From contig JBHLOY010000008.1 in the NCBI GenBank assembly GCA_048939995.1, positions 32,001 to 96,000 of the forward strand: a DNA stretch of 64,000 bases, given 5' to 3'. How positions within the stretch are numbered: the stretch's first letter is position 1; every line of letters starts with the position of its first letter. The translations under genes were made by a program, and so were the position numbers. This stretch comes from Promethearchaeota archaeon. GTDB taxonomy: Archaea > Asgardarchaeota > Lokiarchaeia > Sigyniarchaeales > SOKP01. Below, piece by piece: positions 1 through 64,000 of this stretch. The notes beneath the pieces were generated by a model. The model did no database searches. It saw nothing but the letters and a program-made list of their open reading frames with translations, and had not been told where the DNA came from.

Positions 1-632
1 CCGTTGTTTTTCTCTGCTGTAGCATAGGCTACTGCCCATTTCGATTTGGGAGCGTTTGTCTGATATATTTTTTCTCCATTTAGTAGAAAACTCCCATCAT
101 TTTGCTCTTCACATAATGTTAGTTGATGTACTGCATCAGAGCCACGTTCGGGCTCAGTTATTAAAAGGCAACCAGGAGCTTGCCCCGTCACCAACTCTTT
201 TAATGCTTCTAATCTTACAGGAATATTTTCATGATGTTCATATATGGGATTTATACCAATTACCGTAGCACCAAAACTCATGGCTAGCTGAGGATCAAAA
301 AAATCAAGAGCTAGAGTTCTCATAAAGTCCATAGCTAAACCATACTCTTGATAATTTTCACCTATGACTTCAAAATCATGTTGACGAGTTATATATCCTT
401 CTTTCCCAAAAGAAGGATACCACTCATAAATATCTTCGTCAGGACCATGAGCAATATGGTTTTCTCTTTCAAAATTTAAGCAAAATTTTTGAATCTCATT
501 AAGGAATTCTAGTTGATCCTCTGAAAGAATGGATACAAGATTTTCATTGAGAAATTTATATCTATACTCAAGACCTAATTTTTCAAGAATTTCATCCTTG
601 ATTGCTTGTGTCTTAAATTTAACCATTTTCAT
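1..632 (-). CDS. Acyl-CoA dehydrogenase, N-terminal part (runs off the left edge)
   Basis: Manual translation from ATG 632 (or 626): MKMVKFKTQ...GCLLITEPERGSDAVHQLT...FLLNGEKIYQTN. TEPxxGSD and NGEKxY motifs; follows etfA. Confidence 0.88.
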   Translation of the reverse strand, partial: MKMVKFKTQAIKDEILEKLGLEYRYKFLNENLVSILSEDQLEFLNEIQKFCLNFERENHIAHGPDEDIYEWYPSFGKEGYITRQHDFEVIGENYQEYGLAMDFMRTLALDFFDPQLAMSFGATVIGINPIYEHHENIPVRLEALKELVTGQAPGCLLITEPERGSDAVHQLTLCEEQNDGSFLLNGEKIYQTNAPKSKWAVAYATAEKNN

Positions 633-735
633 TCCCTTTTTAGATATTTACTGTTAATTCAACTTTTATAAATTTAAATCTTAAAAACAATGAAAATACT
701 AAAATACTAAAAAAAAAGATCTTTCAATATAGAAA

Positions 736-1932
736 TCAATTTTGACTGAATTTCATTTTTAAAGCTTGAGTTAATAAAGGCACTACCTCACATAAGTCTC
801 CAACAATCCCATAATTGGCAATATTGAATATTGCAGCATTAGGATCTTTATTTATAGCAATTATTATATCACTACTTCTCATCCCAACCATATGTTGGAT
901 TGTACCGCTTATTCCACAAGCTATATAAATCTTAGGAGAGACAGTATTACCACTCTGTCCAACCTGCCGTGATTTTGGAATCCAACCCAAATCAACTGCT
1001 GCTCTACTTGCCCCCACAGCTGCATTTAAAACGCTAGCTAAATCTTCAATTAACTTAAAATTCTCTTTACTTCCAACGCCTCTTCCACCAGATACAATAG
1101 TATCAGCTTCACAAACTGGAATCCCGCATTCGGCTGCTGTCCCCTTAATCTCTTCTTTTACTTTTACCTTTAAACCTTGAAGATCTACCTTTATAGGTAT
1201 CTCAATGATCTCTGCATTATTATCACCATCTTGAATCGGTGCTGGTTCCATTACATTGGGTCTAACAGTTGCCATTTGAGGCCTTGTTGAAGGACAGATA
1301 ATATCAGCCATAATATTACCTCCAAATGCAGGTCTAGTTTGTAATAATAAGCCATCTCGTATAGATAACCCGGTACAATCAGCAGTAAGACCTAATCGGA
1401 GTGTTGCGGCTACTCGTGGTGCTAAATCTCTTCCATTTATAGTTGCGGGATACAATACAATATTTGGGTTAAATTTCGAAATTATCCCAGTGATTACAGA
1501 AGAATATATTTCGGTAGAGTAATCCTTTAATGCTTCATGTTCAGCAACGTATACCTTGTTTGCACCTCGTTTAGAAAAATCTTGAATAAATTTTTTTACA
1601 TTATCTCCTATAAGTAGCACACATACGTTTTGATTTAATTCATTTGTAAGTTCCTTAGCTTTACCTAATAGTTCGTATGAAACATTTCTAACATTACCAT
1701 CCTTTATTTCTGCAATAATCCATATATCTTGATATTTTGATAGGTCAACTTCTTCAATCTTTTTTCTTTGGATAGTTATTGCGCCTACATTACATTTATC
1801 AACACAAGCACCACAAAGAGTACATTCATCCCCTATCTCGGCAATTTTATTTACAATTATTATAGCACCAAATGGACATGCTTTTTCACATAATCCACAT
1901 CCAGTACATTTCTCCTTATCTACATTTATCAA
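736..1932 (-). CDS. etfA: Electron transfer flavoprotein alpha subunit with N-terminal 2x[4Fe-4S] ferredoxin domain
   Basis: CxxCxxCxxxCP ferredoxin motifs; RPAFGGN, SGGRG, QVGQSG, YIACGISG motifs. Confidence 0.95.
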   Translation of the reverse strand: MINVDKEKCTGCGLCEKACPFGAIIIVNKIAEIGDECTLCGACVDKCNVGAITIQRKKIEEVDLSKYQDIWIIAEIKDGNVRNVSYELLGKAKELTNELNQNVCVLLIGDNVKKFIQDFSKRGANKVYVAEHEALKDYSTEIYSSVITGIISKFNPNIVLYPATINGRDLAPRVAATLRLGLTADCTGLSIRDGLLLQTRPAFGGNIMADIICPSTRPQMATVRPNVMEPAPIQDGDNNAEIIEIPIKVDLQGLKVKVKEEIKGTAAECGIPVCEADTIVSGGRGVGSKENFKLIEDLASVLNAAVGASRAAVDLGWIPKSRQVGQSGNTVSPKIYIACGISGTIQHMVGMRSSDIIIAINKDPNAAIFNIANYGIVGDLCEVVPLLTQALKMKFSQN

Positions 1933-1933
1933 A

Positions 1934-2722
1934 TTAAATCACCTTATCTTTGGATAATAATTCAACTAATTTTTGAACAGAAATTCCAGGTGTCTCTTCT
2001 TCTATTATAACCCCTTGTGGCCTTGTAGGTGGAGAATAAACTTTTATTACTTCTGTTAATGACCCATTTAATCCAAAATCCTCTTTATTACCACCAAGTT
2101 CATCTGCATCCCATGTAAAAAATGGCTTTTTATTAGCTTTCATTATACTCATCATGGGAGGATTTGTTGGTTCGAATGAAGATGGAGTAATTCCAGTTAT
2201 AAGCACCGGGAGTCTTACCTCCACAATTTTGTATCCATCATCAGTTTGAACCTTAGCCGTTAACTTTTTTCCTTCTAGTTTTTCAACATTCTCACAGTAA
2301 GTTATCTGTGGTATCCCTAATTGAGCTGCAATTTCAGGACCAACTTGAGCTGTATCTCCATCTATTGCTTGCAAACCACAGAATATAATATCAAAATTTC
2401 CAAGTTTCTCTATACACTTGACAAGTGTATAGGATGTGGCCCACGTATCTGCACCAGCAAATGCTTTATCAGTTAATAGGATTGCCTCATCTGCCCCCAA
2501 TGCAAGACATTTTAATAAGGCTTTTTTCGCTTGAGGAGGTCCCATAGAAATGACAGTAATTTTATCATCTTCTTTTCTAATCTTGATCGCTTCTTCAAGA
2601 GCAAACTGATCAAAAGGATTCAAGATACTAGGAACACCCTCTCTTATTAAAGTATTAGTTTCAGGGTGAATTTTAACCTCTGTCGTATCCGGAACTTGCT
2701 TTACACATACCACAAATCTCAT
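1934..2722 (-). CDS. etfB: Electron transfer flavoprotein beta subunit
   Basis: VCVKQVPDT, NPFD, GADTWATS, DGDTAQVGP motifs. Confidence 0.96.
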   Translation of the reverse strand: MRFVVCVKQVPDTTEVKIHPETNTLIREGVPSILNPFDQFALEEAIKIRKEDDKITVISMGPPQAKKALLKCLALGADEAILLTDKAFAGADTWATSYTLVKCIEKLGNFDIIFCGLQAIDGDTAQVGPEIAAQLGIPQITYCENVEKLEGKKLTAKVQTDDGYKIVEVRLPVLITGITPSSFEPTNPPMMSIMKANKKPFFTWDADELGGNKEDFGLNGSLTEVIKVYSPPTRPQGVIIEEETPGISVQKLVELLSKDKVI

Positions 2723-2790
2723 AATTTATCAAAAATTAATATTATAGATTTAGATCAAATAGAGATATTAAAAATATAAAAAAAAGTTAA

Positions 2791-3975
2791 TTAATATTGT
2801 TTCTTACCGAGTATCTCTCTGGATACTATCATCTTCATAACTTCTGAACTTCCTTCTGCAAGTGAAAATGATCTAACTGCTCGCCATGCAGCTTGGTCAA
2901 GGCATTCCCGTGAATATCCAAAAGCTCCTTGCCATTGCATTACGTCATTTATAGCTTCACATGCCCATTGAGAACAAAACATTTTTCCCATAGCCACAAT
3001 TTTACTTGTTTCAAATCTACTCACTTTCCCCTGTTGCTCTAAATCAATGGTTTTTAATGCTCTGTATCCCCAATCTCTTAACATATTCAATTTAGTATAA
3101 TGTTCAGCCAATTTAAAGTTAATTCCTTGATATTGGGCTAATGTCTTTCCAAATGATTTTCTTTGCTGGATATAATTCATTCCATTTTCAAGTGATTTCA
3201 AACCAGCAGAAGCACATATAACCGTAATTAATGCCCTCGCGTATTCATACCCTTCATGTACTATATAGAATCCCTTATTTTCCTCACCAATAATATAATG
3301 TTTGGGAATTTTTACTTTATCAATTGAAAATCCTCCGCAAGAAATGCCTTCTCGTCCTAAATCAGGCACATAAGTAGGAGTAATACCATCAACTGTTAAA
3401 GGTAAATAGAACATCGTCATTCCTCTTGTCCCAAGCTCAGGTGACTGATGTGCTATTGTTACATGCCCACCACCATATGTTACAGCTTCCTTCACTCCAC
3501 TAATATACATTTTTTCACCATTTACGACAAAATTATCGCCATCAGGTTTTATTGTCGTTTTAGTGGCTCCTACATCAGAACCTGCATCACTTTCAGTTGT
3601 TGCTATCCCAAGAAACCATTCCCCTGATACTGTTTTTGGAAATATTTCTTGTTTAGCTTCTTCTGTTCCATACTTGTTTAGTAGAAAACCCCAAGATGCT
3701 GGAACTAGAAAGTAGACGCATGTAGAGCCTGTACAATCCGCTCTTGCTAATTCTTCAGCGATCACACCACAACTCACAGCACTTAAGGCTGAGCCTCCAT
3801 ACTTTTCATCTGCAGTGCAAGTCATTAAACCTAATTCTGCCATCCCTTTAACGACGTCTCGGGGTATTTCTTTTGTTTCTTCCATTTTAAGAGATATTGG
3901 AGCAATTTTACTCTGAGCAAATTCTCTTACACTTTCCCGAATCATTTCTTGTTCTTCAGTAAAGTTTATACTCAT
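2791..3975 (-). CDS. Acyl-CoA dehydrogenase
   Basis: TESDAGSD, NGEKMYIS, RKSFGK, GAFGY, EGSSEV motifs; upstream of etfBA. Confidence 0.93.
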   Translation of the reverse strand: MSINFTEEQEMIRESVREFAQSKIAPISLKMEETKEIPRDVVKGMAELGLMTCTADEKYGGSALSAVSCGVIAEELARADCTGSTCVYFLVPASWGFLLNKYGTEEAKQEIFPKTVSGEWFLGIATTESDAGSDVGATKTTIKPDGDNFVVNGEKMYISGVKEAVTYGGGHVTIAHQSPELGTRGMTMFYLPLTVDGITPTYVPDLGREGISCGGFSIDKVKIPKHYIIGEENKGFYIVHEGYEYARALITVICASAGLKSLENGMNYIQQRKSFGKTLAQYQGINFKLAEHYTKLNMLRDWGYRALKTIDLEQQGKVSRFETSKIVAMGKMFCSQWACEAINDVMQWQGAFGYSRECLDQAAWRAVRSFSLAEGSSEVMKMIVSREILGKKQY

Positions 3976-4141
3976 TCTTTTTCCCTTTTTGACGAATTTT
4001 TAATCAGTTTTAGATTGTTAATCATTAAAACCTTTAGTGAATTTAGTAAAATCGAATAATTCTTAAGTTTTATTATTCGAATATAAATCATCTAAAAAGA
4101 ATTTGTGAAGATTTTTATTTGAAATGACAGTGTGATTTTTA

Positions 4142-5227
4142 ATGAAAATTAATACTGAAAGAACTATTACATTAAAGGATCAAATCAAGAGATTTGCTAT
4201 AGAAAGTTTATATGGATTTAACATTATCATTTTAATCGGAATGGGCAGAAAATTAGGTATATTTGATTATTTTTATCTAAAGGGTAAAAAAGTGCCAACA
4301 TCTGATTATACAATTTTAAGATTCACACCTCAAGAATTATCCGATAACCTTGGTTTAGATAAAGAATATTTAGATGCATGGATTCATTTAGCACTTGAGT
4401 GTGATATATTTGAAATAGATAATGCTCAAAAAGAACAGTTAAGGTCCTCTCCTTATATTTATGAGTTACTTATTGATTTCAACCATAATTCATATGTGGG
4501 AGGTACTCTTGGTGCTTTTTATAATATAGCCTTACTTCAAGAGTTGATGTTAAATAATTTCAAAACAGGTAAATCAATAAATCTCCTTCAATTACCTCCT
4601 GAGATTGTAAAAGAATTGCAAGAACGAAGTAGAAGATTTGGAAATTTGATATATAGTCTATTTGCAAAACATTATAAAGATTTCTGTGAAAAGTTAAATG
4701 AAAGTGGCATAATTCTCGAAGTTGGATGTGGTTATGGATATAATCTTGAAACTTGGGTAAAAATGTTCAAAAAAGCACGATTCGTGGGGATTGATATAGA
4801 CCCAGTAGCTATTTCATCAACACAGAAAATGATAGAACAAAATAATTGGAATCAAAGAGTGAAATTAATTAATTGTAATATTCATGAATATAAAAATGCT
4901 ATAAAAGAGAAGTTTAATTTAATCATTTTAAATCAAGTTCTTCATGAAATGAATCTTAACGATGATTCCAGCATCCTCCTCTTTAAAGATTTATATAATC
5001 TGTTAAAAGACGAAGGAATTTTGCTTGTTGGTGAGAGTATGATTCCTGACACTTTTGCTCCCAAGAGTAAATTTCAACTTTTTGACATTACTCATAAGTT
5101 CTCTGAAGCGGGTTCTGCGCGCTTTTACAATGAGAAATCATTTAAAGAGTTTATTGATTCAACGCCGTTTACGAAAACCAAATTTATAAGAGAAGGAGGA
5201 ACTTATTTCTGGGTTATAAAAAAATAA
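4142..5227 (+). CDS. Class I SAM-dependent methyltransferase with N-terminal winged helix
   Basis: ILEVGCGYG motif I, VGIDID, LHEM. Confidence 0.85.
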   Translation: MKINTERTITLKDQIKRFAIESLYGFNIIILIGMGRKLGIFDYFYLKGKKVPTSDYTILRFTPQELSDNLGLDKEYLDAWIHLALECDIFEIDNAQKEQLRSSPYIYELLIDFNHNSYVGGTLGAFYNIALLQELMLNNFKTGKSINLLQLPPEIVKELQERSRRFGNLIYSLFAKHYKDFCEKLNESGIILEVGCGYGYNLETWVKMFKKARFVGIDIDPVAISSTQKMIEQNNWNQRVKLINCNIHEYKNAIKEKFNLIILNQVLHEMNLNDDSSILLFKDLYNLLKDEGILLVGESMIPDTFAPKSKFQLFDITHKFSEAGSARFYNEKSFKEFIDSTPFTKTKFIREGGTYFWVIKK

Positions 5228-5326
5228 AAATGACAAAAAAAATATTTTTTAGGTTGGTTTTGTAGATTTAACGTTTATTCCTTAAAGCTGTTTGAACTTT
5301 AGGATTGCCAACTAAAGTTTGGTATT

Positions 5327-5464
5327 TTAACCGCAACAAGATTTATTACTTGATTGCTCCTTAGTACTTTTTTCTACAGTAGAAGGAGAACCACAACAAC
5401 TTGAAGATTTTGGTACTTTATCTCCGCTTTCTTTAACAACCTCTTTTATTTTAGGCTCTTCCAT
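5327..5464 (-). CDS. 45-aa Cys-pair micro-protein (not in ORF track)
   Basis: MEEPKIKEVVKESGDKVPKSSSCCGSPSTVEKSTKEQSSNKSCCG*; SD-like AGGAGTGA just upstream; TTTATATA box at about 5551-5558 on minus strand. Confidence 0.7.
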   Translation of the reverse strand: MEEPKIKEVVKESGDKVPKSSSCCGSPSTVEKSTKEQSSNKSCCG

Positions 5465-5622
5465 ATAAATGATCACTCCTTTTTAATTATTGAAAGTTGA
5501 TATTAATATTTAAAAAATTATTTTGTTTGAATATTTATAGTTAACTTCCATATATAAAGGTTCCGTAAATTTCGGTTCCGAATCATCCTAACGAAATTTT
5601 TGAATTAAAAGGAGGTTATTAG

Positions 5623-6102
5623 TTAACACTCTTCTACCTCGTCAGGATCGAAAGACGAAGATAATTTTTTAAGCAAGGTGATGAGCTGGTTAATCTCATC
5701 GACTTTCAAATCTCCACAACAACTTTTTAGTATGGGTTCTATTGGAGGAGTCATATTCTCAATCTTTTTTCCTTTATCTGTAAGAACAACTAAAATACTT
5801 CGTCTATCATTTGGATTTGCTTTACGGTAAACTAATTTATTCTTTTCCATTGTGTCTATAATGCCTGTTATGGTAGATTGTGAACAACAACAAGCAGATG
5901 CCAAATCTTTAAATGGCCTAGCATCAGATTCCCATAGTTGTTGTAAAATAGAGTATTGCGCGGATGTTAGATTTTCATCTTGTATTATTTTGCGCTGCAA
6001 TTTTTCATATTTCTTATTAATTTTATTTATCAAATGAAAAATTTGATTAAAGTTAATGGTCCTTAAATCTTCTTTTTCACATGTAGATTTATCTTCAAAC
6101 AT
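5623..6102 (-). CDS. MarR-family transcriptional regulator, Cys-rich
   Basis: LTSAQYSIL, STITGIIDTMEKNKLV, DRRSILVVLTDKG wing; CCC and CC clusters. Confidence 0.9.
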   Translation of the reverse strand: MFEDKSTCEKEDLRTINFNQIFHLINKINKKYEKLQRKIIQDENLTSAQYSILQQLWESDARPFKDLASACCCSQSTITGIIDTMEKNKLVYRKANPNDRRSILVVLTDKGKKIENMTPPIEPILKSCCGDLKVDEINQLITLLKKLSSSFDPDEVEEC

Positions 6103-6238
6103 TAATTAAAATCCTAAATATTTGGTATTGAATAATCTATATCCTTAATATAATTATTTTTTATTCTTTAATATTTTTCTCATTACTTTTAAGTAGTAGA
6201 GGATTTTCAAGGAGATATAAAAAAAATTAATTTAAATT

Positions 6239-7585
6239 TTATTTTAGGTTTTCATTTCTTATAATGGTTGCGGCACCCATTCCTAAGCCTACACACATCG
6301 AAGATATTGCGAACTCTTTTCCTGATCTTTCTAATTGATGGAGATTTGTACCAATTAATCTACAACCAGTGGCACCTGTTGGATGACCCAATGCAATAGC
6401 ACCACCCCATGGATTAAGTCTCTCATCTCTCCAATCTAATCCTAGTTCATAACAAGAGGCATAAACTACAGGGCTAAATGCCTCATTTATTTCAATGAAA
6501 TCCATATCATTTAATTTCATATTGGCTCTTCTTAAAGCTTCAGGAATGGCATCGATTGGACCCGTGAGCATTAATACTGGATCTGTTCCAATTGCTATAT
6601 AATCTACAATTGTAGCTCTAGGTTTTAAGCCTAATTCTTCAGCTAGACCTCTAGTCATCCATAATTGAGCTGCTGCACCATCACTGGTCGGGCAACTATT
6701 ACCTGCTGTAAGAAAAGCTTGGCTTTTTCTACCAATAATTGTTCTTAGACTTGCTAATTTTTCCATAGAAGTTTCTGGTCTAGGAGTCTCATCCTTCTTT
6801 GTTAATACGGAAAGACTTGCATCTTTAGCTACTTGATTTTTATCATTTAGCAGAGGCTTTCCATTTTCATCAAGCTTAGGACACCAAATTGGCTCAATTT
6901 CTTCTCCTCTCTCATCCCAAGTGGAACATGCTTTATTATGTGAGTGTAATGACAGACTATCCATTTCATTTCTAAAATCTTCTAAACTTAGTCCGGATTT
7001 TTTCATCCAAACTTGACCCATAACGTGAGCGGAGTTAATTTGACCTGCAAAAGAGGTTTTATGTTCTTCTAATTTTTGAGCTACAAATGGATGAGTTAAA
7101 ATTTTCCCATTAGGTGCTATCATAACTTGCTTTCCTTGATTCTCATCAAAAATGTATGAATCAGCCATAATAGGATAACGATTTTGTACCTCAACTCCAC
7201 CACATATTACACAATCATTAATCCCAGATGCGATAGCTTGCCATGCTGACATAACCGATTGAGCGCCACTCGCACATTGGCGATTTATGGAGAAACCTGG
7301 AACTGTTATGGGCAAATGAGCTGCCAAAGCGGCAGTCCTTCCAATATCCAACGCACAATCACCAATTTGGCTGTTGCATGAAACGATGGAATCTCCAATG
7401 ATTCTAGGATCAAAATCATTTCTATTAATAATTGTTTGATAACAATGTACAACTAAATCATCGCCTCTATGAAGCCCTACAGTTCCTCTTCTTTTGCCAA
7501 TTGGAGTTCTTGCATAATCAATTAATACAGGCTCTCGTTTCGGATCTTTAAAATACTTATTATATAAATTGATAGGTTCTGGCAT
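6239..7585 (-). CDS. Thiolase (acetyl-CoA C-acyltransferase)
   Basis: NRQCASG, NEAF, GGAIALGHPTGATG, MCVGLGMG motifs. Confidence 0.95.
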   Translation of the reverse strand: MPEPINLYNKYFKDPKREPVLIDYARTPIGKRRGTVGLHRGDDLVVHCYQTIINRNDFDPRIIGDSIVSCNSQIGDCALDIGRTAALAAHLPITVPGFSINRQCASGAQSVMSAWQAIASGINDCVICGGVEVQNRYPIMADSYIFDENQGKQVMIAPNGKILTHPFVAQKLEEHKTSFAGQINSAHVMGQVWMKKSGLSLEDFRNEMDSLSLHSHNKACSTWDERGEEIEPIWCPKLDENGKPLLNDKNQVAKDASLSVLTKKDETPRPETSMEKLASLRTIIGRKSQAFLTAGNSCPTSDGAAAQLWMTRGLAEELGLKPRATIVDYIAIGTDPVLMLTGPIDAIPEALRRANMKLNDMDFIEINEAFSPVVYASCYELGLDWRDERLNPWGGAIALGHPTGATGCRLIGTNLHQLERSGKEFAISSMCVGLGMGAATIIRNENLK

Positions 7586-7813
7586 AATTATTTAATTAGT
7601 TGTAATTTTGGGGAGGTAAATGATTTTTTATTAATTAAATTTCTTTAAAATGGATATCTAAATGAATAAATACTCAAAATTTCAAAATTGTAAAAAATTA
7701 AATGGATTTTTTCCTTCCCTCTGATTCATAAGTAATAATTAAATCTTTTAATAAATAAAATTTAATACGATAGAAGTATTCATTTGTTTGGATAAAGTTA
7801 AATAAAGAAATAA

Positions 7814-8722
7814 ATGAATATTATGCTGAAAGGAATCCATTTCCTGTTAACTTATGCATGTAATTATGAATGTGATCACTGTTTTCTATATTGTGGACCA
7901 AATTCTAAGGGCACTTTTACAATGGATCAAATTGGGCAGATACTCAATGAGGCGGATAAAATTGGAACCATAGATTGGATTTATTTTGAAGGAGGGGAAC
8001 CATTTCTTTATTATCCCCTCATGATTGAAGGTATTAAAAAAGCTAAAGAGAAGGGTTATAAGGTTGGAATAGTTACAAATTCATATTGGGCTACTTGTGA
8101 GAAAGATGCAGAGATATGGTTAAAACCTATTTCAGAATTTGCCATAAAAGATTTTACTGTAAGCGATGATAGCTTTCATTATAATGTTGAGGCTGAAAAT
8201 CTCTCTAAAATCGCGAGGAAATCAGCAATTGCTTTAGGGCTTCCAGTAGGTTCGATAAGTATTGATGAGCCTACATTTGAGTATGGAATTGAGAAAGAAC
8301 ATGAAAAGGGAACTCCAGTAATCAAAGGAGGCGCTATGTTTCGAGGAAGAGCTATTGAAAAACTAACTAAGGATTTACCACAGAGACCTTGGGAAGATTT
8401 AAATAAATGCCCATATGAAGATTTAGAAGGTCTTGGTAGAATCCATGTTGATTCTTTTGGAAATGCCCAAATTTGCCAAGGTTTAAGCATAGGAAACTTT
8501 TGGAAAACTAATCTTTCTAAGATAATTAAGAAGTATGATCCATATTCCCATCCAATAATTAGCCAATTGCACCAAGGTGGTCCTGCCGCATTAGTAAAAA
8601 AATTTGATATTGAACATGAAAATACTTATGTCGATGAATGTCATTTTTGTTTTTTGGCTAGAAAAGCATTATTAGATATCTATCCGGAATATTTAGGGCC
8701 AAAACAAGTGTATGGCTTTTAA
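7814..8722 (+). CDS. Radical SAM protein
   Basis: CNYECDHC (CxxxCxxC), GGEP, C-terminal Cys cluster. Confidence 0.9.
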   Translation: MNIMLKGIHFLLTYACNYECDHCFLYCGPNSKGTFTMDQIGQILNEADKIGTIDWIYFEGGEPFLYYPLMIEGIKKAKEKGYKVGIVTNSYWATCEKDAEIWLKPISEFAIKDFTVSDDSFHYNVEAENLSKIARKSAIALGLPVGSISIDEPTFEYGIEKEHEKGTPVIKGGAMFRGRAIEKLTKDLPQRPWEDLNKCPYEDLEGLGRIHVDSFGNAQICQGLSIGNFWKTNLSKIIKKYDPYSHPIISQLHQGGPAALVKKFDIEHENTYVDECHFCFLARKALLDIYPEYLGPKQVYGF

Positions 8723-8734
8723 TCTTTCACCTTT

Positions 8735-11626
8735 TCAATCGACATCTATATATATTGCTGGTTTATAAGGAATAGACTTACTTGATTTATTTTGAGGGTC
8801 AAATTTAGAGTTTATAATAATTTTTGAATTTACCTTGTTTTCAATGTAGCCTTTATATTCTCTTAGCAGTTGTTTCTCATCTGACTTAGGGATAGAGTTA
8901 TCCCAGCTTCGTCTATTTATTTGATTTTTGATAAACGGGATCAGTTCTTTATTTTTCATCAAGTTCGGTTGCTCCTTTAATTCGGATATAATAGCCTTAA
9001 AATCGCCCTTCTTATTAAGTATTAAGCGATTTACATTGTGCTTCCAACCAACAGCAGTGTAGATGTAAATAATTTTTATATTTCGAGTCTTAACTACCTT
9101 TTTTATATTTAAAATATCATCAATAAGGTTTGAAATATAATTAAATTCAATTTCAAGTTCTTTATCAAGATATCTATTGTCTAATCGACCCCAAACTGAT
9201 TTTGAAATAAATCCCTGATTTCCTGAAATTTCCCATAACTCTTCAGACAGATGAGGCATAGTTAATGATATTATTTTAAGCCACTCCCTATAAATTATAC
9301 TGAATACAATCTCAAAGTCATTATAATCCTCGACATACTTTTGTAAATCTTGTATTAAATTAAACGTCTCATAGAAAGATAACTGAAGATATTTCCGTAA
9401 ATTGAAGTCCTTCAATGCATCGTCAGCATCTAAAAAGTTCTGAGCAATTTTTGATACAATTACACGTGCATATTTTGATTGAATATCATTGTAATGATAA
9501 TCGAAATTCTTTACATTTTCAATATGTAGATGCATGAATTCATAAAATCTAGCTATATGGTTTCTAACCGCTTGAATTTCCTTCTCTCTCCAATCCATAT
9601 TAATTCCTAAATCAGCAGTATGTGAAATATAAAATCTAAATAAATCTGCAGAGTATTTAGTCTGTATATCCCCAAGAGAGATTATATTCCCTTTTGATTT
9701 TCCCATCTTTTGACCTTCAATTAGTACAGGCTCTATTAATGTTATAATTTTTGGCCAGTAGTAATTAGGAAATATAGCAACATGATGAAATATGTAAAAA
9801 CTTAAATGATTTGAAATATGCATAATTGCTGTGTGTCTATGATCAACTGGATACCAATACTGAAATTCATCTTGCATCTTGTTTAATAAGTTTTCATCAA
9901 TTCCTGTCTTTTTAGATACTTCTTTTACAGTTCCTTCGTTTAAATAAATAAAATCGAAGAATTCAGGGATTAATTGCTTTGGCTTAATTTCATAATTTTT
10001 GAGGTGGTGGACAATCGTATAGAAACTCATATATATTGTTGAGTCGCTTAAAGATTCAACAATCCATTCTTGGTCAAATGGTAGGTGTGTTCCTAATCCT
10101 CGTTTCCGAGCACATGGTCTCTTTTCTAACCAATGAAAGACATTTTCAAAATTCATCCTATATTTTTTTGGAATGATGCTCATATCAGATAAACATTCAA
10201 AGGCATCTTTTTTCCATTCTCCAGCATCAAAATTGAGGAACCATTGATCCTTAAGAATAGTAACTATTATTTTTTCTCCGCATCTACATCTCAGATTTTT
10301 TGTAACTGGGATATAGATCTTATCCGCTTGATTGCTATTTAAGAGTTCTTCAACAACAAGAGTCACTGCTTCACTAACTGGCTTATCAACATATTCGCTA
10401 CATTTCTCATTTAATACACCGCTATAAAACTCGCTTTTATAGTTTTCGGCAGTTGCTTTATCCAATTTTTTCTTATCAGCCTGTGATTTAACCTCAAATT
10501 TTTCGCAATAAATTTTAGCGGGATAATCTTCAAAATCCTTTAGATTTATTATTTGAATAGGTTTTATATTTTCAATCTCTTTCTTATTCATCTTGAATTT
10601 ATCTAATGACTCAGTGCTTCTTTGTAAATCAATTAAAGCAATGTAATCAAAGGGCGCATGGGCGGGTACAGAATAAACGACCCCTGTAGCTGAGGAAGTA
10701 TCAACGAAATAACCAGGTAAAATGGGTAAATCTTGAGCATTGATAATATTTTTAGCTTTCTTTCCTATCAGTTTTTCTCCTTTAAAGGTTTCAAGGGCTT
10801 TAACTGTTTTATTTTGATTTTCCAATTTCTTTATCGCTTCCTTTGAGATGAACCAGATTTCTCCATCTACTTTTGCTTTTACATAATCTCCATCAGGATT
10901 GATCCATAAATTGGTTACTCCAAATATAGTTTCTGGTCTTAATGTAGCTGGCACTAGAAATCCTTCCTCAAAAGGAAATTTTATACAGATGTATTCGTTA
11001 ATATCAAGATTTAATTCATCACCTCTCGCAATATCATCTTCACCAACAGCATTCATACACCTTGGACAATAGAGTATTGGATATTCACCTTTTTCCAGAT
11101 ACTTCTTTTCTGCTAATTTGTAATACTGCCATTCAATTAGTTTATTATATATTTTATCACCGGTAGTGAATTCCCTCCTCCAATCTATGCTCATTCCAAT
11201 CGACTTAAAGTCCAATTTCATGGTATTTGAAAAATAATTTACAATATTCCAAGGATCAATAAAACTTTCTACTATTTCTTCTACTTTTTTTGGATTTTCT
11301 GTGTGCAATGAAACATAATCCTTCATTCTAGCTATAATTTTTTTATCTTTCCTCTTTATTGATGAAGAAATTGCTAAAACAGGTGTTCCTGTTATATGAA
11401 ATGCCATTGGATATAAAACGTTGTATCCTTTGGCTCGATAATAACGGGCAAAAATATCACCATTAACAAAACTTCTACCATGACCGATGTGAAGAGTTCC
11501 TGATGCATAAGGATAAGGTGATGTAATAAATTTTTTGCCAATTGATTTATCTGGATTTGCTTCAAATATCTTAGCACTTTCCCATCTTTCTTGCCACTTT
11601 TTCTCAATTTCTAGAGCTTTATACAT
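8735..11626 (-). CDS. leuS: Leucine--tRNA ligase (archaeal/eukaryotic type)
   Basis: PYPYASGTLHIGH, ATLRPET, GVVYSVPAHAPFD (CP1 editing domain), ESLSDSTIYM, KMGKSKGN. Confidence 0.96.
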   Translation of the reverse strand: MYKALEIEKKWQERWESAKIFEANPDKSIGKKFITSPYPYASGTLHIGHGRSFVNGDIFARYYRAKGYNVLYPMAFHITGTPVLAISSSIKRKDKKIIARMKDYVSLHTENPKKVEEIVESFIDPWNIVNYFSNTMKLDFKSIGMSIDWRREFTTGDKIYNKLIEWQYYKLAEKKYLEKGEYPILYCPRCMNAVGEDDIARGDELNLDINEYICIKFPFEEGFLVPATLRPETIFGVTNLWINPDGDYVKAKVDGEIWFISKEAIKKLENQNKTVKALETFKGEKLIGKKAKNIINAQDLPILPGYFVDTSSATGVVYSVPAHAPFDYIALIDLQRSTESLDKFKMNKKEIENIKPIQIINLKDFEDYPAKIYCEKFEVKSQADKKKLDKATAENYKSEFYSGVLNEKCSEYVDKPVSEAVTLVVEELLNSNQADKIYIPVTKNLRCRCGEKIIVTILKDQWFLNFDAGEWKKDAFECLSDMSIIPKKYRMNFENVFHWLEKRPCARKRGLGTHLPFDQEWIVESLSDSTIYMSFYTIVHHLKNYEIKPKQLIPEFFDFIYLNEGTVKEVSKKTGIDENLLNKMQDEFQYWYPVDHRHTAIMHISNHLSFYIFHHVAIFPNYYWPKIITLIEPVLIEGQKMGKSKGNIISLGDIQTKYSADLFRFYISHTADLGINMDWREKEIQAVRNHIARFYEFMHLHIENVKNFDYHYNDIQSKYARVIVSKIAQNFLDADDALKDFNLRKYLQLSFYETFNLIQDLQKYVEDYNDFEIVFSIIYREWLKIISLTMPHLSEELWEISGNQGFISKSVWGRLDNRYLDKELEIEFNYISNLIDDILNIKKVVKTRNIKIIYIYTAVGWKHNVNRLILNKKGDFKAIISELKEQPNLMKNKELIPFIKNQINRRSWDNSIPKSDEKQLLREYKGYIENKVNSKIIINSKFDPQNKSSKSIPYKPAIYIDVD

Positions 11627-11720
11627 AAGTTCATATCAACTTCTTTATACATTAATTATCAGAAAAAACCCACCTATGATCCCTTTCGAATAAATTTCAC
11701 TCCATGCGAAATAATCCACC

Positions 11721-11759
11721 AAAAATTTAAAAGAAAAAGATTAGGCAGACTTATTCCGC
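11721..11759 (-). terminator. Hairpin plus oligo-U tracts right after the leader stop codon (candidate attenuator/terminator)
   Basis: Minus strand: TAA GCGGA-ATAAG-TCTGC CTAA TCTTTTTCTTTTAAATTTTT. Confidence 0.5.
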
Positions 11760-11849
11760 TTAAAGTAATAATAATAACACTGCAAGCAAATCATCTAACC
11801 AGGATCTTGACTTTATGAATGAATGTGAAGCAGTATTATTTGAAATCAT
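11760..11849 (-). CDS. Putative leuS leader peptide, 29 aa
   Basis: MISNNTASHSFIKSRSWLDDLLAVLLLLL*; 8 of the last 12 codons are Leu; TATA box about 24 nt upstream of ATG. Confidence 0.75.
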   Translation of the reverse strand: MISNNTASHSFIKSRSWLDDLLAVLLLLL

Positions 11850-11870
11850 TATATAATAATCACTTTTTTT

Positions 11871-11890
11871 AATATAAAAATTTTTTCTAT
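11871..11890 (-). promoter_or_regulatory. BRE/TATA promoter for a leaderless leader-leuS transcript
   Basis: Minus strand ATAGAAAAAA-TTTTTATATT, about 24 nt before ATG 11849. Confidence 0.55.
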
Positions 11891-11942
11891 CAAATCATTA
11901 AATATTTATCCAAAGAGCTATTGATAAGTTTAAAAATCAATC

Positions 11943-12449
11943 GTGATACAAACTATGGATAAAAAAGTGTTAATTGCATATTATTCTCTTACAGGTAACA
12001 CACAATTCATTGCAGAAGCAATCCAAGAAGCTCTTCAAGTTGATATCGAAGAATTAAAACCAGTTAAAGAACTTAATCCTAATAGTTCGATGAGATTTAT
12101 GTGGGGTGGAATGCAAGCAACAATGAAAATGAAACCAGATTTATATCCAACTGGGAAAAATCCTCTTGATTATGATATAATTTTCTTAGGTACCCCAGTT
12201 TGGGCTTGGACTTTTTCACCTCCTTTAAGAAAATATATATCATTGTTTGATCTTTCTACTAAAAAGGTAGCAATTTGGGTTTGTTGTGCAGGAGATGGTA
12301 AGAAAGCGTTAGATCGATTTAAAGAGGCTTTGAAGGAAACTCAAATCCTTGGAACGAATATATTTCAGCAACCATTAAATAATAACTCTAAAGAGGAGAA
12401 AGAAAGAGCAATCTCTTGGGCGAGTGAGATTGTTAATAAGCTCTCTTAA
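11943..12449 (+). CDS. Flavodoxin-family protein
   Basis: YYSLTGNT FMN loop, GTPVWAW. Confidence 0.88.
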   Translation: MIQTMDKKVLIAYYSLTGNTQFIAEAIQEALQVDIEELKPVKELNPNSSMRFMWGGMQATMKMKPDLYPTGKNPLDYDIIFLGTPVWAWTFSPPLRKYISLFDLSTKKVAIWVCCAGDGKKALDRFKEALKETQILGTNIFQQPLNNNSKEEKERAISWASEIVNKLS

Positions 12450-13237
12450 AATTTTGAACTATTTAAAAAAGGGAAGATTTTCTTTATCAAAAATTTTAAA
12501 CTTATTAAACTTTTAGAATCATCTGGTAAATCAATAAGGGGTTTGCCTTTTAAGTCATATTCAATTACGAGATTATCCTGCGGAATAGTCCCAATTAATG
12601 GTAAATCTAATTCTTTTAACTTATTAATCAATAATCCAATATTTTCATTAGCTTTATTTATTATTATTCCTAACTTTTTGTAGCTTGTGAATTTTTTTGC
12701 ATGTTTTTTTATTGATTTTGCCGTTTCCAAACTTCTTAAAGATGTATCAGTTATAATTATGAGAAAGTCAATAGATTTAAACACCATTCGACTAATTTGC
12801 TCAAGTCCAGCTTCTCCATCTATTAAAATGATCTCAAAATCTTGGGAAATTGATTCTATTACTCTTCTTAATAGTATATTTGAAGGACAAAAGCATCCTG
12901 GTCCCTCTGGTTGGCCAATTGAAAAAATGCAAAAATCTTTACTTTCAGCCATTCCTTCATATAGATCGAAATCAATCTTTTCAGCTAGTATCTGAGGATC
13001 TTTTTTTTCATTATGGGCATTTCTTATAGCATCCAACCTTAATTCCTCCAGAGATTTTCTTGGTTTAACTTTAAGCATATTACATAAATGTGGGTGTGAG
13101 GGATCCGCATCTATTAATAATAATTTGTAGTTGTAATCTTCTGAAATAATTTTAGTGAGTAAAACTGTTATTAGAGTTTTCCCTACTCCGCCCTTTCCTA
13201 CAATAGCTACTTTGACAGGCTGATTAGATTTATTGAT
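12446..13237 (-). CDS. cooC: CooC/AcsF-type Ni-insertion ATPase (extended 53 codons upstream of the ORF-track start)
   Basis: In-frame upstream GKGGVGKT and IDADP; GCFC metal motif; DGEAGLE. No ATG/GTG/TTG precedes the P-loop; probable start is ATC at 13237. Confidence 0.82.
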   Translation of the reverse strand: MNKSNQPVKVAIVGKGGVGKTLITVLLTKIISEDYNYKLLLIDADPSHPHLCNMLKVKPRKSLEELRLDAIRNAHNEKKDPQILAEKIDFDLYEGMAESKDFCIFSIGQPEGPGCFCPSNILLRRVIESISQDFEIILIDGEAGLEQISRMVFKSIDFLIIITDTSLRSLETAKSIKKHAKKFTSYKKLGIIINKANENIGLLINKLKELDLPLIGTIPQDNLVIEYDLKGKPLIDLPDDSKSLISLKFLIKKIFPFLNSSKF

Positions 13238-13992
13238 TAATCAAGCACCTCTCTCTTTTCTAACACTTCCTTAATATCCTCACACACATCATAATACGGG
13301 CAATCGTTGCATTCCCAATCAAAATCACAATCTATTCTCCTTTTCCACTCAGAGACTTTTTCCTTCCATTTTAGATTAATCTCATTTTGAATTGAAGAAG
13401 TCATACCAATAAAAGAATTTATAATATCTAATTCTGAATTTATTAAGATTATTTCGATTGATCTGATTAAACTCCCAAATTTAGTATTATAGAGATATAA
13501 TATCGCATTTGCTAAGAATTTAAAAGAAATTTTACATATCACACTGCTACTGATTCGACACCAAAATCTCCTTGGAATTGTACGTATCATAAATCCCTCA
13601 ATTCCGTTTGAAATGAAAGTGGTACTCCTAAATTCATCAAAATTATTTTCTGAATCTGTTCCAATTAATATTACAATTCCAAAATCTAAGGCTTTAACAG
13701 ATTGTTCATTAATTTCTGGACCAATGAGTACTATTTTTCCGTCATCTAACAAATTTGAATCCTTTAGTGGATAGATAATGGAGAAAGACTTTCTTTCAGG
13801 GCCACCTAATTCTAAACCGGTTTCTTCTTCAAGAATTATATCTTTAAACTCATCTAAATTAACTCTTATATCAACTTCTTTAAAATATTTTTGAGGATTT
13901 TCTTCTTTCTTATAAATTTTTATTTTCTTTCCATTTTGAGACAGCCGATTTAAGAATCCTTTTATCTTTATTATGTTTTCTTCGGGTTTCAA
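13237..13992 (-). CDS. Stand-alone acetyl-CoA synthase beta-subunit-like domain protein with C-terminal Cys cluster
   Basis: ELGGP, DGKIVLIGPEI, EGFMIR...WCRIS resemble the CdhC/AcsB N-terminal region; ends with CDFDWECNDCPYYDVC; adjacent to cooC. Confidence 0.65.
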   Translation of the reverse strand: MKPEENIIKIKGFLNRLSQNGKKIKIYKKEENPQKYFKEVDIRVNLDEFKDIILEEETGLELGGPERKSFSIIYPLKDSNLLDDGKIVLIGPEINEQSVKALDFGIVILIGTDSENNFDEFRSTTFISNGIEGFMIRTIPRRFWCRISSSVICKISFKFLANAILYLYNTKFGSLIRSIEIILINSELDIINSFIGMTSSIQNEINLKWKEKVSEWKRRIDCDFDWECNDCPYYDVCEDIKEVLEKREVLD

Positions 13993-14084
13993 TGCATTAG
14001 CTCAAAAAAGTTATTTTTCTTAAAATTTATTTCAATGCATTAATAATATATATTACTATATTTTGAGATTATTGAAACTTTATT

Positions 14085-15239
14085 ATGAATTGTTTTGATA
14101 GAATTTGGGCAACGCTAAATCTAGAGCAACCAGATAGAGTCCCCACTCATACAATCCAATTTGATGGTAATATAGCTGATCAAGTGATTGGTAAACCTGA
14201 AAGAACAGCTTTTGATATTTTTGATGAGATGGAAAAAAAATATGGAGATGATTGGATAGATAAAATAAATCTCATGCTTGATGATATTGAAATATCTGTT
14301 TTTGCCAAATGTGTTAGAGCGGCTTATGAATTGGGATTCGATGGGGTTGGGATTCATTATATTCCTTTCATTATAGAAAGTAAAACTGAAATGACTGACA
14401 TTTTTGGAAAGAGACATAGAATAAGAAATATTGATGGAAATCCTTATCCTGATTATTATGGAGGTTACATTAAAAATAGGAAGGATTGGGAAGCTTATCC
14501 TAAACCAGATTTAAAGGAAGAGTATAAGCGAGCAAAAAAGTTTTATAAAGGAGTATTAAGAAAGTGTCGTGACATAAAAGATGATATTTGTATAATAGCT
14601 CAAGACGCCCTCACATCTATTTTTCCACCTGTATGGCAAGGAATGGGAATGAATTATTTTGTTCGTGCCTTAAAAAACGACCCAAAATTAATTGAAGAGA
14701 GGTTTCGATTTACTACAGATTTTGTTTTAAAAATTTTTGAAGCGTATCATGATTGTGGGGCTAAGATATTTCTTGAAGGAGGGGATATTGCTCATACTCA
14801 TGGTCCAATGATAAATCCAAAGTATTTCTATAAATATGTACTGCCATGTTTTCAAGAAGTTTCTGAAACAATTCACAAATGGGGTGGTAAATACATTTTA
14901 CACACTGATGGAGATGTTACAGAACTTTTAGATTTTATTATTGAATCTGGTTTTGATGGTTTACAATGCTTAGAACCACCCGTAGTAGATCCCTACTTAG
15001 TTAAAAGAAAGGTGGGAAATAAGTTATGCCTTTCGGGAAATATAGATACCAGACATATCTTAGTTAAAGGGACTAAACAAGAAGTTGAAGACGCCGTAAG
15101 ATCTGCAATTAAAGCATTAGGGCATGATGGAGGTTATATGCTATCTCCTGCAAACTTCCATCCAGCTATTTCAGTAGATAGATTAAAATGGATGATTGAA
15201 GCAACCAACAAGTTTGGTAAGTACCCATTAAAAATTTGA
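14085..15239 (+). CDS. Uroporphyrinogen decarboxylase-family protein (MtaA/CmuA-like methyltransferase)
   Basis: PDRVP, HTDG, GNID, GGYMLSP motifs. Confidence 0.85.
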   Translation: MNCFDRIWATLNLEQPDRVPTHTIQFDGNIADQVIGKPERTAFDIFDEMEKKYGDDWIDKINLMLDDIEISVFAKCVRAAYELGFDGVGIHYIPFIIESKTEMTDIFGKRHRIRNIDGNPYPDYYGGYIKNRKDWEAYPKPDLKEEYKRAKKFYKGVLRKCRDIKDDICIIAQDALTSIFPPVWQGMGMNYFVRALKNDPKLIEERFRFTTDFVLKIFEAYHDCGAKIFLEGGDIAHTHGPMINPKYFYKYVLPCFQEVSETIHKWGGKYILHTDGDVTELLDFIIESGFDGLQCLEPPVVDPYLVKRKVGNKLCLSGNIDTRHILVKGTKQEVEDAVRSAIKALGHDGGYMLSPANFHPAISVDRLKWMIEATNKFGKYPLKI

Positions 15240-15254
15240 GAACACGAAGGATAT

Positions 15255-15578
15255 TTAATCAGATAATTGAGCATTTTCTAAAAATCCAATTCCACGAGGA
15301 GTTAATTTCCATCCTTCTTCTGTATCTAAAAGATAAAAAGTTTGCTTTAACATATTAAGATGATAAAGTAATTGGGAATCATCCAGAAGAAATTCCTTTT
15401 TAATCTCATCGAGCTTTTTAATAGTATATCCAATAAAATTTAGAATATCCCTTCTAATAGGATTAGTAAGAGTTCTATATGCACGACCATGATCAAGTTT
15501 TTTATCTAAATTTTTTATTTTAGCGTAGAATTCCTTTAATTCTTCCCTAGATAATTTTGAAGAGTTATTCTCTTTCAT
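15255..15578 (-). CDS. ArsR-like winged-helix protein
   Basis: LTNPIRRDIL...LLYHLNML...WKLTPRG. Confidence 0.75.
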   Translation of the reverse strand: MKENNSSKLSREELKEFYAKIKNLDKKLDHGRAYRTLTNPIRRDILNFIGYTIKKLDEIKKEFLLDDSQLLYHLNMLKQTFYLLDTEEGWKLTPRGIGFLENAQLSD

Positions 15579-15618
15579 ATTTTTGTGATATAATCTTATT
15601 TAATAGGTACCAGTAACT

Positions 15619-15640
15619 TACCTTAAAATATAGTAAGGTA
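15619..15640. promoter_or_regulatory. Inverted repeat TACCTTA-N8-TAAGGTA, candidate operator
   Basis: Perfect 7-bp arms between the divergent wHTH gene and the URO-D/isomerase/MFS cluster, just upstream of TATATATA. Confidence 0.45.
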
Positions 15641-15697
15641 GGATCTATATATAAGATTCTTTAAAGATTATACAAATTAAAAACAGATATGGTTTAA

Positions 15698-16939
15698 ATG
15701 GATTCACGGCAAAGAATTCTTGAAACTATTAATCATAAAGAGCCTGACAGAGTACCAGTAGACTTGGGATCAACTCCTTGTACTGGAATATCAGCTATCG
15801 CTTATCATAATTTAAAGCAATATCTAGGTATTTTTAAAGGTCACACAAGAGTCTATGATCTTGGCCAACAATTAGCTCAGCCAGAAGACTTTATCCTTGA
15901 ACGTTTTAAAGTTGACGCATTAGATATTGGCAGAACCTTCAATACAAAAGTAGAAGATTGGTATGATATTCATGTAAATGGGATAGATATGCAGTGGCCT
16001 AAATGGTTTCAGCCACGCCATAATTCTGATGATTCATATGATGTCCTCCATCGTGATGGAACTGTACTTTCCAGAATGACAAAGGATGCCTTAGTATTTG
16101 ATCAAACCTACTACCCATGTTTGGATCACTATCCAGAAAACTATGAAGATTTCCAGAAAATAATTAGAAAAAGCGCATGGGCAGCTATGCCTGTTCCTCC
16201 TTTTAGTAACATTGGAGAGAAAAAATTTTGGAAGCTACTAAGACAAAATACAATAAAATTAAAGGAGCACTCTAAAAAGGCTATTGTCCTTAATTATGGA
16301 AGTACAAGTTTTGAATTTGGGAATAGTTTCTTACGTATGGATAAACAACTCATTGATATTCGTAGAAATCCCTCTAAAGTTGAAAGATTACTCGATTATA
16401 TACAGGAATTTTCTCTTAATTCATTAAAAGTAATTTGTGGTTATGTTGGAGATGTTATAGATATAATCCGAATTGGAGATGATCTCGGAGAAAATAATGG
16501 TCCTTTCTTTAGCCCCCAGATTTATCGTAAAATGTTTAAACCTAAACATAGCGAAATATGTGACTTTATAAAAACACATAGTTCAATGAAAATTATGTTT
16601 CATACATGTGGCTCAATAACTCAAATACTTCCAGACTTGATTGAAACTGGAATAGATATTCTTAATCCAGTGCAAATAAATGCACGTGATATGGATCCAA
16701 AATTTTTAAAAGATAATTTTGGAGATGATATTACATTTTGGGGAGGTGGAGCAGATACTCGTAATGTTATAAATCGTAAAACAACTGAAGAAGTTAAAGC
16801 CCATATCTTAGAATTATTGGAAATATTTGGTCCGGGAGGAGGTTATGTCTGGAATACAGTTCATAATATCTTGCCTGATGTTCCCCCTCAAAATATTGTA
16901 GCTATGTTTGAAGCTATAGATCAATTTAATAATAACTAG
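15698..16939 (+). CDS. Uroporphyrinogen decarboxylase-family methyltransferase
   Basis: EPDRVPVDLG, GDDLG, HTCG, NPVQ, FWGGG, HNI motifs. Confidence 0.88.
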   Translation: MDSRQRILETINHKEPDRVPVDLGSTPCTGISAIAYHNLKQYLGIFKGHTRVYDLGQQLAQPEDFILERFKVDALDIGRTFNTKVEDWYDIHVNGIDMQWPKWFQPRHNSDDSYDVLHRDGTVLSRMTKDALVFDQTYYPCLDHYPENYEDFQKIIRKSAWAAMPVPPFSNIGEKKFWKLLRQNTIKLKEHSKKAIVLNYGSTSFEFGNSFLRMDKQLIDIRRNPSKVERLLDYIQEFSLNSLKVICGYVGDVIDIIRIGDDLGENNGPFFSPQIYRKMFKPKHSEICDFIKTHSSMKIMFHTCGSITQILPDLIETGIDILNPVQINARDMDPKFLKDNFGDDITFWGGGADTRNVINRKTTEEVKAHILELLEIFGPGGGYVWNTVHNILPDVPPQNIVAMFEAIDQFNNN

Positions 16940-16950
16940 AGATATTAACG

Positions 16951-18441
16951 ATGATAAAATTAAATATAGGAATAGTGTTTATCGGAAAACCTCAATGGGA
17001 GGCAGGTTGGCCATACCTAGGGTATAATAATGAAACTTGTATCAAATTAATTAAAGATTATTTAGAAAATAGTTTCCCTGAGTTAATGTATATTTGGTAT
17101 GAGATTCTTACAAACTATAATGCCAATTTAGTTAAAGAGATTAAAAATTCAATCAAAGATGTTGATGGTGTGATTATATTTACTATAGGGCATTACGGAG
17201 ATCCTGGTATCGTTCAAGCAGGAATTGAAATTATTGAGAGTCAAAAACCAGTCATTTTAACTAATCTTATTTACAGAGGAGATCACACATTCACTAAAAT
17301 CTTTTCAAGCATAAAAAATAAAAATTTTAAGATTTTGCCAATATCTATAGAAAAATTAGAGAATCTTAGCGAATCTATTAGAATTTTAATAAAGCTGCTC
17401 AAATTGCGAGGGAATAAGATTTTAGTTTATGCTCCTGAGAAAATAGAAATGAATTGGCAAAAAATTTTAGAGCTATTCAATCCAGAGCGAAATCGAATAA
17501 GAATTAAGGATCCAGAATTTCTCGAGAAAGTGATAAACCTAAGTTCTGACCAAAGATTTGAATTTTTTACAGACATAGAGGGAAAGGATCAAGCTCATCA
17601 ATGGAGAAGGGATGAAGACAGATATAGCAGGAACCTTAAAGAAATATTTAACATTGAGATGATTAAAGGCAATCCAGAGGAAATTATGGATTTTTATGAT
17701 AATGTAGATGAAGAGGACGCTAACAAAATCGTTGAAAAATGGAAAGAAGAAGCCTTAAGAGTCGAGCCCAGTGAAAATACGCTACTAAATTCAGCTAAAT
17801 TATATATTGCGTTAAAAACCTTGTTAAGTGAGAAGAAATTTAATATCTTTACACCAGATTGTGGTACTTTTTTATTAACGGGAGTGCTGCCTGCATATCC
17901 TTGTATGGCTTTTATGGAATTAATTAAGGATAATATATACGGGATATGCGAATCTGATATGGACTGCACTATAAGCTACCTTTTTGGTTTATATCTTACT
18001 AATCGTCCAGGATTTGTTTCCAATCATACATTAGATACTTCAAATAATCAGATTACATATATGCATTGTCTTGCACCAAATAAATTGTATGGAAATACCG
18101 GTCCTAAATCAGATTATGAAATTTTATATCATGGAGAAACTCATTATTTAGGAGCTTCTCCTTGTGTAAAGTTTCCGGTTGGGGAATATGTCACCACTAT
18201 TAAAATAAGTATATTAAACAAGAAGATAGCATTACGCAAAGGGAAAATTATTGATAATGTTGTTGATAAAAATGGATGTGTTTCAAAAATGTTAGTCGAA
18301 GGCAATGTAAGTAAAATTATGGATAATTATGATTGGGATACTTTTGGATGGCATCGAGTTACATTTATTGGGGATTGGAAAAATGATTTCATTACTGGAG
18401 CAAAATTATTAGGTTTAAAAGTAATAGAGGAGGATATATAA
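16951..18441 (+). CDS. L-fucose/L-arabinose isomerase-like protein
   Basis: YPCMAF...CESD, MHC, GWHRV motifs of FucI/AraA-like fold proteins. Confidence 0.65.
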   Translation: MIKLNIGIVFIGKPQWEAGWPYLGYNNETCIKLIKDYLENSFPELMYIWYEILTNYNANLVKEIKNSIKDVDGVIIFTIGHYGDPGIVQAGIEIIESQKPVILTNLIYRGDHTFTKIFSSIKNKNFKILPISIEKLENLSESIRILIKLLKLRGNKILVYAPEKIEMNWQKILELFNPERNRIRIKDPEFLEKVINLSSDQRFEFFTDIEGKDQAHQWRRDEDRYSRNLKEIFNIEMIKGNPEEIMDFYDNVDEEDANKIVEKWKEEALRVEPSENTLLNSAKLYIALKTLLSEKKFNIFTPDCGTFLLTGVLPAYPCMAFMELIKDNIYGICESDMDCTISYLFGLYLTNRPGFVSNHTLDTSNNQITYMHCLAPNKLYGNTGPKSDYEILYHGETHYLGASPCVKFPVGEYVTTIKISILNKKIALRKGKIIDNVVDKNGCVSKMLVEGNVSKIMDNYDWDTFGWHRVTFIGDWKNDFITGAKLLGLKVIEEDI

Positions 18442-18442
18442 T

Positions 18443-19822
18443 ATGGAAACAAGCAAGAAGAAAGATAAAGTACATTCCCTAGGTGGTCATTTATTATACT
18501 CTCTTGGAGCAGTCCCATCTGCTCTTCCATACAATATGATTTCAGCAAGTGTTTTACTCTTTTATGTAACTGTAGTCAAATTAGACCCTATTCTATTTGG
18601 AATTGTTTGGATTCTTTATGGAATATGGAATGCGGTTAATGATCCCTTAATTGGATATTTAATGGATAAGATTCAACTAAAGAAAGGTAGAAGAATTCCT
18701 TATATTATATATGGAACAATCCCATTAACATTTGGGTTTATATTTCTATGGTGGGTGCCTTATCCAAGCTCAGCCCAAACCTTAATTTTTATACATTGCC
18801 TCATTATGTTATTCCTTTTTGATTTAGGATTTACTTTCTGCATGATAAGTTGGTCAGCTTTGTATACTGAAATGTATGAAACTGAGAAGGAGAGGGCTAG
18901 TGTGGTGGCTATAAAAGACTTGATAGCATTTATTGCCTCATTTATAGGAATACTTATACCACCTGCTTTAGCAGCTGCAATTAGTTGGGAGTTTACAGGA
19001 CTTTTAATAGGTTTATTTATTCCTATTACGATGTTTCTTTCAATTCTTGGAAGTCAAGAAAAAAAAGAATATCAGATTGACAAACCATTACCATTTTTAT
19101 CAGCGATTAAAGAAGCATTTTCAAATAAACCGTTTGTAATTATTACTTTAACTTATACATTAATCGATTTTGCTTTTGGATTGACTATTATGGTTTTACC
19201 TTTGTTTGCTAAATATGTACTTTTAGTTCCTACAGGTATGGAAGGATTGAGTGCCGCAGGAGTAGCTATTGGTATTATTTTAAGTGTTCCTTTATGGAGA
19301 TGGATATATTCCAATAAAGGGCCTAAATTTGGATTATTATTTGCCTTAATATTTTACACAGTTACAATTTATCCCTTGTTTCTAATTGGAGATTTTATGA
19401 CATTACTACTAGTTACTATCATTCCAGGGATAGGCGTTTCCGGAATGCTCATGACGGAACCTGCTATTAGTACCGCGATCGATTATGATGAAATAAGAAT
19501 TAGCAAACGTAGAGAAGCCACTTATAATGGCATATTAACTTTAATTGCTAGGTTATCTCTTGTAATTTCAGGAATTACTCTAATAATCGTGCAAGAAATT
19601 AGTGGATTCGATCCAAACATTGAGGATCCATTATTACAACCTATATCGGCTATTGCTGGTTTGAAAATTCTAGTTTCACTGGTACCAGTTTTAGGAGGTT
19701 TCTGTGCAACATTGATTTTTGCTTTTTTTCCAATTAATCTTGATCGATTTAATGAAATACAGAAAAAATTACAAATATTTCATGAAGAAAGAAGAGATAA
19801 GGCACGAAAAGCCTTAAATTAA
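18443..19822 (+). CDS. MFS transporter, GPH/MelB sugar:cation symporter family
   Basis: WNAVNDPLIG, GRRIPY, IDYDE...RRE; about 12 hydrophobic segments. Confidence 0.9.
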   Translation: METSKKKDKVHSLGGHLLYSLGAVPSALPYNMISASVLLFYVTVVKLDPILFGIVWILYGIWNAVNDPLIGYLMDKIQLKKGRRIPYIIYGTIPLTFGFIFLWWVPYPSSAQTLIFIHCLIMLFLFDLGFTFCMISWSALYTEMYETEKERASVVAIKDLIAFIASFIGILIPPALAAAISWEFTGLLIGLFIPITMFLSILGSQEKKEYQIDKPLPFLSAIKEAFSNKPFVIITLTYTLIDFAFGLTIMVLPLFAKYVLLVPTGMEGLSAAGVAIGIILSVPLWRWIYSNKGPKFGLLFALIFYTVTIYPLFLIGDFMTLLLVTIIPGIGVSGMLMTEPAISTAIDYDEIRISKRREATYNGILTLIARLSLVISGITLIIVQEISGFDPNIEDPLLQPISAIAGLKILVSLVPVLGGFCATLIFAFFPINLDRFNEIQKKLQIFHEERRDKARKALN

Positions 19823-19870
19823 TTCTAACGAAAGAAGTAAATTTAAAAAAAATTTTAATTAATTTTTATT

Positions 19871-20149
19871 TTAAGCCTTTCTTCTAAAACGGTTTATTAG
19901 TTTTACCAATAATATTAAACCAATTATGGCCATTGCAAATAAGATTAATGTACTGAAAGGTGTGAAGGAACAATGTGCATAATATCCTAAAAAACATAAC
20001 TTACTTGCTTCATCAGGTATTAAAGTAATTATCCCCGAAGAAACTCCGCCAGCTATTAATCCGATTAAAAGTATTAAGTAGATTCCTAGAAGTATTGCTT
20101 TAATTACTTTTGACAATTTACTTATATTCAAATTTTCATGAATCTGCAA
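19871..20149 (-). CDS. Small two-TM membrane protein
   Basis: Two hydrophobic stretches flanking ASKLCFLGYYAHCSFTPFST. Confidence 0.65.
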   Translation of the reverse strand: MQIHENLNISKLSKVIKAILLGIYLILLIGLIAGGVSSGIITLIPDEASKLCFLGYYAHCSFTPFSTLILFAMAIIGLILLVKLINRFRRKA

Positions 20150-20309
20150 AATTGTTCACACAATGTTTTTGATTTAATTAATCATACACATTTTTAATCA
20201 TTTAATTCCATGTACGACAAGGATTAAATAAAAAAATAAACATATATCGTTGAAATAATAAGTATTTATATTATATAGCTAATAAAATCTGGATTGTATA
20301 TTCCATCTC

Positions 20310-20325
20310 TCAACTAGGTAGTTGA
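20310..20325. promoter_or_regulatory. Perfect inverted repeat TCAACTA-GG-TAGTTGA
   Basis: About 20-30 nt downstream of a minus-strand TTTATATATA box, between the Lrp gene and the small membrane gene. Confidence 0.45.
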
Positions 20326-20442
20326 AATTTTATCACTTGTATAATATATATAAAGAAGGTCCTTTAGAAGGCTGCAATTCCCGTACAATAGAGCAAATAA
20401 GTCTATTTATTTCAGATAAATTAAAGCCATAATAGGCAATTC

Positions 20443-21354
20443 TTATTTATATAATAGCTTTTCTTTCCAAGTTTCATAATAAAAGACTTTATACATAATA
20501 TCAACAATTATTGAATCAATCTTTTCTTTTTTTATATTTTCAACCAAATCTGTTAACTCTTTCATATTATTAGCCCATACCCAACAAACAATTAGATTTG
20601 GTAAATTACTAAATGTCCAGCAGTAGAAGAGCATAGGTTCATATTTACTGTTCAAATGTTTTGCAAAATCGTTTTTATCAATTGGGGGGTTTACAGTGAT
20701 TTGAAAAAGGGCAAATATATCATTAGAGCCCTCAGGATTAAAATTAATCGAAAGTTCAATTATCCCTTCTTGAATTAGTCTAGTTAAGCGACGGCGAATT
20801 GTATTTGAGGTACTAGTAAGATCGTCAGCAATCTCTGATATAGGTTTTCGGGAATCTTTATTCAATGATCGAATTATCCCTAGATCTAGTTTATCATAAT
20901 TCATAGATCTGGATTTTGGAACAATATAGGGAACGGGGACTTTATATTGCACACCAGAAAGTAGTCCAATTTCTGGAGACTGAATCTGAGCTGTGTGAGA
21001 AATAAATGAGGAATAATCATCTAATTGATGAATACTTTCCAACATCGCACCAATATACAAATAATTCCTACCAGATAAGATTATCTGCCATGTATTTTCG
21101 TGTTTTCCTAGTTCAGATACTACTTTATCCAAATCTTGAGCCTCGCTTTGCCCAAAGATAAAACAATAGATTGCATTAATCGCATATGGTTTTAAGCTTG
21201 CGGTAAATCTTTCAATAATGTTTAAATCCATAAGGTTCTGTATTCTTTTATAAACAGCGTTTACAGAAAGTCCTAGATAATCTGAAATCTCTCTATATGT
21301 TAATCTTGAATTATTAAATAAAAGTAGAATAATCTTGAGATCAATTTCATCCAT
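20443..21354 (-). CDS. Lrp/AsnC-family regulator with two HTH modules
   Basis: MDEIDLKII...NSRLTYREIS and DKLDLGII...DSRKPISEIA repeats. Confidence 0.88.
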   Translation of the reverse strand: MDEIDLKIILLLFNNSRLTYREISDYLGLSVNAVYKRIQNLMDLNIIERFTASLKPYAINAIYCFIFGQSEAQDLDKVVSELGKHENTWQIILSGRNYLYIGAMLESIHQLDDYSSFISHTAQIQSPEIGLLSGVQYKVPVPYIVPKSRSMNYDKLDLGIIRSLNKDSRKPISEIADDLTSTSNTIRRRLTRLIQEGIIELSINFNPEGSNDIFALFQITVNPPIDKNDFAKHLNSKYEPMLFYCWTFSNLPNLIVCWVWANNMKELTDLVENIKKEKIDSIIVDIMYKVFYYETWKEKLLYK

Positions 21355-21414
21355 AAAGTATAGAAATTAAATAAGAAATAAATGTGTTTAGTTCAATGTC
21401 TTGGAAAAGAAGAG

Positions 21415-22587
21415 TTATAGGTATTGAATTCTTCCATCTTTAATTTTACACTTATCTTTTAAAATTTCAGGATAATATTTAATAGTTTGATTTATCAATT
21501 CTCTATACTTTTCGGAGGTTTCAATAATTTTATGAGGAGGATTCTCTCCAATTGCCTTTTGGACTAACTCTAATATATGATATAACTCTAAATTACTTTC
21601 TTTTGCAGGTTTTGCTAGTGCTAAGCAACCAGTACAGCTAACAGCAATAGTGGTTGCCTCAATTTCTTTAGCTTCTGAAATTCTCATCCCTGAAACAACT
21701 TTGAAATATTCTTTATTTGAACCTGCTAAAGATGAGCCACAACACAGAGTTTTGTTTAAGTTATGTTTCATCTCGACTACTTCAGCACCCAATATCTCAA
21801 GTAATTCACGTGGACTATCAAAAATCTTTTTATCTAAATTCCTCCAAGCACATGGATCATGAAACGTTATCCTTTCCTTGATTTTATTCTTAATTTTTAA
21901 TTCATCTTTATGATATTTCTCAATAAAATAACTACTAAATGTTTGTAGTTCAATACTTTTTTTAAATTCTGGAATAAGATTAGAATACGTATTCAACATT
22001 CTTATACATCCAGGACAAAATACAATGAATTTGTGTATTCCAAGAACATTAAAATCTTCTAAAAGTGTCCTTCCTTTTATTATGACTTCTTCTTCTCCAA
22101 ATATTTTTGTGTATGAACCACAACAATATTTAACTCCACCCATTTTGGGGAATTCATCCAGTAATTTTGTGTTTATTAAATCCGTCTGAACATAAGAAAG
22201 TCCGCATCCTAAATAGAACATGTGACTACTTTTTGGTGGATGTTGATATTGTTGAATATTCTGTCTCAATCTCTCATCTCCTAGATATAATGCCAAAGTT
22301 GCATCATTGAGTTCTATTTCTTCATGTGGTAAATAAAAACATGGTAAACCTTCATTTTTTAGCTCTTTAGTTGTTACTTCTCTCATCAATTCCTTAGGAT
22401 TAGATTTTGTTGGGCAGATAGTGTCACAATATGCACATCCTATGCATTTTTTAATACTTTCGCTCGCAATCTTCGTTTCTATTAAACTAATTACTTCATT
22501 CTTTGCATCCTCTTTTGTAAGATCTAGATATGGACACTCAGCTAAACAAGTTCCACAACGTTCACATCTTTCTTCAATAAACATCAT
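21415..22587 (-). CDS. Fe-S oxidoreductase, CCG-domain (HdrD/GlpC-like)
   Basis: Two CxxCxxCxxxCP motifs, two CCG motifs, HDPC. Confidence 0.88.
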   Translation of the reverse strand: MMFIEERCERCGTCLAECPYLDLTKEDAKNEVISLIETKIASESIKKCIGCAYCDTICPTKSNPKELMREVTTKELKNEGLPCFYLPHEEIELNDATLALYLGDERLRQNIQQYQHPPKSSHMFYLGCGLSYVQTDLINTKLLDEFPKMGGVKYCCGSYTKIFGEEEVIIKGRTLLEDFNVLGIHKFIVFCPGCIRMLNTYSNLIPEFKKSIELQTFSSYFIEKYHKDELKIKNKIKERITFHDPCAWRNLDKKIFDSPRELLEILGAEVVEMKHNLNKTLCCGSSLAGSNKEYFKVVSGMRISEAKEIEATTIAVSCTGCLALAKPAKESNLELYHILELVQKAIGENPPHKIIETSEKYRELINQTIKYYPEILKDKCKIKDGRIQYL

Positions 22588-22603
22588 TTCTTATCACATA
22601 TTT

Positions 22604-23860
22604 TTAATTTGTTGAGAAAAAGCGTTTAGATAAAGAGAGAGCACAATATTCCCCACACATTGAACACATATCTTGGGTAATTGGATGTTTTTTTGATGGT
22701 TCCTCAGGATCTAAACTATACTCAAATTGCTTACGCCAGTTTTTCTGAAATCGATACTGAGAAAGAGAGAGATCATTATTAAAAAGATAGTTTAACCCAA
22801 ATTTCATGGAATCTCCCACATGAGCAGCAATTTTACATGCAATTATTCCTTTCTTTATATCCTTGACTGAAGGTAAACATAAATGCTCTGCAGGGGTAAT
22901 TGAGCATAAATAATCAGCACCATATACTGAAGCGAATGACCCACCTATTGCTGCGGCAATATGATCATATCCAGGAGCAAAATCAGTTGGAAGAGGTCCT
23001 GAGACAAATAAGGGTCTATTGTTCGTAATTTTTTTATATAATTGAATTTTTTCTATCAAACTTTTAACCACGACATGACCTCCTAAACTTTCAATTATAA
23101 CTTGTATCCCCTTTGAATTCGCTCTTTTTGCAAGTTTGGCATTTAGTTTGACTTCTGAAAGTTGGAACGTATCCACTTCATCATGAATACAACCACTCCT
23201 TAAAGTATTACCTAGATTTAACACAATATCATTTTCTCGAAGGATATCCATAAGATAATCAAAATTTTTAAGAAAAGGATTTTCAATGGATTGCTCCATC
23301 ATTAAAGTCGCAGTAAAACTGCCACCTTTAGATACAATACCCATTATTCTTTTCCCTTTCATTTTTTCCAAATCATCGAGAGAAAATGCGCAATGAAGAA
23401 CAATAGAACTTATTCCATCTTTAATTTGCTTCCTTATTATATTAAAGATCATATCCTCTGTAATGTTAATTATTGATTTTGCTTCGGCAACTGCTTGGTA
23501 TATAGGAACTGTCGTTATTGGAACAATTGAAAAATCTATTATCTTTCTTCGAATCGTATCAATATTTCCACCCATGGAGAGATCTGATATTGTATCAGCA
23601 CCATATTTCTGTGCGACCTTCACCTTTTCAATCTCCTCATCTAATTCAACTAAAGAGGCAGAAGTACCAATATTAACGTTTATTTTTGTTCTAAATGGCA
23701 TACCTATACCCAGTGGAAGGTGATCTTTTCTTTTCATTATTACTGATTGGCCTTTTGATATGCTTTTCATAATAGTCTTAACATCGACTCTTTCAATCTT
23801 GGAAACTGCTATAATACCAGGATTCACTTTACCCTTTAACGCTTCTTCATATAAAGTCAT
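22604..23860 (-). CDS. thiC: Phosphomethylpyrimidine synthase ThiC family (a Bza-type paralog is not excluded)
   Basis: TKINVNIGTS, DLSMGG, TVPIYQ, GIVSKGG, GYDH, TPAEHL, CSMCGEYC. Confidence 0.85.
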   Translation of the reverse strand: MTLYEEALKGKVNPGIIAVSKIERVDVKTIMKSISKGQSVIMKRKDHLPLGIGMPFRTKINVNIGTSASLVELDEEIEKVKVAQKYGADTISDLSMGGNIDTIRRKIIDFSIVPITTVPIYQAVAEAKSIINITEDMIFNIIRKQIKDGISSIVLHCAFSLDDLEKMKGKRIMGIVSKGGSFTATLMMEQSIENPFLKNFDYLMDILRENDIVLNLGNTLRSGCIHDEVDTFQLSEVKLNAKLAKRANSKGIQVIIESLGGHVVVKSLIEKIQLYKKITNNRPLFVSGPLPTDFAPGYDHIAAAIGGSFASVYGADYLCSITPAEHLCLPSVKDIKKGIIACKIAAHVGDSMKFGLNYLFNNDLSLSQYRFQKNWRKQFEYSLDPEEPSKKHPITQDMCSMCGEYCALSLSKRFFSTN

Positions 23861-24191
23861 TTTATTTCACGATTTATATGTCTAGAAAATCATGTTTCAA
23901 AGAAAAATACATTTAATATATGTTAAAAATACTTTTTTTCAAATAAAGTTATTCGCATTTTATAATTCTTAAAAAAATTTTCAAATTCTTAAGCATGAAT
24001 AATTAAAATGATTCACACGAGTACTTCTATCCTTTTTCTATCAATATTATTATAGAAAATCTCATAAAAATTGAATATTTTATTTCAATTTTCTTTAAAA
24101 AGCAAAAATTTAATTGCTTTTGATTCCTCTTAAGATTAGTTCTCTAAGAACTTATATATATTTGAATAAAATAAGAAATTTGGTAATTTAA

Positions 24192-24437
24192 TTGCAAGGA
24201 ACAGTAAAATGGTTTAATGGCCGTAAAGGCTATGGATTTATAACCTCTGAAGAGGGAAATGATATTTTCGTTCATTTCTCGGCTATTACTGGAGGCGATA
24301 ACGAATTTAAGACATTAAATGAAAACGATAAAGTTGAATTCGATGTCGTTGAAGGTCAAAAAGGACCCCAAGCAAGTAACGTTGTCGTTACTGAAAAGGC
24401 TCCTCAACAAAGTAGCTCATATAATAGATTCTATTAA
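24192..24437 (+). CDS. Cold-shock domain protein 1
   Basis: GTVKWFN, KGYGFI (RNP1), DIFVHFS (RNP2). Confidence 0.95.
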
Positions 24438-24685
24438 TCTTATGGAAAATTATAAATCTAAATAAGTAACAAATTAAAATAAGTAGTATGTAATAAGTAG
24501 TAAAACTCCTTTTACGATTATTATCAACACTTATCATTTTTTTCTTTATTTTCAAAATACGGTAGATTTCTTTTATTTTTTGAATAAGAAATTTTTTCTA
24601 ACATCTGAAAAAAGTTAAAATTTATTATGGTTGTACCTTATTTCTAATTAGATTTAAATTTAAAAAGATATTAAGAATTAGAAAT

Positions 24686-24946
24686 TTGGTTTTAAAGTTG
24701 GTAAATGGAACTGTAAAATGGTATAATCACCGTAAAGGCTATGGATTTATAACCTCTGAAGAGGGAAAAGACATATTTGTACATTATACTGCTCTAGTTG
24801 GTAGGGATGACGAATATGTCACTCTTAATGAGAATGATAAGGTTACTTTCGATGTAGTTCAAGGTCAAAAAGGACCTCAGGCAAGTAACGTTGTCATTAC
24901 AGAGAAAGCGCCTCCTCAACTTCGAAAAGGCGGTTTTCGAATTTAA
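24686..24946 (+). CDS. Cold-shock domain protein 2
   Basis: GTVKWYN, KGYGFI, DIFVHYT. Confidence 0.95.
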   Translation: MVLKLVNGTVKWYNHRKGYGFITSEEGKDIFVHYTALVGRDDEYVTLNENDKVTFDVVQGQKGPQASNVVITEKAPPQLRKGGFRI

Positions 24947-25173
24947 ACTTGTAAATAATTATGAACCTACAAAATTTGATAAACTGTTCTATGAAGTGAA
25001 GATACTTCTATGATCTTTATCGAACTTTATTCTTTTTTTTTATTCTAATGGCTCTATTTAATAGTATTTAGCATTAATTTTTCGATATCCCTAGAAACCA
25101 AAAGCTTAATTGAGATGCTTTTTTTTTATAATTAATTCTCTTAGATATACGAGAATTTTTTTAAAATAAGAAA

Positions 25174-25473
25174 ATGGTTTTAAAATTGGTACACGGAACA
25201 GTAAAATGGTTTAATGGCCGCAAAGGCTATGGATTTATAACATCTGAAGATGGAAGTGATGTCTTCGTTCATTTTTCCGCTTTATCAGGTGGAGAGGATG
25301 AATATAAAACATTAAATGAAAATGACAAAGTTGAGTTTGAAGTTACTGAAGGTGAAAAAGGACCACAAGCTAGCAATGTGGTAGTAACTGAGAAGGCACC
25401 TCGCCAAGCGAGTTCATTTAACAAAGGTGGAAGTCGTGGTGGTCGAGGTGGTAGACGATCTCCTCGTTTTTAA
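25174..25473 (+). CDS. Cold-shock domain protein 3 with RGG tail
   Basis: RNP1/RNP2 motifs; C-terminal [15 protein letters not shown]. Confidence 0.95.
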
Positions 25474-25678
25474 AATTTATGACTTGTTATAAATCACAAA
25501 TAAGTAATAATAAATAGGAATTAGAAATTAGTAAAAATCTGTTTTTGCGAGTTATCGAACCCTATCTTTTTTTTTTGATTTTTTATTCTTTTAATTTTTA
25601 AGTTGAATTGATCTCCGTTATAGAAGAGTCTGATATAGAAAGTAAAATTCGCTTAGTTTATTATTAAAAAAAATTTGA

Positions 25679-26068
25679 TTAAAGAGGAATATTATTTATG
25701 TCCAGATTTTCTGGTATCAAGCCTTTCCGTTGTAACCAAGAAACTTCATGTTTTAAGTATCTCCAAAAAATTTCACACCTTTCACTTTGACCTTTAATTT
25801 CAGTCTCGAATTTCCAGGGATTGATTATGACTAAATCACCTTTTCTTATCCAGACTCTCTTCTTTATTTTTCCTCGAATCCGTCCTAAACGATGTTTTCC
25901 ATCCTCGCAATAAACCCCCATCCGTTCTTGTCCATAAATATCGGTTACTCTACCATACATTTCCCCATTTTTCCTATATGGAGTTTTTACACGACTTATT
26001 TCTGGTTGTGGATTTGGTCCAAAAGTTCTTCTTCCTTTCTTGGTTTGCTTTTTTTTCATCTTTGGCAT
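25679..26068 (-). CDS. eif1a: Translation initiation factor aIF-1A
   Basis: Basic N-tail, CEDG..R.GRIRGKIKKRVWIRKGDLV, WRY. Confidence 0.93.
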   Translation of the reverse strand: MPKMKKKQTKKGRRTFGPNPQPEISRVKTPYRKNGEMYGRVTDIYGQERMGVYCEDGKHRLGRIRGKIKKRVWIRKGDLVIINPWKFETEIKGQSERCEIFWRYLKHEVSWLQRKGLIPENLDINNIPL

Positions 26069-26535
26069 AAAATATACACTTTTTTTGTATTAAAATTGTA
26101 AATCCGATTTTCTAAAAACATCGAAATTCAAGTAATAACTCAATATATTGAAATTCGAAAATAAGTATAGAATTTCGCAATCTGCGAATTAATATTTCTA
26201 TGATAAAATATTATCTATCTTTATTTACAATCTAATATGGTAGAATTAGATCATATATGTATTTTATGGAATTTTTCTTTCCATTTTTTTCTAAATTCTA
26301 TTTTTTTCTATTACCAATCATCAAAAATTGTCATTAAAAGTAAGCAAACGAAAAAATCATTGAAAATCATTTTAAAATTAATCTTGATTTTCGCTTTGCC
26401 ATTATTAATAGAAATGTTGGACTTTTTTGTATTTTAATCATAGGATTAAAAAATAAAGTAAAAATAGTTAAATGTAAAGAAAAATAAATTAAAATATATA
26501 AAAGATTTAATAAGAGTTCATATGGTGTGTAAATC

Positions 26536-26883
26536 TTGGCTGATTATAAAGAAATAATTGGTTGGTTTTTTGGTGCAGCTATTGCTGTCGTTTGGATTGC
26601 TTTTGGAATTCTCGGAGCAGGGAATATGTTGTTTCTTGCTGTTGCCATCTCCCTTACTATATTGTTTGGGGTATTGTCTGGAGGATTCATTGCGCTAAGC
26701 AAAGGAAAAAATAATTATAAAGAAGTCATTGGCTGGTTGTTTGGCGCAGCTATAGCAGTTGTTTGGATACTCTTTGCATTAATTGCACCGGGGGATTTGG
26801 TGTTTCTTGTTGTTGCCATCTCTCTTACGATATTATTTGGTGTATTAGCTGGTGGACTTATTAAGTTAGGCACAAAATCTTAA
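26536..26883 (+). CDS. Four-TM membrane protein made of a 57-aa tandem duplication
   Basis: YKE(I/V)IGW.FGAAIAVVWI...AISLTILFGVL.GG occurs twice, 171-nt period. Confidence 0.8.
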   Translation: MADYKEIIGWFFGAAIAVVWIAFGILGAGNMLFLAVAISLTILFGVLSGGFIALSKGKNNYKEVIGWLFGAAIAVVWILFALIAPGDLVFLVVAISLTILFGVLAGGLIKLGTKS

Positions 26884-26994
26884 ATAGACTAAAAAAATTT
26901 TTATAAATTTTCTTTTTTTTTAAAATCCTCAAAAAAAAAGCGAAAGAGAAGGAAAAAAGTCTTTAAACGAGGAAATAAAAATAACTTTGTAGAT

Positions 26995-27645
26995 ATGGAA
27001 GAACACAAGATAGTGGAATCAAAAAATCTTAAAGAATATATTAAAAATTTAGACATTGACATTTTTGGTTTTGCTGACATGCATTTATTATTGGAAATGG
27101 AGACAGGAATTCCCACAGATTTGAAGAAATTCATAAATATGTTTCCATATGCCATTGTATTAGGTGCTCAATATGGAAAGTTAGGGAAAAAAGCCTCCGG
27201 TGGCAAAACAGCATTATTCTTGGAAGAAGCTGCTTTTTCTATAATGGAATATTTAGAAAGTAAGGGTTATAAGCAACTTATTATCCATACCGAAGATGAA
27301 TTTGATCCTATTAATCGGTTAGGATTTATGTCTCTTAAACTTTTGGCAAAAACAGCAGGTCTTGGCTGGCAAGGTAGATCGCTATTAATTATTTCTCCAG
27401 AATATGGCCCCTTACATCGCTTAATCGCAATTTTGACAGACTTGCCACTTCAAACTAATCAAGTAATAAAAAATAAATGTGGTAATTGTCGAAGATGCAT
27501 AGAAGCTTGTCCTCAAAGCGCACTTAATTTTGTTGCCTTTGAGGATCATCCTTCACATCGAGAAGAAGTTTTAGATATAAAGACTTGTTTAGGCGATAAT
27601 GGATGTTTAGTATGTCTTTTATCTTGTCCTTGGCTAAAAAAGTAA
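26995..27645 (+). CDS. Epoxyqueuosine reductase (QueG)-like Fe-S protein
   Basis: AGLGWQGR, PEYGP..RL..ILTDL, CGNCRRCIEACP, CLVCLLSCPW. Confidence 0.8.
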   Translation: MEEHKIVESKNLKEYIKNLDIDIFGFADMHLLLEMETGIPTDLKKFINMFPYAIVLGAQYGKLGKKASGGKTALFLEEAAFSIMEYLESKGYKQLIIHTEDEFDPINRLGFMSLKLLAKTAGLGWQGRSLLIISPEYGPLHRLIAILTDLPLQTNQVIKNKCGNCRRCIEACPQSALNFVAFEDHPSHREEVLDIKTCLGDNGCLVCLLSCPWLKK

Positions 27646-28036
27646 AAATTTAAAGTTGCCAAGGATAAAATAAGCCAAACCTCGTTTGACATTATTATTT
27701 ATTACGAATATCAAATAAAAATTTAACACAATCAGCATTAACGTTTTTACCTTTAAATCCAGCTAATTCTAAATGTTCTTTACTTGCTCGCCAAAACTCA
27801 CCTGAAGATATCAGGATAAATGTGAAGAGAAATATTCTTTAATTTAATTAAGGTTAAAAATAATGGATTTACTTTTATTATTTCCTCTTTTATTGCTTCC
27901 ATGAAGTATTGATTGGTGGAAATAGATTGATTCAAATATTCTAAGCATTTTTTTATTTGTTTATAACCATTTCTATGACTAATTTCATTTATATATAGTT
28001 TATTTCAAAAAAAAATTGAAAACAAAAAAAATAATA

Positions 28037-38526: not shown

Positions 38527-40698
38527 TTATAATCCAAGCTGAGCATCACTCGGACTATATTCACCAGTACCGTTTATTTCATAAGTTATCTCTACCATTT
38601 CTCCAGCATTTAGTAAATCTATTGTCCATTTTAAAGTATCTTGTCCAACTTCATCAGTTATTTCTGGTTTCTTACTATAAGTGCCGTATTCAAATTGATC
38701 AGGCACCTTATCCATTAAAATTAGATTTTGGAGTGGTGCTGTACCTATATTTTCAAGAATTAAAATTATTCTGTAATTTCCTAAGTCGCCAATTGGTAGA
38801 ACTTCTTTACCAATTCTAAACTTCCTTCTCAAGTGTAATGCCTCAATTATTGGTACTTCAGGCATAAATTCTAATTCTTGAGAGAGTGGATAGGTGTTCG
38901 CATTATATATGATTTGAGATTCAAATGTAGCCTCTTGAACAGGATTTATACAATGAATAGGATACTTAAAAACTAGACTTGATTCTGGCTTAAACATCTC
39001 TGTGTCAGAATTTCTTAGTTCTTTTAAACTAATTTTGAACACGCTTCCATCAAAGCTTACCGCTCCAGATGGTAAGTCAATTTCTTCTCCATCCCAAAGC
39101 ATTGTAACGTCAGATGCTTTTGGGGGTTGAAATTCATTAGTGAAGTATTGTTGTGAGATAATTAATTGATCCAAGGGAGCAGAACCGTTATTTATGACTT
39201 TCAAAGTAGCTATTACATCCTGTTCCTTATAAGTAGGTACTTGTGTAATATCATATTGCATGTCACCAGTTATACTGGCGATTTCCAAAATAACATCAGA
39301 AATATTTATTGTCCCATTCACTGCTGTCTGAAAGTCAGGCATAACTCGAAATTCAAGTTTCTTCCTAAATGCGGGATACTCTTCAGATTCGTATCGCCAC
39401 TTATTGGAGTGCCATTGTGCTCCTGCAGGAAGTAGGGGAATATCTCTAGGATCTATATCCACAAACTTTTTGGTTTCATCGTCGGGAGAATAGACATCAG
39501 CATTAAATAATTGGATAATAAACTCAGAGGGATTCTCAAAGACTAGTTTGCAATCCCAAATTTCTGGTTCTTCGTCTCTTTCAAGTGCATCTACATAGAA
39601 TTTATTTCTAGTGTAAGCATCATATTTATCTACCGCAAGACCTCCCGCGAATGATGATGATCCTTCATAAGTGACTTCTATTGGGCCACTTTTTCTTTTA
39701 GTTATGTCAGTTACCATTATAGTGCATGTAAACTTCAATAAAGCTGTCCTTTCGGGCGGTAATTTTTCAATTCTCCATACAACATTGTTACCTTCAATTT
39801 CTGCAATACCAATATTAGACTCTCTAACAACTGGATTTGAAAAGTCTTTTGGAATAGTTTTTACAACTTTTACGTTTGAAATAGCTTTTTCAAATAGACT
39901 TGACATAGCAATAGCAAACGTTACTGTATTTTCCTTATCAATTGAAATACCAAATGCTTGTAATGAAGATGCTGAAGCTACATCATACATATCCTCCTCT
40001 TCATCTTCTTCTTCCTCATCTTCTTCCTCTTCTTCATCCTCATCTTCTTCCTCTTCTACTTTCTTTATTTCAGGTTTACGCTTCTTTACACTAGAACCAG
40101 CTTTAGCAGTTTTATCTTTTAATTCAATCAAATCATTTTCAATATCTCTAAGATTTAACACATCATCAGCATTAGGAAGAGTATTAACATATTCTTTTAT
40201 TAACAAGAGATTCTTAGCCTCTCCTTTGATTAGAAAGTCTTGAGTCTCAGTATTTGTGTCTGGTTCAGTCCCTAATTCTCTTATCTTTATTTCTTTTGAT
40301 TTTAGATTTGTTGCTTCAATGTTTTTTAAACTTAAATCTATATCCCATAATCGATCTTTTTTACTAGGATTCTCTACACTGAACTTACCTTTAAAATTAA
40401 TTGACTCTATATTTCCGTCATGGTCGAGTTCAGTATTAACATCTTCCACAATTTTTACCAATGCAAGCAAACCTTCACGATTTCCAGCTTTCAATAAAAT
40501 TGATCCTTCAAGTGCTCCTGTATCAGCATCATAAGTCTCGATTACAGGAGTAGAAATATCTCTATCGACTAATCGAACTTTTCCTTCATCCATATCTGTT
40601 CTTTTTAAACCTTCAGCCACCTTTGCTTCATCTGCTTCCGTAGTATCCCAACCCATTCGAGATTCTTCTCGTTTTTTCTTATCTTTCTTTCGTGCCAT
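38527..40698 (-). CDS. Acidic beta-sandwich protein, mu-homology/DUF11-like, with poly-Glu/Asp tract
   Basis: KIVEDVNTELDHDGNIESINFKGKF and IPKDFSNP...GIAEIEGNNVVWRIEKL resemble adaptin mu-homology strands; no signal peptide. Confidence 0.6.
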   Translation of the reverse strand: MARKKDKKKREESRMGWDTTEADEAKVAEGLKRTDMDEGKVRLVDRDISTPVIETYDADTGALEGSILLKAGNREGLLALVKIVEDVNTELDHDGNIESINFKGKFSVENPSKKDRLWDIDLSLKNIEATNLKSKEIKIRELGTEPDTNTETQDFLIKGEAKNLLLIKEYVNTLPNADDVLNLRDIENDLIELKDKTAKAGSSVKKRKPEIKKVEEEEDEDEEEEEDEEEEDEEEDMYDVASASSLQAFGISIDKENTVTFAIAMSSLFEKAISNVKVVKTIPKDFSNPVVRESNIGIAEIEGNNVVWRIEKLPPERTALLKFTCTIMVTDITKRKSGPIEVTYEGSSSFAGGLAVDKYDAYTRNKFYVDALERDEEPEIWDCKLVFENPSEFIIQLFNADVYSPDDETKKFVDIDPRDIPLLPAGAQWHSNKWRYESEEYPAFRKKLEFRVMPDFQTAVNGTINISDVILEIASITGDMQYDITQVPTYKEQDVIATLKVINNGSAPLDQLIISQQYFTNEFQPPKASDVTMLWDGEEIDLPSGAVSFDGSVFKISLKELRNSDTEMFKPESSLVFKYPIHCINPVQEATFESQIIYNANTYPLSQELEFMPEVPIIEALHLRRKFRIGKEVLPIGDLGNYRIILILENIGTAPLQNLILMDKVPDQFEYGTYSKKPEITDEVGQDTLKWTIDLLNAGEMVEITYEINGTGEYSPSDAQLGL
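39991..40056 (-). repeat. GAR/GAT codon low-complexity run encoding an acidic tract
   Basis: EEEEDEDEEEEEDEEEEDEEED within the 723-aa ORF. Confidence 0.85.
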
Positions 40699-40842
40699 GT
40701 TAATTTTCCCTTTTTTTACATTTTTGTGATTTAATTTATTTATAGACTAATAAATATTGATTAGTAAAGTAAATATAAACACGATAGTTAAAAAAGATTT
40801 TTTCACAAAATCAAAGATTTGAATAGAAAATTTTTTTTAGTT

Positions 40843-41046
40843 CTAGAAAAGCTTTTTCTCAAACTCGTCTCCTCTATCTAGAAAAAGATCTGACTCTTTG
40901 AATTTATAGCCACACATTGGACATATGGTTACTTTTTTTCTTGTTTTTGGATTATAGGTTCTGAAAGTAAATCCACATACTGGACAAGTTCTTATCAGGT
41001 TACCACTGGCTCTTTTAATCTTAATTCCTTCTTTCTTTTTTTTCAT
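40843..41046 (-). CDS. Small zinc-ribbon protein
   Basis: CPVCG...CPMCG; overlaps the stop of glycerate kinase (ATGA). Confidence 0.75.
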   Translation of the reverse strand: MKKKKEGIKIKRASGNLIRTCPVCGFTFRTYNPKTRKKVTICPMCGYKFKESDLFLDRGDEFEKKLF

Positions 41047-42491
41047 TTTTTTGTTTTAATATTTAATTTACTTTTAGAAAGTATTACTAATACTAAATCA
41101 TTGACGTTACTTCCGGTCAAACCAGTAATGATTTCAGAATTAAATCTTTTAAAGAACGTATTTGAGTTATTATCATTCAAATATTCTTCTAAATTGGCAT
41201 TCTGAGAATTTATTTGAACTGTTAGATTGTTGTCAATTAAAGCACCCATCGCTTTACTATTTCCTTCAATTCCATCAAGATTCACTGCTAAAAGACAATA
41301 ATTATAAGTTACATCTTCATATCTAATGAGATTTAAGTAACTAAGTAGCATTTCTTGATTTCTGCCACCAATCCCATTCCCCATAATAGTCACTGTTAAT
41401 TCACCAGTTCCTATTAAAGCAATTTTCTCATCTTTCTGGATAGCTTTAACTTCATTTGAGATGATATCATATAGTTTTCTGGCAAAAAATCTTGCTTCAC
41501 CAGCAATTTGGTTAGAAAAGTACTTACAAGCAATTCCTAATTGACTAAGGTACTTCGATATTTCCTGGACAGCAATTTCTACACTCCCTATTAAATAAGA
41601 GTACACTTTTCGAAAATAGATGTCTCCTTCCTTAGGGTTTTCTAAGTTGGAATTATTTAAACCTTCTTCGATCACTTCTTTTATCGATCGAGGTATCTTC
41701 TCTATTATCTTATATTTAGATAAAATAGTGTAAGCATCTTGATAGGTAGTACTATCTGGTATGGTAGGACCTGAGGCTATTATATCCAACTTATTACCAA
41801 TGACATCAGAAATTATTAAAGCAATTAAAGTAGCCTTACTACATTCATATACTCTTTTAGCTAAATTTCCCCCTTTAAAATTAGATATGTGTTTCCGAAT
41901 CGTGTTAATTTCATCAATTGAAGCTCCAGAAGCTAGTAATAATAAATTAATTTCCTTTAAATCTTCTATTGAAATCTTTCCTTTTGGTAAAGGTAAGAGA
42001 GCTGAACCTCCTCCAGAGATTAAACAGATAATTAAGTCCTCTTCAGAAGCTTTTTCGATCATTTTCATCATAGCTCTAGTTCCATTTAAGCCGCTTAAAT
42101 CAGGAGTAGGATGTGAGGCAAAATTTATTTTAACTTTCTTTGGAAAATCTTTCTCTTTCAAATCTAAACTAGTAGGAACATTTACTATTCCTTCATAATC
42201 TATATTTCCAAATTCTATAAGTATCTTTTCTAAGGAAAGTGCCATTTTTGCAGTTGCTTTTCCTCCACCAATTATGTATATTCTACGGTAAGCCTTTAGA
42301 TTGAATAATTTTTCATTGATTACTAGGTTATCATTATTGATTTTGATTGCTTTTTCTATTAATTTATCAGGTTTAATAGAATTGAGAGCTTTTTCTAATG
42401 CATTAAGTAAAATTTCTCTTAAAATTTTATATCTTTCTGGTAATTCTTCAGATATTATTTGATCATAATTTTTAATCAACATTCGAGTCAT
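41043..42491 (-). CDS. Glycerate 2-kinase (MOFRL family)
   Basis: GGGKA, HPTPD, LISGGGSAL, SDVIG, IASGPT, GGRNQE, TGSNVND. Confidence 0.93.
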   Translation of the reverse strand: MTRMLIKNYDQIISEELPERYKILREILLNALEKALNSIKPDKLIEKAIKINNDNLVINEKLFNLKAYRRIYIIGGGKATAKMALSLEKILIEFGNIDYEGIVNVPTSLDLKEKDFPKKVKINFASHPTPDLSGLNGTRAMMKMIEKASEEDLIICLISGGGSALLPLPKGKISIEDLKEINLLLLASGASIDEINTIRKHISNFKGGNLAKRVYECSKATLIALIISDVIGNKLDIIASGPTIPDSTTYQDAYTILSKYKIIEKIPRSIKEVIEEGLNNSNLENPKEGDIYFRKVYSYLIGSVEIAVQEISKYLSQLGIACKYFSNQIAGEARFFARKLYDIISNEVKAIQKDEKIALIGTGELTVTIMGNGIGGRNQEMLLSYLNLIRYEDVTYNYCLLAVNLDGIEGNSKAMGALIDNNLTVQINSQNANLEEYLNDNNSNTFFKRFNSEIITGLTGSNVNDLVLVILSKSKLNIKTKK

Positions 42492-42607
42492 ATTAATTAA
42501 AGGTCTCTAAATATTTTACACTATCACATGTTTTATTAAACTTAAAATTAGTTGCATAATTTAATTTATTATAATCTAAAAAGTTTTAAAATACTAAAAT
42601 TTAAAAA

Positions 42608-44110
42608 GTGAACTCTTACATGAGCAAAAATGAACTCTATGATATAGTAATAATAGGTGCGGGACCAGGAGGTTATCATGCAGCCGTTAGAGCAGCACAA
42701 TATGGAGCTAAAGTTGCTTTAATCGAAAAAGCAAAATTAGGAGGTACCTGTCTGAATTGGGGGTGTATTCCGACCAAAGCATTGTATGCTTCCGCGGAAT
42801 TAATTCACGAAATAAAAGAAAAAGGGGAAGGATTTGGAATTTCTTGTGACCCTAAATTAGATTTTGCCAAGGCTGTTGAAAGAAAAAATAAAGTAGTTCA
42901 GGAGTTGGTAGAAGGAATAGCAGGATTGGAAAAGGCATGGAAAAATGACGTTTATAATGGTTATGGAAAAATAATTGGAGGAAATGCAGACTCTGGTTTT
43001 GAAATATCAATAGAAGGGACTGAAAACAATATTATTAAAGCAAAAAGGGTGATCATTGCAACGGGGTCATCTCCTGCAATAATTCCAGCTTTTAATATTG
43101 ATCATGATAGGATTCTCACTAGTGATGATATTCTTCATCCAGATTTTAAAATTGTTCCTAAGCGATTACTAATCATTGGGGCAGGAGTTATAGGCTGTGA
43201 ATTCGCAAATATATTTTCTACTTTTGGCTCAAAGGTGGAAATTTTAGAATACCTTTCATCTCCAATTGCTACAGAAGAACCTATGATTATAAAAGAATTA
43301 CAGAAGAAATTTTCTAGCCTTGGTATAAAATTAAACGTTTCTCAGAATGTGTTATCAGTTGAAAATACAGGTACAGGAGTAAAAGCAACTACATGTTCAG
43401 CAGACGTTCCGAGAGATCAAATTGAAAGTGCTGAAAAGTTTTATTTTGAAGCAGACTATTGTTTAGTATCAATAGGTCGAGCTAGAATGTCTCAAAATTT
43501 AGGACTTGAAAATCTTGGAATTCAAACTCAACGGGGGGCAATCACAATCGATACTAAAACGACTGAAACGACTATAAAGGGAATTTATGCTATTGGAGAT
43601 GTAGCGGCGTCAGGTGCTCCAATGTTAGCCCATGTAGCTAGTTATATGGGAGATGTAGCAGTTGCAAATGTACTCGCAAGTATCGGGGGTTTCCCCATTA
43701 AAGGAAGAACAACGGACTATAATGTAATTCCAGCAACTATATTTACTAATCCTAATATCGGTTCGGTAGGATTAAGAAGAAACCAAGCAAAAACTTTGGG
43801 AATCGATACAGCAATGGGGAGATTTGCTTATACCTCATTAGGGAAAGCCAAGTGTGCAGGTCATGAGGAAGGATTTCTCATGATATTAGCAGATGATAAA
43901 AGCCATAAAATTGTTGGCGCTTCTTGTATTGGAGCAGAAGCTCCTGAACTTATTGCTGAAATTGCTTTAGCTATGCAACATGGATTAACGGTTCATGACA
44001 TTGGGGATGTGATCCATAGTCACCCTACGATTTCAGAGATGGTATTAGAAGCTTCTGAAGATGTATTTGGGATGGCTATTCATAAGAAGGGGAGACCTGT
44101 TTTCCATTAG
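42608..44110 (+). CDS. lpdA: Dihydrolipoamide dehydrogenase
   Basis: GAGPGGY, GGTCLNWGCIPTK, GAGVIGCE, HSHPTISE. Confidence 0.94.
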   Translation: MNSYMSKNELYDIVIIGAGPGGYHAAVRAAQYGAKVALIEKAKLGGTCLNWGCIPTKALYASAELIHEIKEKGEGFGISCDPKLDFAKAVERKNKVVQELVEGIAGLEKAWKNDVYNGYGKIIGGNADSGFEISIEGTENNIIKAKRVIIATGSSPAIIPAFNIDHDRILTSDDILHPDFKIVPKRLLIIGAGVIGCEFANIFSTFGSKVEILEYLSSPIATEEPMIIKELQKKFSSLGIKLNVSQNVLSVENTGTGVKATTCSADVPRDQIESAEKFYFEADYCLVSIGRARMSQNLGLENLGIQTQRGAITIDTKTTETTIKGIYAIGDVAASGAPMLAHVASYMGDVAVANVLASIGGFPIKGRTTDYNVIPATIFTNPNIGSVGLRRNQAKTLGIDTAMGRFAYTSLGKAKCAGHEEGFLMILADDKSHKIVGASCIGAEAPELIAEIALAMQHGLTVHDIGDVIHSHPTISEMVLEASEDVFGMAIHKKGRPVFH

Positions 44111-44185
44111 AATGTCTAATATTTATTTTTCTATTAAAAAACTTCAAATTTTATGAGCAAAATTTGATTAATTTTTTCATAAAAT

Positions 44186-46297
44186 TTAATGTTTTATAAA
44201 ATTTACATTAAAGGAAGTAAGTTTATTTTTTCTTATATTTATTTCTCGATACCCTCCTGCCAATTTTGGATTATGGTAACCCCCTAATCCTAAAGCAGGA
44301 GTTTGTACTACAAAAGGAGCATATAGACTTATTAGTTTGGCATTTGTATATAATTCTGAATATAAATCAAAATATACTGCCGCTGGATTTTCTAATTTTT
44401 TCAAGCTAAAAGGTGGAGCTGTAAACACTTTTGATTTCTCGCCTTTTGGATCTTCCAACCTAAATTCCTTTAGTTCGTGCGTGTGCCCAGAAAGGGTTAA
44501 AATACAATGATCCTTACAGAATTTAATCAATTTCTCCCAATTAGAAGAAATTGTACCAAATTTTACATCAAATTTGCCATCTATTCTAGCAGTGGATGAT
44601 TTCTTACCTAGGCTTCTTAAAACTGTTTCTTTAAACTCATCTACTTTATCTAAAAACTCTTCAAATATATCTTTTTTACTGAGTTTTTTAAAAAAGCTTA
44701 CTGTTTTCCTAGGATTAATTGGTGGTGCGTGTAAAAATAAATATATTTGATCTCTATTATTTGTCTTAAAATTAATTATATTTTCTAGATATTTAATCTG
44801 TCGACTTGTTAGCCCAGTGACTGACGGATGCCCCATCAAAAAATCTCTAATGTTCTTATAAGAATCAGAACCAGAGTTTAGAAATATTAATAAGTGTCTA
44901 CCAAGCCTAATTGAATAATCCAAAGATGGATTTACTTCTATTAAATAACCTTTTAACGCATTGAAACTTTTAGTGATTGAGTTTATTGGGTTTGCCAACA
45001 ACTTATCGTTTAAAGCTATTGCCTCGTTTGCATTCAAACCAAGCTTTCTATATAATCCTCCCCATCTTAAATCATAATGGAATGGTCGAAAATCATGATT
45101 TCCAGGAATAGTGAAAACTGGACATATTAACTCCTGTCCTTTAAACATACCTCTTTTCTTTGTTTGAGGTAGATTAAGAATTATTTCTTTGAAAATTTTC
45201 CAATTGCTATTCTCATATTCGAAGTTTAGTTTCTTTCTTACATCTTTCGGGATTTCTGAGAAAATTGTAAAATCAACAATATCTCCCGTTAAAACTATAA
45301 AGTCTATTTCATTTTTTAGCACTCTTTTATTCATTTGTTTTATAAATTTTCTGAAATTATTATTTGGGTTAATAATGCGCCGAACTAATGGTTTAATAGT
45401 AATAGGTATAGATGATTCTTTTTTTTTAAAAATGCGTTCGAAAAATGAGAGGGTTTTTACACTTTGTTGAGCTATCTCTGCTATTTTTTCTTGTTTAAAA
45501 ATAGAAGTCCAGTTTTTTACAATTCCATAAATATCATCATTACGCTTTGCTAAATGTAGATCAGTAGCATGAATAAATTGAAAATTTTTCCATTTATTTT
45601 TAGATATGACTAATGAATGATAATTAGTTCGCTTCTTTTGAATTTTATCATGGATAATGTCAAACATTACAAATGTATAATTCTTGAGGAATTCTAAAAT
45701 TTCATCGGTTATAGAAAAGGAAATTCTCGCTTTATGAAAAAAAGATAGTTCATCAAAAATATTGTATTTTATCAGATAAGGTTGTGGGCAACAATAACTT
45801 TCGTAATCTGCATTTTCTATTGAAATTAAGGAGGCTTTCTCAACATGAATTATTATAGCTTTTATTGCATCCCCTCTAAAAACTCGATGTTTTAGTTTTT
45901 CGATTTTCTTTTTTTCTACAATATCAAATTTTTCTCCTTGTGAATCAACTATTTTATAAGCTTTTGTTGATACATCGATTTTCTCATCTTTATCTCTATG
46001 AAAAAGTTTTTCCTTTAATCGGTTCCAAAAACTTTTTTTTTCTTCTCTCTGAGCCTCTTTGATTCTCTTCATCCTCTCTTGTTCCAGTAACTTCTTCAAT
46101 TTCCATCTATATTCAAGAATTGGAACTAGTTCGATTTTATGTCTTAAAAAATTTTCCAACCTTTTTGGCTCAGAAATATTGCTGACAAATAGGAAATCTA
46201 TCTCAAATTCCTTCTTTTTTAGCCTTCGATCTATATTCAAAAAGAGAGGATGTCCTAAATTAGGGTTGATTAAAAGAGCTTGCTCCACTTTTTTCAC
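44186..46297 (-). CDS. Large metallophosphoesterase (calcineurin-like)
   Basis: TDLH, TGD, PGNHD, LHAPP, SGHTH motifs. Confidence 0.85.
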   Translation of the reverse strand: MKKVEQALLINPNLGHPLFLNIDRRLKKKEFEIDFLFVSNISEPKRLENFLRHKIELVPILEYRWKLKKLLEQERMKRIKEAQREEKKSFWNRLKEKLFHRDKDEKIDVSTKAYKIVDSQGEKFDIVEKKKIEKLKHRVFRGDAIKAIIIHVEKASLISIENADYESYCCPQPYLIKYNIFDELSFFHKARISFSITDEILEFLKNYTFVMFDIIHDKIQKKRTNYHSLVISKNKWKNFQFIHATDLHLAKRNDDIYGIVKNWTSIFKQEKIAEIAQQSVKTLSFFERIFKKKESSIPITIKPLVRRIINPNNNFRKFIKQMNKRVLKNEIDFIVLTGDIVDFTIFSEIPKDVRKKLNFEYENSNWKIFKEIILNLPQTKKRGMFKGQELICPVFTIPGNHDFRPFHYDLRWGGLYRKLGLNANEAIALNDKLLANPINSITKSFNALKGYLIEVNPSLDYSIRLGRHLLIFLNSGSDSYKNIRDFLMGHPSVTGLTSRQIKYLENIINFKTNNRDQIYLFLHAPPINPRKTVSFFKKLSKKDIFEEFLDKVDEFKETVLRSLGKKSSTARIDGKFDVKFGTISSNWEKLIKFCKDHCILTLSGHTHELKEFRLEDPKGEKSKVFTAPPFSLKKLENPAAVYFDLYSELYTNAKLISLYAPFVVQTPALGLGGYHNPKLAGGYREINIRKNKLTSFNVNFIKH

Positions 46298-46363
46298 TAA
46301 AAAATTGTATAAGCAATCAGAATTATGCCTTTTTCAGAAAAATTTGGTAACCGAAATTATTGT

Positions 46364-46624
46364 TTAACTTTGTGCTAAGTTAACAAAGATTACATTATCG
46401 CCCCGTACAACAATACTTCCTAAATCCTCATGCTCTTCTCTAATGTTTCCATCCTCATCTTGATATTCAAAAATCTGACTTGTTCCTTCAAGATAGAGGT
46501 TCAAGTGTTCATCAAATCCGGCTAAATTTCCCCGAAATAAACGGTTTCGCTTCACTTTTATTAAAATGATTTTATTCATTGAATTTTTTAAATAGTCAAT
46601 TGGTCTATTTGGTCTTCTTTCCAT
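46364..46624 (-). CDS. Sm/Lsm protein
   Basis: RPID, G.L.GFDEHLNLYL (Sm1), VRGDNV (Sm2). Confidence 0.93.
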   Translation of the reverse strand: MERRPNRPIDYLKNSMNKIILIKVKRNRLFRGNLAGFDEHLNLYLEGTSQIFEYQDEDGNIREEHEDLGSIVVRGDNVIFVNLAQS

Positions 46625-46837
46625 AATTAAAAACTCAAAAAAAATGTTTAAAAAATCTACTAATAATATTAGAAATATTAAAAGTGAATTAAAACCTTTG
46701 GTTTTCAGTCTTTTTAATTAGCTTAAGAAATTAAGCTTAAAAATATAAAAAAGTAACTATCATATTTTTATTAAAGAGGGTTATTAAGAATTTAAAAACC
46801 ATATATTATTTATATTCTTAGAACCTTTTATATATAA

Positions 46838-46944
46838 AGGCTCGTGGCGAAGCATGGATATCGCGGCAGCCTCCTAAGCTGACGGACGGGGGTTCAAACT
46901 TCTTTAACGGTTTATTGAAGGAATAAATCCCTCCGGGCCTGCCA
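46838..46944 (+). tRNA. tRNA-Arg(CCT) with a 29-nt intron (46898-46926) at position 58/59; CCA encoded
   Basis: Acceptor AGGCTCG/CGGGCCT, D-stem GCGA/TCGC, anticodon loop CTCCTAA, T-arm GGGGG-TTCAA^AT-CCCTC after intron removal. Confidence 0.92.
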
Positions 46945-46989
46945 TTTTTAATTTTAAACTTTTTAAGTTATAGTTTTTTTATCAATTTA

Positions 46990-48954
46990 ATGAAAAAGGA
47001 TTATGTGACTAGCCTCTCTTATTTAAAGGTGGGTGTGCGACCTTTATTACCACATTTTGTTAGGAAATTATTCTTAATGTTCAATCCTCACGGCTCGTTA
47101 CCTATTGTTAAGCTTTTGGCAATATTTTTTGGAACTGGTTTTCCAAAGCAAGGTGTTAGAAGATATCCAGAATATATGTTGAAATTAAAAGATGGAACCA
47201 AACTAGCTACTGACATTTATGCCCCAAAAGAGATATATAAGAAGAAGATTAAATGTCCTACTATCTTAATCCGCTTACCATATTGGAAGGACCAGTTAAG
47301 TGTTTTAGGATATAATTATGCCGCCAATGGATTTGTAACTATTATTCAAGATATTAGAGGAACAGGTCATTCAGAAGGTTTCAACTATTACTTGTTTACT
47401 GAAAGAAATGATGGATTAGAAACGCTTGAATGGATCTCAAGGCAATATTGGTATAATGGGAAGATTGGAATGGTAGGGGCAAGTTATTTTGGGATTACTC
47501 AACTAGCGCTATCATGGGCTAATAATTATCTAACTTGCATTACCCCAGCTGTTACTTCCACATTGAATCTATGGAAAAACAATGGAGGACTCCAAATCCA
47601 TGCTTTGGCTACATCAATTTATAGGATTATGGTTAATGTTGCAGCTCATCGGGAAGCTCCTAATGTAGATAAATTAACAAATTTAATGCAAGAGAGATAT
47701 TTGAATCCAAGATATGCACTATTCAATGATCCTATTGAAAAGAAAAGTGGAATTAAACTTTCTCATTTAAAAGGTAAATCAATTGAGGAAATTCAAAATC
47801 TACTGGTAAAGTATTATAGTATAGACAATTTTAATCCTTCAAAGAGAAATTTAAAGGTCTATTTTACTTTCTTAAATGACTTTTTAATAACTCGTGGCTT
47901 AGAAAAGGATACCGAAAAAATGTCAGGCTTTCTAGAAATGGATATAAGTAAATTTTCACAACCTGCATTAATGCTGACTGGATGGCAGGATATGTTTTTT
48001 GAGAAACAATTGGCTGATTTTTTAGATATCAAAGCCAACTCCAAAGGTCTAGCAAAAAAGTATTCAAAATTGATAATTGGTTCTTGGGCTCATGTAGCAT
48101 CTGGACATCCAGAAAGTCGATTAACTAATGCAGGAATTATTAGATTTATTAAAGAGTTTTTAAGTATGGGGTGGAATAAATATTGGTTAATGGATGATAA
48201 AGAGGCTTTTTCTGATATGAGAAAACCTGCTATAAAATATTGGGTAATAGGAAAGAATTTATGGAGATATAGTGATAATTGGCCTCCTGAAGGTTTAGAA
48301 TATCTGAGATTCTATCTACATTCTCAAGGACTTGCAAATGGTGTAAACGGAGATGGTTTATTGAGTTTTGATGAACCATATGATGAACATGAAGATGAAT
48401 ACACATTCAATCCATTAAATCCAGTAATTACAAAAGGAGGGAGAAATTTAGGAATATTAAAAGGTTCTCGAAATCAAAAAGATGCTGAAAAACGGAAGGA
48501 TGTTTTAATTTATACTTCCAAAACCTTGGATCATGGTCTTGAAATTACAGGACCGGTTAAAATGGTATTATTCGCTTCAAGTTCTGCCAAAGATACTGAC
48601 TTTATGGTGAAATTAGTTGATGTATATCCTCATGGAAAAGCAATAAATATTTTAGATGCAGGAATCAGAGCAAGATATAGAAATGGTGAAGATAATCCTT
48701 CTTTAATTGAATTGAATATGGTTTACAAATATGAAATTAATTTAGGAAACATTTCTAATTATTTTAGAAGAAATCATCGAGTAAGAGTTGAAATTACATC
48801 AAGCAATTTTCCGAGATTTGATATTAATACTAATCTAGGTGGAGAAAAACATCTTGAAGGATATAAAATTGCCCATCAGAAAATTTTTCATAATCAAAAA
48901 TATCCAAGTCATCTCATCATACCTCTTTTTCATGAAAAGTCAAAAAAAAGTTAG
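46990..48954 (+). CDS. CocE/NonD-family serine hydrolase
   Basis: DGTKLATDIY, QDIRGTGHSEG, GASYFG nucleophile elbow, SSNFPRFDIN. Confidence 0.92.
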   Translation: MKKDYVTSLSYLKVGVRPLLPHFVRKLFLMFNPHGSLPIVKLLAIFFGTGFPKQGVRRYPEYMLKLKDGTKLATDIYAPKEIYKKKIKCPTILIRLPYWKDQLSVLGYNYAANGFVTIIQDIRGTGHSEGFNYYLFTERNDGLETLEWISRQYWYNGKIGMVGASYFGITQLALSWANNYLTCITPAVTSTLNLWKNNGGLQIHALATSIYRIMVNVAAHREAPNVDKLTNLMQERYLNPRYALFNDPIEKKSGIKLSHLKGKSIEEIQNLLVKYYSIDNFNPSKRNLKVYFTFLNDFLITRGLEKDTEKMSGFLEMDISKFSQPALMLTGWQDMFFEKQLADFLDIKANSKGLAKKYSKLIIGSWAHVASGHPESRLTNAGIIRFIKEFLSMGWNKYWLMDDKEAFSDMRKPAIKYWVIGKNLWRYSDNWPPEGLEYLRFYLHSQGLANGVNGDGLLSFDEPYDEHEDEYTFNPLNPVITKGGRNLGILKGSRNQKDAEKRKDVLIYTSKTLDHGLEITGPVKMVLFASSSAKDTDFMVKLVDVYPHGKAINILDAGIRARYRNGEDNPSLIELNMVYKYEINLGNISNYFRRNHRVRVEITSSNFPRFDINTNLGGEKHLEGYKIAHQKIFHNQKYPSHLIIPLFHEKSKKS

Positions 48955-49059
48955 CCAGGCTCTTTTCTAGCGTTTAGTTTCTATATACATATCGTATTTT
49001 ATCTAAGATGAATAAGTTATAAATAAAATCAGAACCCAATTATATATTGCTAAATAGAG

Positions 49060-50805
49060 GTGAAAATTTTGCCAAAAAGAGTTTTAAGAGTAGATATGAC
49101 TAATCTCACAACTGCATTTGAAGATTTACCTGAAGACTATTTTGCGCTTGGTGGTAGAGGAATGACTTCAACAATTGTAGCAAAAGAAGTTCCTGCAACA
49201 AGTAATCCCTTAGGAGTTCATAATAAACTTGTGTTTGCTCCTGGAATAGTAACCGGAACTGTGGCTCCATCATCTGGACGAATTTCAGTGGGTGGAAAAT
49301 CTCCATTAACAGGAGGTATTAAGGAAGCAAATGCTGGAACCCCATTTGCTCAAATGTTGGCGAGAATGCGTATCGGAGCAATAATTGTTGAAGGTAAACA
49401 TGAAGGAGATGATTATTACTTACTAAAAGTGACAAATAATGACGCTGAATTCATGAAAGCAAATAAATGGGTTGGTAAAGGTCTCTATGAAGTCTATAAG
49501 GATTTACAAAAAGAATTTGGAGATAAAATAGGAATATGTGGAGTGGGAATAGCTGCTGAAATTCTTGGTGCGATGTCAGGAATTTGTTTCAACGATCCAG
49601 AAGGATTACCAAGTAGATATGCAGGTAGAGGGGGTCTTGGAGCTGTTATGGCATCTAAGAAGCTAAAATTTATTATGGTAGATGAAACTGGCTCTCCTGG
49701 AGTTGAGATCGCTAATCAGGATGTCTTTGAACAAGGTATTACTAAATTAAGAGATGCCTTAATGTCACATGATGTTACAAAGGTTGGAGGGGCACTAAAT
49801 TCCTATGGTACTAGTGTATTAGTAAATATTATGAATGAAGCAGGAGGTTTACCCCAAAGAAATTTTTCTGTAGGCCGAGATGATAATGCACAGAACATCT
49901 CAGGTGAAGCAAAAGCGGAAGCTATAAAGAAAAGAGGAGGTGTAAGACCTCACTTTTGCAATCCCGGATGTATTATCCAATGTTCCGAAGTATGGACAGA
50001 ACCTGGTGGAAAAAATCCTGTTGGAGTATTAGAATATGAAAGTGTTTGGGCCCTTGGAGCAAATTGTGGTATTTATGATTTGGAAACTGTTGGAGAACTC
50101 AATCGTGCCTGTAATGATTTAGGAACAGATACAATTGAAGCGGGAGATACACTTGCTGTGGCAATGGAAGGTGGTTTAGCAAATTTTGGAGATGGTAAGG
50201 GTGCCTTGGGACTCATGGAAGAAATTCGAAAGAAAACGCCCACGGGAAGAATATTAGCTAATGGAACGGAAATCACTGGTAAAGTTTTGGGAGTTACACG
50301 AATTCCTACTGTTAAAGGGCAAGGTTTGCCTGCTTATGACCCACGAACAGTCTGGGGAATCGGAGTTACTTATGCTACTACTCCAATGGGAGCCGATCAT
50401 ACAGCAGGATATTGTATCGCTCCCGAAATATTAGGAGTGGGTGGACAAGTCGATCCAAGAGACTCTAAAAAAGCAGAACTCTCCCGTAATTTACAATTAG
50501 CTACAGCAGCCTTAGATGCAACTGGATATTGCCTATTTATTACCTTTGCAATTCTGGACATCCCTTCAGGACTAGAGGGTGTCGTTGAATCGTTGAATGG
50601 TGTATTAGGTACATCTCTTACTGTAGAGGATGTTCCTAAAATAGGTCAACAGATAATTGATGTTGAAAGAGGATTTAATAAGGCTGCGGGTTTTACTGCT
50701 ATACATGACAGACTTCCTGAATTCTTCATAGAAGAGAAGGTTGCACCACATGATGTGGTATTTGAAGTGACTAATGATGAATTAGATAAAGTTTGGGGAT
50801 CTTAG
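49060..50805 (+). CDS. aor: Aldehyde:ferredoxin oxidoreductase
   Basis: KSPLTGGIKEANAG, GRGGLGAVM, C..GC.I.C, EYES, DLGTDTIE, YDPR, GADH. Confidence 0.93.
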   Translation: MKILPKRVLRVDMTNLTTAFEDLPEDYFALGGRGMTSTIVAKEVPATSNPLGVHNKLVFAPGIVTGTVAPSSGRISVGGKSPLTGGIKEANAGTPFAQMLARMRIGAIIVEGKHEGDDYYLLKVTNNDAEFMKANKWVGKGLYEVYKDLQKEFGDKIGICGVGIAAEILGAMSGICFNDPEGLPSRYAGRGGLGAVMASKKLKFIMVDETGSPGVEIANQDVFEQGITKLRDALMSHDVTKVGGALNSYGTSVLVNIMNEAGGLPQRNFSVGRDDNAQNISGEAKAEAIKKRGGVRPHFCNPGCIIQCSEVWTEPGGKNPVGVLEYESVWALGANCGIYDLETVGELNRACNDLGTDTIEAGDTLAVAMEGGLANFGDGKGALGLMEEIRKKTPTGRILANGTEITGKVLGVTRIPTVKGQGLPAYDPRTVWGIGVTYATTPMGADHTAGYCIAPEILGVGGQVDPRDSKKAELSRNLQLATAALDATGYCLFITFAILDIPSGLEGVVESLNGVLGTSLTVEDVPKIGQQIIDVERGFNKAAGFTAIHDRLPEFFIEEKVAPHDVVFEVTNDELDKVWGS

Positions 50806-50815
50806 GAAGTATATT

Positions 50816-51103
50816 ATGACAATTCTTGTTAAATTCTTTGGGAATCTTGCAAATAAAGTATCAGAGTTGGGATCTAAGATAACTAGTCCCTTGAATGTAT
50901 ATATCAATAGTAATGGAGTCGAATTCGTGTCTGATATCTTAAAAAAATTTTCAATAAATGTAAGTGAAACTAGTCATATTTTCGTGAATGGAATATATGC
51001 GGGATTTAGAAAACGAGTGAAAGATGGAGATAGAGTAGGAATATTTCCTAATAATATGGGATTATTATATAAATGGTATTTCACAAGGCATGAGGATGAT
51101 TGA
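50816..51103 (+). CDS. MoaD/ThiS-like beta-grasp protein lacking the C-terminal GG
   Basis: VKFFGNL...IFVNG...VKDGDRVGIFP then NNMGLLYKWYFTRHEDD. Confidence 0.75.
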   Translation: MTILVKFFGNLANKVSELGSKITSPLNVYINSNGVEFVSDILKKFSINVSETSHIFVNGIYAGFRKRVKDGDRVGIFPNNMGLLYKWYFTRHEDD

Positions 51104-51347
51104 AGAAGAGGCAAATATATCTGTTACAGTAAAGTTTTTCGCTGATTTTAGAAATTTTGGACCAGATAAAGAGAAATTAGAGGTTCCAAAAGGAAGTAAG
51201 ATTCAATACCTCCTAGATAAGTATAAAATCCCTAATAACAAACAAAAGTTAATAATTCTTGTAAACGGATTGCCACATAAAAAAATTGATGAAGAAATAA
51301 AAGATGGAGATATAATTGCGATTTTTCCACCGATAGCAGGCGGCTAA
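51090..51347 (+). CDS. moaD: MoaD/ThiS/SAMP-family sulfur carrier
   Basis: VKFFA...ILVNG...DGDIIAIFPPIAGG. Confidence 0.88.
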   Translation: MRMIEEEANISVTVKFFADFRNFGPDKEKLEVPKGSKIQYLLDKYKIPNNKQKLIILVNGLPHKKIDEEIKDGDIIAIFPPIAGG

Positions 51348-51570
51348 TCAATTTTAATTAAATTATTCTTTTCTTTTTTTTTAATGCTTTTTTTTAACGC
51401 TACGAGATCATTCTCATTTTTTAAAATTGATAATTTTTTTACATATAATTATAATGTTATAAAATATAATTAATATGTTAAAATGTATAACCTCTATTAT
51501 GTAATAAACGAGCTTATACTTAATAACAGGGATAGGGAAGTGAACTTTCATAACTACAATTGAAAAATCA

Positions 51571-54183
51571 ATGAAAAATTATCAAAGGATACTAGAAAGT
51601 GCAAAGGATATCATAGGCATTGTTAATGAAGATTTTGTTATTGAATACCTTAATGAAAAAGCTCTAAAAACAATTTTAGGATATTCAATCTCAGATGGTA
51701 TTGGAAAATCGGGATTAGAGTTCGTCCATCCTGATGACGTAAAAAAAGCGATTAATAGCTTAAAAAAAGGTTTGGAATTTGGTCAAAATAGCGAACAGAT
51801 TAGATTTAGGCATAAGAATGGTCAATATATATGGTTTGAAGCCACAGGAAATGTTTTTAAGGATGAAAAGGGTCAATATAAAAGAAGTGTAATTCTAAGA
51901 GATATTCATCAAAAAAAGATGATTGAAGAAAAATTAAAGGCATCAGAAGAGAAATATAAGTTAATATCAGAAAATGCTAACGATCTTATACGATTACTTA
52001 ATTCTAAGTTTGAAATTGAATATATAAATGAAAATGCTCATAAAAAGTTTCTTGGATATACTAAAAATGATTTAATAGGAAAGTTTGCTGGAGAGTTTTT
52101 ACATCCTAATGATTTTAAAGAATTAGATAAACAGTTAACGCCTATAATTAGATCTGGATCAGGTATAAGGGAAGCAAGAGTTAAACATAAAAATGGTAAT
52201 TGGGTTTGGTTTGAATTTACAAATAAAATCATTCTAGACAAAGATGGAAATAGGAAATTCTTATCAATTTCCAGGGATATTACTGAAAAAAAAAATGCTG
52301 AGACAAAGTTAAAAGAATCTGAAGAAAAATATCGCCTTATTTCCGAAAACGCTTATGATTTAATAGTAATTCTAGATAAACAGTTTAGATATGAATATAT
52401 TAATGAAATAACATTCTTACATATTCTTGGTTATTCTAAAACAGATTTAATTGGAAAATCTGTATTGAATTTTATTCATCCTGATGATATTGAACTTGCT
52501 GTCTCATCTTTAAAAGAGGGCTTTGAGAAAGGTAGGGGATCAGCGGATATCAGGTTTAAACATAAAAATGGAAAATGGGTTTGGTTAGAAGCAAAGGGTA
52601 AGACTTTTTTAGATCAGGACGGAAGAATGAAAGCTCATATTATCTCAAGAGACATTACAGAGAAAAAGATTACTGAACAGAAACTTATGGAATCTGAGGA
52701 GAAGTTTAGAACAATCGCAGAACAATCTTCATTAGGTATTATTATACTTCAAGATGGTTTTATCAAATACGCAAATAAGGCAATATCTGAAATAACAGGT
52801 TATTCAGCTCAAGACTTTAAACATTGGCCCCAAAATGAGTTCTTAAAAAAGATTTATATTGAAGATCAAGCTATTGTCATCGAAAACCTCAAAAAGAAAT
52901 TAGAAGGAAAAACTGACTTAAGTTCACATTATAATTGCCGAATTATTACATCTGCAAATGAGATTAAATGGATAGATTTACATTCTAAACGAATAAATTA
53001 TAAAGGAGTATCAGCTATTTTAGCATCATTTATTGATATCAGTGAAATAAAGTTAGCTGAAAAAAGACTAAAAGAATCAGAAGTCAACTTTCGCGAACTA
53101 TATGAAGAAGCTCCATATGCCTACTTATCAGTAGGTGCCGATAGTACCATATTAAGAGGTAATAACGCTGCATTGAATCTTTTAGGCTATTCTAAGCAGG
53201 AACTAATGAATATGAAAGTATTTGATCTCTACGCAGATACTCCCAGTGGATTATCGAGATCAAAAGAAATATTTAAGCATTTTCTAAAGGGGGAAGAAAT
53301 TAAAAACATTGAACTCCAAATGGAAAAGAAAAATGGTGAGCGTATTTGGGTAAGTCTATCGGTAAAACCAATTTTTGATCAGTCGGGGAAAGTTATAGAA
53401 TCTCGTTCTATGGTTATTGACATTACTGATCGTAAGAATGCAGAACAAAAACTAAGAGATTCAGAACAATTGTATCGTGAAGCTTATGATCGGGCAAATT
53501 TCTATAAAGATTTATTCACTCATGATATAAATAATATTCTTCAAATCATCAATTCTTCTGCCGAACTTATTTCTTATCAGTTAAGCGATACTGAAGATAA
53601 TTTAGATATTAAAAATATTGCTGATATTATAAAGAAACAAGTGCAAAGAGGGGCAAAACTAGTAGGAAATGTTCGAACTTTATCTGAAATTGAGGAAATA
53701 AGTTTAAAGATTGAACCAATTGACGTATGCAAAGTTCTAGCGAGTTCAATTGATTATTTACATAAAGCTTATGCAGAACGTAATGTTAATATCCAAGTTA
53801 ATTGTGAAGAGGATAAGTATGAAGTACATGGAAATGAATTACTAAATGATGTCTTCGATAATCTTTTGATAAATGCAATTAAATATAATCAAAACCTTGA
53901 GGTAGAGATTATAGTAAACATTTTGAGAGAATTAAAAAGAAACATTAATTATATAAAAATTGAGATCATAGATAACGCAGTGGGGATATCTGATCCAAAA
54001 AAGGAAATACTTTTTAAAGAAGGATATAGAATAGAAAAAGGTACTAAAGGTATGGGTTTAGGTTTGTCATTAGTTCATAAAATTATTCAAATGTACAAAG
54101 GAGAAATCTGGGTTGAGAATAGATTCAAAGAAGATTTTACTAAAGGAAGCAAATTTGTTATTTTAATACCCGAATTTAATTGA
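51571..54183 (+). CDS. Cytoplasmic histidine kinase with five PAS domains
   Basis: Five PAS/PAC repeats (HPDD, RDITE); THDINN H-box, NAIKY, GMGLGL; no TM segment. Confidence 0.93.
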   Translation: MKNYQRILESAKDIIGIVNEDFVIEYLNEKALKTILGYSISDGIGKSGLEFVHPDDVKKAINSLKKGLEFGQNSEQIRFRHKNGQYIWFEATGNVFKDEKGQYKRSVILRDIHQKKMIEEKLKASEEKYKLISENANDLIRLLNSKFEIEYINENAHKKFLGYTKNDLIGKFAGEFLHPNDFKELDKQLTPIIRSGSGIREARVKHKNGNWVWFEFTNKIILDKDGNRKFLSISRDITEKKNAETKLKESEEKYRLISENAYDLIVILDKQFRYEYINEITFLHILGYSKTDLIGKSVLNFIHPDDIELAVSSLKEGFEKGRGSADIRFKHKNGKWVWLEAKGKTFLDQDGRMKAHIISRDITEKKITEQKLMESEEKFRTIAEQSSLGIIILQDGFIKYANKAISEITGYSAQDFKHWPQNEFLKKIYIEDQAIVIENLKKKLEGKTDLSSHYNCRIITSANEIKWIDLHSKRINYKGVSAILASFIDISEIKLAEKRLKESEVNFRELYEEAPYAYLSVGADSTILRGNNAALNLLGYSKQELMNMKVFDLYADTPSGLSRSKEIFKHFLKGEEIKNIELQMEKKNGERIWVSLSVKPIFDQSGKVIESRSMVIDITDRKNAEQKLRDSEQLYREAYDRANFYKDLFTHDINNILQIINSSAELISYQLSDTEDNLDIKNIADIIKKQVQRGAKLVGNVRTLSEIEEISLKIEPIDVCKVLASSIDYLHKAYAERNVNIQVNCEEDKYEVHGNELLNDVFDNLLINAIKYNQNLEVEIIVNILRELKRNINYIKIEIIDNAVGISDPKKEILFKEGYRIEKGTKGMGLGLSLVHKIIQMYKGEIWVENRFKEDFTKGSKFVILIPEFN

Positions 54184-54188
54184 AAACA

Positions 54189-54818
54189 TTATAATGGTTT
54201 AATTTTGGTAGATTTCCATAATTTTATCCCCTGAATGGCGCCCCAAATAATTAATAAATAGACAGTAACTTTTTGAAATGCCGCATTATAAAGAAATACT
54301 AAAATGTATAATAGAATAATTATTGATATGGTAAATCCAATAACAGCATAATAGTTTTCATACTCCCTATTTAATAATATAGTTATGGAATAAATTAATA
54401 TTGCAGATGCAAAAAGTATAAAGAATAACCTTGTTGTAAATATATGGGGATCAAAAAGAACATTACCCGGAAAAATCGCTAATAATGCGAGATTAGGACA
54501 TGAAAGCAAACCTAATAAAGTTCCTGTAAAGCTAAGATATCTTTCCAGAGTTGTCTTTCTAAATAATGAACTCAATGCACACCAAAAAGGGATTAAAAGG
54601 ATTGCCGTTATTGTACAAGTTGAAGCAAATATTATATAACTCGGGATGCTTGGTTGCCCACTATTATAAGATACAGTATAACCTAAATGACTGAAAAAAT
54701 TATCCCAAAAAGAATAACCTCCAGGATAAATTAACATTGCTAATATTGTTAGAATAATAAATTGGATTCCAGCAATAATTGCAAAAATACTACTATGCTT
54801 TTTTGATAATTTGAACAT
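54189..54818 (-). CDS. Multi-pass membrane protein (DUF998-like)
   Basis: YPGGYSFWDNFFSHLG, conserved His, 5-6 TM segments. Confidence 0.7.
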   Translation of the reverse strand: MFKLSKKHSSIFAIIAGIQFIILTILAMLIYPGGYSFWDNFFSHLGYTVSYNSGQPSIPSYIIFASTCTITAILLIPFWCALSSLFRKTTLERYLSFTGTLLGLLSCPNLALLAIFPGNVLFDPHIFTTRLFFILFASAILIYSITILLNREYENYYAVIGFTISIIILLYILVFLYNAAFQKVTVYLLIIWGAIQGIKLWKSTKIKPL

Positions 54819-54882
54819 GTTTCTTCACACTTTAAAATTAGGTTAATTGCTATTTAAAATTAGTTAAAATAATATAAATAAT

Positions 54883-55446
54883 TTAAATTCTTTTTTTTAG
54901 CCAATCTTTTCTAAAAATGCAATATTGATATAAATCGAGATATTCTCCATCAACATATACATGTTTTTTAAAAACTGCTTCTCGATTCATGCCAATTTTT
55001 TCTGCAAGCTTCCAGGATGCTATGTTTCGAGAGATCATATTTGCCGTTATTTTGAATAGATTCAATTCGATGAATCCATAATTAACTATTAATCTTCCAG
55101 CCTCAGTTGCTATGGTTTGTCTGTGATATTTTTTCTCACCAATGAGCAATCCTAAATCCGCTCTTTGATCAATCCATTTAATTTCATTTAGTTCAGCGAA
55201 ACCAATTGGTTTATTATCTTTTATATGATAAATTTCAAAATGGACTTTATCTTTAAATTTAGCCAAAGGTGGGTTTTCAATTGCTTGTTTTAGATCTTCT
55301 ATTATAAAAGGAAAAATGTTACGAGAATAATGTCTTATTATAGCATCATTTTCCCATTTTGCATAAAGTTTTGAATTTTCTGAATTCAGAGCACGTAAAT
55401 CTATTCTCTCTCCGGTAATAAAGACAGGGCTATGATTGTATGTTAT
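54883..55446 (-). CDS. RimJ/RimL-type GNAT acetyltransferase 4 (extended 60 codons beyond the ORF-track start)
   Basis: Upstream in-frame PVFITGERIDL...YAKWEND..IRHYSRNIFP matches the N-termini of the three paralogs; probable ATA start at 55446 behind GAGGAG. Confidence 0.8.
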   Translation of the reverse strand: MTYNHSPVFITGERIDLRALNSENSKLYAKWENDAIIRHYSRNIFPFIIEDLKQAIENPPLAKFKDKVHFEIYHIKDNKPIGFAELNEIKWIDQRADLGLLIGEKKYHRQTIATEAGRLIVNYGFIELNLFKITANMISRNIASWKLAEKIGMNREAVFKKHVYVDGEYLDLYQYCIFRKDWLKKRI

Positions 55447-56020
55447 ACTTATTCTCCTCTCTATAAATTCTTTCCCAATCCTCCTTTAAAAACCCATATT
55501 TTTTCACATCGATGTATTTGCCTTCTTTATAAATATCAGCTTTAATAATTCCCTCGAATGTAAATCCTAGCTTTTCAGCAACTTTCCATGATCCTACATT
55601 CTCTACTGACACAGTTCCACTAATCTTATGAAGGTTTAACTCCTCAAAACCATATTGGAGGATTAATCGAACAGCATCAGTCGCAATATCGTTGCCCCAG
55701 TATTTAACCTCTCCAATGTAGATAAAGGCATTTGACCATTGATTAACCCAATTAATTCGATTTAACCCACAAGCTCCTATAGGTTTTTGATCTTTCTTAT
55801 GGATAATAGTAAAGCTGAAGTAGTCTCTTAGCTTAATGTCAGGAGGGTTTTCAAATCTGTATTTCATATCTTCGAATATTACTGGAAAGGGACCACGAAA
55901 AAAATGGCGAACTTTGTGATCACTCATCCACTTACAATATAAGTGAACATATTCAGCACTAGACGGCATTAAATCTACAATTTCGCCCTTAATGAATGTA
56001 TTAAAATTTTTATTTTCCAT
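55430..56020 (-). CDS. RimJ/RimL-type GNAT acetyltransferase 3
   Basis: YWGNDIATDA, YGFEELNLHKI, N..S..VAEKLGF..EG. Confidence 0.9.
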   Translation of the reverse strand: MENKNFNTFIKGEIVDLMPSSAEYVHLYCKWMSDHKVRHFFRGPFPVIFEDMKYRFENPPDIKLRDYFSFTIIHKKDQKPIGACGLNRINWVNQWSNAFIYIGEVKYWGNDIATDAVRLILQYGFEELNLHKISGTVSVENVGSWKVAEKLGFTFEGIIKADIYKEGKYIDVKKYGFLKEDWERIYREENKYNIQS

Positions 56021-56032
56021 TTATTATCCTGT

Positions 56033-56608
56033 TTATCCACTTTTTTTAAGCCAATCCCTCTTAAAAAGAGCAAATCGATGGTTATCAACAAACTTTCCAT
56101 CGACATACATTTCTTCCTTCAAGACAGCCTCTTTTTGAAAACCTAACTTTTCAGCTGCTCTTAATGACCTTTTGTTTGGACTAAATATACCAGCATAAAT
56201 TTTATGAAAGTTTAACTCGGTAAAGCCATAGTTGATCAATATATTTGCAGCTTCAACCGCTATTCCTTTTCCCCAGTATTCTGGTTCTCCAATTGAAGCC
56301 CAAATATTAGCATTTAAATTGATCCAATTTATATGGCTGAATCCTGCTTGACCGATAGGTCGTTTATCTGCTTTATGATAGATAGTAAAAACTAGAAATT
56401 CCCTTAAGCCATGATCTTGTTGAGGCTCAAACCATTTTTTAACCTGATCCAGAGTATGTGGAAACATTTGTCGTGCATAATGTCTTACTTCTGGGTTATT
56501 CATCCATTTACAGTATAATTCTTTCCATTTTGAATTCTGAGTAACTAAATCTATTTTATCACCCTCGAGAAATGGATAGACTTCAACTTCTTCTTCTTTT
56601 TCATCCAT
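56033..56608 (-). CDS. RimJ/RimL-type GNAT acetyltransferase 2
   Basis: YWGKGIA, YGFTELNFHKI, NKRSLRAAEKLGF. Confidence 0.9.
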   Translation of the reverse strand: MDEKEEEVEVYPFLEGDKIDLVTQNSKWKELYCKWMNNPEVRHYARQMFPHTLDQVKKWFEPQQDHGLREFLVFTIYHKADKRPIGQAGFSHINWINLNANIWASIGEPEYWGKGIAVEAANILINYGFTELNFHKIYAGIFSPNKRSLRAAEKLGFQKEAVLKEEMYVDGKFVDNHRFALFKRDWLKKSG

Positions 56609-56623
56609 CTGTTTTTCACTTTT

Positions 56624-57205
56624 TTATTTATTTTGTTGTTCCTTAAACCAATCTTCTTTAAAAAGAGCAAATTTATGATGATCTACATATTTACCATCGA
56701 CATATGCTTCTCCTTTTAGAATTGCTTCCTTCTGAAAGCCTAGTTTTTCTGCAGCACGAAGGGATCTTTCATTTGGTGAGAATACTCCTGCAAAAATCTT
56801 ATGAAAATTTAATTCTGTAAAACCATAATTTATTACTAATTTCGCAGCTTCCCCTATGATTCCCTTTCCCCAGTATTCCGGTTCTCCTATAAGACCATAG
56901 AGATTTGCATTCCTATTGATCCAATTTATGTGACCAAAACCTAGATCTCCAATCGCTTTCTTATCTTGCTTATGCCAGATGATAAATCCCACCCATTCTG
57001 GCATTTGTCTTCTTGCGGGTGGTTCATTCCACTTTTTAATCTCTTCAATAGAGTGGGGAAACATATTTCTGGAATAATGACGTACTCTCGGATTATTAAT
57101 CCATTTAGCTACAAGATTTGCCCATTGAGATCCTGGTGCTACTAAATCAATCCGATCTCCTTTAATAAACGGAAATGGTTCAATCTCTTCTTTTTTTTCA
57201 TTCAA
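56624..57205 (-). CDS. RimJ/RimL-type GNAT acetyltransferase 1
   Basis: YWGKGI, YGFTELNFHKI, NERSLRAAEKLGF. Confidence 0.9.
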   Translation of the reverse strand: MNEKKEEIEPFPFIKGDRIDLVAPGSQWANLVAKWINNPRVRHYSRNMFPHSIEEIKKWNEPPARRQMPEWVGFIIWHKQDKKAIGDLGFGHINWINRNANLYGLIGEPEYWGKGIIGEAAKLVINYGFTELNFHKIFAGVFSPNERSLRAAEKLGFQKEAILKGEAYVDGKYVDHHKFALFKEDWFKEQQNK

Positions 57206-57365
57206 TTACGTTCATCTTTTTTTATTATAGTAGGATACTTTATTTATAAATTGAAACATTAGATTAAAATTTTATTTTTGTTTTCGCAAAATCTTTTACT
57301 TAATTTCTTTTAATTTTACTTTCAAGAATTTTTAGGATTCAAAATTTAATTTCCAGATTCTTAAA

Positions 57366-58568
57366 TTAAAGATATTCATTCTTAACTCTCGTAAATATTG
57401 TGAACACCAAAATAGCAATTCCGTTAATAATGAAAAACCAGAAGATACTCAAATTCTGGACGATAAGTCCAATATATATTGGATAAAGTATTGCCATTGA
57501 AAGGCTTCCAAACATATTTATAGTACTTAACACAGTTGCTCTATTTTCAGATTCAATCTGGTTATTAATGCCATGAGTATATATTAAGAATCGGGGATAA
57601 CCAAATGCTACAATAATGAAGAGAATTCCAATACCAAAAAACAAATTTGTAGTAAGTCCTAATGAGATATATGATAACCCAGAGATTATATCTACGAAAA
57701 TTAGAAACATTAGCTTCTTTTTAATCTTCTGAAGGATTTTCGGAATTAAAACTGAAAATAGTGCATTAACCAAATTTATTGCTGCTAATATATAACCAGC
57801 TTCATTTTGCGTCATACCCAATGTTGCTAAATAAGGTTGATATGTCCAGAATAAGAAAAAAATGAATATATTTATGAATAATCTATCAAAGCATAAGATC
57901 CTTAAGATTTTATTTTTCCTCAACTCTTTAAATCCATCCTTTATAATTTTGAGATAACCTCCAGTATTTTTAATATTATTAACTTTAGGTTCATGGTATG
58001 TTAAAGAAGTGATAAAAGCTCCAATATAGATAATTCCTAAGCATGTCATTGTGAACTGTAAGGATATATATTGAGCGATAATTGAACCTAGGGGAGCTGA
58101 GATGGTTAAGGCAATCAAGTTGAACATCTGAATCTTGCCCATAACGTTAGGTAATTTATCCTCCTCTCCAGATACCTTTAAAGAACTGTACATAAAAGCT
58201 TCTTCAGTACCTGATGCTAATGCTATACTAAATGCCCAAAATGTTTCAGCTAGATAAAATAAAAGCATGAAGGGAACTATACTATATAAGAACGCAGCAA
58301 TAACAACAGTTAAAGCAGATAATGATAATGCTTTTTTCCTCCCTAAAAAATCAGCAATAGCTCCTGAAGGGATTTCAAATACAAATATTATGAACATAAA
58401 ATATCCTTGTAAAGTCATCATTTCTGAATAAGTTAGACCACCCCATTCAGTCATATACCAAAAATATACGCCTCTAACGGTATGAATTCCTAAAATGAAG
58501 TAATATATGTATGATTTAGCTATATTTAATTTGAATTTCCTTTTATCTTCTTCAGTATCTATTAACAT
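57366..58568 (-). CDS. MFS transporter
   Basis: EIPSGAIADFLGRK motif A, SGTEEA, RATVLS; about 12 TM segments. Confidence 0.9.
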   Translation of the reverse strand: MLIDTEEDKRKFKLNIAKSYIYYFILGIHTVRGVYFWYMTEWGGLTYSEMMTLQGYFMFIIFVFEIPSGAIADFLGRKKALSLSALTVVIAAFLYSIVPFMLLFYLAETFWAFSIALASGTEEAFMYSSLKVSGEEDKLPNVMGKIQMFNLIALTISAPLGSIIAQYISLQFTMTCLGIIYIGAFITSLTYHEPKVNNIKNTGGYLKIIKDGFKELRKNKILRILCFDRLFINIFIFFLFWTYQPYLATLGMTQNEAGYILAAINLVNALFSVLIPKILQKIKKKLMFLIFVDIISGLSYISLGLTTNLFFGIGILFIIVAFGYPRFLIYTHGINNQIESENRATVLSTINMFGSLSMAILYPIYIGLIVQNLSIFWFFIINGIAILVFTIFTRVKNEYL

Positions 58569-58758
58569 TACTAAAATTCATTGAATTTAATCTTTAAAAA
58601 TTCAATCTTTACATGCTATGTATACTTTTATGATAATTTTTCATTATATTAATAGAACTCTATATGAAGTTATATTGAAGTAGCAAATGGGTTGACAGAA
58701 TTAGTAATTTTAATTCCAAAAAAAAGAAAAAATAGATATTAGGGTGAAATAAGTTTTT

Positions 58759-58971
58759 TTACATTAATTTCATTGCTAAGTCCATATCTTCGAGAGTTAA
58801 TTTCTTCCTCCCAGCATGACGAGTCATTTCTAATGCTTTATTTGTGACAGTTTTAGCTGTTTTTTCTAAATAGTCGATTAGAGCATCTACAGCGTCCCGA
58901 GCCACCATCTCAGCATTGTTATCTTTCATTAACTTTCGGACAGGACTCCAAGCAAAAACTTTTTTTGCCAT
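58759..58971 (-). CDS. Archaeal histone
   Basis: PVRKLMK..AEMVARDA...HAGRKKLTLEDM histone fold; SD GGAGGA. Confidence 0.92.
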   Translation of the reverse strand: MAKKVFAWSPVRKLMKDNNAEMVARDAVDALIDYLEKTAKTVTNKALEMTRHAGRKKLTLEDMDLAMKLM

Positions 58972-59014
58972 GGGTTTTATTCCTCCACTTTTTAATTTAT
59001 TATATTAAAATCTC

Positions 59015-59042
59015 AAAGTCCACATTTTTCAACATGAACTTT
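59015..59042 (-). promoter_or_regulatory. 5'-UTR stem-loop of the histone gene
   Basis: AAAGTTCATGTT-GAAA-AATGTGGACTTT: 12-bp stem with G-U pairs and a GNRA loop, about 25 nt downstream of TTTTTAAATA. Confidence 0.55.
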
Positions 59043-59285
59043 ATTATATTATAATACTTCTTTCAAATATTTAAAAATTGCGTAAGATTTCCGATAGAAT
59101 ATATTTCGGTTAATTGATTCACCCGATCGACAAAAGTGCGATGTCAGAGAAGAAAAGTCGCAGAAATAGATCTGAGTCCTTAGAACAGAGATTTTTTTTA
59201 ATTTTTAATTTAATGGTTTCTGGGTGCTAATCTTCTTTAGAATTTACTTAAAATTAATATCTGGAGTCCCATCATTATAATTTTC

Positions 59286-59849
59286 TTATAGATTTTTACG
59301 CATTACAAGAAAATGTTTTAATTCTTTTTCTACATAAAATCCTTGAGAATGATACATAGAATAGGTCCCATGATAATTATGTGCATCAGATTTTGCGTTC
59401 TTTCTAGGATAACTTTCAATATAATCATAATTTTTGTCTTTAAAGTATTGACAAATATATTTTAATAGTAATGTAGCAACTCCCTTCTTTCTATGTAGAG
59501 ATGAAATTAAGAAGCAAACGATCGATGCTATTTTTTCCGTAGTCTTAACTGGTTCCTCATATATTTGATATTGATAATTTTCTTTTGAGTTAGCATTGCA
59601 CCAACCAATTGGTTTTCCATCTGAATATACTAAAAAACCCTGCATATTGCCAGAAAGTATCAATTCTTTAGATGCATTCCTATTCTGTTCTTTAGTGGTT
59701 TTAGCCCAATCTTCTCTTGAACCCTTAAAATGATAAAATTGGCAATAACAATCAGCCCAATCAGGATTATCGGCAAATCCAATTTCATCAAAAAAGTATA
59801 AAAAATCATTAATTAAGTCTACTGAAAGACATTTGATTTCCAATTCCAT
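59286..59849 (-). CDS. GNAT-family acetyltransferase
   Basis: WADCYC, IGWC, HRKKGVATLLL, ESYP, YHSQGF. Confidence 0.85.
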   Translation of the reverse strand: MELEIKCLSVDLINDFLYFFDEIGFADNPDWADCYCQFYHFKGSREDWAKTTKEQNRNASKELILSGNMQGFLVYSDGKPIGWCNANSKENYQYQIYEEPVKTTEKIASIVCFLISSLHRKKGVATLLLKYICQYFKDKNYDYIESYPRKNAKSDAHNYHGTYSMYHSQGFYVEKELKHFLVMRKNL

Positions 59850-59918
59850 TGAAAATTCCCTATTTATATATTAAATAAAGCTAATATTTCATTTTTTCTA
59901 ATTGGTTCTATAAAGAAT

Positions 59919-61484
59919 TTATTTTATCCCTCGTGTGTTTACAATCGCATTTAACATTACCTTAAGATTTTCATACATAGTCTCTCTATAATCAGGACCA
60001 ATTTTAAGAAAAAGGATCGAGACTAATTTCTCCTCTAAATCTTCTTCGATATGAAACTCTTCCATTAGCTGAGAAATATTACTATTGCCATCAACTCGTA
60101 ATCCCACTATTATTACTCTCTTCTTACGAATCTTTTTAAGTATCTCAATAAGAATATCTTTCCACTCAGATTCGATATCTTTCTTATTTCTTGCATCAAA
60201 TATCACAAAAACACCATCAGTATTAGCAAGATTAAAGTTACTATAAATAAAATCATTTATAATTAAACCATTCTTAAAGGCGAACAATTTTTCTTGAAGA
60301 CTTTCTTTAATTTTGGAATATTCACCCAAATTGCCCAATTCAACAATTGTTTGGAACCCTGGACTCCAATTTAAATTATCTGAGATAAAAGACAACTCTA
60401 ATATAACTAGTTTTTTTAAAGTAGAAAGGATGACATCTGCTAAATCATCTTTAATTAATTCTTTTTCTTTCTGCTTTACTCTTAAAATATAGTGATAAGC
60501 TATCAATTTAAAAGCATCAGATATGTTGGTACCATTTAAGGCACTTGTTTCTGTATAAGATAAACCATTTTCTGATAATGTGTTAGCTAGTTCTTGACCT
60601 TCCTTAAATGAAACTACTCGTTGAACATCTAAATCTGTTTTATTCCCAACGATTACCATTGGAATTTCTTTTTCTTCAATGAATTCAGTTACCTCATCAT
60701 ACCATTCTTTAAGGTTTTCAAAGCTAGATCGATTAGTAATATCAAAAACTAAGAAAGCAGCCTCAGCTCCAGAATAATAAATCTTTCTGAAACGTTTAAA
60801 ATATTGTTGGGCACCTATATCCCAGAGTGTTAGGTTAATTTCATTTCCTTGGAATGTAAACTTATGTGCCAGGATGTTCAAACCAATTGTGGAGCGATAA
60901 TCCGCGGAAAACTTTCTCTCTATAAACCTTCGAATGATAGAAGTCTTGCCTACTTCATGATCTCCCACAATGACGAATTTGAATGTATATGCCTCTTTTT
61001 CCCCTAGACCACCAATTTGATATATTCTCTGTCTTTCTCTTTCATGCCTTTTAGCCTCAGCTTCAAAATTTGGAATGATTAACTGAATAAGATCATCTTC
61101 TTGTGCATGAAGAATCTCGGCAGTTTTTTCAGCAAGGTAATATGCATATGGAGAGAGATGATCTATTGAAGCCATGCTAGCTAAAATCAAACTTAAAATT
61201 CTTTCTTGATCGATTGATACAAATAAGAGCCTATATTCATCAGTATCAAAACTGGCAGTACCAAATTTCTGAAAAGCAAATTCATTTCTTATTCTTTCAA
61301 GTACCGGATTGATTAAAGTGGTTAGGACTGAAACGATCTCAAGTTCACTACCAACATCTTTTCTTTTTTCTCCCGCAATGATTAATCCTTCAATATCAGA
61401 TATAATAATTGCCTCTACTTCATTAAATCTATCTAAAAAATGTCCGAGTAATTCACGAAATAACTTGTTTCTTTTAATTACCAA
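59919..61484 (-). CDS. Roadblock + Rab-like small GTPase + degenerate GTPase-like domain (paralog A)
   Basis: IIISDIEGLIIA roadblock; GDHEVGKTS, STIG, WDIGAQ, GNKTD, ETSAL. Confidence 0.88.
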   Translation of the reverse strand: MVIKRNKLFRELLGHFLDRFNEVEAIIISDIEGLIIAGEKRKDVGSELEIVSVLTTLINPVLERIRNEFAFQKFGTASFDTDEYRLLFVSIDQERILSLILASMASIDHLSPYAYYLAEKTAEILHAQEDDLIQLIIPNFEAEAKRHERERQRIYQIGGLGEKEAYTFKFVIVGDHEVGKTSIIRRFIERKFSADYRSTIGLNILAHKFTFQGNEINLTLWDIGAQQYFKRFRKIYYSGAEAAFLVFDITNRSSFENLKEWYDEVTEFIEEKEIPMVIVGNKTDLDVQRVVSFKEGQELANTLSENGLSYTETSALNGTNISDAFKLIAYHYILRVKQKEKELIKDDLADVILSTLKKLVILELSFISDNLNWSPGFQTIVELGNLGEYSKIKESLQEKLFAFKNGLIINDFIYSNFNLANTDGVFVIFDARNKKDIESEWKDILIEILKKIRKKRVIIVGLRVDGNSNISQLMEEFHIEEDLEEKLVSILFLKIGPDYRETMYENLKVMLNAIVNTRGIK

Positions 61485-61614
61485 CTGAGGCTCCTTTTTA
61501 TTTATGATTAATAATATTCTCAGAATATTCTTACAATTAATATAATAAATCTTATTTTTAAAAATAGTTATTTATAAAAAATAATATTGAAGTAAAAATT
61601 CATTAAAAAAGAAT

Positions 61615-63186
61615 CTAAGTTAGATCTTTGATGGTGTTGAACATTATTTCTAATTGATCGTAAATCTCAAGACGATATTCGATTCCAATCTTAAAAAAGA
61701 GAGCAGAGAGCATTTTTTTTTCTAAATATTCATTTAGATCGAAGTCTTCCATAATCTGTGACCAGTTAGTTTCGTCTGATACTCTTATTCCTATTAAAAC
61801 AACTTTATTTTCTTCAAGGTTAGTTATAATCTCTATAACTATATCCTTCCATTTAGGTTCAATATGCTTTTTATCTCGAGCGTCAAAAATTAGAAAGACA
61901 CCATCAGAATCAGAAACGTCAAAATCGTCGAAAAGAAAATTCTTTATCACTAAACCATTTGAAAAATCATAAATCCTTTTTTCTTTATTATCATCAAATT
62001 TTTGACAATCACACAATTTGTTAATTTCTGTTAAAATCTGTAATCCAGGGCTCCAAAAGGGATTTTTAGTTATAAATGAAATTGTTAATCTGTTATTCTT
62101 AGTTAGAATGGAATTAATAATTTCCATTAAATCCACCCTTAAACGTTGTTCTTCTAAATCTTTTGCTCTCATAATATAATGGTATGCAATTAAATTAAAA
62201 GCATCAGGTATGTTTTCACCGGTTAAAGCACTAGTCTCAATGTATGATATACCTCCTTCATAATGACTTCCACTTAACTCATTAGCCAATCTCACACCTT
62301 CTTCATAAGATACGACTCTTTCTTTTTCTAAGTCGATTTTATTTCCTATAATAATGATAGGTATTTGCTTAGCTCTTAAAAACGTCTTAACTTCATTATA
62401 CCAATTTTGAATATTCGAAAATGAATTTTTATTAGTCACATCAAACACAATAAAGGTTGCTTGAGTACCTGAATAATAAGTTTTTCTTAATCTCTTAAAG
62501 AATTCCTGAGCTCCGATATCATATAAAAGAAAAATTACTTGATTCTCATATAACTCAATAGAATGAGACATTACATCAATCCCTATAGTAGAACGGTAAT
62601 CTTCAGAAAATTTCTGCTCTACAAATTGCCTTATTATTGAAGTTTTTCCAACCTCGTGATCACCAATGAGTACACATTTGAATTTATACTTTCCACCTGA
62701 TTCTAGTCGCATTTGATATATTTGTTCCTTAATCCGTTCTAAATCTTCAGAAACGCCAGCCTCAAAATTTGGTATTTTTAATTGAATATGATCTCCTTCT
62801 TTTGCTATTAATATTTGAGCAGTTTTTTCAGCAAGAAAAAAAGCATAAGGAGAAATCTTATCGATTGAGCCTAATGTATTAAGAACTATTGTTAGAGTTG
62901 TATTTTCATCAATTGAAATGAAGAGAAAACGATATTTTTCAGTATCAAAACTTGAACTACCAAATTTCTTAAACGCAAATTCATTTCTGATTCTTTCTAA
63001 AACAGGGTTTATAAGTGCGGTTAAAACTGATACTAATTCCATATCGACGGTAATTTTCTTCTCTCCAGCAATTATAAAACCCTCATGATCAGAAACAATA
63101 ACAGCTTCAATCTCTTTATCAATTTCTAAGAATTTTGTGAATATTTCTTTAAATAGAGGATCAAAATTTATTGCCATTGTAATCAT
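61615..63186 (-). CDS. Roadblock + Rab-like small GTPase + degenerate GTPase-like domain (paralog B)
   Basis: VIVSDHEGFIIA roadblock; GDHEVGKTS, STIG, YDIGAQ, GNKID, ETSAL. Confidence 0.88.
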   Translation of the reverse strand: MITMAINFDPLFKEIFTKFLEIDKEIEAVIVSDHEGFIIAGEKKITVDMELVSVLTALINPVLERIRNEFAFKKFGSSSFDTEKYRFLFISIDENTTLTIVLNTLGSIDKISPYAFFLAEKTAQILIAKEGDHIQLKIPNFEAGVSEDLERIKEQIYQMRLESGGKYKFKCVLIGDHEVGKTSIIRQFVEQKFSEDYRSTIGIDVMSHSIELYENQVIFLLYDIGAQEFFKRLRKTYYSGTQATFIVFDVTNKNSFSNIQNWYNEVKTFLRAKQIPIIIIGNKIDLEKERVVSYEEGVRLANELSGSHYEGGISYIETSALTGENIPDAFNLIAYHYIMRAKDLEEQRLRVDLMEIINSILTKNNRLTISFITKNPFWSPGLQILTEINKLCDCQKFDDNKEKRIYDFSNGLVIKNFLFDDFDVSDSDGVFLIFDARDKKHIEPKWKDIVIEIITNLEENKVVLIGIRVSDETNWSQIMEDFDLNEYLEKKMLSALFFKIGIEYRLEIYDQLEIMFNTIKDLT

Positions 63187-63302
63187 TTTGCTAAATTTGA
63201 TATTAAAAAAATATTAGTAACAATGTAAAATATTAATAATGCAAAAGAACATAAACTTAAAAGTAGTAATTTTATATTTTATTAAAGAGTTTTCAGATTG
63301 AA

Positions 63303-63878
63303 ATGGCTAACTGCATAATTTGTCATCTGGGAATTATTATAGGGAAAGATAATTTTCAAGAGTGCCCAAATGGACATCCCACTCATGGAGATTGTCTACA
63401 AGAATGGTTAACACATGCTTCTAATTGTCCTCTATGTAATGAACCATACCCCCAAAATATAATTGAGCAATTTAAAGACTATATAGATAAGAAAGAATTA
63501 GAGAAAAAGAAAGCACTTGAAGAAGAAATTAAGAAAGAGACAGTAAAGAAAATAAAAGAAGCTGCTGATAAGATTGCTTTGATGAAATTCATTGAATCTA
63601 TAGAATCGTTAATCAAACAAAAAAAGTATGACTACGCATTATCTAGATTAGAGTTGCATGATGAAGAAAACATTTCAACAGAGAAAGGAAGAAAAATTTT
63701 GTTTCTTAAAGGAAAAGTAAATTATTTGAAAGGAAGATATGATTTGGCAATCAACTATTTGTTCAAATTGGTTAAAGAGAAATTTGATTACCCCGATGGC
63801 TTTCTTTTCCTAGGACTATCATATGAAGCTCTTGGATTAACCGATAAAGCAAAATGGGCTTATGATAGAATTAATTAA
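63303..63878 (+). CDS. RING-H2 finger + coiled coil + TPR protein (putative E3 ligase)
   Basis: CIIC...CPNGHPTHGDCLQEWL...CPLC; TPR-like KGKVNYLKGRYDLAI, LGLSYEALG..DKA. Confidence 0.85.
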   Translation: MANCIICHLGIIIGKDNFQECPNGHPTHGDCLQEWLTHASNCPLCNEPYPQNIIEQFKDYIDKKELEKKKALEEEIKKETVKKIKEAADKIALMKFIESIESLIKQKKYDYALSRLELHDEENISTEKGRKILFLKGKVNYLKGRYDLAINYLFKLVKEKFDYPDGFLFLGLSYEALGLTDKAKWAYDRIN

Positions 63879-63904
63879 AGCTCTGATTTTATAATACTTA
63901 GATT

Positions 63905-64000
63905 ATGAAAAATTGTTGTTTAACAATAGCAGGTTCTGATCCTACTTCAGGAGCTGGAATTCAGGCAGATATTAGAACATTTGATAGATGTGGAGTTCAT
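63905..64000 (+). CDS. thiD: Hydroxymethylpyrimidine/phosphomethylpyrimidine kinase, 5' fragment (runs off the right edge)
   Basis: [26 protein letters not shown] signature. Confidence 0.9.

Follow-up and report, generated by a model that had tools for sequence, protein, structure and literature searches.

The window, meaning the whole 64,000-nucleotide stretch of Lokiarchaeia DNA analysed in this study, carries on its minus strand a gene for an archaeal-type leucyl-tRNA synthetase (LeuRS), leuS, the product of which contains both the HIGH and the KMGKS motifs. Upstream of it lies a short Leu-rich open reading frame (uORF), preceded by promoter-like sequence and followed by a series of RNA strands able to pair in more than one way. 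The features are given below in the order in which they would be transcribed:

11887-11881, minus strand: BRE-like purine run (from sequence)
11878-11871, minus strand: TATA-like box, starting 29 nt before the uORF ATG (from sequence)
11849-11760, minus strand: leader uORF of 29 codons, conserved across the leuS loci of the family
11841-11830 with 11783-11773, minus strand: P1, a hairpin inside the uORF and candidate pause or protector helix
11763-11798, minus strand: control codons, with eight Leu among the last 12, the final five consecutive and abutting the stop
11744-11761, minus strand: strand A, which begins in the stop codon and pairs with C (early fold) or E (late fold)
11721-11744, minus strand: strand B, a conserved U-rich tract, either in the A:C loop or paired with D; candidate aCPSF1/FttA signal
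11706-11720, minus strand: strand C, partner of A (covariation)
11670-11697, minus strand: strand D, complement of U-tract B (covariation)
11660-11669, minus strand: strand E, second partner of A, closing the long A-B:D-E hairpin (duplex test)
8735-11626, minus strand: leuS, archaeal-type leucyl-tRNA synthetase of 963 aa, above NCBIfam cut-offs

A flavodoxin gene, with its start at 11943-11955, diverges from the leuS leader and shares 4 nt (12446-12449) with a convergent CooC-like ATPase ORF at the 3' end of the latter, and at the other end of leuS a radical-SAM gene is convergent with it across a 12-nt gap (8722-8735).

The initial annotation of this DNA had described a BRE/TATA sequence before the uORF, an ORF of 29 codons with this Leu-rich ending, and a distance of 133 nt between the uORF stop and leuS, the ATG of which lies at 11626, and all three were confirmed. 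In 103 of 112 leader copies a TATA-like sequence lies 22-38 nt upstream of the uORF start, compared with 8/113 in a downstream control window. Judging by the TATA spacing only, the transcript is predicted to start at the uORF ATG or a few bases before it, and the uORF is thus probably leaderless or nearly so.

A Leu-rich uORF was present before archaeal-type leuS at 57/57 loci of the family (Lokiarchaeia, SOKP01 relatives), which supports the earlier claim of a probably leaderless, Leu-rich uORF tied to leuS. These loci comprise 24 from the same genus with intact upstream DNA (24/24), 16 further and 20 more, less three repeats, and as the genomes are related the counts of loci and copies are not independent. 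Among the same-genus contigs is SOKP01000182, the named relatives belong to the Promethearchaeia (Lokiarchaeia), and the uORF-bearing loci include divergent leuS paralogues that are only 41-42% identical. Of the 1368 intergenic ATG-ORFs of at least 13 aa that lie upstream of genes in the genome of the window, just 2 have eight Leu in their last 12 codons, and this rarity, together with conservation in relatives, places the Leu-rich uORF beyond chance. Across 113 copies the uORF is 20-32 codons long and ends in any of the three stop codons, the other two reading frames are open in 0 and 10 copies, and its ATG, frame and stop position are kept across 10 genera. Residues 8-17 of the peptide, on the other hand, show only 12% identity to the window copy among leuS leaders, so conservation does not lie in the peptide product. 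The uORF was absent before about 30 distant leuS orthologues, four of them from another family and 26 more distant archaeal loci, the latter having at most five Leu in 12 codons. Three archaeal-type leuS loci of another family (L027, L028 and L029) are without the element but have, roughly 213-234 nt upstream of leuS, a mini-ORF of 9-11 codons whose positions 5-6 read F-L; it is not clearly present in a fourth (L030). Five records titled Thorarchaeota, Hermodarchaeota, Hodarchaeota or Nanopelagicaceae (L047, L048, L055, L063 and L081) carry the family leuS (68-75% identical) together with the leader, and their titles are probably submitters' mislabels, since three of them coincide with contigs of family genomes.

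The genome of the window encodes a second LeuRS, of bacterial type (C23:45102-47889, plus strand; TIGR00396, 928 bits), and no Leu-rich uORF precedes that gene. The bacterial type occurs in 121/135 family genomes and is near-universal, whereas the archaeal type is patchy, being found in 72/135 genomes and 4/13 genera and absent from several genomes rated 99-100% complete, so that the leuS of the window is an auxiliary synthetase. In genus g27, the leader stands before the only LeuRS found. In one search, the closest matches outside the family were DPANN archaea (59-62%), a hint of transfer. No LeuA/HMGL-like gene was found in the genome of the window (98% complete), so that the organism is probably a leucine auxotroph; a LeuA-type domain is present in 65/135 family genomes.

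A covariance model built from 39 leuS leaders matched 105/135 family genomes, covering 10/13 genera, and 0/24 genomes from other families of the class. A full uORF accompanied 57 of the 60 matches away from known leuS loci, a figure that is not independent because the model includes the uORF. The leader was found to precede five gene classes, with a codon run that tracks the downstream gene (means per last 12 codons):

archaeal-type leuS, 57 leaders, with one further copy among the model matches: 7.0 Leu, 1.5 Val, 0.1 Ile, 0.1 Phe
bacterial-type leuS, 4 copies, in one genus without the archaeal type: 7.5 Leu
4Fe-4S-FrhB-HTH fusion, 17 copies: 4.8 Ile, 2.7 Leu, 2.0 Val
small acidic ORFs of 45-68 aa, 33 copies: 4.6 Val, 4.5 Leu
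acyl-CoA dehydrogenase-etfB-etfA, 2 copies: 6.5 Val

For comparison, hydrophobic windows of the proteome average 3.0 Ile, 2.5 Leu and 1.4 Phe. Ile is at 0% in the last five positions before archaeal leuS and at 88-100% in three positions before the FrhB-HTH fusion, and the leuS leaders use all six Leu codons. The strongest evidence that the device reads codon identity is this natural codon swap on one RNA scaffold: the run is purely Leu in front of either of two unrelated kinds of LeuRS, and mixed branched-chain in front of metabolic genes.

A second, diverged copy of the leader was identified in the genome of the window (C11:337957-338158, minus strand; 25 codons ending V-V-V-L; model score only E 0.7), preceding a 61-aa ORF that has a strong Shine-Dalgarno (SD) site and no Pfam or Atlas match. 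In the small-ORF class (L148-L204), the leader is followed by a small acidic ORF, or by two, oriented towards a conserved aminotransferase gene, and two types were distinguished, one of about 45 aa ending I-A-W and one of 60-68 aa with a P-G-E-I-E-I-E-D-E motif. In two loci (L205:3379-4827 and L206:3212-4660), the 4Fe-4S-FrhB-HTH fusion, possibly a regulator linked to redox state, is flanked by genes for methylmalonyl-CoA mutase subunits on one side and meaB on the other; it is beside methylmalonyl-CoA mutase genes in 2/6 loci viewed and in other contexts elsewhere. No cognate-codon leader was seen before the other class I synthetase genes of the genome (Ile, Val, Met, Cys and bacterial-type Leu), and genome-wide uORF scans, by which class II synthetases were covered collectively, revealed no comparable cognate leader. 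Directly before cysS (contig C17; L040:680-790), a stretch resembling tRNA-Cys(GCA) with a T-arm insertion was recognised by eye, which was not detected by ARAGORN or Rfam.

Analysis of the leader RNA revealed three helices with covariation. P1, inside the uORF, has 87% of cells paired and 27 cells with two-sided changes, and 0/500 shuffles were as good. For A:C, two-sided changes were seen in 8/14 pairs (0/500 shuffles), and the B:D covariation score was above 500/500 shuffles with 39 sequences and not above shuffles in a smaller set of 24; two-sided changes occur inside the U-tract in L052 and L063, and substitutions in B that preserve B:D occur in these and in L124. In a register-free duplex test, shuffles were beaten in 111/113 copies for A:C, 84/113 for B:D and 76/113 for A:E, compared with controls of 3/106 for C with the ribosome-binding site, or RBS, and 29/113 for A:D, the windows of which overlap E; kinship inflates all of these shuffle tests, and slid-register controls and partner-swap tests agree with them. 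Cognate partners paired better than swapped ones in 52/57 leuS leaders for A:C and 50/57 for B:D. As A:C and B:D overlap and cross, they are mutually exclusive, and at the window locus the long A-B:D-E hairpin is exactly as stable as the A:C fold, at -32.5 kcal/mol each. Despite the variation in uORF length, A:C starts no more than 3 nt from the end of the stop codon in 111/113 copies. Strand B has at least nine U in its best 12-mer in 86/113 copies, whereas the equivalent window downstream of gene ends in this genome reaches that content in 253/1356 cases, and one to three U4 tracts lie in the B loop in 54/57 leuS copies, with none in 3/57.

Where the initial annotation had seen no clear antiterminator, two mutually exclusive covarying helices are therefore present. 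The GCGGA/TCTGC hairpin and U-tracts that it had pointed out do exist, but the 5-bp hairpin is not a conserved structure or terminator, having a median of -2.0 kcal/mol and reaching -3 kcal/mol or better in only 49/113 copies; the same letters make up the 5' strand of a covarying helix of longer range. B:D with E was also rejected as a bacterial intrinsic terminator, since at least five U in the 8 nt past the B:D base were found in only 13/57 leuS copies, and without a conserved U-run after B:D the leader is not of the bacterial terminator style. A pairing between strand A and the D-L-L-A codons was dropped, having been noticed by eye in no more than a few loci. Natural variants, useful as ready-made mutants, include loss of the stop in L002, in which the ORF runs three codons further into strand A, an 11-nt deletion in D (L015), loss of E (L018), a broken uORF (L167) and a truncated copy without a downstream gene (L185). 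An Rfam scan of the leader region gave nothing at gathering score.

The ribosome very probably gauges charged tRNA-Leu through the leader uORF, as far as can be judged from comparative sequence, and the proposal that stalling on Leu codons controls leuS is thus retained in its sensing part and not in its hairpin/U-tract terminator, which is not conserved. Given sensing, the geometry of the leader and the feedback logic for genus g27 make it probable that leuS is switched on under Leu shortage, as this would be the only stable feedback where the leader precedes the sole LeuRS found. The footprint of an archaeal ribosome extends about 11 nt from its A site (PMC7261190), and this offset was used when folding stalled complexes. 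For transcripts ending after C, the mean probability of A:C was 0.92 with the ribosome stalled at codons -8 to -3, 0.76 at -1 and 0.33 with the ribosome at the stop and 12 nt covered; with 9 nt covered instead, the contrast shrinks to 0.92 versus 0.76. As the control codons abut the stop, stall and stop are only one to three codons apart. Once D is transcribed, B:D dominates at equilibrium whatever the ribosome position, so that A:C would be an early, kinetic fold.

Under Leu shortage, a ribosome stalled on the Leu codons would leave strand A free, and A:C could form, closing U-tract B into a loop and blocking the single-stranded path required by aCPSF1/FttA; RNA polymerase would then read on, and the RNA would refold to A-B:D-E, burying the U-tract. 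With Leu plentiful, the ribosome at the stop would mask A, and B, exposed behind the polymerase, would permit aCPSF1 cleavage and termination with a 3' end near 11730-11715. The enzyme aCPSF1 is encoded in the genome, and B is the only conserved termination-like signal in the leader. It has been reported that aCPSF1 binds U4 tracts, recognises RNA in single-stranded form and cuts nascent transcripts, and that a Lokiarchaeota orthologue is functional in Methanococcus maripaludis (PMC13675443). B is, however, exposed in both states until C is made, a loop of 25 nt need not hide it from the KH domains, the tract tolerates changes as long as B:D is preserved and is without a U4 in the loop of 3/57 leuS copies, and the catabolic-looking targets (acyl-CoA dehydrogenase-etfBA, and FrhB-HTH near methylmalonyl-CoA mutase) might want the opposite sign. 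Given the sign, termination or cleavage at B is judged slightly better than an even prospect as the main output. Sensing and sign taken jointly, a ribosome-mediated attenuator is a fairly likely account of the leader, with this effector the likeliest of several.

Two alternatives deny the codon run a sensing role. In one, the run is a chance TTA microsatellite in AT-rich DNA and leuS is transcribed from its own promoter in D, and it is true that 283 of the 397 Leu control codons are TTA, a triplet that accounts for 49% of Leu codons genome-wide. The remaining 114 are other Leu codons, however, and Ile and Phe, which are one-step neighbours of TTA as well as the commonest residues in real hydrophobic segments, are nearly missing at about 0.1 per 12 codons; this excludes a microsatellite and also makes a membrane peptide unlikely. 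An internal promoter in D was likewise rejected, with a TATA-like word in 28/113 copies compared with 103/112 before the uORF. With the start, frame and stop conserved across genera and the helices covarying, the absence of conservation that the initial annotation had named as its refuting case does not apply, and the chance of this explanation is negligible. In the other, which is improbable, the uORF encodes a type I toxin or a small hydrophobic membrane peptide whose own expression is governed by the RNA structure. All 113/113 peptides do end hydrophobic and an N-terminal M-I-S-N-N-T-A consensus is kept, but the consensus is explained by P1 pairing, in which a non-synonymous change at codon 5 is matched at the third position of a Val codon (pair 15-72). 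The variable middle of the peptide, a hydrophobic run of only about 12 residues, often with Asp-Asp inside, the near absence of Phe, Met and Trp (and of Ile before leuS) and a composition that tracks the downstream gene all point away from such a product, and the peptides lack both the conservation and the usual hydrophobic composition expected of a membrane-spanning helix.

The remaining two accept the same RNA and differ in its logic or output. The B:D helix could be an antiterminator that hides the U-tract, with A:C as an anti-antiterminator holding B open for aCPSF1, such that ribosome dwell on A turns the gene on, either through a long stall at the last Leu codons or, with the sign reversed, through amino-acid plenty. 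D is indeed a conserved complement of the U-tract, there is no spacer between control codons and stop, some targets look catabolic, and at the window locus a ribosome at -3 or later shifts the fold from A:C (0.82) to B:D (0.87). This logic needs A:C to reach back into the final Leu codons, an extension that is present in the window locus but conserved in 4/57 only; stalls at -12 to -3 leave A free, which would turn the gene off in starvation, and switching on in plenty would give the one LeuRS found in g27 a positive feedback loop; this reversal is considered unlikely. Slightly less probable again is that strand E occludes the RBS, an output of the same sign as the attenuator that could act alongside it and that has a precedent in mycobacterial leaderless poly-Cys sORFs (10.1101/834739). 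Opening the start region is costlier with the ribosome at the stop than stalled, by 0.8 kcal/mol for leuS (28 rises, 12 falls), by 2.6 for FrhB-HTH and by 3.2 for the small ORFs, and 13/29 copies of the small-ORF class show E paired with the SD. Against this, the E:RBS duplex was above shuffles in 0/53 leuS and 0/17 FrhB-HTH copies, the leuS pairing showed no cognate preference (27/53), the spacer from uORF to ATG ranges from 112 to about 200 nt, and L018 lacks E altogether; E as an anti-Shine-Dalgarno strand for leuS, an idea formed by eye, was ruled out by the shuffles and partner swaps.

Leader-peptide attenuation is a textbook form of bacterial control. A literature search, with most subscription journals outside its coverage, found no paper reporting it in an archaeon, and the word "attenuation" is absent from a review of transcription-translation coupling in archaea published in 2021 (PMC8116511). 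If the attenuator acts as proposed, leader-peptide attenuation would here be carried out by a CPSF73-type nuclease, the archaeal counterpart of the enzyme that cleaves 3' ends in eukaryotes, and the coupling of transcription and translation in Asgard archaea would gain direct functional support. It would also mean that a spare archaeal-type LeuRS is kept under leucine control beside a bacterial-type one, and would point to the FrhB-HTH fusion and the small acidic proteins as part of Asgard branched-chain amino-acid physiology. A family-wide branched-chain 'ribulon', in which a portable leader is tuned to Leu, Ile or Val and the ribosome gates access of aCPSF1/FttA to the U-tract, is put forward tentatively, its chances falling somewhat short of even. 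With a 200-nt element that shows codon swaps and compensatory changes in over 100 genomes, the question of archaeal attenuation becomes testable.

The leader may be set beside several known systems. The leuA-Halobacteria motif (RF03001), for which a Leu-rich ORF and attenuation have been proposed, is likewise an archaeal leader motif named for leucine metabolism. Its 53-position model gave no match in the genome of the window, while a Haloferax control matched, and the motif precedes leuA, a gene not found in this genome. Auxiliary synthetases induced by tRNA undercharging are known from B. subtilis thrZ (T-boxes) and Streptomyces trpRS1 (leader peptide). These share with the leuS of the window a patchy second synthetase under charged-tRNA control, putatively so here, beside a housekeeping one; in the present genome, however, the housekeeping LeuRS is of bacterial type and the spare of archaeal type, and no T-box leader was matched up to E 5 in 11400-12100 (Rfam).

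With the classical attenuators of E. coli (leuL, ilvL, thrL and pheM-pheST), the Lokiarchaeia leader has in common a leader ORF of cognate codons before a synthetase gene, a helix inside the ORF, and exclusive folds of which one strand is masked by a ribosome at the stop; the cognate leader ORF is present, and the exclusive folds were found computationally, with a contrast that depends on whether 9 or 12 nt are covered. It differs in its archaeal promoter, its probably leaderless start, the absence of Rho and of bacterial RNA polymerase, its interleaved A:C versus B:D topology and the lack of a conserved hairpin-plus-U-tract terminator. Its control codons also abut the stop, whereas in E. coli leuL, pheL and hisL they do not run straight into it. 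In Streptomyces, attenuators have been predicted for leuS and trpS (PMC1262725).

A likeness in layout may be drawn with the mycobacterial poly-Cys 'Cys ribulon', which shares a leaderless sORF, a terminal run of one residue and reuse before several genes (10.1101/834739). The amino acids and the RNA fold are different, and the output there is release of a sequestered RBS, for which support was found partly in the small-ORF class and not in the leuS leader. In factor-dependent leader-peptide attenuators such as E. coli tnaC and Salmonella mgtL, the position of the ribosome gates the single-stranded loading site of a termination factor. There the factor is Rho acting on rut, whereas in the Lokiarchaeia leader the corresponding part would be played by the aCPSF1/FttA nuclease acting on the U-tract.
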